Assembly: GCF_046119375.1 (NCBI RefSeq)
Contig: NW_027362971.1
Coordinates: 2,108,001 to 2,172,000 of the forward strand
From: Phyllobates terribilis
Lineage: Eukaryota
Direction: 5' to 3'
DNA: 64,000 nt
The notes beneath the pieces were generated by a model. The model did not search any database. It saw only the letters and a program-made list of their open reading frames with translations, and was not told the origin of the DNA. Below, piece after piece: positions 1 to 64,000 of this stretch (positions are counted from its first letter, which is position 1; every line of letters begins with the position of its first letter). The position numbers and the translations under genes are program-made.

Positions 1-464
1 CGAGAGCAGTGGTGATAAAAAGTGAAGATGCCAGCAAGTGAGTATAAGAGTAGGGTCAGGGACCTTAGATTAGAAGCACCAACTCCAGTGCTGCACTAAA
101 AAAAAAAACAATAAGACAAAAACACTCCACCAGTGCTTGAAGTAATTAACAAGCTGCAGATTTAAAAAATGTTGTAGAGCTCAAATTCAGTCTGAAAAAA
201 AAACAAGCGTGTTCAAATGATTTCTGAAATCTCATAGCTTTTGCTGCTACTGTAAAGCTTCTTTTCTGCAGAAGAAAAAAAAAAACACTGCATGTGAACA
301 TAGCCTTAAAGCTTACTTATACACAACTCCCATTATTCAAAGTGACATGATAGCCGATAAAAACTAATGTAAGAAATGCACCTTTGCTTTGCGGGTTAGG
401 TACAAGTCTAAAGTGCACGTTACTGAGTGCTCACTACAAGGCACATGGGGGCACTGTAGATTAA

Positions 465-1089
465 AGGCCCCGTCACACTTAGCGACGCTGCAACGATCCC
501 GACAGCTATACGACCTGTCAGGGATCGTTGCTGCTTCGCTATGTGGTCGCTGGTGAGCTGTCAAACAGGCAGGCTCACCAACGATCAGGGGAGCAGCGAC
601 ATCGTGGAAAGAATCTTTCCACGATGTCCTGCTCCTGGTTACGAGCCTGCTGAAGCAGGAGCAGGCTGGTAACTATGGTAAACATCGGGTTACTAGGGGC
701 ACACGCGCTCCTAGTAACCCGTTGTTTATCATGGTTACCACTCTGCTACAGTGAGCGGGAGGTTACCGCTCACTTTAGCAGGCTCGTAACCATGATAAAC
801 AGCGGGTTACTAAGTGCACGTGTGCCCCTAGTAACCCGATGTTTACCATAGTTACCAGCCTGATCGCTGCTCCCGCTGGTCACACACAGCGATGTGTGCT
901 GACCAGCGGGAGGGCAACGACCAAAAAATGGTCCAGGACACTTTGCAGCGATCAGCGACCTCACAGCAGGGGCCTGATCGTTGCAAAGTGTCACACATAG
1001 CGACATCGCTGGTGAGGTCGCTGTTGCGTCACCAAAACCGTGACACAGCAGCGATCTGGCTAGCGATCTCGCTGTGTGAGACGGGGGCT
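465..1089. mobile_element. MITE (PIF/Harbinger-like TIRs), multi-hairpin, inserted at the PROKR-like stop codon
   Basis: TIRs AGGCCCCGTCACAC (465) and GTGTGAGACGGGGGCT (to 1089), flanked by TTA on both sides (461-463, 1090-1092). Internal ~77-bp inverted repeat at 662-738 / 786-862. Confidence 0.8.
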
Positions 1090-1735
1090 TTACACTCTTG
1101 GAGCACTGTATGTCTCTGTTGATAAGGTTCGTTTTTCCCATGGGTTAATCAGTATTTTAAAGCAACATTTTGCTTGATTTTTCCCAGTCACGAAACACAG
1201 CGTGTTGATGATGCTATTACTAATAGCTATGCACTCTACGATGTAGTAAAGCGCGATCGCGTACCTCTCTCGTAACAGCAGACCAGGAAAGAAATCTCTT
1301 ACAATTGCATAACTATAAAAGGGTGACCAGCACAGAACATAGGCCGAAAGCACAGCAACCAGCACCAGGACGCTCTTTCTCCTAGCTTGTAGTCGGCTTT
1401 GTAGCTGTTGCGTCTGTTCTCCTGGTAAACTCTTAAACCAAAGCTCATGACAAATGCGAACATAGCACATGCTCATAATAAACACAGGAATTACGAATTC
1501 TACAGCCAACAGAAATAAAGAGTACGATTTGTAGTACACGGCTCTATCGGCAGGCCAAATTTGGCCACAGAAAACCTTCCCTCCGGACTCGTGTGAAGCG
1601 TCAAACACAGTTTCCGTGGCAAAATAAGCGGTGGGAGCTGCGATCACGGTAGCCGATGACCAAATAAGAAATAAAACTCCACAGGCCGTCTGCAACTTCA
1701 TACGTGGCTTCAGTGGATGCACAATCAGAAGGTAT
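1090..1735 (-). CDS. Prokineticin receptor-like GPCR, coding exon 2 (TM4-TM7 and C-tail)
   Basis: Acceptor ttctag|A at 1735 completes DRY (AG|A TAC). Encodes YLLIVHPLKPRM, KVFCGQIWP (ECL2), CWSPFY (TM6) and NSIINT (TM7), all PROKR-type motifs. Stop TAA at 1092-1090. Confidence 0.93.
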
Positions 1736-2089
1736 CTAGAAAAGAGGAACGTTTTTTTTGTCTCGTCAGGCTGGTTTCAATAATTCGCAGAAAGCAATTA
1801 CACATCGCTACATCCTATTTAAAATAAGAAAAAATTAATCAAACCCCCACCACTGCCATTGCAAATTAGGGTTTATTAGCTACATTTACAAACTTTGCTG
1901 CTTGCTGTGAACTCATCAAACAAGAACAATTTGAATAGCTCAGCACAACTAATATAATGTATTATGTTTTCAAAATTGCACAAAATACCTCTTTATTAAT
2001 AAATACTGCGGTATCAGAATTGTTCAAGCCCCTGAATAGAATCCACCATTAGCACACACATTTTAGCAACAGGTGGTTTGCTGTCTTAA

Positions 2090-2632
2090 AGAGAACCTGT
2101 CACCAGTTTTTTAGTGCATGAACAAATACCACCACCTCCATCAGTGCCTGTGCTACAAACTTGTATATTAATCGCCTGACTTTCCACCAGCCTGTATATC
2201 CTACAAAAAACGTTTGAATTTCTCCTGCGCTGTATGTAAATCTGGACGGTCTGGTCCGATGGTCGTCATTGCTGCGACATCTGTCCCTCCGTTCTGCTGG
2301 TAATCACCATCCTCTGGCTTTAATTGATGTGAATGACGCATCTTGCGTCATCCACATAGCCGAACAAAATCTCGCAGCTGCGAAGAGACAACGCTGGCTC
2401 GCACAAGCGCACTTTGCTCTGCCCTACTGCAGACAGAGTATAAAACATAACTGCATGTGGGCCACCACGGTCCGCATGCGCAGCTATGTTTTATACTCTG
2501 TCGACGATGTCCCTGCGCAGGAACAATTCAAAAGTTTTTTTGGGAGATATACAGGGGGACACGGATAATATACAAATTTATGAAGGTGGTGGTATTTGTT
2601 CATATACAATAAAAACTGGCAACAGGTTCACT
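2090..2632. mobile_element. TTAA-target MITE (T2/Kolobok-like); representative of many copies, e.g. 6006-6265, ~33230-33688, ~58153-58866, ~59451-59925
   Basis: TTAA|AGAGAACCTGT ... ACAGGTTCACT|TTAA, with TTAA at 2086-2089 and 2633-2636. Confidence 0.7.
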
Positions 2633-3695
2633 TTAAGTATACTGATTAAAGAATTCATTTGTTTCATGAGGTGTGCTTAAGAAAAACACATCAAACACCT
2701 GGACTAGGTAGGGGCTTGATGATTATGACGTTTGATTGCATGTTAGTGAAATTTAAATATATGTCTAGAGTGGTCTAAAAATTTAAAAGGAGTCAGTCAC
2801 CCCCCCAAACTTAATTAAACTTTATACAGTTTAACAGGAGACTTTGCCCCTATAAAATTCATAACCTGCAGTATAGATTTATCTTCTCTAATAGTGCAGA
2901 AAATGTTTTGATTGCATATGCAAATTTAGACTTTTCAGTACGCCCGTAGTCTGACAAATGGCTCAGTGCACCATTGTGCCCCTTTAATCAGGAAGCTGCG
3001 CACCTCCCTTTAGCTTGATTAACAGCACTTGCCTGGCTATGAGTGAGAAAGGGTTAGTGCAGATGTGCTCTGGGAAAACAAGCACTGTCAATAAAGCTAA
3101 GGGAAGGTGTGCGACAAGTTGATTGAAGGTGCGCAATGATGCAGTGAGCCCTTGGCCACACCAAGTGTGCATTGAGGAATCCTCATTTACTCATGCAACA
3201 AAAAACTGTTTTCTGTACAATTAGGATATGTGCACACGATCCGGAGCCGCTGGGTGTTTGAAACTGCGTGTTTATGCAACGTCAAACCCGCAGCGGCCAG
3301 ATGTTATAGCATAGTGGATGGGATTTCTAGAAATCCCATGTCCACTATGTGTATCTGGGTACCTGCGGATCACCTGCAGAAACTGACATGCGGCACGTCT
3401 TTTCAGACCGCAGCATATCAATTTCTCTTGCAGGTCCGCTAGTGGACTTTCTCCATAGACCTAACCTCTATAAGGAAAGTCTGCAGGTGTAAAAAAAAAA
3501 TGGCGCCGCTCATTTGCATAATGAGCGAAAGCCGTGTGGCTATTCCGCAGCGTCGGGGTCGCAGCCGGCTCCGGACAGTGAGCACATACCCTATAAGAGA
3601 GAAATTTATACTCCAGGTATGAGTTTTATAGAGGCTAAGTCTCCTTATAGGATTGTATAAGTAGTGCCCTTGAGTTTGGGGGCTGACACTCCCTT

Positions 3696-5216
3696 TAAGA
3701 GAAGACATCATTGCCTTTCACAAATAAGCAAAAGAATAAAAGAAAAAGATGGCAAACCACTAAATGTTCCTAGAGATACAGCTAGAAGCAAAGTTCACAA
3801 GTTCAATGTTAGAGGAGTACTGGATGCACTGCCTGGATATTGCAGAAATATGACGTTATCAGCGGCCATCAGACTACTGAGGAGGTAGGTGATCAAAAAA
3901 CACGACTGCAAAAGACCTGCAGCAAGATTTTGAGCCATCAGGCAGTAAGGTTTCAATTTTCACAGTAAGGTGTATAATAAACACTTAAGGTCTCTATGCA
4001 CGGCTTCAATATGCTCAAAACCATATAAATAAGCCGCAAAAAATTGGGATTCTGTTCTGTGGAGGAATGTAACAAAACTGGAGCTTTTTTGGCCTGTGGA
4101 TCTGCGGAATGTCAGGAGGAGGAAGAATTAAATATACACTGAAAAGAACACCTACAGTGAAGCATGGCGGTGACTCAGTGATGCCTACAGTGAAGCATGG
4201 CAGTGGCCCAGTGATACCTACAGTAAAGCATGGCAGTGGCCCAGTGATACCTACAGTGAAGCTTGGCAGTGGCCCGGTGATACCTACAGTAAAGCAGAGT
4301 AGTGGCTTGGTGATGAATACAGTGAAGCATGGTGGGGGCTCGGTAATGCCTACAGTAAAAGCATGGTGGTGGTTTAGTGATGCCTACAATAAAGCAAGGA
4401 AGTGGCCCGGTGATACCTACAGTGAAGCATGGTGATCGCTTAGTAATGCCTACAGTAAAGTATGGTGGTAGCTTGGTGATTGCTACACTGAAGCCTGGTG
4501 GTTGCTTGCTGATGCCTACAGTGAAGCATGGTGGGGGTTTGGTGATGCCTATATTGAAGCATGATGGGGTTTTGGTGATGCTTTTAGTAGAGCATAGTGG
4601 GGGCTCGGTGATGCTTACAGTGAAGCATGGTAGGAGCTCAGTGATGCTTTGGGACTGCATTGCTTTTTCAGCAACTGGAAACCTGCAGCATGTGAAGGGC
4701 AAGATGGATTCAATCAAGTATCAGGAAATCCTAAGAGAAAATGTCTTGTCTTCTGTGAGGAGGCTAAAGCTTAAACATCATTGGCCTTTTCAACAGGACA
4801 GTGATAACAAGCATACCACAACGTCCAACAAGGATTGGAACCCCAAATAAAATCTTTAGTGGGATTTGCTTAAGGAGGTTGCAACACGAACACTCAAGAA
4901 TATTAGTGAACTGCCTATACTGCCTCAATAACACTACCAGACACTGGTGTCTGATTATGAAACACATTTGTAGTAGGTTGTAATAGCCATAGGGGCTCAA
5001 CTAAGTACTAAAGACGCCTGTCATGAAGGCAATTAATAATTCTGATACTGCACTAGTCAGTAAAGTGGCAATGTGTGCTGAACTTGGAGAAACCACTTGT
5101 TCTATGAGTTGTGCTCAGCTATTTGCATTGATCTTTGATTAGTTTATTACGGTTTTACAGTTTGCTAATAAATTTAATTTGCCAAGAAAGCTGGTGAATA
5201 ATTTTGATTGCAACTG
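3696..5216 (+). mobile_element. Degenerate, 5'-truncated Tc1-like transposon
   Basis: Broken frames resemble Tc1 transposase: LNVPRDT..., PTVKHGG..., ...GKMDSIKYQEIL, FQQDSDNKH. Right end ...GATTGCAACTG|TA at 5216. No left TIR seen. Confidence 0.8.
4151..4647 (+). repeat. 33-bp tandem repeat, ~15 units, of the Tc1 PTVKHGGGSVM motif
   Basis: Units start at 4151, 4184, 4217, 4250... with consensus CCTACAGTGAAGCATGGTGGTGGCTCAGTGATG and one +1 frameshift near 4360. Confidence 0.9.
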
Positions 5217-5280
5217 TATTTTGGTACTATATACTCCTTTGTCTAAAAGTTAATATATATTTTGTAACCGTCTGGCTCAC

Positions 5281-5675
5281 CTGTCTATGGCAATGGCGAG
5301 GAGTGCATTAGTTGAGACGTACAGAGAAAGCATCCGCAAGTAGATCACTGACGAGCAGATTATATGACCAAAGGCCCATGACTGTTCACGCACAACATAA
5401 TAGTCAATCTCGAAAGGACAGCAGATTACAGCCACAAGAAAGTCAGATACTGCTAAATTGGCAATCAGAATATTAGTCACATTTTGCATGTTCTTGTACA
5501 TGACTAAATTCAAAATGAAAAATAGGTTTCCTCCCCCACAGATTAGTATGACACATACAAGGGTCACACCGATAAACAATCTGACCACAAAAAGGACGTT
5601 TTCACTCGGCTTTGGACCTTCTTCTTCAAGCAAGAAATAAGTGTCCTCCAGACTTCGATTCCACAACTCTGCCAT
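5281..5675 (-). CDS. Prokineticin receptor-like GPCR, coding exon 1 (N-terminus to TM3)
   Basis: ATG at 5675 (MAELWNRS...), then GN in TM1, LIANLAVSDF in TM2, CCPFEIDYYVVR and YVSTNALLAIAID. Donor AG|GTGAG at 5281/5280 is phase 2 within DRY, as in PROKR1/2. 395+646 nt = 346 aa plus stop. Which paralogue this is cannot be resolved by eye. Confidence 0.92.
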
Positions 5676-7145
5676 TGATATGGAGCTGGATGTGTGGGTT
5701 GGTCTCCTGCTTCTCCTTATTTTTAATTTTTGCCTATGAAAACCAAAATACAACATACTTTGTGCAACAAAAAGTAACGTCACCCTAGAAGCTAAATAAA
5801 ATAGTTAAAAAAAGAGTCTTCTGTCCGTTTTTATTCCCATTTTAAAGCAAAATGCACCTGCAAAGTTGATTTCTGTAAAACAATAAAAATAAAATACTCT
5901 GCCCACTTCCCTCTTAGATTTCTAATTTCCATACCTCTTTCTGTAAAACCTCTGGACCATTATTGACCCATATTTATGTAAAACATCAAAAAAGTACATC
6001 CTTAAAGGGGTTGTCCAGTACTATGATATTAATCTCCTGTCTTTAGGATAGGTCATCAATATTAGATCAACAGAGGTCCAGCACCTGACACTATACAGTG
6101 TACAGAGCTGTGCCATTCTGCTCCATACCTTGGTAACATTCGGCCTCCACCTGAGCTGATAACAGTGGATCTGTAGGGGGTGACAGGTATCGGACCTCCA
6201 TTGATCTGATACCATTCACCTATCCTATGGATAAGACATCACTATCAACGTAGTGGACAACCCATTTAAAGAATACATATCGTCAGTTTCTGGCTGACGT
6301 TTTTATTTAAAGGGTTATCCTGGATTTTTTTATATTACCTAAGGGGCTAAGAACATATGAGCAAGAAGTTGCTAACTACCTGCCGTGCTACCCTACAGTT
6401 CGAAGTAGTCACACATCACTCTTGTCAGTAACTCTCCTGCTTCCTGTGACGTCACATTGACAGATCAGTTCCTTCTCTTCCGCCTTGCTCTGTCGAAGGG
6501 GCGTCAACTAGATGCCATGCTGATTGACAGCTGGCTTGGCCCAACACAGCGTGGAGCCGGCTGTCAATCAACATTACATCGGCAGTGATACCCTGTCGAC
6601 AGAGCAGAAGAGAAGGAACTGCTCTGTCGATGTGACATCACAGAATGCATGAGAATCGGTGGCAGGTGAAGTATGTGACCGCTATGAGCTAGGAGATATT
6701 GTCGCCAATAAGTGCATAGCACCTTATGGAAAATAAAAAAATTCCAAGAGAATCCCTTTAAGGGAACAGTTGCAACCACTAGTGATTTAACTAAATAACA
6801 CTTATTAGGTAAAATGTTGACAATTCTTGCTAATACCAAGCTAAATGACCCAACGTTTTAGCAAAATCTGTATCCGAACTTCCATGTTCTTCTAGCATGC
6901 AGAGCAGGATCCGACAACCCTCTGCTTTGAAAGCGGTAGATCTCATGCTTTCAACTAAACCAGCGACCCACATCCTCTACTAATCATTAACCACTTGCTA
7001 ACTGCTTAGTAAATGATGTGGCAGCACTGACTTAGTTGTGGGATCCCGCTTTATATTATTATTATTCCCTGACAAGCCTTTAAAACACAAACACAAGCTA
7101 AACTTGTAAGCTTCGTTCAGGTCTCGTAGATCTATGAAACCTCAC

Positions 7146-7198
7146 CTGAACTCCCAAGTCAGTGGTCTGCAGAATCGTGACGGAAGCTTTGGATGAAA
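7146..7198 (-). other. Candidate non-coding 5'UTR exon of the PROKR-like gene
   Basis: Minus strand: polypyrimidine tract plus ctcag| acceptor at 7198 and CAG|GTGAGG donor at 7146. Splice signals only. Confidence 0.3.
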
Positions 7199-7374
7199 CT
7201 GAGTAACATAATGAAACAAGAAAAACCACATGTAAAAAAAATAAAAACTGCCCTACTCCTTCCTTCCAAAATGGGATCTTTTCTATTATTAAAGCGAGAA
7301 GCCCTTAAATGGTTAAATGCATGCTAAACCTATATGTCATCTTCTTTTCTATATTCAAAACTATATGTTAGCTA

Positions 7375-9004
7375 CAGTACAGACCAAAAGTTTGGACACA
7401 CCTTCTCATTTTAAGATTTTTCTGCATTTTCATGACTATGAAAATTGTACATTCACACTGAAGGCATCAAAACTATGAATTAACACATGTGGAATTATAT
7501 ACTTAACAAAAAAGTGTGAAACAATTGAAAATATGTCTTATATTCTAGGTTCTTCAAAGTAGCCACCTTTTGCTTTGATGACTGCTTTGTACACTCTTGG
7601 CATTCTCTTGATGAGCTTCAAGTGGTAGTCAGCGGAAATGGCTTTCACTTCACAGGTGTGCCCTGTCAGGTTTAATAAGTGGGATTTCTTGCCTTATAAA
7701 TGGGGTTGGGGCCATCAGTTGTGTTGTACAGAAGTCAGGTGGATACACAGCTGATAGTCCTACTGAATAGACTGTTAGAATTTGTATTATGGCAAGAAAA
7801 AAGCAGCTAAGTAAAGAAAAACGAGTGGCCATCATTACTTTAAGGAATGAAGGTCAGTCAGTCCGAAAAATTGGGAAAACTTTGAAAGTGTCCCCAAGTG
7901 CAGTTGCAAAAACCATCAAGTGCTACAAAGAAACTGGCTCACATGAGGGCCGCCCCAGGAAAGGAAGACCAAGAGTCACCTCTGCTTCTGAGGATAAGTT
8001 TATCCGAGTCACCAGCCTCAGAAATCGCAGGTTAACATCAGCTCAGATTAGAGACCAGGTCAATGCCACACAGAGTTCTAGCAGCAGACACATCTCTACA
8101 ACAACTGTTAAGAGGAGACTTTGTGCAGCAGGCCTTCATGGTAAAATAGCTGCTAGGAAACCACTGATAAGGACAGGCAACAAGCAGAAGAGACTTGTTT
8201 GGGCTAAAGAACACAAGGAATGGACATTAGACCAGTGGAAATCTGTGCTTTGGTCTGATGAGTCCAAATTTGAGATCTTTGGTTCCAACCACCGTGTCTT
8301 TGACCGACGCAGAAAAGGTGAACGGATGGACTCTACATGCCTGGTTCCCACCGTGAAGCATGGAGGAAGAGGTGTGATGGTGTGGGGGTGCTTTGCTGGT
8401 GACACTGTTGGGGATTTATTCAAAATTGAAGGCATACTGAACCAGCATGGCTACCACAGCATCTTGCAGCGGCATGCTATTCCATCCGGTTTGCGTCTAG
8501 TTGGACCATTATTTATTTTTCAACAGGACAATGACCCCAAACACACCTCCAGACTGTGTAAGGGTTATTTGACCAAGAAGGGGAGTGATGGGGTGCTACG
8601 CCAGATGACCTGGCCTCCACAGTCACCAGACCTGAACCCAATCGAGATGGTTTGGGGTGAACTGGACCGCAGCGTGAAGGCAAAAGGGCCAACAAGTGCT
8701 AAGCATCTCTGGGAACTCCTTCAAGATTGTTGGAAGACCATTTCCGGTGACTACCTGTTGAAGCTCATCAAGAGAATGCCAAGAGTGTGCAAAGCAGTCA
8801 TCAAAGCAAAAGGTGGCTACTTTGAAGAACCTAGAATATAAGACATATTTTCAGTTGTTTCACACTTTTTTGTTAAGTATATAATTCCACATGTGTTAAT
8901 TCATAGTTTTGATGCCTTCAGTGTGAATGTACAATTTTCATAGTCAAGAAAATACAGAAAAATCTTTAAATGAGAAGGTGTGTCCAAACTTTTGGTCTGT
9001 ACTG
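7375..9004 (+). mobile_element. Full-length Tc1/mariner element, DD38E (Intruder-type), with 267-bp TIRs and TA TSD
   Basis: TA|CAGTACAGACCAAAAGTTTGGACAC ... GTGTCCAAACTTTTGGTCTGTACTG|TA. TIRs 7375-7641 and 8738-9004 are near-identical. Confidence 0.95.
7789..8841 (+). CDS. Tc1-family transposase, uninterrupted 350 aa, DD38E
   Basis: N-terminal paired-like HTH with GRPR motif, WSDE, PTVKHGG, QQDNDPKH and SPDLNPIE. Counted 38 residues between the second D and the E. Confidence 0.95.
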   Translation: MARKKQLSKEKRVAIITLRNEGQSVRKIGKTLKVSPSAVAKTIKCYKETGSHEGRPRKGRPRVTSASEDKFIRVTSLRNRRLTSAQIRDQVNATQSSSSRHISTTTVKRRLCAAGLHGKIAARKPLIRTGNKQKRLVWAKEHKEWTLDQWKSVLWSDESKFEIFGSNHRVFDRRRKGERMDSTCLVPTVKHGGRGVMVWGCFAGDTVGDLFKIEGILNQHGYHSILQRHAIPSGLRLVGPLFIFQQDNDPKHTSRLCKGYLTKKGSDGVLRQMTWPPQSPDLNPIEMVWGELDRSVKAKGPTSAKHLWELLQDCWKTISGDYLLKLIKRMPRVCKAVIKAKGGYFEEPRI

Positions 9005-9551
9005 TATATAGATAGTTAGATATATAGATATGATCTACAGTATAATGCTGTACAAAGCTTATATGACTGTGGTGGAAGATTCCAGTTTTATTTTTAATGT
9101 TTCATTTGCTGACTACACAACACATATTGGTTTTATACAGCAGACAGTTTAATTAAAGACAAAAGTTTTCTATAATCAGATTTATTCTAAAAGACAAAAA
9201 CAGCAAGAACATGACATCGGTGCTTGTGACTTCTAACTCCTCTCTACCAAAAACAATGCTTGTTTCTACATGGGGAGTCTTTTAGTGACACATTCAATAT
9301 GCAATGGTGATTGAAATAATAACTTGTTCTCATGGGAAACACATGAGTAGATATATTCGATCACGAAAGTCTTCGGAAATTTCATGAACAGTGTAAAAGA
9401 AGCCATTCTGAATGGAATAAGTACACAGATGGCTCACATGTGCCACCCCAATATGTATCACTCACTACAATTTTAAATAAAATAATGAAACATGTTAGTA
9501 ACGTCCCTAAAAGCAATTAGAATATAATAAAATATACAATGAAGCGCTTAC

Positions 9552-9681
9552 CCACTGTGCGAGGATGCAGACCTGTAGAACGCTGCTGCTTTGTGGCTAT
9601 ACAACCTCCGTTTGCATCCCTTCTTCAAATCTCATCAATTCAGGATCAGGAAGAAAAATCTGAAGATCCCTGGAGGAGGTG
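9552..9681 (-). other. Candidate non-coding 5'UTR exon of the PROKR-like gene, containing a short uORF
   Basis: Minus strand: ttttctttcag| acceptor at 9681 and GG|GTAAGC donor at 9552. Non-repetitive sequence. uORF MRFEEGMQTEVV*. Confidence 0.45.
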
Positions 9682-10861
9682 CTGAAAGAAAAGAAGACAC
9701 AGCTTAACTCTATCATGGACGCGTCTTGTTGAGCTGCATAGTTCTAATACAAATTTCATATTTACACCTTGCTCAGTTACATGCAAGCAAACTAACACAT
9801 GTAAAACAATAAAAGTTAGATCGCTACTACCTAGAAGAACATGTCATCCTGCCTGACTCAGGTAGATAGCAGCGCAATGCATGTACTACATAATATTTGT
9901 AAAAATCTGAAAACACTTATTTTATATACAGTTTTTATGCTGTTCACATTTATGTCACAGGTTTCCATTTATACCTAAAACCACAAAGTAGTGACCAATG
10001 GTTTATGCTAAAATACGATCCAGCAGGTTCAGTCGAGATGTCCATAATTTCAACAGGTTTAATTGCTCAGCATGCCAGATGTGAGCGGATTTTCAAAGTT
10101 TCATATAAGCTACTTTTGTTTCCATCTGATTGATGGACAGTGGTGTTTTGATTTTGCTAGCTATATTACTGAGATGAGACACAAATATACAGCATATAAG
10201 TTATGTTAAAAGGAATCTGTCAGGAAGATCAAGATAAACAACATGTAAAACAAAAAAAAACATTAGCAAACCACATAAATGGACATTCAGGTCTTTCAAA
10301 GTTAATCCCTCCATACCTTTATATTGTCTATCTTTTGCTGCATTCCTGGGAGATCTGCATTTGAATTCATATGCCAATAAGTATTTAAGTGCTTTGGGTG
10401 TAAAAGAGCACTTCCCGTTCCTCTGTCTCCCAGAAGTTGTTTTCCCATCTAGTGCCAGACTCTTTAGCTTGATTGATAACTCACTCTCTGTGTGACGTCA
10501 GGAACCAGGCAAGGAAATCAGACAGCGAGCATTAATCAAGCTAAAAACGCTGGTGCTAGGAGGGGTAATAACCTGAGGAGGCAGGGGCTCAGGAAGTGCT
10601 CTACCACGCCTAGAGCACTTAATGCTCAAATTACATGGTAAATAAAAGGCTGATTTTTCATAAGTGCAGCAACAAATAAAAGATATAAAGGAGTAGACGG
10701 ATTTAGCTGTCAAAGACCTGAATGACCATATATATGCAGTTTCTGGGGTTGTTTTATTGGCAGATCCAATTTAACATGTACTGTTGTGGTTATTGATATA
10801 AACCTGTTTGATGCATGTTTATCATGTGACAAGAGGAGGGGGTTGATATGATCCTCTAGTG

Positions 10862-11045
10862 CAGTGTTTCCCAAAGCCCATCCTCACGGCCCCCCACGGG
10901 TCATGTTTTCAGGATCTCCTTAGTATCACACAGGTGATTGAAGTATCAGCAAAGGCATCAGGAATTCTCTCACCTGTGTAATACTAAGGAGATCCTGAAA
11001 ACATAACCTGTGGGGGGGCTTGAGGATGGGGTTTGGGAAACACTG
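10862..11045. mobile_element. hAT-type MITE, 184 bp, near-palindromic
   Basis: TIRs CAGTGTTTCCCAA / TTGGGAAACACTG. Perfect 8-bp TSD CTCTAGTG at 10854-10861 and 11046-11053. Confidence 0.92.
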
Positions 11046-11217
11046 CTCTAGTGCATAGCCATGATAACTTTTTTTTTTTTTTTAAAAAAAGAACATCTTC
11101 TGGATACATTTTATGTGGAATTTCCTGACTTCTGGCAAAAGAGTGGTCAGTCAAGCAGGAGGAGAATAAAGCTGGAGTGACAGAGGCTTCAGATCTACCA
11201 TAGCTCTTCAACTTCCT

Positions 11218-11515
11218 TTAATAATAATAATCTTTATATAGCACCAACATATTCCACGGTGCTTTACATACATTATCATTGCTGTCCCCATTGGGGCTCA
11301 CAATTTAAATTCCCTATCAGTATGTCTTTGGAGTGTGGGAGGAAACCCACACAAACACGGGAAGAACATACAAACTCCTTGCAGATGTTGTCCTTGGTGG
11401 GATTTGAATCCAGGACCCCAGCGCTGCAAAGCTGCAGTGCTAACCACCGAGCCACCGTACAGTGCTAACCACTGAGCCACCGTACAGTGCTAACCACGGA
11501 GCCACCATGCTACCC
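11218..11515 (-). mobile_element. tRNA-derived SINE (V-SINE-like core, L2-like tail) with triplicated A-box; inserted into a MITE
   Basis: Minus strand: A-box TGGCTCAGTGG in three 25-bp units (11435, 11460, 11485), B-box GGATTCAAATCC, core GGAGTTTGTATGTTC...CCCACACTCCAAAGAC, tail TGTAAAGCAC...TATATAAAG(ATT)n. The flanks match the two halves of the MITE at 33500-33640. Confidence 0.85.
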
Positions 11516-13639
11516 TTTGCATGTGAATACAAATGCTGATTTCTCAGTAATGGAGGAATGAACCAGCCATGTAAAGTTATTGCTGGACTTGTCTTTGAAA
11601 GAAATAGTTTGAGGTGTGAAATATTGCTGACAGATTTGCTTTAAGTAACAACACTGCGAGGTATTCTTATTGTTTTTGGATATTTCCTTCCTTACTTTAC
11701 AAAACTATTAATTTAGGGGAGCAATATTTTCTCTTTTCCATACACTTTAGTTAAAAATTGTCTGACTACGACAATTTGCTCAATCAACACAATCTGTTTT
11801 TATTCGCCCCGTCCTTTTGTTCTGTAAGCTGCTACCAGGGAAGTCTTACGCTGCTCTCTCCACAGAGAACATAGACTAAATGATGAGACAGTGCATCAAT
11901 ACATATTTACGGATTTATTTACTCTATACACTAAAATATGAACACTGAAACTCATATATGTCCTGGTCAAGTGAATATTCAATATTAATGGTTATATTCT
12001 TGGTTGGGGAGGTCAAAGTACATCACTAACTTAGTCTTTTAATATTTAAAAAACAGATGTAACTTGTTACAAAGGCACAAGTGAGGAAAGAAACAAACAT
12101 GTATAAGAAATATGGCAAAGATAAAGAACAAAGGCAGCGCAGGAGAAACAATCCGCAATGATTAATAATGGACGTCAGACTAAAAAACATGGAACAGCTG
12201 AGCCTAGACAAGACCTTATTAGTGAGCTCACCAAGTGATACCTGATCAGGATGCAGGACGGAGAACCACAGTCATTGTACGCCACAGAAATACTAGGTAA
12301 TGATTAAAAGAAAAAACAGTACTGATTCTAAGTAATAGCTTTGATTTGCTCACAGTAAACAACGTATCAAACGCTTACAAGTTCACATGTTCACGTAATG
12401 AATTGCTGTAGAACAGATCAGCAATTAAGCATAATTATAGCTGCATAGTTTTAAGGTTGCAAGAATACACAAGTCCATCAAGGTTAACCTATAATTGTAA
12501 CATGTTGATCCAGAGGAAGGTAAAACCCCATGAGGAAGATGATAATTGCCACAATATTAGGGGGAAAAAATCCTTTCCGACTCAAGACATGGCAATCAAG
12601 ACTAGTTTCCTTGATCACCGTTCCATAATGGAGTCTTGCATCCATAATCCATTTTTCAAGAAAATAATCCCGGCCCACCATGAACTTAATTAGTTAATTA
12701 ACCATTGCAACATCATATATCATATGATCATACAGCATATGATTTTTAAACCTTCTTTCCTGTAGATGTAGAGGATTCCCCCCTATCATTGCTTCAGCGT
12801 TTTTTTTTTTTCAGGCCTGGGGTGGCGCTTTAAATGTAAGCCCCCCTGCCCTCATTCTTATATTCACCTTCCAGCAGCTTCACCTTTTACCGACGCAACT
12901 CCGGTCCCGCTGTGCCATCTTGAGCCCATAACTTCTGACTGGCCAGAAGTCAGAAGTTACGTCACAAGCTCTCAATACAAGTCTATGAGAGCCAAAGCAA
13001 GGCCAGAACGAGGCTCTCATAGACTTGTATTGAAAAGTGACTTCAGAAGCGCTACAGCAGACACTGGAGCGCAACCGCAGGTTACTTTTCGCCAGAGATG
13101 GACTGGAGCATTGCTGGAAAAGAATGAAGGGGACGACAGGGGAGTATGAGACAGGGGGCAGGGGAATTACATTTAAAGTACCACTCCAGCAGTGCAATAT
13201 CAAAAACCACGCTGGAGTGGTGCTTTAAAAACATTTCTGTACTGTCCCTTCATATATTTGTACATTGTAACATGGTTGCCCCTAAGCCATCATTTTTCTA
13301 AACTGAGTAATCCCAGGTTTAATAACCTGTCTTGGCAGGAGCGGATATAGCCAGAAGTGGACCCCGATGCAAAAATAATATATGGGCCCTTTGCAATACA
13401 ATAGCTTATCGTAATGCACAGTTCCAGCTGCTTTAGAGATGGTAGTGGCCCTCTTACCTCTTGGGCTCCCGTGCGGCTGCACAGGTTTCACCAATACTAT
13501 GTCCCCCCCTCTGCCTCGGTTTTGCAGTTTTGCCCATTGCCTTAATAACCTGGTTTGCTCTTCTCTGCAACCGCTCTAGTTCTGCTGTGCCCTTACATTC
13601 TCATGGCCAACATTATACACACAGTATTATAAGTGCGGC

Positions 13640-14731
13640 TGTAACGGGTCTGGGAGGTGGAACCTCTGAGCAACTATACAAAGGGGCAGTCCTTGTAAGG
13701 AAGCGGGTGGCTCCCAGGGAAGGCGGGCAGGTAGTCACGGCAAGTGACAGGGACAGTCTCTGGGTAGAAGGGCAGGAGGTCACGGCAAGTGACGGGGACA
13801 GTCTCTAGATGGGCAGGTGGTCACGGCAAGTGACGGCAGAGCCTCCAGGTAGGCTAGCAGGCAGGTAGCAGGTGAACGCTCCCAGGTGAGTGGGCAAGAG
13901 TCTCTGGACAGGCAGGTGGTCACAGCAAGTGACGGATAAGCCTCCAGGTAGGCTAGCAGGTAGGTAGCAGGTGAGCGCTCCCAGGTGAGCGAGTAAGAGT
14001 CTCTGGACTGGCAGGTGGTCACAGCAAGTGACGGCTAAGCCTCCAGGTAGGCTAGCAGGCAGGTAGCAGGTGAGCGCTCCCAGGTGAGCGAGTAAGAGTC
14101 TCTGGACTGGCAGGTGGTCACAGCAAGTGACGGCTAAGCCTCCAGGTAGGCTATCAGGCAGGTAGCAGGTGAGCGCTCCCAGGTGAGCGAGTAAGAGTCT
14201 CTGGACAGGCAGGTGGTCACGGCAAGTGACGGCTAAGCCTCCAGGTAGGCTATCAGGCAGGTAGCAGGTGAGCGCTCCCAGGTGAGCGAGTAAGAGTCTC
14301 TGGACAGGCAGGCAGGTATCAGGCAGATATCTGGCAGGTACTTCCTGGTCCGCAGACGGACAGATCCATAGACAGACTGGCAGGTGCTGGTAGGCAGACT
14401 GTCGGACCACAGGATTGCAAGCAGGTAAGCAGATATCAGGCAGGTATCAGGCAGGTATCAAGCAGGAATCTGGCAGGTGACTGGCAGGTAAGTGGCAACG
14501 GGACCTGAGGGCTGAAGCAGAGTTGAAAGGCTTTGCAACAACATTGCTCGGGCACCTCCATTTTGGAGGAGGTGCCTTATATATGGTGAGGTCCTCCGGC
14601 CATTGGCCGGGGACTCCTTAGGACGGCGCGCGCGGCCCCTTTAAGAGAGGGAGGAAGCCGCCGGGCACGGAGCGGAGAGGTGAGGGGAACGGCGTCCCTG
14701 TCTGGCAGGAGGCAGGGACGCCAACGCTACA
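13640..14731. mobile_element. Solo LTR (Gypsy/BEL/ERV-type), 1092 bp
   Basis: TG...CA termini (TGTAAC...GCTACA) with 5-bp TSD GCGGC at 13635-13639 and 14732-14736. Confidence 0.8.
13812..14306 (+). repeat. 99-bp tandem repeat x5 inside the solo LTR
   Basis: Units start GGCAGGTGGTCAC at 13812, 13911, 14010, 14109 and 14208. Confidence 0.9.
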
Positions 14732-17510
14732 GCGGCTGCACTAATGACTTGTATAAGGGCAAAACTATATTTTGTGCTTAGCACATATGCTTCGGTGATT
14801 TTATTTTTCTTGGTACTGATCAATAGAGTTTATTGTCCATCAATACCACCCAAATATTTTTAATTGACATTGTTTTACTATTTAGTACATACTTGTACAA
14901 ATGTTACATTTATCTACATTAGACTTCGATTGCCATTTTTTGGCCCAAGCTTGCACCTTCCTCAAATCCGTCTGTAATAAAAAAAATTATCCTCCTCTGT
15001 GTTGATTACTTACCAAAGTTTTGTATCATCTGCAAATATTGAAATTGTACTGAGTGTATCCTCCAAGATCATTAATAAATATTGCTAAATAATGAAGACT
15101 ATCACGCTAAACAGCTTGTTATGAAAGCAAGAAAAGAATTGAAAAAGGTTTTGTCAGAGTGAGGTAGATCGTTATGCTAGTACACATAGAACAATAGAAA
15201 AAAAAAAGAGGCAGTGCTGTGATAGTAAAATATATTAATACAGTATATGCTAATAGCAGTTGAAACAATTAGACACAAAGGATAATAAAATGTGCGCTGG
15301 TCAGATAATATTGCAGACAGTTCTTAGACAAAAAAAGGTTGATTGGTCCTTGGTACAGGAAAATAACAGTCTTAGATGTCCAAATAAATGTATAAAAACC
15401 TTGCTTAAAAAATGGAAAATAAGAGTAAAGTCATACGGTTTGGAGGGGTTGGATCATCATAATCCAGAGAAGGATGGGAGTGAATGGGCGTCTTCAGCGC
15501 TCCTGCGCGTGTTGAAGTCCAGGTGGTGCAGCGTAATGCTGGAAGATGTCCTAGGAAGCAATGAGACCAGGACGCTCCAGCCGGTAACGTCCCTGATAAC
15601 CACGCGGCTGTGAGGGTAAGCGGTGTATGATGTCAGCGCTGGGCAGTACAAAGTCCTGCGGTGTCCAAATAGCCAAAACCAACGTATTTCGGGGTATCAC
15701 AGCTCCCCTGCCTAAGGGTATGCTGGCTTAACAGCCGCAGGATGAGTTATATAGCTGGTGTCCCTGTCCCCCACCTAATTGGTGCTGAAGTGAAAAAAAA
15801 AAAAAGGGAATCCTTATTCATGAAAGTAGTAGTGATGACAGGCACATTAAGATTAAAATGAAGTATATATTTACATAGAGTAATGTAAAAGTTATTTTAA
15901 TTTTAAAATGAATAAATGAATAGATGTGCATGAGTCCTCTTTGGATTCGGCTTTGGACATCTGCCCCAAAAAATCGCCACCTCGCTATTGTTTTGGTACA
16001 GTTTGAATTTCATAAAAATTGAGACCTTTATAGGATTGATTGTGCACTTTTTTAAAAAGGTGGGATGGGATGGGGTCATTAATAAATATATTAAAATGAA
16101 GAGGGTCCAATACTGACCCCTGTGGTAACATACTGTTAACTGTGAACCAGAGTGTGTTCCATAAATAATTACCTTCTGTTTCTATTTTACTTTAGAGCTA
16201 GTATCAGGAACATTGTATACTGTCAGTAAAAGTTGCCTGATGACGTTGACCCCTTACAAAAACCGTTTATGGCATAAAAATTATTTCGAGAGATGTGTGA
16301 TAATATAGAGTACTTATATTTAACTGACCTAGAACTAGGCACAGTTATGTGAATATGGAGAACATCTGAAAAATATTTTGTCATTTGCAATGTTTGAAAG
16401 TTTTCTGCCAGAATAAAAGTTTTTGTAAATGTAATATGATTAGGAATATGATTCTTCTATGGAGCTTATAGTTTAAAGGATGTTTTGCCATAAGGATGTC
16501 ATGGGAAATGTAGGTATATGTTAATCATAAAACAACTTAATCCTATCCAGACTTTACAAAAATTGAGGCTGGAAAGATTTCATAAATCTCACAGATGTTG
16601 GAACATTCATCACTCACTACAAATCCCTGTCTCATTTCAAATTATTACATTCTGCTGGATTGTCATTCCGTTTTCATCTAGAAATTAAATTTTAGTTATG
16701 ATAGCGGAAGAAGGCAAATATGAAAAAGTGAAGAAAAGTAAGCAAAGGAATTATAGATGTCTGATACGATTTGCCAAAAATCTAATGTCTGTCTCCCGAA
16801 TGTTTTTACAGTTTGTACAACTTTACTTTACATTTTCATAGGTTTACTTATCTTGTACTTTAACCCCTTACATGGGTAGTCCCATCTCCAAGATCCTATC
16901 TGAATATTTAGTAGGTGTAATAATAATAATATTAGCAAATACCTCCAATTAGAAATGTAGTATAGTTCTTCTGATTCATTAGGTCGCTTAACCCATGTGC
17001 AGGGCATTGCAGTAGCTTACCTATCCATGGTTATGAACATTAACAGCTAACTAACTGTCACTATATGAGTGGTTGCAACCATGGATACCAAAGCTACTGC
17101 AATGCCCTGCACATAGGGTAAGCGACATAGCGAATCAGAAGAACTATACTACACTTCTAAATGGTGGTATTTGCTAATATTATCATATCTACTATATATT
17201 GGGATAGGATTTTAGAGATGGGAATACCCCTTTAAGAACTCAGACAATTTTGACTTTTTTTGCATTATCATCTTTTCCTTTGTTCCAAGAGACAGATCTT
17301 TTTGTTATTTTTCAACTGACATAGCCACATCAGGGACTGTTTTTTTTTCAGAACAAGTTGTATTTGAGAGTCCAGATAGCATTGGCCAGATGTGTATGAG
17401 TTACCCAGCAAAATAACATACTAGGGTTTGTCACAGAGTCCAAGAAGAACGGTCTAGTGATGTAGCAGACTTACTTAGTGTTATAACAGAGCTGTGTTTG
17501 TCAGTGAGTC

Positions 17511-18338
17511 TGTCACACCTGCAGGTGGTGTACGTGGTTCGTGGACCCACTGTGCCACAGGGCCGGGCCTGTCTAGGAAGAGGCGTAGCTAAATGGCTAC
17601 CTGGTGTTCACTGGAGCTCTTGATGGTGGAAACAGGCTGGGCTGCAGGTAGCCGCCAGGTACCACTCCTAGGCAGATCCTGGTACTGCAGCTGCTGAACC
17701 CGGGGGTCAGGTTCGCTGTCACAGACTCGGCCGAGTTCAGACTGGGCTGATTCGCGGACTGGTTTTAGCAGTCCGGATACATGGAATACTAGGATAGGCA
17801 CACGTACAGACATATGGGTCTCGGATAATGGTACTGGCACCGGTCGTACATGGACAGGGGTACGAGGTTCAGGCACTGGCTACACATGGGCTAGGGGTTC
17901 AGGTTCAGGACTGGCCATGCAAGGAACAGGGGTTCTGGTTCAGGACTGGCTACACAAGGACAATGGGTTCGGGTTCAGGACACTGGCCACGCAAGGACCA
18001 GGGGACCTAACAACTCACTAGTAGGAGAAACTACACACTAATGAATACTGTTGCTTCGACGACTCCCTTTAGGGGGAGGGATCCTTATATACAAGATGCC
18101 TCCCAGCAATTGGCTCTGGCCATTTTACTATGTGCATGCTGCCCCTTTAAGAACAGGGGAGCGCACGCGCACACTAGGCTTGCTGCCAGGAAGTGTGGAG
18201 TACACAAACAGAAGGCATGCTGTTAGGAACTGACCAAGGCAGAACTGGGAAGAACTCCACTGAATATCAAATAATGAATACTCAGGTGGCTTCACACTGC
18301 CGAAGGAATGCTAAATGGTCCAGAAGGGTAATGTCACA
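17511..18338. mobile_element. Probable degenerate solo LTR with short GGTTCAGGACTGGC repeats
   Basis: TGTCAC... start and ...GTCACA end, with a layout similar to the 13640 LTR. No TSD found. Confidence 0.4.
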
Positions 18339-19949
18339 GCAGTGTGTTGGGTTGTCGCAACAATCTGGTGTGCAGAGGAACAGGGGGAGCCGACGTCAAC
18401 AAGAGGAAGATGTAGTGTCTGGTGATGAATCTCGGGTAGTTGAAAGTAACAGCTCTCCTATAGCCACTCACCTGTTTTTAGAGCAAAATCTCCTAAGGCT
18501 CCAGGGCAAGAGTAAAACCCCTGCACCTATTGTAGCTATACCCTTGGCATAGAACTATAGGTATATGGATGTGATGATTAAGGGAATAGCACAAAAAAAA
18601 TGGAGAATTGGTGGTATATATTTTTACAGCTCTATTCGGCCAATTAAAAAAAGTGACGGCTATCGGAATTAACTGCAAACGAAACAATACGCAGCGCTCT
18701 TAAAGGGTTTGACCCCTTCATATACGGCACAAGTCGGAAACGAGTGTATTGAGGGGGATCACAGGATGAGCCCGCTCCATATTCGACAGGTGATGGCTGT
18801 GTGTTACAGCCAGGACCAGCCTCTAACAATTGCAGGTGGTGTAAATTGATTGTTAACATGTTAAATGCCATTGTCAAACTGTAACAGAGGCATTTAACAC
18901 ACGCCAGCATAAGGGCACGTCATTCCATACACTCATTGGCGCACCTGTGACGTGATCGCGGGTCGCCGATGGGTTGACAGCCGGGGGTCTGTTGAAGACC
19001 TCCATGCTTGTCATTACAGAGCTCCCTTGCAACCCAGCCTGTGGCCGGGCTTCAAGGGAGACTGTGATATCTGCTATATACAGCAATGTTGTGGCATCAC
19101 TGTATATAGCACAAGCGATCAGATGATCGCAGCTTCAAGACCCCTAAGAGGACTAACAAGAACCCCCACAAAAAATAAGCCATCACACAGCTCCATCAAC
19201 TAAAAAATAAAAATGTTATGGGCCTCCGAAAATGGTAACACAACCCCAATGTTGGGTATCGCCATAATCGCATTGATGAGGAGAATCATACTGCAATGTC
19301 ATTTTTACCGCAATATGTACACCGTAAACACAATTCCCAAAAAACAATGTCAGAATTGCATTTTTTTTTTTGCAATTTCTGCACACTTGGAATTTCTTTC
19401 CCATTTTTGAGTACACTATGTGGTAAAATTAATAATGTCATTCAAAAGTACAACTCATTGAGTGACAGGACACCGCTCAGTGAGCTCAGCGCAGTTCAGG
19501 GGTCCGTTCGCTGCAGCGAGTCATTCTATCCTGCTCCTCAGTGTGTGCAGTCACCTGGTGGTCAGATGGATTACAGTGTGGGACACTGGATTTTTTCAAC
19601 TTTGCACAGGTGAGTATAAGGATTTTTTTTTATTTAACTTTTACACTTGCCGGACACAGCGGGGGCAGAATACAACTCTCACCATTGTCCCCTGCTGGTG
19701 CTGATCGCAGCGCAAGCAGGGGACAATGATGAAAGATTCCTTCAGCACCCGGCGCTTGGGAACAGCACAAACTGTACCACTGATTCCCAGGCGGCGATAC
19801 GTGTGATGCTGATGCGGCACATGTATGCCACACATATGCCACACAGGTAGACACAGATATCGCCGGTACTGGTGAAAGAGCCCTAACAAAGCATGTGAAC
19901 AGCGACTTGCAGACCTGTTACTATATAAGGCGAGAGCAGAACATCGTTT

Positions 19950-20480
19950 TCCTCACTGACAGCTTCCAATCCAGCCACCAGATTGTGTTATGTAACAGGA
20001 AAAATGGCGTCCATGGAAAGCCCCGCCCACCGCCTCGGGGCACAGAGAATACAGACAGCTGATAATGTCTTCTTCACACGGGCGGCCATCTTTATGGAGA
20101 CCTGAGCGGTTACACTCCCGTGGCGCCTGACTGTCATCAGACTTGTAAGCGGGGCCGCGCACACAGGAGACACCGGGGAGAGCGGCTGTGCCTCACACTG
20201 CGGATCAGGAGGACGCTCTGCGACACCGCCGTCAGCTCATAGGCTGCTGGAGAGACCGAGAAGCGTCATGGATACACAGGAGAGTCCCGGGGACGTGTGC
20301 AAGGTATCACTGAGCACAGTGTCAGTAAGTCATCGTGTGCAGCACTGTCACCGCAGCTCATGTCAGGTGCGCACGTCCTGGGTTACATACAGGTTAGATA
20401 ATGTGTCAGTGCTCTGATCCCGGCCGTGCGTCCCAAGACTTCAAGTTCATGGCCGAGCGAAGCGGGGCGTCCCGGGGTGT
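19950..20480. promoter_or_regulatory. CpG-rich CCS promoter / first exon region with YY1-like motifs
   Basis: High CpG density. AAAATGGCG at 20001 (+) and GGCGGCCATCTT at 20081-20092 (YY1 consensus on the minus strand). Confidence 0.6.
20268..20303 (+). CDS. CCS: Copper chaperone for superoxide dismutase, exon 1
   Basis: ATG GAT ACA...TGC AAG|GTATCA, encoding MDTQESPGDVCK. Phase 0, fits exon 2. Confidence 0.8.
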
Positions 20481-20544
20481 AGGGTCCAGGTGAGCGCTGA
20501 GTGTCCCAGGATGTGGGGTCCCAGGGTGTAGTGTCTCAGGGTAT

Positions 20545-21310
20545 AGGGTCCAGGCGCGCGCGGGGCGTCCCAGGGTGTGGGGGGGGGTCCAGGCGCGCGC
20601 GGGGCGTCCCAGGGTGTGGGGGGGGGTCCAGGCGCGCGCGGGGCGTCCCAGGGTGTGGGGGGGGGTCCAGGCGCGCGCGGGGCGTCCCAGGGTGTGGGGG
20701 GGGGTCCAGGCGCGCGCGGGGCGTCCCAGGGTGTGGGGGGGTCCAGGCGCGCGCGGGGCGTCCCAGGGTGTGGGGGGGGTCCAGGCGCGCGCGGGGCTTC
20801 CCAGGGTGTGGGGGGGTCCAGGCGCGCGCGGGGCGTCCCAGGGTGTGTGGGGGGGGTCCAGGCGCGCGCGGGGCGTCCCAGGGTGTGGGGGGGGGTCCAG
20901 GCGCGCGCGGGGCGTCCCAGGGTGTGGGGGGGGGGGTCCAGGCGCGCTCGGGGCGTCCCAGGGTGTGGGGGGGTCCAGGCGCGCGCGGGGCGTCCCAGGG
21001 TGTGGGGGGGTCCAGGCGCGCTCGGGGCGTCCCAGGGTGTGGGGGGGTCCAGGCGCGCGCGGGGCGTCCCAGGGTGTGGGGGGTTCCAGGCGCGCGCGGG
21101 GCGTCCCAGGGTGTGGGGGGGTCCAGGCGCGCGCGGGGCGTCCCAGGGTGTGGGGGGGTCCAGGCGCACGCGGGGCGTCCCAGGGTGTGGGGGTTTCTAG
21201 GCGCGCGCGGGGCGTCCCAGGGTGTGGGGGGGTCCAGGTGCTCGCGGGGCGTCCCAGGGTGTGGGGGGGTCCAGGCGCGCGCGGGGCGTCCCAGGGTGTG
21301 GGGTCCAGGC
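20545..21310 (+). repeat. G-rich CpG VNTR, ~38-43-bp unit, ~19-20 copies, in CCS intron 1
   Basis: Core GTCCAGGCGCGCGCGGGGCGTCCCAGGGTGT followed by a variable G run. Confidence 0.95.
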
Positions 21311-21554
21311 GAGTGCACTTTTTCTACTGAGGGTCTTGAATAATTCTCTCCTGTATGTGGCTACATCATTTTACAGCTGTATATAGATTAGGTCTTATAG
21401 TAAGAGGGAGCGCCCCCTGCAAGTATGCCAAACTAGCTGTGGTCACGGCGCGCCTTTCCTAAATAAACTGTTGCTTATTGTACATTGTTAATCTCACCAC
21501 CAATATGCTATTTATTTTCTCCCATTTTCTGATTCTTTTTTTCTTATTTGCTAG

Positions 21555-21627
21555 TTGGAGTTTGCAGTTCAGATGACTTGCGAAAAATGCGTCCTTGCAA
21601 TAAAGACCTCCTTACAGGATGTAAAAG
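21555..21627 (+). CDS. CCS: CCS exon 2 (Atx1-like domain I)
   Basis: ctag|TTG GAG TTT GCA..., encoding LEFAVQMTCEKC (MxCxxC copper site). 73 nt, donor G|GTAAAG. Confidence 0.95.
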
Positions 21628-21676
21628 GTAAAGGACAACCCGAACATCATCATTCTTATGATGAGCCTAATTGTAA

Positions 21677-22866
21677 GCCCTTCATCCCCAGGCCATTTTC
21701 CATTTTTTTTGTTGCATTGTCGTTTTTTCCTCCCCTTCTTCCACGAGCCATAACTTCTTTATTTTTCTGTCAATATTGCCGTCTGAGGGCTTGTTTCTTG
21801 CAGGACGAGGTGAAATTGCAAAAAAAAAGTGCAATTCCATAATTTCTTTAATTTTTTTTTTATTTACCATGTTCACTATATGGTAAAACTGACCTGTCAA
21901 TGTGATTCTTCAGGTCTGTACAAGTACACAGATACCAAACATGTATAGTTTTTTTTTTTTTTTTTAAGTGGTGAAAACAAAAAATTGTAAAACTTCTATG
22001 AAAAATTTTTTTTTTGCTTTTGTCGCCATTTTGTGAGACCCATAGCGTCTCCATTTTTCAGGGTGTGGGGCCGGGTGAGAGCTTATTTTTTTGTTCCCTG
22101 AGCTGATGTTTTTATTGATACCATTTTGGGGTAGATACGATGTTTTGATTGCCTCTTATTGCATTTTATTGAAATGTTGCAGCGACCAAAAAAAACTAAT
22201 TCTGGTGTTTCGATTCCTTTTCTTGTTACATCGTTTACTGATCTGATTAATTTCATATTTTGATAGATCGGACATTTTTGATCTAAATGTGTTTTTTTTA
22301 TTTTCAATGAGGCATAAGGGGGGTGATTTGAACTTTTGTGTGTTTTTGTTTATTTTTTCATATTTTTTAAAAACCGTTTTTTTTTTTAAACTGTTTTTAT
22401 TAGTGCCCTTAGGAGACTTGAAGCAACGATCGTTTGATCGCCGGTGCTATACATAGTGCATCAGCACTGCTATATATAACAGAAATCACAATCTCATATG
22501 AATGTCGGCCACAAGCCGGCGTTCACAGGAGTATCGTAATGACAGACATGGGGGTCTTCTGCAGACCTTCGGCTGTAATGGCAACCCATTGGCGCCCCTC
22601 CCCCCTGATCACGTGACGGGGTGCCGATGGGCGGCCGGAATGACGTGCTTCCGACAGGGCGCATGCTAAATCACCCTTTCAGAGATTGACAGCGGGATTT
22701 AACTGGTTATTTGGGTGGAGCTCCAATCCTGTGCTGTTAAAGGCACATGATGGCTGATTAAATCAGCTGTCATGTGCGGGAAAAGATGTGGGCTCAGCGT
22801 CGGAGCCCACATCAAAGTCAAGGACATGACAGATGACGTAAATATACATCATATGTCAAGAAGGGG
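21677..22866. mobile_element. Non-autonomous piggyBac-like element
   Basis: Ends ...AAGGGG|TTAA at 22866. Left end is degenerate (gtaa|gcccttca). Related to 22958-24206 in the opposite orientation. Confidence 0.65.
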
Positions 22867-22957
22867 TTAAAATGAAGAATAAACACTGAGGAGCCGAACA
22901 AGTAAAGCCAGAATCACACTGGCAGTTTTTTTACGCCAAAGTCAGAAGTGGATTTAA

Positions 22958-24206
22958 CCCCTTTCCGACCTGGTCAGTAATAGTGCGCACCAGGTCGAGA
23001 AGGCCGGTTCAGCTGGGGCTCCGGCGCTGAGCCTGCACTGAACCGAGCACGCAACAGCCACGGGTGGAATCGCGATCCACCCGCGGCTGTTAACATGTTA
23101 AATGCCGCTGTCAATCTCTGACAGCGGCATTTAACTCGCGCTTCCGGGAAGCGCGTCCTAAGCCCCGCCCATCGGTGACCCCGTCACGTGATCGCGGGTC
23201 ACCAATGGATGGACATGACTACCCAGGGTCTGCAGCAGACACCTTTGGTTGTCATGTCTCAATTGCTATGAGCGCCACCTAGTGGTCAGCGCTTATAGCA
23301 AGTGAGCATTTCTCCTGCATACAAGCGATCTGCTCATCGCTTGTATGCAGTAGAAGCAATCAGAAAACTGCTGCTTCTAGTCTCCTATGGAGACTATAGA
23401 AGCAAGCAGAAAGTGTAAAAAAAAAAAAAAAAAAAGCGAAATGTTTTTTTAAAAAAATATAAAAGTTTAAATCACCACCCTTTCGCCCCATTCAAAATAA
23501 AATATGTATATTTATATAAAACCACATACACATTTGGTATCGCTGCGTTCAGAATCGCCTGATCTATCAATATAAAAGAAGAATTAATCCGATCAGTAAA
23601 CGGCGTAACGAGAAAAAAATTCTAAACGCCAGAATTACGTTTTTTTTGGTCGCTGCAACATTGCAATAAAATGCAATAACGGGAGATCAAAACATCGGAT
23701 CTACCCCAAAATGGTATCAATAAAAACGTCAGCCCGGCGCGCAAAAAATAAGCCCTCACCCGGCCCCAGATCCCGAAAAATGGAGACGCTACGGGTCTCG
23801 GAAAATGGCGCCTTTTTTTTTTTTTAAAGCAAACTTTGGATTTTTTTTTCACCACTTAAATAAAAAAGAACCTATACATGTTTGGTGTCTACGAACTCAT
23901 AATGACCTGGAGAATAAGAATGGCAGGTCAGTTTTAGCAATCAGTGAACGTGGAAAAAAAAGGACCCAAAAAACAACTGTGGAATTGCATTTTTTTTGCA
24001 GTTTCGCCGCACTTGGAATTTTTTTCCCGTTTTCCAGCACACGATATGGTAAAACCAGTGATGGCGTTTAAAAGTACAAATCGTCCCGCAAAAAATAAGC
24101 TCTTACACGGCCATATTGAACGAAAATTAAAAAAGTTCTTGCTCTGGGAAGTAGGGGAGCAAAAAATGAAAACACAAAAACAGAAAGACCCAAAGTCATT
24201 AAGGGG
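22958..24206. mobile_element. Non-autonomous piggyBac-like element; related fragments at ~18590-19440 and ~53310-54415
   Basis: TTAA|CCCCTTT ... AAGGGG|TTAA, with TTAA at 22954-22957 and 24207-24210. Confidence 0.75.
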
Positions 24207-25004
24207 TTAAAAGGAACAATTTCTTCTTGCTGTATCCAATTCTGGCTTTGGCTTAAAGGGTGTTATCTACTAGAAATCCCAGGGTGCAGCATTGAATAAA
24301 AATAAGGGCTTGTTCAGGCAAGCGTGTTACGTCCATGTGCAATACAAATGCAAAGCAAACTGCAGACAGACAGGACACTATCCAATGCTAGTCAGTGGCG
24401 TAATTTACATGAACATTTTTACACATGGGCTGTGGAAAAAAATGTAGAACGCACTAATCTGATCTGTTTTTTGGATAAGTCTTGCCCGTTAAATGGAAGC
24501 TGTCAGGAACCTTAACCCCCCCCCCCATCCCACAAATCATTCATATGACTTGTAGAGGCAGTTTACCTCTTTATGATCCCAGAGTGCTGCTCCAGCAGTG
24601 AGAAATCAGTGTCTTGAAGTTGTTTCTGGAAGTGCACTGGTACATGACAATTCACTTACAGCTTCTCAGCATCATGGTGTATACCCTCCTTAGCAGCACC
24701 CTCCTTTGGGTGATTGACAGGTCAGTAGGTGTACACCAAGGAAAAAAAATCCCTCAGTCAGCCAGCCAGGGGAGGGTGCTGTAGATAGGAAATACAGCGG
24801 TGGCTGAGAAGCTGTAAGTGCATCGTCACGCCCCAATGTACTTTCCGACACAACTTCAAAATGCCATTTCTCATTGCTGAAGGAGTGTTTTGGGGCTATA
24901 TAAGGAATCGATTGGATTATCTTTTAAAGGTCTACACAATCATATTAATGGCTTAGGGTCGGGGGAAAAATGTATTGCAGGTTCATTTTAAACTCAATAG
25001 GGGC

Positions 25005-25037
<33 letters not shown>

Positions 25038-25128
25038 AAAGTAAAATCAGATGCCATGCAGCGGAAAGTTTTTGTGACTCACTTGCAACTCTTAACATAG
25101 GCAACCTCACAAGACCTATTATACTTTA

Positions 25129-27322
25129 GTATAATCTCTTTTTATTGAAATAGAAGTAGACATTAACATGTAAAACATACATTAATAAATGCCGATGTTT
25201 AGTCATAGTGATCAAAATAACATATACTCATATATTCTCTATCACTTATCTGATAAGACTCCTACACCTCTTATCTAATAATGTAAACATTACTTTTTAT
25301 CATATCCAACAGTGCAAACCGTTACATAAATCGACAAAACAAGAGTACAAAAACAAAGAAGAAAAAAAAAGGGGGGGGGGGGGGGAGAAGAGGAAAAAGA
25401 AAGGGAAAGATAAGAAATAAGGGAAGGATTAGGGAATGGAAGAGGAGAAGGAGAACATAACCTAAGACTCATTTTTAGACTCTCTAATTAGTTCCCAGCA
25501 CCAACCCGGATCCAATTCGCCAATTCATCAGTCTCTTACTCAAACAGCCAATGAAACTCCGATGGGTCCTGAAACAGGATCCAGACACTCCAGATCTTCC
25601 TGAATTTATCAGCCCAACCATTATAGTCAGCAGAAAGTTCCTCCATTCTGCAGATATTAACCATTTCATTATACCATTCCAAAATTTGGGGGATTTGAGG
25701 TGATTTCCAGTAATGTGGGATCACCGTACTTGCTGCTGTTAAACAGAATCTTAAGATATCTTTATTTTTGAGATTCTATTGATGAAGGCAGGATGGAAAG
25801 CAGAGCTATCTCAGGACGATTTTCGACCCTACTTCGGGTGATTAGGTTATAATTGGAAAATATTTTTTCCCACCAAGGTTTCATCTTGCTACCCTCCCAC
25901 CATATATGAAGCATAGATCCTTTTTCCACTTCACATCGCCAACATATGTCTGAGGCTGCCGGAAATATGGAGTGAAGTTTTACAGGATACTGGTACCATC
26001 TTGCCATAATTTTTGAAATTTTTCTCCTGCGCATAACTTGTGACCAACATTTTGTGTGTAAACAAGAATCCTTTTTCCCAATCCTACGAAGATATGACTA
26101 CCCCCAATTTATGTTCCCACATGTGTTGAAATTGAAACTTTCTTGAGATACTTTCCCCTATCAAACAACTATAAAGCAGTGATATTATATGACTGGGGGG
26201 AGATGCCTTCAAGAACAACCTCTCAAAGGAAGATGGTATACACTGGAATGGGGGGATGCCATCCTCTGAGAAGACAAGAGCGATCGCAATTGTAAATATT
26301 CCATCCATAACAATTTTCTAGACGGGAGACCTATCCTGTAATGTATTGAATGATGTCATTTTACCATTTTCTAATATCTGTAGGAGGTAAGTGTCCTTCA
26401 TAGCTCTCCATCCTAACAAAGATTCTCGCAGATATCCAGGAGGAAAGGAAGGATTCGAGAAAAGTGGCATAAGAGGACTGAATGTTCTAGAGGGATGGTG
26501 TTTTTTCCTAGTTGCATGCCAAACTTTATTGTTCCCCCCTAGTCAATTCTGTCAAGCCTCCTATCGAGAAAACATCAGAGGCAAAAAGCAAAGGAAGGTG
26601 CTTCAGAGGAACACCCACCTCTTCCTGCTCAATAGTGACCCATTGTTTTGTCAGAGAGTTGAAATGCCAGTCTATAAAGCGACCTAAAACAGAAGCTTGA
26701 AAGTATACTTTAAAATTCGGAAATCCAGCTCCACCGACTATTTTAGGGCGGTTTAATGTCTGCATACTTATCCTGGGTCTATATTTACCCCACACAAACC
26801 TGATTAATGCTGTACGTAGTTTGCTGAAGAAGCTGCATGGGGGAGAATTAGGAACAGTTTGAAAAATGTATAAAAAGCGGGGCAATATATCCATTTTTAC
26901 CGCGTTCATTTTCCCAAACCAGGACATTCTCAGTTTACTGTAATTCAGTAGGTCTTTATATGTACGATCCAAAAGCGACTGGTAATTTAGTACAAAAAGT
27001 TTTGAAAAATCAGGAGAAATGAGCACGCCCAAGTATTTTATCGCCTCCCAACTTCCATTTAAAAGGGAAATTATCCATTAAATGTTCAACCTCTCTCTGT
27101 GACAACGATACATTTAATGCCTCCGATTTTGAATAATTAACTTTAAAATTACTCATGAACCCGAATCTATCAAACTCCTTCATTAAAGAAGGAAGAGATG
27201 TCTGAGGCTGAGACACATAGAGGAGGAGGTCATCTGCATATAATGCTGTCTTATATGTCTTGGTACCTATTTTAACCCCATGAATATTGCTGTTTTTTCT
27301 TATTGCATTGGCCAAATGTTCC
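25129..27322 (-). mobile_element. 5'-truncated L1-clade LINE (ORF2 RT and C-terminal remnants), antisense in CCS intron 2
   Basis: LYADDLLLY (RT), MNAVKMDILPRFLYIFQ and CWRCEVEKGSMLHIWW (C-terminal Cys/His motif), all frameshifted. AATAAA near the 3' end. Perfect 16-bp TSD GACCTATTATACTTTA at 25113-25128 and 27323-27338. Confidence 0.92.
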
Positions 27323-27475
27323 GACCTATTATACTTTAAATTGATGATTTACAAAACAGATGCCATAGAGATGCATATGAAAAAAAAATGGCAACGTTTT
27401 TTTTTTTTTTTTTTTTTTTTTAACGGATTAAAAAAACTGATGATTTTTATGCTCACCCGAACCCGGCCTGACTCT

Positions 27476-28423
27476 AAGGCCAAGTGCCGACGATGCAGAA
27501 ATGCTGCATGTTTTTCCCGCTTCTCCCTGGCAGGAAAAAACGCATGCAGATTTTACATGCGTTTTTCCTGCCAGGTAGAAGCGTTTGTCAAGCGTTTTTG
27601 CATACATTTCTGCATGCGGGTTATCAAGCGCTTTTCCAAGCGATTTTAGCATAACTTGGAAAAGTGCTTGACAACTTGGTCACACTATATAAATCCATGC
27701 AACCGACATGGATTTATATAGTGTGACCAAGTAATAGTTAGAAAAAAAAAGAATAAAAATAGTTAAAAAATAAAGATTTACTTACCTTCCGATGGCCCCC
27801 GGTGTTTTCTCCGCTGCGTCCAGTGTGTTGTATCGGTCGCGGTGTTGTGAAAAGGAGCTGCGATGACGTCATTGAGTCATGTGACAGGTCAGGCGACTGC
27901 CGACGTCAGCGGTCGCGTGACCTGTCACATGACTAGATAACGTCATGGCAGGTCCTTTCACACCACCGCGACCCATACAACAGACCGGACGCATCGCTTA
28001 GGAGACCGGGGCCATCAGAAGGTAAGTATAATCTTTATTTTTTATTTAAAATTCTTTTTTTTTTACAGGTTCTATGGTACCCGGGTCTGGAGGGGAGTAT
28101 CCTCTTCTCCAAACCCGGGTACCATCCACACATTGAACCGTGTGATATCCGCTTGTGCAGATGCAGTGATGCGGATGTCACGCGGTCCAATGCAAGTCAA
28201 TGGCGGAGATTACGCTGCGTGTCCGCAAAATTAATGGACATGCTGCGTATTTTTCCGCAATGATAATCTGCAGCGTAAATTTCCGCAGCATATGCACAGC
28301 ACATGCGGATTATCATTGGGGACCATGGGGCACTTATTACAAAGCGTTTTTTTAAGCGTTTTCGCTGCATAAATTCCGCGGCAAAAAAACGCTTTAAAAA
28401 CTCATAGTGGGCACGCAGCCTTA
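27476..28423. mobile_element. Multi-hairpin MITE (Harbinger-like TIR ...GTGGGCACGCAGCC); other copies at ~52438-53311 and ~54742-55985
   Basis: Shared internal blocks across three copies, including a 25-bp perfect palindrome CTTGGTCACACTATATAAATCCATG-loop-CATGGATTTATATAGTGTGACCAAG. Confidence 0.75.
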
Positions 28424-28921
28424 TGCTTACCCATAATACTTGTGTTGTTACTCAAATGACAGAGCCGTGTCCCCTTCTGTTCATTTGTCAAAAAAAAAAA
28501 AATGTAATGTGACCACTGCAACCAGTCAGCATCCATTGATTGGCTGCAGCTTTTACTATTTTTTACGAGTGGAAGAGCAGTTTTTCTTCTCCTCTGACTG
28601 AATAATGACGACTGCTGCCAAATAACTTTTTCTTCTGCTATGACAGGATAGTGAAAGCTGCAGCCAATTAGTGGCCGCTGATTGGCTGCAGTGCTGTCCA
28701 AAAAATTTTTTTTCAGGAACCCATAGACTTGCATTACTGATTTTGATCTGACACGTCTCAGCAATTTTGTGCTCGGCCCACTAAAAAAAATCAGACATGT
28801 GAACAGCCCCATAGACTATGCAAGGTATGAGTGCTATAAATGAAAAACATGGATAGAACTCCTGAAACTTTTATTGTAATTTCTGATGTATTTTATCCTC
28901 CATCCGCTTCCATGGGGACAG

Positions 28922-29059
28922 GTGTACAGAATGTGAATGTCAGTCTAGGGTCTGAAGCCGTGGTGGTGGAGACCAATTTGCCAGCATCTGAGGTGCAGAA
29001 GTTGCTGGAGAGTACCGGACGCCGGGCAGTGTTAAAGGGAATGGGAAGCGTTAAATCCC
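28922..29059 (+). CDS. CCS: CCS exon 3
   Basis: acag|GT GTA CAG..., encoding GVQNVNVSLGSEAVVVETNLPASEVQKLLESTGRRAVLKGMGS. 138 nt, donor C|GTAAGT. Confidence 0.95.
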
Positions 29060-30365
29060 GTAAGTGGTTTTTGTTTTTTTTTCTTTTCTTTTTTTGGGAA
29101 CTAACTAATTTTACTTAAATAATGGAAAACAAAAATATCCCAATCTATAGATTTAGTGCAGCCAGAAATGCGTGTATCTTGCATTTTTCGATCTTATTTT
29201 TACTTTCTGAATAATTTCTGCAAATGCACATTTATTTTTCAACTGGAAGGGCTCTTTCAGAAGTCCGTGATCATCGGTCCAATCTTGGATCGCTATGCAC
29301 GGACTGGCCATGCGTATCCCGACCCGAGCGTGACCGCTTCATATCTTTTTATGCAGCTATCGCTTTCGGGTCGGGAAATGCGTGGCCAGTCCGTACATAG
29401 CGATCCGAGATCAGGTCAATGATCACGGATGTCTGAAAGAGCCCTTAGGTTGGACTTTGCCTGGTTTAATGTCAGAGCTGTGAACTCAAGAGCTAATCTC
29501 ACAGCATCTGGCTTCTCAGGCTGGATTTTTTATTTTTTTTTTTGGAGTGTATTCGCTCAAAAATTGTCCTTAAAAAGTTTTTCAAAAATGTGTGGAAATT
29601 TCTTCATTTTCATTTCAATGGAAAATTCACATTAATTTTCAAATGAGGAGCTTCAGAGCAATTTTTTTTCCTGAAGATGTTTTGAAACATGCCTGGTAAA
29701 AAAAAAAAAAATGAATAAAAATGTTACTTCTTTGGAAGTGGATCAGCATGCAATCATCTCCAAGCTAGCCTCTGTCAAATCAAAAGAATGATCAAGTGTT
29801 TTTCCCATCTTTATAGATGAATAGTGTTGGATAGTGCTTGCAAAAATGAGCACTTTTGTACTTTTACTGCTTATTAAAATTTACAGCTGTTTTTGAGATA
29901 GTTAAACATTTTTTATTTACAGCTTTTTGCCTAGGAGACCGGCCACCGCTGCTGTTTAGCTTCACTAGAAGATAGCCAGGATTAGGAGGTGACAGCGAGG
30001 TCTTGAACAGCTTCAAAACAGTGCTCACAAGCTCCATAGAAAGTAGCCTATAAATATTACACATGTTCTGCTCTCTAGCAATAGTGGTCGGACTCCAAGG
30101 CAACAAGCTGTAAATAAAAGAAAAAAATATAACTGTCAATATCTCAAGAATGGCTGAAAATTTTGTTAAGCTATAAATTGCAAAATTGCTTGTATTTGCA
30201 AGCATTGTCCGACAATATCCGTTTTTTTTTTTAAACTTTTCAAGAAAAAAAATTCTTACAAAACTTTTCAAAAAACTATCTAAAAAAGAAGTATTTTCTG
30301 AAGCAGTTTCCACTTAAAAAAACTTGTTGTTTTTGGAGACGTAAAAAAAACTGAACCTAGCCTAA

Positions 30366-30579
30366 GGCCACGGCCCCACTTTCAGTATTTGGTCAGTATT
30401 CGGTCAGTATTTTTTTTCAGGAGTGGGAGCTAAAACCAAGAGTGGGGGATAAATGCATAATTGGTGACTTGTTTCCATTATACATTTTCTCTGATTGTTC
30501 CTCACCTGGTTTTGGCTCCCACTCCTGAGAAAAAATACTGACTGAATACTGACCAAATACTGATCACGGGGCTGTGGCC
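30366..30579. mobile_element. Harbinger-like MITE with TAA TSD; similar elements at 58867-59209 and ~60505-61005
   Basis: TAA|GGCCACGGCCCC ... GGGGCTGTGGCC|TAA. Confidence 0.8.
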
Positions 30580-30844
30580 TAAGGGTAAGCATAGATGTGG
30601 CAAGTATCCTCCATTGCATATTTTACCTTTTGGTAAACTCTGACATTTCTGCAATATTTCATACCCTAAATTCCACACTAATTTTTTTCCCCTCAAACGG
30701 CGAAGACCTCCCCACTAGGGTAGGTTCACATTTGCGTATAAAAAAAATCGTATTAAAGAGATGTCCTCCCTTGGTGGGAAGATGGACATCGGTTCTGCCA
30801 TGATGTCGTCACCATTACATATATAGTCCCTGTTTTCTTTCCAG

Positions 30845-31022
30845 AGAACCTAGGAGCAGCCGTGGCCATGCTGGAAGGAGTTGGATCGATACAGGGCGTT
30901 GTTCGTTTTCTTCAAGTTTCGGAGAAGACTTGTATTATTGATGGAGCTGTGGATGGGCTACGTCCTGGACTCCATGGTCTTCATATTCATGAATTTGGCG
31001 ATCTGTCAATGGGATGTGAGAG
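30845..31022 (+). CDS. CCS: CCS exon 4 (SOD-like domain II)
   Basis: ccag|AG AAC CTA..., encoding NLGAAVAMLEGVGSIQGVVRFLQ...GLHGLHIHEFGDL. 178 nt, donor AG|GTAATT. Confidence 0.96.
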
Positions 31023-31343
31023 GTAATTTTAATATTCAGTATAAGTAATACAATATTACATTGCATTTTAATAGATTAACATTATTCACATGTATAAATT
31101 CCTGACCTATATGGGTGGCAGTGCTTTGAGTGGGGAAAAAAAATTGTATAAATTTACAGCTGGGTGAACATTTTGTAAACCCAAAGGATGAGCTCAAAGT
31201 GACCAATTATTGTTCCTCTTTCACTCAGATCAACAATTTCTATTGACCATACAGTAATTTCCTTAACATGATGTTGCCCCATTATATGGAAATGCCAGAG
31301 ATTATCAATTAAATGATAAATAATATTTTCTATTTTAAATCAG

Positions 31344-31404
31344 TTGTGGCGGACATTACAATCCTGAAGGAAATACTCACGGGAGTCCAGGACAAGCAGA
31401 TAGT
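31344..31404 (+). CDS. CCS: CCS exon 5
   Basis: tcag|T TGT GGC..., encoding CGGHYNPEGNTHGSPGQADS (two Zn-ligand His). 61 nt, donor GTGAGT. Confidence 0.95.
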
Positions 31405-32941
31405 GTGAGTACCATTATTATTTTTTTCTACACTGTTTTAAGGGGCTTGTCTCTTTTCAGTTAGGCACACGTTGAGTATTAGGATGCAGAAATTTCTGCA
31501 TCTCTTGGCAGGAAAAATTCAGTGGCAGAAGCGTGCATTTTTACATACGTTTTTTCACCTGCGTTTTTGGACTGCAATGATATAGACAGACATGTCTAGA
31601 CATATAGACATAAAATTCCACAACCCCCACACACACACACATATTATAAAATTGCACCCTGTGGAGCTTATTGGACTTCCCCCTCCCCACCATTTCTTTA
31701 ACCAGCAAAGTAAAGCAGACAGCTGCGGGCTAATGGGCTAATATTATTAGACTTGGAAGATCCCTGGTTATTGGGCCATTCCCAGCCTAAATATACCAGC
31801 CTGCAGCCGCCATAGAAGTGGTGCATCACATTAAATGCGCCAATTCTGGCGCTTCGCCTTGGCTCTACCCGATTGCTCTCATGCGTTTGGCAATTGGGGT
31901 AATGGGGTTTGGGGTTGGTGTCAGCTGTGTAGTGTCCTAAAACCCAGCTGACTCACACAGCCTTAATGTTTGTTCCTGAGCGCAGATTGGTAAAATAAAA
32001 GTTCTGTACTTACCATCCCCAGGTCTACCAGTAAATCTCTGCTTCTGCTGCTTCTACTATCTCGTATTAGCTACAGCGCTGACGTGACGTTGTCAGCGCG
32101 GCTGCTAATTGGTGACCTCAGCGTCTCCGAGTGGGGCGTTCTGTCTACACTGGCAGATCCACTGAGCTCACTGATTGCCTGCTGCTCCAGGTGTCGCAGC
32201 TAATGCCGGACACCAGGGGCAGCGACGAAGACTTGCTGGTAGACCTGAGAAGGTGAATACTGCACAATTTTGTTTATTTTATACCAAAATGCGCTCCAGG
32301 GTGAAATTTAACTGAAAGGGGACAACCCCTTAGATGGACACCTAATCAGTGGCAAAACTAATTTTGGTGGCATCTAATGTAAATGTCATAAGTTGGGACA
32401 TAGTTCATTAAGTGAGCCTGCACCGACATCTCAGAAAAAATTAAACTCCTAAACATTGTATAATGGTCACCTAAACACATTCATTGTAATTCTCAGTAGA
32501 TTCACATGGTCACATGCTCCTCCATCAGCAGCTAGACCATGGTTTACATTTGGCCTTTGCCGAAGCGGATAATGGCTCATCGTTGGGTGCACCAGGTGTT
32601 AGACACCCACCGAACGATCAACCATAACAGTGGCCAAATGTAAAGATTGGTCTTGCTGTTGGAAGAGTAGGTGGCCAGACAGGTCCATCATCCTACTCCA
32701 GTTGAAAAACTCCTATCGGAAAGCTGTTTTTGATTTGCGTTAGGCTGATGGACCGGTCTGGCTCACGTGCTCTTTCATCAGCTGCTATTTCAAGAACAGA
32801 AAAGCCATACAGACTGAGCGAAAGGAGGAAAACCTGAAATAATTCTATATCAATAAGTGCCTCATTTATATTCCCAACACATTTGTTAATATAAAGATAA
32901 AGTGGACAGCTGAAATATAATATATATATTCTTACATATAG

Positions 32942-33019
32942 CATGTTGGTGATCTTGGAAATGTCTTGGCCTGTGATGATGGTCGAACAACTTTTCGGAT
33001 TGACAATGACCGGTTAAAG
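32942..33019 (+). CDS. CCS: CCS exon 6
   Basis: atag|CAT GTT..., encoding HVGDLGNVLACDDGRTTFRIDNDRLK. 78 nt, donor G|GTGAGA. Confidence 0.95.
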
Positions 33020-34331
33020 GTGAGAGAAAAAGAGTTTTGCATTTTCGTTCACAGTAACTTGCGATTCTTATAAAGCCAACTCGCTTGTAGCCGTGTATGT
33101 TGATTTTTATATATCTGGATTTATAATTATTCATGGTTTAATTGTTCATTGAATTTCATAAGTTGACAGTATCTCACTGATTCAATTATTAAGGGCTACA
33201 AACACTAAAGAAACACAAAATACTTCAATTTAAAGTGAATTTGTCAGCAGGATTTCAGCCTCCAAACTATTTATATGTGCATGTAGCTCTTTCAAAGACA
33301 AATCCAGCAATACTTGTACATGGCCAGTCCATTCTTCCGTTACTGAGAAATCAGCGTTTTAACTTGTATGCAAATGAGGCTGTAGATCTGAAGCCTCTGT
33401 CACTCCAGCTCTATTCCCTGCTTGACTGATAGCTCCTTTGCCTGAAGTCACACAACATAGAGGCTGTGAGTCAAGCAGAAAGAGACGGCGCTGGGCAGGG
33501 AATAGAGCTGGAGTGACAGAGGCTTCAGATCTACAGCCTAATTTGCATATGAGCTAAAATGCGGATTTCTCAGTAATGAAGGAACGGACTGGTTATGTAA
33601 AGGTATTGCTGGACTTGTCTTTCAAAAAGCTACGCGCACATATAAATAGTTTAGAGGGGATTGAGATTGTGCTTATAGATTCCCCTTAAAGCACCACTTC
33701 ATCGTTTTTTTGTTTGTTTTTTTTTAAGTGATTAAGTGGTGCTTCTAATGTAAGGTCCCTGATCCCGGTTTTATACTCACCCTCTGACGTCTTCACCTTT
33801 TTTTTCTGTGCCATCTTGTGACCTTAGCTTATGACTGGTCGAAAGTAATGATCGCAAGCTTTTAATGTAAGTCTATGAGAGCCAGATCAAGGCTCTGATC
33901 GATGTGTAATGCGGTGTGACCTCCGGCTCGCTCCTCGAGAAACTTGAGCGATCCGATGGGTCACAACTTGCTGGAGACCAGCGGGAGTGGCGGTGATGAA
34001 AGGTGAAAAAGGTGGCAGATGAGTATAAGAGTAGGGTCAGGGACCTTATATTTAAAACACCACTCCAGCGGTAAAAAAACCCCGCTGTAGTGGTGGTTTA
34101 ACCAAAACCATATGTCCCCTGACTTGTTGCCAAATTATTGGTTTCTTCAAGCGAAGCAAGACACTGTCTCTTAGCTGTATAGAAACACTTTTTTAACCTA
34201 GTTGGCATCATCATAAAAAAAAATTGTATAAAATAATCCAGTTATTCTTTAATATGTTTTTTTTAGCTGACAGCACTCAGTGTTAGTAGGTGGTTATTGT
34301 GTTTCATTCACGCTATGTAATTTCTTCAAAG

Positions 34332-34435
34332 GTGTGGGACATCATAGGTCGGTCTCTAATTGTGGATGAAGGAGAAGATGACCTTGGACGTGGATCTCAC
34401 CATTTATCTAAAGTTACAGGCAACTCGGGCAAAGG
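34332..34435 (+). CDS. CCS: CCS exon 7
   Basis: aaag|GTG TGG..., encoding [21 protein letters not shown]...GNSGK. Asp replaces the SOD1 copper-ligand His, as expected for CCS. 104 nt, donor GG|GTAAG. Confidence 0.96.
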
Positions 34436-35849
34436 GTAAGACGTTTTACAATATACTGTGCAGATTTATGTCACATTATGTTTTTTTTTTAGCTTTTATA
34501 ATAATTGTTTCTGTTTCCCATCTTCCTACCAAAATGTAGAGGGTTTATAGTGCTTAGATCCTCACACATCCATACTTTAAGTATTTCATACACCCAGTAG
34601 GCCTCTGCACTGATTGTCCTAATAACGTCCTAGTCAGATTATAGTTTGGGGTTCCTCTTATTTTAGACTAAAGATAAAATAAAAATAGAAATAAAGTGGA
34701 TGTTAAAGGGGTTTTCCACCCCAGGGCAAACTTTCAGCAAGTCGAATAGTGTATTTTATTCATACTGTTAGGATTCTTCCCTGCTGGCTGGTTTCAGTAG
34801 TTGTCACCTGATCACAAGGTTGCGACTTGCATACTTCTGGTCACATTCCGACTAGATGTGTCTGGTGTTGCTCAATGCACTTGTATTAAGTGAGGCTGCG
34901 CATGTCTAGTTGGCACGTGACCGCATATATGCAAATCACATACTTGCAGTCACTCGTCCAGTGCCAGCATCGGAGAATCCTCGCAGTGCACGTGATGTGA
35001 AGATTCACAAGTCTGCAGTCACAAATTACAAGATTAAAAATATATATATATATATATATAACACCTGACACATTGTATAATGGCCATAAGCATCTTATCA
35101 ATTATGAGCGCCGTCATACAATTTTGCATCACATTAGAATATTTTATAAGAAATAATCTAAAATATGTGTTTGTGGTTAAACGTCTATTCCAGGCAGAGC
35201 TTAAAGAAGTTGTCCACTACTTTGACATTGATGCCCTATCTGTAGGATAGGGCAGCAATGTATGATCGGCCCGGGGTCCCGCACGCGGCACCCCCTCTGA
35301 TCAGCTGTTATCGTTGCCTCAGTTGAATGGTAGGCAGATGTGCAGTTACAAGTGGCGGCCACTACAACTTGACGGCCAAGCACCGCAGGTAAGCACTTCC
35401 AGCCTGCGGCCGCCGGCACCGATAACAGCTGATCATACATTGATGCCCTATCCAATAGATAAGGCATCACTGTCAAAGTAGTGGACAACCCCTTTAAGTG
35501 GCACAGCACCTACTTAAAAAAAAAAAAAAAGCTCATGGAGTAGAAAGTTCATACATGCCACTTTTTATGACTATTGTAAACATCTTCACATATTCCTCAG
35601 CAATAATTAGATCAAAAAGGTCTACGATGCATGCAACCTGATTTTAAGCAATGGGCCATCTTCCGATGATCCATTGCCTTTAAAGGCCCGGACGTGCATC
35701 GGTAGAGCTGTAGTACTATGCTGTGCAGAAAAAACGCCTTGAGGATGCTGCTGGATACCCTGATGAGGTGTCCGTGTCCAGAGCAGAATAATTTGAGATG
35801 GCTGTCTCATTGAAGATAAGAGTAGTTCCACATCATCTGCTAATATGTG

Positions 35850-35889
35850 CAGTCTGATGAAGGGAACTGTTCCTCGAAACGTGTCACTG
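35850..35889 (+). ncRNA. Minimal type I hammerhead ribozyme motif (Penelope/retrozyme type) in CCS intron 7
   Basis: CAGT-CTGATGA-AGGGAACTGTTCCTC-GAAAC-GT-GTC-ACTG: stem I CAGU/ACUG, intact core CUGAUGA and GAAA, stem II hairpin, GUC cleavage triplet at 35883-35885. Confidence 0.75.
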
Positions 35890-36279
35890 AATCTCCAAAT
35901 AATGTATATTTCACTGAAGCTGTTCAATTAATCTTCCATTTATTGTGCAAAACTGACATCTCATCTGTGTATCCAGCAATAGCGCCTTCAAGTTTTTGTT
36001 TTTTTTTCTTTTGATCCGATACCATAGCACAGCTGTTTCATGGCAAACATCAGTGGGTCTCAATGGACCACATTGACTTAAAATAGGGACCTTGGATGCT
36101 ATTGTGGTTTCCATGACTGAAGCTCCCGATGGGAATGAAAATAATTGTACGATGCATTACATTTTTCCCCCAGATCACTTCCAAATATGAAGTTGTATTG
36201 ATCTGCGTTGAGTATTAAAAGAAAACCATTGCTTGATTATATGACGGCTATATAATTGTTCTCTTTTGCTCTTTCGCAG

Positions 36280-36433
36280 GTTGGCTTGCGGAATCATTGC
36301 CCGTTCTGCAGGCCTTTTTGAGAATGCCAAAAAAATTTGTTCTTGCGATGGCGTAACCATATGGGAAGAACGAGACCGTCCTATAGCTGGCCCAGAGCGA
36401 AAAAAAGAACATGCTAATTATGCACATTTGTAG
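36280..36433 (+). CDS. CCS: CCS exon 8 (domain III, CxC)
   Basis: gcag|G TTG GCT..., encoding [30 protein letters not shown]..., stop TAG at 36431-36433. The 8 exons sum to 822 nt = 273 aa plus stop. Confidence 0.96.
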
Positions 36434-37350
36434 TGCCATCTGCAGTGCCCGGCTAGCTGGAAAAGTCTAATCACATTTTTACTATTTTTGCCTTAGCACC
36501 TGCCTTAGCAATTCCAGATTTTTTTTGCCTGGTTCAGCAATAACGACTTTTTAAAAAGTTGCAAAATTGAATACAACTCCACTACAGTTCCCCCTTCATT
36601 CTCCCTCCTGGTGCATTTTTTGAGTACGCCAGTATTTTCGCCCAAGTTTTGCAAAACATGCCACTTTTTGCGTGAAGTCGGAAAACTGTTCAAGACAAAA
36701 AAAAATATTTTTTTTTACTTTGCGCCAAATTAATGAACCATGTACACCATTTATTTTAAAAGGTGCAAAAAAGGCAACTAATACCACAAGGCAAAAAAGG
36801 AAAGTGACTTTAAAAAACAAAATATGCTATTGGTAAATCGGGGCCATCGTGATTTTCTATGATTTCCTTCCAAAAAATCAGAATCAAGCACACATGGTAG
36901 TCATTAAACAAGTACTCCCACCAGCTTATTTTTGCACTTGCTAATTGCATCTGTGCCTTTTTTTTTTGTACTTCTGCATAAATGGGACCAACCGAAGGAT
37001 CTATGAATCTAATGCATTTTTAGATTATTATTATTTTTCCACTGGTAATTTACTTCTTATGCCTCAGAAAATCTAGTAAGTGAGCTAAAAAATCTGTCAT
37101 CAGAGCTCATTAAGTTTATAGCTTTTCTGTGCTGTAAGCAGTTGGGTGATCTTGTGTGTGGTTTTTGTTTTGCCTTAAAACCAAAGAATAACACTGATCT
37201 GAAGCCGATTTGCTCATTGCTTAGCATGGGTCTTTACATTTGAGATTATTATTAATGCAGTGCATTCATATATGAATCTGACAAATATTGATTTGTAAAT
37301 TTATAAGATATTTAAGAAATTCTAAACTGGTATATTTCTTGACAATTTGT

Positions 37351-37356
37351 AATAAA
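37351..37356 (+). terminator. Candidate CCS polyadenylation signal
   Basis: AATAAA ~920 nt after the CCS stop, at the end of non-repetitive AT-rich sequence and just before the TE block. Confidence 0.35.
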
Positions 37357-37512
37357 CATTATGAAAAAAACTTTTACAGTGAATGTCTAAATAAGTCCAA
37401 AATTCTGCGCTGATTTAAGAAGTTGTCCACTACTTGGACAACTCCTTGTCATCTCCCACACTTGGCCCCGATAAAATAAAAAGGCTTATACTCCCCACCC
37501 GTACCGGCGCCC

Positions 37513-39192
37513 TTCCCCCCGGAGTCGGCGGTCGCCCTCCCCCCCCCCCCCCCCCCGGAGTCGGCGGTCGGTCGCCCTCCCTCCCCATCCCCCCCCCCCC
37601 CGGAGTCGGCGGTCGCCCTCCCTCCCCATCCCCCCCCCCCCCCCCGGAGTCGGCGGTCGCCCTCCCTCCCCATCCCCCCCCTCCGGAGTCGGCGGTCGCC
37701 CTCCCTCTCCCCCCCCCCCCCCGGAGTCGGCGGTCGCCCTCCCTCTCCCCCCCCCCCCCCCGGAGTCGGCGGTCGCCCTCCCTCTCCCCCCCCCCCCCCC
37801 GGAGTCGGCGGTCGCCCTCCCTCTCCCCCCCCCCCCCCCGGAGTCGGCGGTCGCCCTCTCCCTCCCCCCCCCCCCCGGAGTCGGCGGTCGCCCTCCCTCC
37901 CCCCCCCCCCCCGGAGTCGGCGGTCGCCCTCCCTCCCCCCCCCCCCCCGGAGTCGGCGGTCGCCCTCCCTCCCTCCCCCCCCCCCCCCCGGAGTCGGCGG
38001 TCGCCCTCCCTCCCCCCCCCCCCCCCGGAGTCGGCGGTCGCCCTCCCTCCCTCCCCCCCCCCCCCGGAGTCGGCGGTCGCCCTCCCTCCCTCCCTCCCCC
38101 CCCCCCCCGGAGTCGGCGGTCGCCCTCCCTCCCTCCCTCCCCCCCCGGAGTCGGCGGTCGCCCTCCCTCCCCCCCCCCCCCGGAGTCGGCGGTCGCCCTC
38201 CCTCCCTCCCTCCCCCCCCCCCGGAGTCGGCGGTCGCCCTCCCTCCCCCCCCCCCCCCCCCCGGAGTCGGCGGTCGCCCTCCCTCCCTCCCTCCCCCCCC
38301 CCCCCCCGGAGTCGGCGGTCGCCCTCCCTCCCTCCCTCCCTCCCCCCCCCCCGGAGTCGGCGGTCTCCCTCCCTCCCCCCCCCCGGAGTCGGCGGTCGCC
38401 CTCCCTCCCTCCCCCCCCCGGAGTCGGCGGTCGCCCTCCCTCCCTCCCCCCCCCCCCCGGAGTCGGCGGTCGCCCTCCCTCCCTCCCTCCCCCCCCGGAG
38501 TCGGCGGTCGCCCTCCCTCCCTCCCTCCCCCCCCCCCCCCCGGAGTCGGCGGTCGCCCTCCCTCCCTCCCTCCCTCCCTCCCCCCCCCCCTCCCTCCCTC
38601 CCCCCCCCCCCCCCCCGGAGTCGGCGGTCGCCCTCCCTCCCTCCCTCCCCCCCCCCCCCCCCGGAGTCGGCGGTCGCCCTCCCTCCCTCCCTCCCTCCCC
38701 CCCCCCCCCCCCGGAGTCGGCGGTCGCCCTCCCTCCCTCCCTCCCTCCCTCCCTCCCCCCCCCCCGGAGTCGGCGGTCGCCCTCCCTCCCTCCCTCCCTC
38801 CCTCCCTCCCCCCCCCCCGGAGTCGGCGGTCGCCCTCCCTCCCTCCCCCCCCCCCCCCCCTGGAGTCGGCGGTCGCCCTCCCTCCCCCCCTGCCTGGAGT
38901 CGGCGGTCGCCCTCCCTCCCCCCCCCCCCCCCCCAGAGTCGGCGGTCGCCCTCCCTCCCCCCCCCCCCCAGAGTCGGCGGTCGCCCTCCCTCCCCCCCCC
39001 CCCCCCAGAGTCGGCGGTCGCCCTCCCTCCCCCCCCCCCCCCGGAGTCGGCGGTCGCCCTCCCTCCCCCCCCGGAGTCGGCGGTCACCCTCCCCCCCCCC
39101 CCCCCCCCCCCCGGAGTCGGCGGTCACCCTCCCTCCCCCCCCCCCCCCCCGGAGTCGGCGGTCGCCCTCCCTCCCCCCCCGGAGTCGGCGGT
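37513..39192 (-). repeat. Extremely G/C-skewed VNTR, ~40 units of GGGAGGGCGACCGCCGACTCCGG(G)n
   Basis: Invariant core GGAGTCGGCGGTCGCCCT on +, separated by variable (CCCT)n and poly-C runs. Confidence 0.95.
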
Positions 39193-41562
39193 CGGCCAAA
39201 GCATTCCCTACTGCTAGGGGAGTTTGTTCCCGAGTGTGTGCGGACACTTTGACTATGGCTGCCCTTCGGGGAAGGGTGAGTGCTGTGAGTAGCTGCTCTA
39301 CCGCTTGCGCATTCCTTATAGGTTTGCCAGCAGAGGTCAAGAAATAATGGCTTCGCCAAATGGCGCCAACGTCATGTGCAACACCATAAGCGTATTGCGA
39401 GTCAGAAAATACATTAATTTCTTTACCTTTTCCCAGATTACACGCTGCAGCGAGTGCTTTAAGCTCTGCCTCTTGCCCAGAGCAGCTGGAGGGGAGTGGT
39501 TCTTGTATCACTGCCTTACCATTGTGGACTACTGCATACCCGGTGATGAATCATCCTTGTTCACTGTCCCAAGCTCTGGAACCATCTACAAAATACTCAG
39601 CAGAGGGGTTAATGAGTGGTACATCATCAGTAATATTTGCCAAGCTCTTTATTTCAGCTTCCATCAATGCCTGACAGTCATGTTCATGTGCCATATCAAA
39701 CTGAGCTTCCTCATCTGCTAATTTGAAAAACAGGGGCAAATCTTGGCTCATGGTCTCTCCCTTTTCCCCATCCTGATACTTTCCTCTCTTTTCTAAATCC
39801 ACTGGTGGTAGTGTAGCTGGATTTAGAACATTACAGCGTTTGATAGTTATAAGGGGAGGTGTAAGGAGTAAGACTTCATATTTTGTCAACCTATGTCCTC
39901 TGTCTTTTTAACAAGTTCTGAAGCAGCTGACACAGCTCTAACACAAGTAGGAGAACCCATAATGACTGGATCAAGGGTTACAGAGTAATATCCTAGAGGG
40001 CGCTGCCTACCACCATGTTCTTGGGTAAGGACACCAGATGCATGTCCAGCCTGTTCGTGGCAGTACAAAGTAAAAAACTTGTCAGAATTCGGTATACCTA
40101 GAGCTGGTGAGGTAGAAAGTGAGCTTGAGCAAGTGAAATGCATCAATAGCCTCAGAATTAATGGTGAAAGGCTCAGTTTTGAGGCACTGAAACAATGGGG
40201 CTATAATACTAGAGGCATTTCGTATCCAGAGACGGCAGTACTGGACTAGGCCCAAGAATGCCAGAAGGGACTTGGTAGATCTTTGAAGGGGTATTTTTAG
40301 TATAGCCTCAATCCTCCCTGGGCTGAGATGCTTAATGCCTGGAGACAGGCAATGCCCAAGGAAAGTGACTGTGGACTTGCACAATTGGAGTTTATCTTTT
40401 GAAGCTTTGTACCCATTTTCTGCTAAGAATATCAGCAGAGATTGAGATTCATTGTGGCATATCTGGTCAGTGGTGCAGCAAAGGAGAAGGTCATCCACAT
40501 ATTGTAAGAGTATGGTGGATGAATCAAAGGGGCACCAGTTATAGAGTACAGTCTTTAGGGATATGGAAAATAAAGAAGGGGAGTTAGCAGCTCCCTGAGG
40601 AAGGACTGCCCATGCATACTGGGCACCTCTGTGGGTGAAGGCAAAATAAGAGGTACACTCCGTGGACAAGAAGACAGAGAAAAAAGCATTGGCCAGATCA
40701 ATCACTGTGAAACAGGTGGCTGTGGAGGGGACCTGATTCAGGAGAGTATGGGGGTTAGGTACAAGTGGAGTATCCACTATAGTTACTGGATTAACTGCGC
40801 TAAGATCATGTACCATACGATAGGCTACTGGCTGTCCAGGTAGGGTTTTCTTTTTGACTGGGTACAGGGGAGTGTTAAATGGGGAGGTTATAGGAATAAC
40901 TAGACCTCTTAACAAAAGCTTATGGACATTCTCGTGTATTGCTGCATCCTGAGCAGCACTTAAAGGATACTGCTTTATACAGGGGGGTTGGGCACCTGGT
41001 TTAAGTTTTACAGTCACCGGAGGGATGGGTAGTTTTCCCACATCAAGTTTGCTAAATGCCCACAATTGACTGGGTATATCCTCAAGCCAAACAGGATGGG
41101 AATGAGGTTTAGAGTCTGTATTGTTTAGAACTGTGGGAATTGTTAGGGATAGAAGACTACACAATGTGTCATCATCCAAGGGGGTGGTCATCTTGGGGCC
41201 ATTTAGAGTGAATTCTATGCAGGCCCCAATTTTCTGCAACACATCTGTTCCTAACAAATTAAAAGGCACATCAGGGGAAACTAAAACCTGGGTTACAATT
41301 GAAATCGAGTCATGCAAATTTATCTGGAGAGGATGAGTCATTTGTAATTTAGTAAGTCGTCCCTCTACCCCTTCACAAGCCACATTGTCGGGGGGGACAA
41401 AATGTCCTCTGGAACATGTTCTTGCATTAATACTGTACGGGCTGCTCCAGTGTCTACCATGAATGAAATAGTTAGTCCCTCCCTCAGGGACACGGGGACA
41501 GTGAATGTGGGTCCCTGGGGGGTGACAATGAGGCAGAAGGAGACCTCTGGATTGCCAGTTTC
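39186..41562 (-). pseudogene. ERV pro-pol (protease, RT, tether, RNase H), frameshifted and truncated before integrase
   Basis: FMVDTGAARTV (protease), PFNTPLYPVKK, PNPHTLL, DLANAFFS, LPQG and YVDDLLL (RT). RNase H motifs FVDGS, AELKA, FSDSQY and GNALAD. Class I, epsilon/gamma-like by motif. Confidence 0.92.
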
Positions 41563-42886
41563 CTATGGATGGGGCTGGGCAGTGGCTGTTGATTTTGCAG
41601 GACATTTGATGGATAGGTGTCCTTTTTGCTGGCAAGACCAACATTCTACATTGCTGTAATCTCTATTTCCTCCTTGGTGGTTACTTCCTCCTCTCCCTCC
41701 CCATCTTCCCTTCCTGGGTTGCACAGGAGCCAAGTTAACCCTTTTCTTTGACATGCTTTCTAGTTCAGCACCTCGGGCTATTTCCTTTAAATCAACACAT
41801 TGCATATTGCGCCACTCTAGGCGACTAGCGTGTACTGCACTCTTAACCTTAGGTTTAAGACCATTCATAAAACACTGCAACAATAATCTGTGATCCTTAT
41901 CATCATTATGCTCATATCCAAAATCCAACCATGTTTGTTCTAATACAGAGGCATATTCTGAGACTGACTGAGCCTTATCCTGTACTACAGTTTGTAACAG
42001 GTCTTGTTTTTTATCCTGCTCTGCCCGTGCCCAGTTTTGCATCCTTTGTATAAACACCCGACCCGACTCTGATGTATTTTTAATGGCTGGTTCCTGGCCT
42101 GGCAGCATCTGAGTAATTTCCATAGGTAAGGGGTCACTGCATTTCTGCAGAATGACAGAAACTAGATCATCCCATGTGGCCCGATATGCCTCCTGAACAC
42201 CCTGGAGGTGCATTCTAAATGCTAAGTTTTTTTTTTCGGGTATCTGGGAGCTGTGTAGCGAGGGCAATAAGTTCACTGGGGGACCAAGGCCGATATGTTT
42301 CTATTGGCCATACTTGGGGGGGGATTGTGTACCTGAACATTATCAACCATCCTAGGAGGTTGAAACTGTACAGGACTAGTGGTCCTCATAGGGAACAGAG
42401 GCACCCTGGGTGTTGTCCCTGGGTGTGAAGACCCACAGGACCTGCAACAATTAACCCCAGGGGGATTCTGATGACCACAATGTCTGCAAGTCCATGCCAT
42501 TGACCCAGCATAAGGCGGGGGTGCAGAATTTACATCAGGTAGAGACTACAGGGGTTTGAGAGTATTTCAAACTATCATAGATTACATAGACAGTTCCATG
42601 CCTGGTTTCCTCTGATTTATGTTCACTCATTGAGAGACGTTTTGCTACTTCTAACCACATCCTAGCCTGCTCTAGTTTGTTTTTATCTTTCAACCATCCT
42701 TCCCAAGATATATTTCTCCCATTCCTTCTCCTCCAAATTTCCCCACTTTCCCATACCAAATTTCCTCAATATTATTTCACATCCCTCAACTGCTTCTTTC
42801 CCTTTCAGTCTCTACACTATCTCACATGCTGGAACTGGGGCCAGGCCCTTTAGGTTAGTCAATTCCTTACTGTTGCTGGTCCCCAT
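41563..42886 (-). pseudogene. ERV gag (MA - PPPY - RanBP2-type ZnF - CA - NC) with several frameshifts and stops
   Basis: ATG at 42886 gives MGTSNS (myristoylation motif MGxxxS). SAPPPY at 42527-42510. WTCRHCGHQNPPGVNCCRSC at 42494-42435. Capsid-like region with MHR-like CFMNGLKPKVK. One knuckle CWSCQQKGHLSIKC. Amber stop at 41565-41563. Confidence 0.88.
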
Positions 42887-43966
42887 GACTGCAACCACTG
42901 TGCCAGAGTTACCGCAGAACTCTCTTCAGCACACCTAGAGCCTATCAGACTCTAAATTTGATCCCGTCCCAGTCTCCTCTGATCCTCCAAGACGGATCTG
43001 ATCCTGTCCCAGTCTCCTCTGAGCCTCGAAAGACAGATCTTTAAGGAAGTACTAACACAGATTTTCCAGCCCTGTGAGCTAGGGAGATTCTTACACACAA
43101 CCAAACAAATAACAATACCAAGCCTACTGCTCCACCTACTATTGCAATTATTTCTGCATGATCATATAACATTTCCTAGTTCAAAGGTTTTCCTTCTACA
43201 CCTTGTAGAGGCACTGCGTGACAATTATATCTGCAATTGGTGTTACTTTTTATACTATATGTTTCCCAGTCTGGGTATACAGGCTAAGCAAGAACTTCAG
43301 CTACTATGATTTTCCCTCTCTTGAGCTTACACAAAAACAGAACACAGACACTGAGGACAACGATTCTGATTAATCAAAAATGACTTAACACTAAGTCAAT
43401 CATTCAATGCACACTGCACAATCGCTGATATTAATCCCCCTGCTGTACTCGGGCTAAAAACTGCATTCAGTTACCCCTTTCTTGAGGGTGCCCTTATCAA
43501 TTTACAGGGGAATTCAATACCCTCAGAGTACTACCTTACCGTGAAGGATTCCTCTGTTATAGGCAATCACACTTCCCTGATCCTCTTACAGACCGATTTT
43601 CCTCTCCACCACATGTGAAGGAACACACCTAACGGGATCCCTTATCAAGCAGAGACCGTAGTCCCTTATTGGTCAATCAAAAATCATTCAGTCCCATATT
43701 CAAGGATCCTCATAGTTTACAATATCATCCCAGACATTTATGACATAGACAAAACAAACAACATAAAACAATCCTCTGACTCCTGAAATATACAGAAGAA
43801 CTGCAGAGGTGCCTAATCCCGACACGCTGGGCAAGGTTGGTTACTCGTCACTTCATTCAATTATCATTCAACCGTCATTCAATTGTCAATCATACATCTA
43901 AAAACCACATTGAAACATATAAGACAACAAATTCAATCATTGGCAAGGGTTCAAAAATGATTGTCT

Positions 43967-44446
43967 TGTTACGACCACCAATTACCCGTCCTGGAGCCCT
44001 CTAGGTAGTACTGAATTAGTAAAATATACAAAAAATGCCATCTGTTGTATACAAGAAAAGGTGGGCAACCATCTGTTTTACAGATGCTTGTCCACATGCA
44101 TGCTGAAAATAAAGTATATTTATTCAGTAATGCACAATAAAAAACACATAAGAATTCAGACAAAGAGGTAGTCAGATAATAAAGTGCTTACAGGTCAGGT
44201 GAATATATATGATATGTTTATAATAAATCCATAGATTAATATAATTGCACGTTGCCCCACTCCAAAAAATAGAAAGTACAAAAGAGTGAGCTAGGATAGA
44301 AATCCCAAAATAAGCACGTGTATCATAGTCCCACTGGCTGCTGTATGGGTGAAGATGGGGGTAAAACACTCTTATTAGTATAAAAGCTCTGTGACCCACT
44401 CCACCCACTAGAAATCATGTTATCCTTGCGAGATAGTTACCTGACA
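43967..44446 (-). mobile_element. Putative ERV 5' LTR; inner boundary uncertain (43967 or ~43614)
   Basis: Minus strand TGTCAG... to ...GTCGTAACA, with TATAAA at 44222-44217 and AATAAA at 44124-44119. Leader splice donor CACG|GTAAGG at 43540/43539. No second LTR is available for confirmation. Confidence 0.45.
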
Positions 44447-45592
44447 AAAGAGCACAGCACGGGTAGAGGAAGAGAAATAATGGGGGTGAAAGCCCAATGC
44501 ACGTTTCGTGGCATCCCAGGCCGCTTTATCAAGGGCAAGGAGTCAAGGGCAAGGTGAGACCCACTCATTTGCATGGGTGAGTTTGATCCATGGCATGCCT
44601 TCGCTTGTTTTTTTTTCTTGGAGACACTTGTTCTGCATACAATATCATGGCCATATTAACAGACCACATAGATTATAATGCATATGCTTTCTGTGAAAAA
44701 CCAAAATAATACATGTGAAATATTGTCAGAATGAGGCCTTAGAAATAGGTGTCTACCTTTTATTTCCCAGAAACTACAGTCTTACCTGTGGGCTGTGCAT
44801 GGCATTGTAATTAGTGTTGAGCGATACCTTCCGATATCGGGAAATATCGGATCGGATTGGATCGGACCGATACCCAAAAAGTATCGGATATCGCCGATTC
44901 CGATACCGGAAACCAATGCAAGTCAATGGGACAGAAATATCGGAATAAAAATAAACCCTTTCTTTCCTTGTAGGTTAATTCTACATGAAGTAAAACAACT
45001 AAGAATAATGTAGAATGTATTAGGGGAGGTGGGGGAGACAATAAAGGCATAGAGGTTTAGCCCAATCAAATGGAATAGCAGGAATTAATATTTTTTTTAA
45101 GACGTTCTGAGTTACGGAAATATTGACTATGTTAAGTATTTTTATATTTTGTCAGATATTTATGTTTCACTACTTCCATGCTCTTCACCTTCTTTTTTAC
45201 TTCTCCCAGACTTTCTCCTTCATCATCCTCAGCATCAGCATCTTTTTCATCAACTTCTTCTTCACCTTCTTTATCTTCACCTTCTTCGTATTATTCTTTT
45301 TTTTTACATTCTTCATATTCTTCTTATTCAACTATTATTCTTCTTCATATTCTACTTCTTCATCTTCTTCATATTCTTCTTCTTCATCATATTCTTATCT
45401 GTGACAGGCATTCCTGTAGTTGTTATCTATAAAAGTTTGAACATTACACCTTTCGTTCTGCTTGTCACAAAAGATTTACAACAGGATTTGTCCGCGTTCA
45501 GTTTGGCCTGCAGCAGCAGGTCTTTTCCAGGGGCGCCACGAGGAGGAACGGACTCACCCTCATACACTGCTTAGTTATCTTCTGCTTATAAT

Positions 45593-46111
45593 TTAGATAT
45601 TATCTTTTGCTCTGATTTTTAGTCTAATGCTTAATGTTCTTCCGCTTTTTGTTCTGCAGCAGCTTTTTACTTCTGCTTCTTGGTTTTCTGTCTCTTGTTC
45701 TTCTGTATCTTGGTGGTTGTCTTCTTCTTCTTTGTCCTCTTGGTCAACTTCTTCAGGGTCATCTTCTTGGTCTTCTTCGGGGTGGTTTTCAGGGTCGTCG
45801 TCTTCGGGGTCCTCATGTTCAGGGTCGTCGTCTTCGGGGTCCTCGTCTTCTTTGGGGTGGTCTTCAGGGTCCTCGTGTTCAGGGTCGTCGTCTTCGGGGT
45901 CCTCGTCTTCTTCGGGGTCCTCGTCTTCTTCGGGTTGGTCTTCAGGGTCCTCGTCTTCAGGGTCCTCGTCTTTGGGGTCCTCGCCTTCTTCGGGTTGGTC
46001 TTCAGGGTCCTCGTCTTCGGGGTCCTCGCCTTCTTCGGGGTGGTCTTCAGGGTCCTCGTCTTCAGGGTCCTCGTCAGGGAGATCCAGAGTGATTACCAAG
46101 AACCATTTCAA
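45593..46111 (-). other. Acidic (EDP-repeat) open reading frame inside the hAT element
   Basis: 172-aa frame of EDEDPEDHPE-type repeats in multiples of 3 nt. No ATG start. Coding status unproven. Confidence 0.3.
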
Positions 46112-46149
46112 AAAGCTTGAACTTGGAAATGTAGCAGAAGGTACAATAA

Positions 46150-46460
46150 GGCTGAGGAACTATCGAGGACCAGCTGACGGTACTGGAACCCGGATGGGTA
46201 GTAGAAGGTACAAGAGCAAATGGAACTACCGAGGACTAGCTGACGGTACTGGAACCCGGATGGGTAGCAGAAGGTACAAGAGCCAATGGAACTACCGAAG
46301 ACCAGCTGATGGTACTGGAACTCGGTTACTAAGCAGGAGGTACCTGTGCCAGAAAGCACTACCAAGGACCAGCAGACGTTGGTGGAACTTGGATACCGAG
46401 AAGGAGGCACCTAAGCCAAAGGCACTGCCGAGAACCAGCTGACGGTACTGGAACCCGGAG
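46150..46460 (+). repeat. 66-bp tandem repeats inside the hAT element
   Basis: GGAACTACCGAGGACCAGCTGACGGTACTGGAACCCGGATGGGTAGCAGAAGGTACAAGAGC.. repeated about 3-4 times. Confidence 0.8.
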
Positions 46461-46769
46461 GGGTAGCAGAAGGTACCCATGTAAAAAAAAGTTTCAAGGC
46501 CGCGAGCCGGCCGCAGTTACCGAAACCCACAGTCCTACAGGGGGTGCTTGTCCTATTGGCACTATGGAACCAGCCTTCATTGCCCACATAGGAGTCACCT
46601 AAACTGCAGGCACCATAGAGTCGGCTAACCCGACCGCAACACGACAGGACAACGCATTGGAGGCAAAGTGAGGTTGACACTACCCGGAAACAGCTGGCGT
46701 GCTGGAACCAGGCTGGGCAGGAAGGAGTACCCGTGCCAAAGACACTGCTGGGAAACAGCTGGCGGTGCT

Positions 46770-48001
46770 GGAACCCAGGGTAAATACTAAAAACAGAGTG
46801 GAGCCAGAGGAATAATTGGAGCAACTTTAAAATCTGTAGTAGTGTGAATGTGGACAGAGCAGGAGAAATTGCCGGACACACAGCTGGGGATCAGCTGACG
46901 TTACTGAACCCCAATAACACTGGAGCAAGCGTTGACTGTGCAGACGGCACTTCTGAGCAGCAACTAGCGGTATTGGAGCCCAGGGTAAATACTAAAAACA
47001 GAGGAGCCAGAGGTGTAATTGGAGCAAGTTTTAAATCAGTAGTACAGTGGCTGTGGACAAAGCAGGAGAATTTGCCGGACACACAGCTGGGGATCAGCTG
47101 ACGTTACTGAACCCCAATAACACTGGAGCAAGCGTTGACTGTGCAGACGGCACTTCTGAGCAGCAACTAGCGGTATTGGAGCCCAGGGTAAATACTAAAA
47201 ACAGAGGAGCCAGAGGTGTAATTGGAGCAAGTTTTAAATCAGTAGTACAGTGGATGTGGACAAAGCAGGAGAATTTGCCGGACACACAGCTGGGGATCAG
47301 CTGACGTTACTGAACCCCAATAACACTGGAGCAAGCGTTGACTGTGCAGACGGCACTGCTGAGCAGCAACTAGCGGTATTGGAGCCCAGGGTAAATACTA
47401 AAAACAGAGGAGCCAGAGGTGTAATTGGAGCAACTTTAAAATCTGTAGTAGTGTGAATGAGGACAGAGCAGGAGAAATTGCCGTCCGCACAGCAGGGGAA
47501 CAGCTGACGTTACTGAACCCCAATAACACGGCAGCAAGTGTTGACTGTGCAGACGGCACTTCCGAGCGCCAACTGGCGGTGTTGGAGCTCAGGGATAATA
47601 CTGAAAACAGAGGAGCCAGAGGTGTAATTGGAGCAACTTTAAAATCTGTAGTAGTGTGAATGAGGACAGGGCAGGAGAAATTGCGGTCCGCACAGCAGGG
47701 GAACATCTGACGTTACTGAACCCTAATAACACGGCAGCAAGTGTTGACTGTGCAGACAGCACTTCCGAGCGCCAACTGGCGGTGTTGGAGCTCAGGGATA
47801 ATACTGAAAACAGAGGAGCCAGAGGTGTAATTGGAGCAACTTTAAAATCTGTAGTAGTGAGAATGAGGACAGAGCAGGAGAAACTGCCGTCCGCACAGCA
47901 GGGGAACAGCTGACGTTACTGAACCCCAATAACACGGCAGCAAGTGTTGACTGTGCAGACAGCACTTCTGAGCGCCAACTGGCGGTGTTGGAGCTCAGGG
48001 A
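46770..48001 (+). repeat. 203-bp tandem repeat, ~6 units, inside the hAT element
   Basis: Equivalent positions at 46844, 47047, 47250, 47453, 47656 and 47859. Confidence 0.92.
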
Positions 48002-48066
48002 TTACAGTTCAGGTGGTAGAAACATGAACACAACAGGAGACCTGGATACTGTTGCCAACCAATTAT

Positions 48067-51000
48067 TTATTCTGGAAGAGGACTGGCAAATTCATGAGAG
48101 ATCCAGGCCTTGTTCATTTTGAGAAAAGCCGGTCAACGTTATCGGAGGATTGTCGCATGCGACGGTCTGTTAGTACACTACCTGCGGCACTAAAGACGCG
48201 TTCCGATAATACACTAGCAGCAGGGCAAGCTAGCACCTCCAATGCATACTGACTAAGCTCTGGCCATGTATCCAGCTTACAGACCCAAAACTTGAAGGGA
48301 GAAGAGAAGTCTGGGAGTACACTGAGAGAGCAAGACATGTAGTCTGTCACCATCTGACGGAAGCGTTGCCTCCTGCTGACTGGAGCCGTCTGTGATGGTG
48401 TAGACATTTGTGGCGGTGGGGCCCCAAAACTTTGCCTCATTTCGGCCATACTGGTCTTGCCTTGCGCTGAGGCGCTGCTTCTGCTCCCTCTTTGTGCAGA
48501 GCTTCCTCCACTGCCTCGACGCACTGAGCTGCTTTGTAAAGCACTAGCAGCACTGCTCTCGGTTGGAATGGAGAACATGATGGAATGCACCAGTGCGTCT
48601 TGGTACTCCCGCATTTTACGCTCCCGGTTCAATGGTGTTATGAGGCTTTGTAAGTTGTCCCGGTAGCGAGGATCTAGGAGGGTGGACACCCAATAATCAG
48701 CCGTGTTGAGAATGTGGGCGATGCCGCGGTCGTTTCTCAGGCACTGCAGCATTAAATCAACCATGTGCTGCAGACTGCCAACTGGCCAAGAAACGCTGTC
48801 CCCTGCTTGAGGCGTGATCTCTGCCTGCTCTGCATCACCCCACCCTCGCTCTAGATACTGACTACTAGAGCATTGTGTACCTCCCTCCTCTGGACAGATG
48901 TCTTCCTCCTCCATTGACTCCTCCTCATCCTCCTCACAAAGTGTCCCCTGCCTAGGCCTTTGTGAGGAACCATGTTGCGCAGACTGTAGAGAAGCAGATG
49001 GCATTTGTGACTCCTCATCCTCCACCTCTTCCAAAACCTTGTCCCTTAGTTTTTGCAGTGTTTTTTCAAGCAGGCAGATAAGGGGGATAGTCATGCTGTC
49101 TAGTGCATCATCTGCACTCGCCATCCGCGTGGAATAATCGAAGGCACGCAAAACGTGGCAAATGTCCTTCATAGAGGCCCACTCAGTGGTGGTGAAGTGT
49201 GAACGGCGCGCACTGCGACTTGTTTGCGCCTGCTGCAGCTGGTACTCCATTACTGCTGCCTGCTGCTCACACAACCTCTCCAACATATGTAACGTTGAAT
49301 TCCACCTGGTGGGTAGGTCACATATGATGCGATGTTCCGGAAGACGTAATCGGCGCTGCAGAGCTGCAATGCGTGATCTTGCGTTGCTGGAACGCCGCAA
49401 GTGAGCGCACTCTATGCGGACCTTGTGAAGCAGTGCATCAAGATCCGGATAGTCCCTCAAAAAACTCTGCACGACCAAGTTGAGCACATGTGCCAGACAT
49501 AGGATGTGAGTGAGGTTGCCTAGGCCCAGAGCTGCCACCAGATTTCGGCCATTGTCACACACTACCATGCCTGGCTGGAGATTCGCTGGCACAAACCACA
49601 CGTCGCTCTGCTGCTTGATGGCATTCCAGAGCTCCTGCGCTGTGTGGCTTCGATTCCCCAAAGAAATTAATTTTAATACGGCCTGTTGACGTTTGGCCAC
49701 GGCTGTGCTCATATCGGTCATCATAACAGGTAACCCGTTCACGGGTCGATGTGGAGGTAGACCGTGACGGCTCCTGCAGCGCTGATTCAGAGGAACTGGA
49801 GTATGAGGAGGAGTCAATGTGTACAGACTGGATTCCTGCAATCCTAGGAGTTGGCAGAACACGGACAGCGCCACTCTCAAGATCTGTACCCGGCTCCACA
49901 ACATTTACCCAATGGGCAATGAGGGAAAGGTATCGTCCCTGTCCATGCTTACTGGTCCGCGCATCGGTGGACCTTGCTACTGACGGCGTTTTGTAGCGCA
50001 TGTTTAATTTTTCCCTCCACATGATGTTGCAGGGCAGGGACGGCTTGCCTGCTGAAATAAAAGCGGCTGGGCATGTTGTATTGTGGGACTGCCAATGCCA
50101 TAAAGTTACGGAAGGTGTCAGTCTCCACCAGCCTGAATGATAGCATTTCAAGGGCCAGTAGTTTAGCAATGCCAGCATTCAGAGCCTGTGCTCGGGGGTG
50201 GTTTGCCGAGTATGGGCGCCTTTTCTCCCATGCCTGTGCTAACGATGGCTGTAGACTGGCCTGGGAGTGTGAGGATGACTGGGAAAGTGGTGCTGTGGGT
50301 GGAATTACACTGTGTCTCTGTACAACAGTGCCAGAGATTCTTCCATGGCGATCCTGTGAGGAAGCCGAACCAGCTGTGTGTGAGCTGGAGGAAGAGGCTA
50401 CAACACGAGCTGAAGAGGTGGTAGCTGGCGCTGTAGGTTGGCCTAGGTCTTCAGTGTGTTTTTGTAACTCCACCACGTGCTTGGTCCACACATGTTTCCA
50501 CATATTTGTGGTATTGAGGTTGCTGACACTTTTCCCTCTTTTCACCTTCTGATTACACAGCTTGCATTTGACAAAGCAAATGTCATCTGCAACTGTGTCA
50601 AAAAAGGACCAGGCACTGCAAGTCTTGGGAGTGCCCGCTTTGGATTTTGGAAGAGCCATGCTCCTACTGGGTGCCGAAGTGGAGGCTACAGGCAACCAAG
50701 TCAGCCCCCTCCCTCTCCCTCCTTTTTGGGCCATTCGGGGAATCTCTTCCTCAGAGCTGCTCCCACCACCTTCCTGTCCCTCACGCCATGATGGGTCAAG
50801 GACCTCATCATCTACACCACCCTCTTCAAACAACTGCTTCTCCTGGGTAGTCTCGACAGCACAGTACGCACCAGAAAGTGGCACCTGAGTCTCATCAGAT
50901 GCGTACTGAGGTGAGCTGCTGACCATAGGCACTGGCCCACCCGCCTCTTCAGATTCAGAGAGACAAAACGGTTGCGCATCACTGCATACTACCTCTTCTT

Positions 51001-51433
51001 CAAATTCTCGAATTCTGCTTGGCTGGCCCCCTCTTTCCAAGCCAAGAGATTCAGAGAACAGAAGTAGAGATGGCTCCTGTCCAGGGCTCTCTGACTGCCT
51101 GGGCAATTTGGCAGGTGGTGAAGAGACAGATGGGTGCTATTCAGTGCTCAGGACCTGAGAGGATCTGGAACTAATTGAAGTCGATGCGTTAGCTGCCATC
51201 CATCCGACAACGGCTTCAATTTGGTCCTCCCGCAGCAGTGGGGTATGGCTAGCTCCTACAAAGCTGCGCATAAAGGACTGTTCCCTGGTAAAACTGGGGG
51301 ATGCTGAGTCACTGGTACCCGCAGCAGACACAGAATCCCCACGTCCTCTCCCTGCAGGCACAGAATCCTCACGTCCTCTCCCTGCAGAAACTCCACGCCC
51401 ACGACCACATGCCTTACTCCCTGCCTTCTTCAT
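48067..51433 (-). pseudogene. hAT transposase (ZBED-like: BED finger, DDE, hATC dimerisation domain), disrupted
   Basis: BED finger WSFF..C..C..TTNMWKHVWTKH, TDA(R/W)TS, CDNGRN, CLAHVLNLVV, CDLPTRWNST and PAASVLSERVFSAAG. In-frame stop at 51139-51137 and frameshifts near 49970, 49720 and 48125. Confidence 0.92.
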
Positions 51434-54416
51434 CTTGGTAGACTGATAAAGATAGGCAGAAAAGTACTAAAGGCTTAGTGTGCTTATTCCTGAACAGCTG
51501 CTAACAGGTATAAGAAACACTAATTTTATAAAGTGTGGACTAGACTTTAATATGAGCTAATGTGGCCTACACAACTGTAAAGTGGAGTGTTTGGTGAACT
51601 TTATTTAGGTTTTTTTGACACAAAAAGACACTGGATGTGCCCAAAGATGTAATACCGATAATAGCTACAAAAAGTTTGTGATACTACAATGTAGGAAGGT
51701 AACCTACAATGCAATAGATGAGGCTACAAAAAATAGGCTAATACTAATCTGGCTGGGGCTGCAGGGCACAATGCTGCAGAAAGGCTCCTCTAACTACTCC
51801 TATATATGTGTTTGGAACCAATTTAGCTGAATACGGATGGAACCACCACACTAATAGGAGATATCAGGAAAAATTATGAATTGGCAAAAAAGGACAATGT
51901 ATGAGGCAGTGACACACACTGAGTGCACTACAACCAGACTTGGCTGAAGCACACACTACAGGGTGAGCTGCACTCACACACACAGACCTTGCAGACAGCG
52001 GTGAACAGCACAAAGAACTGTGCACTAGCGCTGCAATTCACAGCGATTTATAAAGTAGCTTGGGTAAAGCAGAATAGACCAAATAGGTAGCTAAAACTGT
52101 CCCTCAGAACAACAGCGCCCTATCCCTAACTGAATTCACAGCAGAGTGAGCTCAAAATGGCGGCGGCGGCTTTTATAGTGCATCATGACATCATTTCAGC
52201 AGCCAATCACAGCCATGCCATTAGTTAAGATGCCTACATGCCTAACAGGATGTGCCCACACTTCTTAGGATCCTCATTGGCAGAATAAAATGAAACTGGC
52301 TCATTGCATTATGGGAACTTCCGATTCCGGTATACGATATTGCAAAAGTATCGGAATTAAGTATCGGAATTCCGATACCGCGAATATCGGCCGATACCCG
52401 ATATTTCAGTATTGGAATGCTCAACACTAATTGTAATAGAAAGTATGTGGATTTTACATGCGTTTTTCCTGCCAGGTAGAAGCGCTTGCCAAGCGTTTTT
52501 GTATGCGAGTTATCAAGTGATTTTGCAAGCGATTTTAGCATCACTTGGAAAGTGCTTGACAACTTGGTCAAACTATATAAATCCATGCAACTGGCATGGA
52601 TTTATATAGTGTGACCAAGTTAATAGTTAAAAAATGAATAAAAATGGTAAAAAAAAAATAAAAAAAAATTATATTCACCTTTCGATGACCCCCGGTCTTT
52701 TCTGCGGTGCGTCCGGTGTCTTGGTCAGTTCGCGATGGTCTAAAAGGACCTTCCATGAAGTCATTTAGTCATGTGACAGGTCATGCAACCGCCGACGTCA
52801 GAGATCGCGTGACCCATCACATGACTGAATGACATCATGGAAGGTCCTTTTAGACCATCGCGAGCCGCCGGGGAGCCAGGACGCACCGTACAGGAGACCG
52901 AGGGCCATCAGGAGGTGAGTATAATGTTTATTTTTTATTTTAAATTCTTTTTTTTAACAGGTACTATGGTACCCAGGTCTGGAGGAGAGTCTTCTCTTCT
53001 CCAGACCTGGGTACCATCCGCACATTGAATCGCTTAATATCCGCATGTGCACATGTATTCATGCGGATATTAAGCGATTCAATGCAAGTCAATGGCGGCC
53101 ATTACGCCACGTATCTGCAAAAATAATGGACGTGTTGCGGATTTTTCCGCAATGATAATCCGCAGCGTAAATTTCCGCAGCATGTGCACAGCACATGCGG
53201 ATTATCATTGGGGACCATGGGGCACGTATTATCAAGCGTTTTTTAAGCGTTTTCGCTGCAGAAATTCCTCGGCAAAAACGCTTGAAAAACGCATAGTGGG
53301 CACGCAGCCTAATAAATAACATTTCCCACATGTCTACTTTCTATTAGCACAATATTTGCAACAAATTTTTCTTGTTAGGAAGTTATAAGGGTTAAAAGTT
53401 GACCAGCGAGTTCTCATTTTTCCAACAATTTACAAAACCATTTTTTTTTTTTTTTTAGGGACATCACATTTGAAGTGACTTTGAGGGATCTATATGACAG
53501 AAAATCCCCAAAAGTGACACCATTCTAAAAACTGCACCCCTCAAGGGGCTCAAAACCACATTCAAGATGTTTATTAACCCTTCACCTGCTTCACAGGAAC
53601 TGAAGCAACATGGAAGGAAAAAATGAACATTTACCTTTTATCACACAAATTTTACATCCGACCCCAATTTGTTTTTATTTTCGCAAGGGTAACAAAAGAA
53701 AATAGACCACAAAATTTGTTGTGCAATTTCTCGCGATTACACCGATACCCCATATGTGAGGGAAAACGACTGTTTGGGTGCTCGGAAGGGAAGAAGTACC
53801 ATTTGACCTTTTCAACCAAAATTGTCTGGAATCTAGAGCGGATGCCATGTCGCATTTGGAGAGCCCTGATGCGAATAAACAGTGGAAACCCATCACACGT
53901 GACCCAATTTTGGAAACTAGACCTCTCAATGAACTTATCTAGATGTGTGGTGAGCACCTTGAACCCACAGGTGCTTTACAGAAGTTTTACAATGCAGAGT
54001 GGTGAAAATAAAAAATCAAACTTTTTTCACAAAAAAATGATCTTTTAGCCCCAGTTTTTTTTTATTTTCATAAGGGTAAGGGGAAAAATGGACCCTGAAA
54101 ATTGTTCAATTTCTCCTGAGTACGCTGATACCCCATATATGGGGAAAAAAAATCACTGGGCGCACGGCAGGGCTCGGAAGGGAAGGAGCGCGGTTTGACT
54201 TTTTGAATGTAAAATTTGCTGGGCTAATTAGTGGATGCCATGTCGAGTTTGGGGAGCCCCTGATGTGTCTAAACAGTGGAAACCCCCCACACTTGACCCC
54301 ATTTTGGAAACTAGACCCCTCAAGGATTTTGTCAAGGGGTATAGTGAGCATTTTGAACCCAGAGGTACGACACAGAATTTGATAACATTAGGTCATCATA
54401 TTGAATAAGTTGTCAT

Positions 54417-54690
54417 TAGTCTTGAGCGTAAGTGCTCGCTACTTGAGTTTGCATTAGTTGCTTGGGTATGCACCGAGTATCGCGGGTGATCGAGTCAGAT
54501 GCTAGCGTACCCGCCCCACGTGTTTCGCGGCTGTTAGACACCCAAAAAAACATGTGGGGATTGCCTGTGTATGGCAGGCAATCCCTGTGTTTTTTATTGC
54601 TGTATAACAGCCGCAAAACATGTGGGGGGGGGGGGGGGGACTCAAGCACCCGCGACACTCTGTGCATACCCGAGCACGTGCTCGCTGCTT
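54417..54690. mobile_element. hAT MITE with a TAGT(C/G)TTGAGCG terminus, similar to the large hAT element
   Basis: Left end TAGTCTTGAGCG and internal palindromes. Right end degraded; TSD not seen. Confidence 0.5.
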
Positions 54691-56923
54691 GTCATATCGT
54701 CATCATTTTTTTTTCTTTACGTTTGAAAAAATCCCAACCCTAGGGCTAAGTGCCCACGATGCAGAAATGCTCCGGAGTTTTCCTGAGCGTTTCTGCATCT
54801 CCCTGGCAGAAAAAAAGCATGCGGATTTTACATGCGTTTTTCCTGCCAGGGACAAGCGTAAGTGAAGCGTATTTCTGCATGTGGGTTGTTAAGCGCTTTC
54901 CAGGCGATTTTAGCATCACTTGGAAAGTGCTTGACAACTTGGTCACACTATATAAATCCATGCAACCGGCATGGATTTATATAGTGTGACCAAGTTAATA
55001 GTTGAAAAAATTATTAAAAATGGTAAAAAAAAAACAAAAACAACAACAAAAAAAATGTTATACTTACCGTCTGATGGCCCCCCGGTCTTTTCTCCGCTGC
55101 GTCCGGTCTCTTATACGGCTCGCCGTGGTCTGAAAGGACCTTCCATGACGTCATTTAGTCATGTGACAGGTCACGCGACCGCCGTCAGCGGTCGCGTGAC
55201 CCATCACATGACTAAATGACATCATCGCAGGTCCTTTTAGACCATCGCGAGCCGTAGAAAAGACCGGACGCAGCGGAGAAAAGACCGGGGGGTGGCCATC
55301 AGAAGGTGAGTATAGTGTATTTTTTTTTATGTTAAAAAAAAAAAAAAGAATTAACATAAAAAAAAATACACTATACTCACCTTCTGATGGCCCCCCCCCC
55401 CCGGTCTTTTCTCCGCTGCGTCCGGTCTCTTATACGGCTCGCCGTGGTCTGAAAGGACCTTCCATGACGTCATTTAGTCATGTGACAGGTCACGCGACCG
55501 CCGTCAGCGGTCGCGTGACCCATCACATGACTAAATGACATCATCGCAGGTCCTTTTAGACCATCGCGAGCCGTAGAAAAGACCGGGGGGGGGGCCATCA
55601 GAAGGTGAGTATAGTGTATTTTTTTTTTTTTTTTTTACAGGTACCATGGTACCCAGGTCTGGATGAGAGTCTCCTCTTCTCCAGACCCGGGTACCATCTG
55701 CACATTGAATCACTTAATACCCGCATGTGCACATGTAGTCATGCGGATATTAAGCGATTCAATGCAAGTCAATGGCGGCGAAAATGCCGCGTTTATGCAA
55801 GAAAATTGGTAGTGCTGCGGATTTTTCCGTAATGATAATCCGCAGCGGAAATTTCCACAGCATATGCACAGCACATGCGGATTATGATTAGGGAACATGG
55901 CAGGCCGTCTACCAAGCGTTTAAGCGATTCTGCAGCGGAATTGCCGCTGCGGAAACGCTTAAACGCATAGTGGGCACGCAGCCTAACACAACCCCGAAAT
56001 CCCCACAAAATGGGGTCTGGATGCATGGGCCTTAGACTGTAATGGTGACGGCAGCGCAAATGTGGTCTCTGATGTGCATCATTTTTGGGATAAGCAGTAG
56101 ACTGCGTTTGAGTGTCCGCCTCCTGTAGGCGCACACTCCCGAAAAAAGTGCATGTTCACTCTGCCGTCACCATTACAGTCTATTGGCCCAGTCGGCGCAA
56201 GCATCCGTAGCCCGTTTTGTGGGAGCTTTCGGACCGGTTCCCCGACAGGGATACAGAACACAATGTGAAAGCACCTTAAGGGCTTGTGCAGACCATTGTA
56301 TAAATCGGACGAGTGCTATCCATGGTTTTGATGCATAGCGCTCGTACCCATATTATTATATGAGGCCGTGTACATCCCAATTTTTTCCTACGAGTGGTCT
56401 GAGGAAAAAAATCGCAGCGTGCACGATTTGCCTCAGCGACTTGGATGGCACTCGCCCATTCATGTCTGTGAAAAAAAAAACAGACTGCACTCGGGATGAT
56501 AGCCGAGTGCAGTCATATTTCCACTGACTGACATAATGCAGCCACTATCGCTACTTAAAAGTTTATATTTCCCTCTTTTTTTGGCAAAAAAAAAATATAA
56601 AAATATTTTTCTATCCTATTTTTACCTCAGAGAAAAAAACAAAAAACTTCTAAATGCTCAGAAGTGAACAAAGCCTCCCTGAGGTTCCAGGCAGCACCCG
56701 CAGCTGAGGGATGAAAACTGACGAGACGAATTCTATCACAGACATGATTTTGTTTTTTTATACCCACGTGTGAGAGAATGAGGAAGGGAGCGTGGAGCGC
56801 ATATCGCGATAACACACAGCCAGGACTCTTCCTCCTCCCAGCTGCGCGGACGTCGTGTTGCAGTGAGCACATCGGGCCCCCGCCATCATACTCTCTTTCC
56901 CTCCCTTCACCTCAGCTACGAAA

Positions 56924-57266
56924 ATGAGGGACACCATTAAGATTTTCGTCGGTAATGTGGACGACCGGACCACGCAGCAGGAGCTGACTGAGCTCTTCCA
57001 GAAGTACGGCACAGTGGTGAGCTGCGCCGTCATGAAGCAATACGCTTTCGTTCACATGAGGGTGTCGGACCACGCCACGAAGGCGATCGAAGAGCTGAAC
57101 GGCCGCGAGCTCCACGGCAAGAAATTGGTGGTGGAGCTATCGAAGCCCCGACCCCAGAACACCTGGAAGATATTCATAGGCAATGTCGGCACCGACTGCG
57201 ACGCCTCCGATCTCCGAACCCTGTTCGAAAAGTATGGGAACGTGATAGAGTGCGATGTGGTGAAAG
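56924..57266 (+). CDS. RBM14: RNA-binding motif protein 14 (CoAA), exon 1: RRM1 and start of RRM2
   Basis: [12 protein letters not shown]...KQYAFVHM...[20 protein letters not shown]...ECDVVK G|GTAATA. 343 nt, phase 1. Lies in a CpG-rich region downstream of CCS. Confidence 0.9.
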
Positions 57267-57307
57267 GTAATAACGACCGGAGGAAGGAAGACGTGTGTGA
57301 GGAAACT

Positions 57308-57347
57308 AAAATGGCCGCCGAGCGCTGGGTGACCTAAGATGGCGGCC
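57308..57347 (+). promoter_or_regulatory. Two YY1-consensus motifs at the start of RBM14 intron 1
   Basis: AAAATGGCCGCC at 57308-57319 and AAGATGGCGGCC at 57336-57347. Confidence 0.55.
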
Positions 57348-60300
57348 GCTAGTGCGCGCTTGTCTGACTGAATCCTGTTGCCTTCTCCCCGCGTTTCTAT
57401 AGTGCTCTGTGTAGTTAACCCCTTCTAGTGTGGCCTGTGCCCAAAAGGAGTTGGCTGAGGGACACACAAGCCCTGTTTACAGTATTGCTCCATCCACATC
57501 AGTCTGTCATTTAGTCGTCGAGACACACGTAACATCATCCTGTGAGAAAGAGATGTTTCGACGATGTGTAATGCGTCCGAATCCAATTATCGCCATTAAT
57601 GCAGTTTCCGGAAATACGTGTAAATGTTATCCTGTATACAAGGATATATTTCGACGTTATGTAATGTCCTTATCGTCGTTAATCCAGTTTGCGCTCTTAT
57701 CTGTGGGCACATAGCGAGATGTCGCAGTCGCTTTTCATTACTTTGATGTGGGAAGCCGCGCCGTTAATTTCCCCATTCACTTCTATCATCGCAGTTTTTG
57801 CGTTACTCATACTCCCTGTGAGGTGCGATGGAACAGGAGGTTTCCTTTAAAAAGTATTCCCGTCTGGTGCAGGGTGAGCAGTAGTCCGATGGTGAAGGTT
57901 TAGTGTCGTCTGAAGACCGGCTATACACATAAGCTATAAAACAATGTTCACACTTACTTTATTAATTTTTTTTTCAAGGAGAAAGCCCTTTCTTGAAACG
58001 CTTATTAGAGACATTTTCTATTCCTGAAGAGGTTATATTTTGCCTTTTTTTTTTTTATATAGGATATATTCCATATGGGGTCTATTTAAGAGAAGTGATG
58101 TGCATCCCTACCCCACCAGGCTTTTATCAGGACCTTCTAAGGAAAGAAAGGCTTAAATGGGTTGTCCAAAGTAAATTTCTCCATTCCCTATCCATTTAGT
58201 GCCATAATCTAAACTGTCTTAATACTCATCCGTTAAAAATTCCCTACCGTTACCTCACTACCCTATTAGTTTAACCCCACCCAAACTTCCTATTTGATGT
58301 TTTGCTTTTGAATCGTCATCAGACTCTACGGTCAGTGCTGCAGCCTCTGTCTCCACCCTGTAACTTAGCGTCAGTGGCACTCCTTTCAGGGTCTGGGCTA
58401 GTCCCTGTGCACAATCACAGCGCGGTCTCTGTTGCTGGCTTGGATCAGCAGTGACGAACCGGCAACAGAGTGGTGTCACAATACGAGACCAGCGCCGCCC
58501 CCGCAGATGATGTCAATGGTCTCTGCACACCAGGTATTGTGGAACTGCTCTGTTGCCGTCTCCTCTCTGCAGCATAGCGCGCTGTCATTGTGCACAGCAC
58601 ACAGGGATTAGTCCATCACATTAAACCAGTGTCACTGATAATGCTTAGTTTCAGGGAGTGGGCAGGGACCGCTGCCCCCTGATGACTCTTTGTTTGAAAA
58701 TCTCAGTGCATGCTGGGCTACTCAGTGTCACAAGAAAGGAAGTATGTTAGAAAAGCTGTTAAATAGTGTATTTAGGGAATTTTTATCGCAGGTATATTAG
58801 TTTAGATTATGGAACTAAATAGGGATTCAGAATGAAACTTACTTTGACTTTAGACCACCCCTTTAAGGGTATGTGCCCATGATCAGGAAATAGCAGCGTA
58901 TATTCGCTGCATTCTCAATACGCAGTTAAATCCTCGTGTTCAGTGAACTATGCGGATTTAACGCATCCAATAAATTCTATTGTGGAAATTTCTTTTGCAG
59001 AGACTATGGTCTCCACAACAGAAACTGACATGCTACTGCTCATTAACCCACGCAGCAGGCGAGTTTACGCAGCGTCAGATAGAAGCACAGTGGGCATGGA
59101 ATTCCTATAAATCCCATCCACTGCTTCTAATGTAGAACGCAGCCTTTTGGACACAGCGCAAGTGGGCTGCGTCCAAAAAGCTGCTATTCCTGATTGTGGG
59201 CATGTACCCTAATAAACTCTAAAAACCCTCACATGAACAATGAAGTGGATTTCCCATAGAAATAAATTGAAAGAGTTTTCCAAGGATTTTTGGAGCAAAA
59301 CATCTCCAGAAACTGAGTGAAAATGGCCTTAAGCTGTTTTTTTTTCTTTTGAGTGTGTAGAGACACTTAAACAATGCTTGGAAAACTTTTTCCTATTTTG
59401 CGTCTATGGTAAATAATTTTTTCGTACATGATTTTTTTTTTTTTTTTCTCGAAGGGAACCGGTCATCAAAAAAACCCAAAATGCTGTTAATCTACAGGTT
59501 AATAGCATTATTATGCTAGCTGGCGCCTGCACTTAGACCAACGCTGCAGAGACAAAATTAACTTTATTTGCCCCGGCAGCATTCCTGTTTCAGTGACGTG
59601 GGCGGCGCCGACACTGGTTCAGTCACCACTCTATACAGAGCAGAAGCTGTAACCGCACCCCCCTGACTGACTGGTGACCTTGATGCAGAAGCAGTGTTAG
59701 GGCCAGGGGCGTGGTTACAGCCACCGCTCTGTGGTGCCTAAATCCGTGCTGGCGCCGTCCCCGTGCCTGAGATGGGCACGTTGCTGGGGAGAATAAAGTT
59801 AATTTTCTCCCCGCAGCGTCCAGCTGCATGCAGGCGCCGGGCAGCATAATAACGCTATTAACCTGCAGATTAACCCCATATCTGCAGGTTAATAGAGTTT
59901 TGTTCTGGTGACAGGTTCCCTTTAAGATTGAGAAACGCCCTGTGGGGAAAAAAGTGACATTATCTCTGAGGCATATTCTTCTTGAAATCTGCTTAAAACT
60001 TGACACATCCAATTAAAATGCTGAAATTAAAACAAAAAGAAAAAACACTTCAAGTAAAGAGAAAAAACTTCCCCAACAATGCAACATTTTCTGAAGCACT
60101 TTCTACTAGAAAAACGCAAGGTTTTGTCCACCTACAAAAAAAACCCTCCATCTGAACACAGCCTGACAGGATGAGTAAAAAGTAGAGTAGAGTGGATCGA
60201 TTTGCAGGGCCCTGCTCCAGCGCACGGGTCATTAGTTCATGGCTATTGGGTGGGAGCCTGAGAACCTCCACTTACCTGCTGACATCCATGACTCCTCCTT

Positions 60301-63300
60301 TGATTGTCAGCCTGGTGCAATGTCTTGTGTGCGTATTGCTGCAGTTATAACTTTGCACCAGGCCCGCTAACCAGTAGTGGAGCTGGGGATGCTGGCAGAT
60401 AGGATCTGGGTTGCAGGTCTCCAGTCCAGTTGTCAAAGACTACTCACATTGCCACTGAACCAGGGTCTGTGAATCAACTTGCTCATCCCTAGTAAAGAGC
60501 TTTAGGCTATGTTCACACATCATGTTTTTTTTCTGCAGCAAAACCTGATCTCTTGCCAGGAAGTTGTTCAGGATTTTTGTTGCTATTTTTTTTTCTTGCT
60601 TTTTTGGCTTTTTTTTTTTTTTGGGGTGGTTTTTTTTCACTGTCCTTTTGTCTCTTAGGCTATGTTCACACATCATGGTTTTTTATGCAAAACTTCAGCT
60701 GCGTTTTGCAATACCAGCAAAGTCTATGAAATTCCAGAAATGTCATGCACACCTTGTTTTTTTATTTGTTCAGGATTTTGTGCTTTGCATGTTTTTTTGC
60801 AATATAGAGCATGTCACTTTCAGTGTTTTTTCAGCATTTTTTGTGCCTAAACCAGAATGAGATTTTTTTTTTTCACTGAACTTTATGTACATGCATAACT
60901 GAGACAAAATGGCAGTGAAAAAACGCACACAAAAATCCAGAACAACATCCTGGCAAGAGATCAGGTTTTGCTGCTGGAAAAAAAAACATGTGTGAACATA
61001 GCCTTATGTATGTACATAAAGTTCAGTGGAAAAAATCTCATTCTGGTTTAGGCACAAAAAACTTGACACCTGCGTTTTTTCAGCGTTTTTTTTCACCACC
61101 CCTTACTTGAAGCACTTTAAAACAAAAAAGAATTATGAGAAATCACAATAAGTAGGCATGTGTAAATGAGGATGGAAGTGCACTGGGGTGTGATGATGCA
61201 CTTCTACGTCTCGGCTGGTCTATGTATTCCTCGCCTTGTGCCGCCCTCTTCTGGTTGACAGGTTGTTTGATGTATTACATCATGTCTATGTGCATGGTCT
61301 TCTCATTGTACATGTGAAGTACTTTCACATCTGTGTGTCTGCCATGCCAACGATCTCTCAATCATCCAGAAGAGGATGGCACCAGGCGATGAAAACTGAG
61401 GCGTTGGAAATACATGGACACGGCCCAATGCACTTGCAGCATCATTTACATATACTTTCAAAAGGTTGTGTCTCACTGCTGGAAGAACATTTTGGGGTCA
61501 CAAAGGTATCGATTGTCTGTGTAAATTATTGCTGACAGGTTTGCTTTTAAGAAAAATATTTTTACGACCTCTTCTCCTTTTGTGGTGAAGATGGAACAAT
61601 CCCTGGGTAACAAGTTAGTCAACATGTCATACAGTTTGGTCAGCTTCATTATTAGTTGTTTTATTCAACTCGTTCCCATCCAAAATGAGTGACTAAGGAG
61701 GCGATCAACAAACGGGAAGAGATATGAGGCAAACTGATTAATGTAAAGTTGGCCAATAAAGCATCAGCAGTGACCGTAGCTCTCATAACAGTTTCTCACA
61801 TAGTTCTCAGATGCCAGGATGCATCACAGCTGTTCCGTGGCCTATAGTCACAGGAGTATGAAAGCTAGGTCCTGAAATCACCATATAAGTGGACACAAAA
61901 AAACCCTCAGTTTTTAGCACTTTTTATATTTCCTTATTGGCTTACAGCCAACATCTGCCGTATTAAATGGAAAATCTCTGATCACATTAGTTTCTTTAAA
62001 GGGAATCTGTCACCCCCTGGGAGATATCAGACCTCTACTATGGGTATACAGGTTATAGAAAAGTAAATCCATACATAGCTGTATGGCCCAAAGTAGAGGT
62101 TTGATTGCAGAGAAATCTGTTTCTATCAACTCCTCTTTGCACAGGTTTAGCGTCCGGGGGACGCCAAGAAATCGCCGCCTATTTGTTTATTAATCCCCGA
62201 AAATTCCCGCCTATGTGCCTAGTTATCATATTTCCCCCTTCCCCTGCACGTCACAGGGTCCTGTGACGTGCATTGGTCTCCTTCATCTCCCGGGCATGCG
62301 CAAAGCGCCGCTCACATAGATTCTCTGGCTGCGGTCATGTGACCACAAGTATATGATATGCATACTCCTGGCTACATACTTGCATTGAGCGAGGCATGAA
62401 ATAGTCTACTCGTAATGTGGTCATGAGTATTCATATTGCATACTTGCGGTCACATGACTGCCGCTCCTGGCACCAGAGATTCCTCGCAGCGTGCAGTGCG
62501 CGCCTTGTGAGGATTCACAAGTCTGCAGCCTCATAAAGTGACTGCAGACTTGTAGCTTTGGACTGGACATCCCTTTTAATTCTTTTTAATCTACAGTCTA
62601 TCCCGATGATTGTGCAGTGTAAGCAGGCTTCCAATCCCCCAACGAGCGAGCAAATGCTCATTTGTCTGGTGAAGTAATCTTTTGGTTTGCTAAAAAACTA
62701 ATCGTTCTTGGCAGCATGTGGCCTTACGTAAACAGGACGTGTTATGGAGTACATTGACAGCCTGCCTGTACTGAACGATCTATTGCTGATTGCTCTGGGA
62801 ACATATTTAATGTGATCGGCCTGTCCAAACTGGCTATTGGGTGGTGTAAACCTGGCCTTCGTCTCTACAAACGTGCATTGCTGGCTCTGTTGGTTGTCTC
62901 CATTCTGATGGAAAGAATAGCTCTGTACACGGCGCTGATATTTCCCCCCCACCACCACGGCTGATACCACAGTAGAACCCAATGGCCCCTATTTTATGTC
63001 AGTTGGGTCTGTGAGTTGCCACCAGTATTTGGTGTGACAGATCTGGCTATGCAAATATGATCAGAGCAATTAGATCTAATGCTGTAATATCATTATACAA
63101 TTACACTTAACATTAAGTAGGAGGATATTATACAGTTCGACTCCTTGATTAATTTGGGGCTTGGCGATTGTACACTATAGATCCGTTCTTTAGTATTGTG
63201 CATTTTTTCATTCTCTGAATGACATTTGATCTACGGCCTATGACATACATTTGAAAATATTACAGTGTAGGTACTTAATAAATTCTGAAAGATGTATAAC

Positions 63301-63339
63301 ATATTTTTTTTTTCCTCTCCTTGTATGCTACTTCATCAG

Positions 63340-64000
63340 ACTATGCGTTCGTTCACATGGAAAAAGAAAGCGACGCTAGGGAAGCTATCGACAAACTGAA
63401 TGGCAGAGATTTAAGAGGCAAACGGATTAATGTGGAGATGTCCAGTAAGGCTAATAAGCCTATGGGCGGTAACGGTAGCTCTCATAGCGGTCGCTCACGT
63501 AGGTCTTATGAATACCGAGATGCACCGCAGAGCCGCTCTGAAGCATATAACCGCAGGAGAGCAACCGAAGCGACTTATGCGTCCTATGCTTTGAAATCGC
63601 CATATGAGCGTTATGGTGGAGATTATGAGCAATATGATACTTACGACAGCAGAGTGCGTCCACCTTCCCCAATGTACTATTCGCGAGACAGGAGTCCCCT
63701 GCGGAGGTCGCCCACAAGAGCATACTATGAGGAAGCAATGACCTCCACTGCACTTGCACAGAAGTATCGTACTGCAGCGACAGACTATTCTTCATTGTCA
63801 TCCGCCTATGGGGTCCAGACTACTCCATCGTTGTCGTCCGCCTATAGTAGTCAGACGTCGGCGTTGGCTTCTGCCTATGCTGCTCGTGCCGCCGCTGCTG
63901 CTGTGAATCAGACTGGATATGAGAGCCAGACCGCAACATATGGTGCAGACACCGCTACATATAATGCCCAGACAGCTGCAGCTTATCGGCAACAAGTTCC
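63340..64000 (+). CDS. RBM14: RBM14 exon 2, partial (end of RRM2 and Tyr/Ser/Ala/Gln-rich low-complexity domain); runs off the window
   Basis: atcag|AC TAT GCG..., encoding DYAFVHMEKESDAREAIDKLNGRDLRGKRINVEMS...SRDRSPLRRSP...SAYAARAAAAA.... Open to 64000. No CCHC knuckle after RRM2, so not RBM4. Confidence 0.88.

Follow-up and report, generated by a model that had tools for sequence, protein, structure and literature searches.

In MLV, the p12 segment of Gag lies between matrix and capsid and bears the late domain (PMC6116279); its N-terminal part binds capsid and its C-terminal part nucleosomes (PMC6116279, PMC12336834). The available portions of these two reviews do not describe how epsilon-like retroviruses reach host chromatin. 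RanBP2-type zinc fingers are already known in the Gag of one frog ERV family, AnERV9 of Gastrophryne carolinensis: a 2024 preprint reports two of them in two sentences of text that give neither position nor function (bioRxiv 10.1101/2024.07.05.601823). Like the element described here, AnERV9 is an anuran ERV with an epsilon-class Pol, a single CCHC and RanBP2-type finger(s) in Gag. As compared from the preprint's running text, it differs in having two fingers and no myristoylation signal, against one finger and a Met-Gly start in our element, and a late domain is not stated. Titles and the openings of abstracts yielded no other paper on a finger in Gag. The RmERV/Xen1 anuran epsilon clade is described in PMC12690878, the accessible part of which mentions neither zinc nor RanBP. 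The deposited Gag of RmERV from the cane toad, Rhinella marina (AWS20966.1), resembles ours in its succession of matrix, PPPY, finger, capsid and one CCHC, and the two fingers are identical at 12 of 20 positions. It differs in having a macro domain that separates the finger from the capsid, and its CA-NC region is just 23% identical. A claim of first discovery was rejected because the AnERV9 preprint is earlier; with that report and the deposited RmERV layout, the novelty assumed in a first-pass annotation of this DNA is lower than supposed. Since the copy at hand is also a dead provirus, the element's capacity to surprise is limited. What is new is the wide occurrence of the finger among frog Gags, its constant position behind the late domain, an invariant proline and, in one lineage, an adjoining macro domain.

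The window, the whole 64,000-nucleotide stretch of Phyllobates terribilis DNA that was analysed, contains a class I (epsilon-like) provirus that is dead and whose gag is fragmented. The features are as follows, in window positions.

42560-42886, minus strand: matrix-like region with a Met-Gly start at 42886 and a stop and a frame break inside (tblastn of P0052, P0041 and P0006).
42276-42545, minus strand: open stretch with PPPY, finger and predicted capsid start, bounded on both sides by frame breaks (reading frames, tblastn).
42510-42521, minus strand: PPPY, a PPxY-type late-domain motif (sequence).
42435-42494, minus strand: Cys4 zinc finger of RanBP2 pattern, W-x-C-x2-C-x3-N-P-x5-C-x2-C (pattern, Pfam, shuffles, model).
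42387-42398, minus strand: L-F-P-M, predicted protease site leading to the putative N-terminal Pro of the capsid (alignment and P0009 model).
41563-42300, minus strand: open frame of capsid and nucleocapsid, ending in TAG (frames, phmmer, capsid model of a relative).
41602-41643, minus strand: single CCHC zinc knuckle of the nucleocapsid, apart from the finger (sequence, Pfam).
40082-41662, minus strand: piece with protease and reverse transcriptase, YVDD (Pfam RVT_1, E 3e-24).
39218-39550, minus strand: RNase H piece, where the element stops at a GC-rich tandem repeat (Pfam RNase_H, E 3e-14).

PPxY-type late domains have an established function, which is putative for the PPPY of the window. 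The class I (gamma/epsilon-like) assignment follows from an MLV-like reverse transcriptase with YVDD together with an MLV-like capsid. The nearest solved structures for both are those of MLV, for the capsid by way of a relative's model, and the best PDB matches of the reverse transcriptase piece favored gammaretroviral enzymes (E 1e-56) over that of foamy virus (1e-28). The CA-NC piece was homologous to RmERV Gag by phmmer, a comparison that concerns Gag and not Pol. In class I elements the gag stop is followed in frame by the start of pro (PMC13517186, as far as its available text goes); here the gag frame ends in TAG (41563-41565), an open frame follows, and pro is broken in the window copy. 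Further frame breaks fall before PPPY and within the start of the capsid. The tandem repeat, of ~38-nt units at 37449-39217, interrupts the provirus within RNase H. The search, which covered part of the window, showed no integrase, env or LTR pair, and past the repeat no integrase or env was seen. A TGG-starting stretch on the minus strand at 43963-43980 may be a primer binding site. An AATAAA lies ~140 nt upstream of this candidate, and the leader to the gag start would be ~1.1 kb.

The finger, WTCRHCGHQNPPGVNCCRSC (42435-42494, minus strand), fits W-x-C-x(2,4)-C-x3-N-x6-C-x2-C, the RanBP2-type pattern as cited in the accessible text of the ZC4H2 preprint. PPPY shares its frame and lies five residues ahead of its Trp. 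The first-pass annotation had placed such a finger directly after PPPY in a minus-strand gag frame, and this was borne out: in a six-frame scan WTCRHCGHQNPPGVNCCRSC was the sole match in the window, 300 block shuffles of the window produced none, and the analytic expectation was 4.6e-4 per window. The finger was also correctly set apart from the nucleocapsid knuckle, which the annotation had put at ~41590-41635. A Pfam scan, proposed at the same time, gave a divided answer. The window finger scored 15.5 bits against Zn_ribbon_RanBP, under the cut-off of 27, and scored higher against DZR (20.2 bits) and Zn_Ribbon_1 (18.8 bits), both under their own cut-offs. This low score and the interruption of the frame on both sides of the finger stretch are what a chance motif, or the by-product of another frame, would give. 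The shuffles argue against it, as does the finger standing in frame in 10 intact relatives; chance origin is thus refuted by the relatives and was rejected, its residual probability being negligible. The finger is almost certainly a real, conserved domain of Gag.

Because the window copy is broken, the question of frame was answered with these naturally intact relatives. A phmmer search with the CA-NC piece of the window gave 50 matches, so that relatives were chosen by their capsid and not by the finger. Twenty-three that matched best within or close to the CCHC knuckle were set aside and 27 were inspected; three cluster members were added, making 30. A matrix-like N-terminus was present in 13 of the 30, and 10 of these 13 (8 of 11 clusters) had, in a single open protein, C-x2-C-x3-N-P-x5-C-x2-C between their matrix and capsid. 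The 17 relatives lacking a matrix-like N-terminus all lacked the finger as well. The hosts named are Phyllobates, Ranitomeya, Anomaloglossus, Rhinoderma and Ascaphus; the deposited RmERV Gag is one of the 10. The three matrix-bearing exceptions comprise P0006 (Pelobates), in which PPPY occurs four times and the finger has decayed, keeping its spacing but losing two of its four Cys; P0030, in which a different Cys4 (C-x2-C-x13-C-x2-C) is placed before PPPY and PSAP instead of after; and P0014, with no finger. As the annotation had anticipated for a genuine domain, the four Cys and the Asn were invariant in all 11 alignment rows, as were the Pro of the finger and the predicted N-terminal capsid Pro of the L-F-P-M site. 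The fuller pattern with Trp, W-x-C-x(2,4)-C-x3-N-x6-C-x2-C, was found in the window and in all eight non-redundant relatives. The Pfam cut-off that the window copy missed was passed by two of the seven finger-bearing relatives scanned (P0009, 34.9 bits; P0041, 28.1 bits); the other five scored 15.8-25.4 bits, with Zn_Ribbon_1 scoring alike. In the window and seven of the 10 finger-bearing relatives, a PPxY precedes the first Cys by 5-18 residues; the other three have none within 30 residues before the finger. As judged from these sequences, the finger is widespread in this frog Gag group and its position fixed.

Structure prediction, which had also been suggested, supported the RanBP2/NZF assignment. 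The model of the window peptide reached pLDDT 88-90 over the finger and placed two orthogonal hairpins around the four Cys. It superposed on the TRABID, Nup153 and RanBP2 fingers with an rmsd of 0.3-0.6 A over 24-28 residues. A fold search with the finger gave no match with E < 0.001 (best Z 4.4) because the domain is so small. The finger is accordingly predicted by modelling to fold as a RanBP2-type, zinc-bound domain. In the model of the intact P0009, a helical matrix domain (weak match to MLV matrix 1mn8, Z 5.3) is followed by a disordered Pro-rich linker, the finger and, from residue 172, the capsid. The capsid model of a relative matched MLV capsid 6hwx (Foldseek E 5e-6), and the top match in a viral fold search was RmERV Gag. 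Residues 171-172 of P0009, at L-F-P-M, align with residue 1 of the MLV, HIV and RSV capsids, from which we infer a protease cut at this site. If the protease cuts there, directly behind the finger, the finger and PPPY would remain joined on a single small peptide. The finger thus stands after a proline-rich or PPxY stretch and before the predicted capsid N-terminus, which is the place of MLV p12; the p12-equivalent position proposed in the annotation holds for the intact relatives and the P0009 model. Predictions of a finger-capsid complex for P0009 scored 0.00 in two runs in which the controls were not folded, and so favor neither contact nor its absence.

The annotation had named ubiquitin, RNA and Ran as candidate ligands, and the signatures of all three were surveyed in nine non-redundant fingers. 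In NZF fingers that bind ubiquitin, the second Cys is followed by T-F/Y, the binding determinant, and the last Cys is preceded by a hydrophobic residue (PMC12805371, in its available part). T-F/Y was found at positions 13-14 in none of the nine fingers, and position 25 lacked a large hydrophobic residue. In the part of the ZC4H2 preprint at hand, a finger without the TF motif did not bind ubiquitin. By pattern and predicted fold the Gag finger resembles those of NPL4, TAB2, TRABID and Nup153/RanBP2, but it lacks the T-F/Y of the NZF fingers. Against these absences stand the nearby PPxY that precedes the finger in the window and seven relatives, the NPL4 NZF as the best PDB sequence match of the window peptide alone (E 0.005), and TRABID NZF1 as the top fold match, tied with Ran-binding fingers. 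A finger that binds ubiquitin or a ubiquitinated ESCRT partner, cooperating with the adjoining PPxY in budding, is on this evidence improbable, the more so as in three of the relatives with a finger the stretch just before it holds no PPxY.

Ran binding by such fingers is carried by Leu-Val or Leu-Leu after the second Cys, with Ala before the last. The Nup153 fingers surveyed have Leu-Leu or Leu-Val there, and the Gag finger differs from Nup153/RanBP2 in having no Leu-Val: position 13 was Leu in none of the nine fingers and Gly in seven. Fingers of Nup153 and RanBP2 are prominent among both the fold and the sequence matches, and V/L-A/S precedes the last Cys in four of nine fingers, as in Nup153 (Ala25 in two of nine). 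The fold scores, however, do not separate ligand classes. Binding of Ran-GDP or nuclear transport factors in the manner of Nup153/RanBP2, as an aid to nuclear entry, is the least probable of the functional readings.

RNA-binding members are defined by an aromatic residue at position 17, Asp before the Trp and Arg19/Arg20 (PMC6384913, available part). Neither the aromatic 17 nor the Asp occurred in any of the nine fingers. The earlier remark that the finger carries neither the TF nor the RNA-binding motif was therefore correct for the whole set. Position 17 was Pro in nine of nine, in place of the RNA-stacking aromatic residue. A profile of the nine fingers found the RBM10 finger as its best PDB match (34.0 bits, E 1.7e-7); the next matches reached 27.9 bits (a two-domain sum) and 26.9, with Nup153 and archaeal eL40 following RBM10. 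The RBM5/RBM10 fingers share C-G-x-Q-N and C-G-x-P with those of Gag and differ in the aromatic 17, the Asp before Trp and an Arg-Arg not kept in Gag. A diverged RBM5/RBM10-type finger could bind single-stranded RNA, of the viral genome or the host, and so complement the one CCHC of the window Gag. Consistent with this are the RBM10 match, Trp19 and Arg20 (each in three of nine), which echo FUS/EWS, and the N-P of archaeal eL40, itself a ribosomal protein. The invariant Pro17, the missing Asp and a net charge near zero (-1 to +3, with no conserved basic patch) speak against it, and we consider RNA binding unlikely, if less so than any other alternative. Canonical binding of ubiquitin, RNA or Ran was rejected, the signatures of all three being absent. 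The absence of the RNA and ubiquitin signatures from all nine fingers leaves a protein partner of another kind.

Conservation within the finger was compared with that of the capsid. Outside the six pattern residues, 3-6 of 14 finger positions were identical to the window, and CA-NC was 23-40% identical. The finger is no better kept there than the capsid, and hence no fixed binding surface stands out. This is what would be expected of a structural element (a folded spacer, a presenter of the protease site or a Gag-Gag contact) or of an innate-defence decoy acting with the macro domain, neither with a fixed ligand. Most of the kept positions do hold residues that serve the fold (W, C, N, P, G), and the linker collects accessory domains. 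A macro domain lies within Gag between finger and capsid in P0016, P0018, P0019 and P0053, that is, in RmERV and Ascaphus relatives; it follows the finger in P0018, P0019 and P0053. Pfam Macro gave E 1e-25 to 1e-27 in the three relatives scanned, and P0053 was assigned by alignment. Fish epsilon-like ERVs with macro domains are mentioned in the available text of PMC4977317. A macro domain is absent, however, from the majority of Gags that carry the finger, among them that of the window; Gln15 and Pro31 are each kept in eight of nine fingers as well, and a zinc finger is a costly spacer. We regard the structural or decoy explanation as doubtful.

The capsid tree (22 rows; six of the 27 relatives were left out for want of an anchor motif) placed finger-bearing Gags in four groups, with no settled order among them. 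Macro-bearing relatives grouped together (94/92). The deepest fork was weakly supported (58/42), so that neither a single origin nor an order of gain and loss can be claimed. The suggestion that the finger was captured found no firm support: the domain has only 20-25 residues and, although RBM10 is its best PDB match, N-P is found in archaeal eL40 and generic zinc ribbons too. An origin from a host gene is accordingly possible only. Of the annotation's interpretation as a whole, the conserved, in-frame RanBP2-type finger at the p12 place stood, the capture and the three ligands found no firm support, and the novelty proved lower than assumed.

The reading we tentatively prefer, at somewhat less than an even chance, is that the finger serves to dock a nuclear or chromatin protein of the host and is carried on a p12-like peptide between matrix and capsid; this reading ranks above RNA binding, the structural or decoy role, ubiquitin binding and Ran binding, in that order. 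The finger peptide resembles MLV p12 in lying between matrix and capsid together with a late domain. Protease cleavage behind the finger would free a small peptide bearing PPPY and finger. By position, the role of PPPY would be to bring in NEDD4-type ligases for budding, and that of the finger to stand in for the C-terminal chromatin-binding part of p12. The finger might then connect the incoming core with a host factor by a surface distinct from those known for ubiquitin, RNA and Ran. Its presence in 10 of 13 matrix-bearing relatives, the invariance of Cys, Asn and Pro and the p12-like placement in the P0009 model favor this docking role. Several points weigh against it. MLV p12 binds nucleosomes by a short C-terminal motif, no sequence likeness to it was shown, and the analogy is positional. 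MLV p12 is not known to have a Cys4 finger. The nucleosomal acidic patch is bound by p12 (PMC12336834, available part), but the finger has no conserved basic patch. The surface residues of the finger vary, three of 13 matrix-bearing relatives have no intact finger, and the closest solved structure by sequence is an RNA-binding finger, that of RBM10.

A more specific history, which we think unlikely as a whole, would have an RBM10-like host finger taken up long ago and retooled by Pro17. It would serve frog epsilon-like viruses as a p12 equivalent, a capsid-linked chromatin or nuclear tether, with the macro domain gained later in the RmERV lineage. If true, this would give the fold a new class of ligand and retroviruses a new way of nuclear targeting. 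A conserved, folded domain of 25-30 residues at the p12 position offers a small, expressible handle on the question of chromatin access. A RanBP2-type finger that bears none of the three known ligand signatures might bring a fourth to light, and the matrix-capsid linker looks like a slot for accessory domains, as the macro domain of one lineage illustrates.

Contigs of four sequencing runs showed a multi-copy family. It was multi-copy in organism A and present in the coded organisms B and C; none of the runs listed as holding it was of RNA. In the region of window positions 42330-42600, the contigs of other copies depart from the window copy at the break that lies upstream of PPPY. Among the contig variants of the 60-nt finger, none of the six listed substitution sites fell on the six pattern codons (P ~0.10, not significant), five of the six changed the residue, and the finger was broken in one contig. 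Word-index protein searches matched 0 of 796, 2 of 7999 and 1 of 2463 candidates, all of them already known. A scan of IMG/VR with P0052 gave no match; in the ESM Atlas, CA-NC led to generic Gag clusters only and matrix plus finger to no usable match. In P0013 and P0017, the gene models join a RING/B-box-like N-terminus (TRIM-like, by eye) to the capsid and nucleocapsid of the family, and these joins may be real fusions or gene-model artefacts. Elsewhere in the window, long open frames on the minus strand at 48114-51136 resemble, by eye, a hAT-type DNA transposase that carries a BED finger and is now broken.
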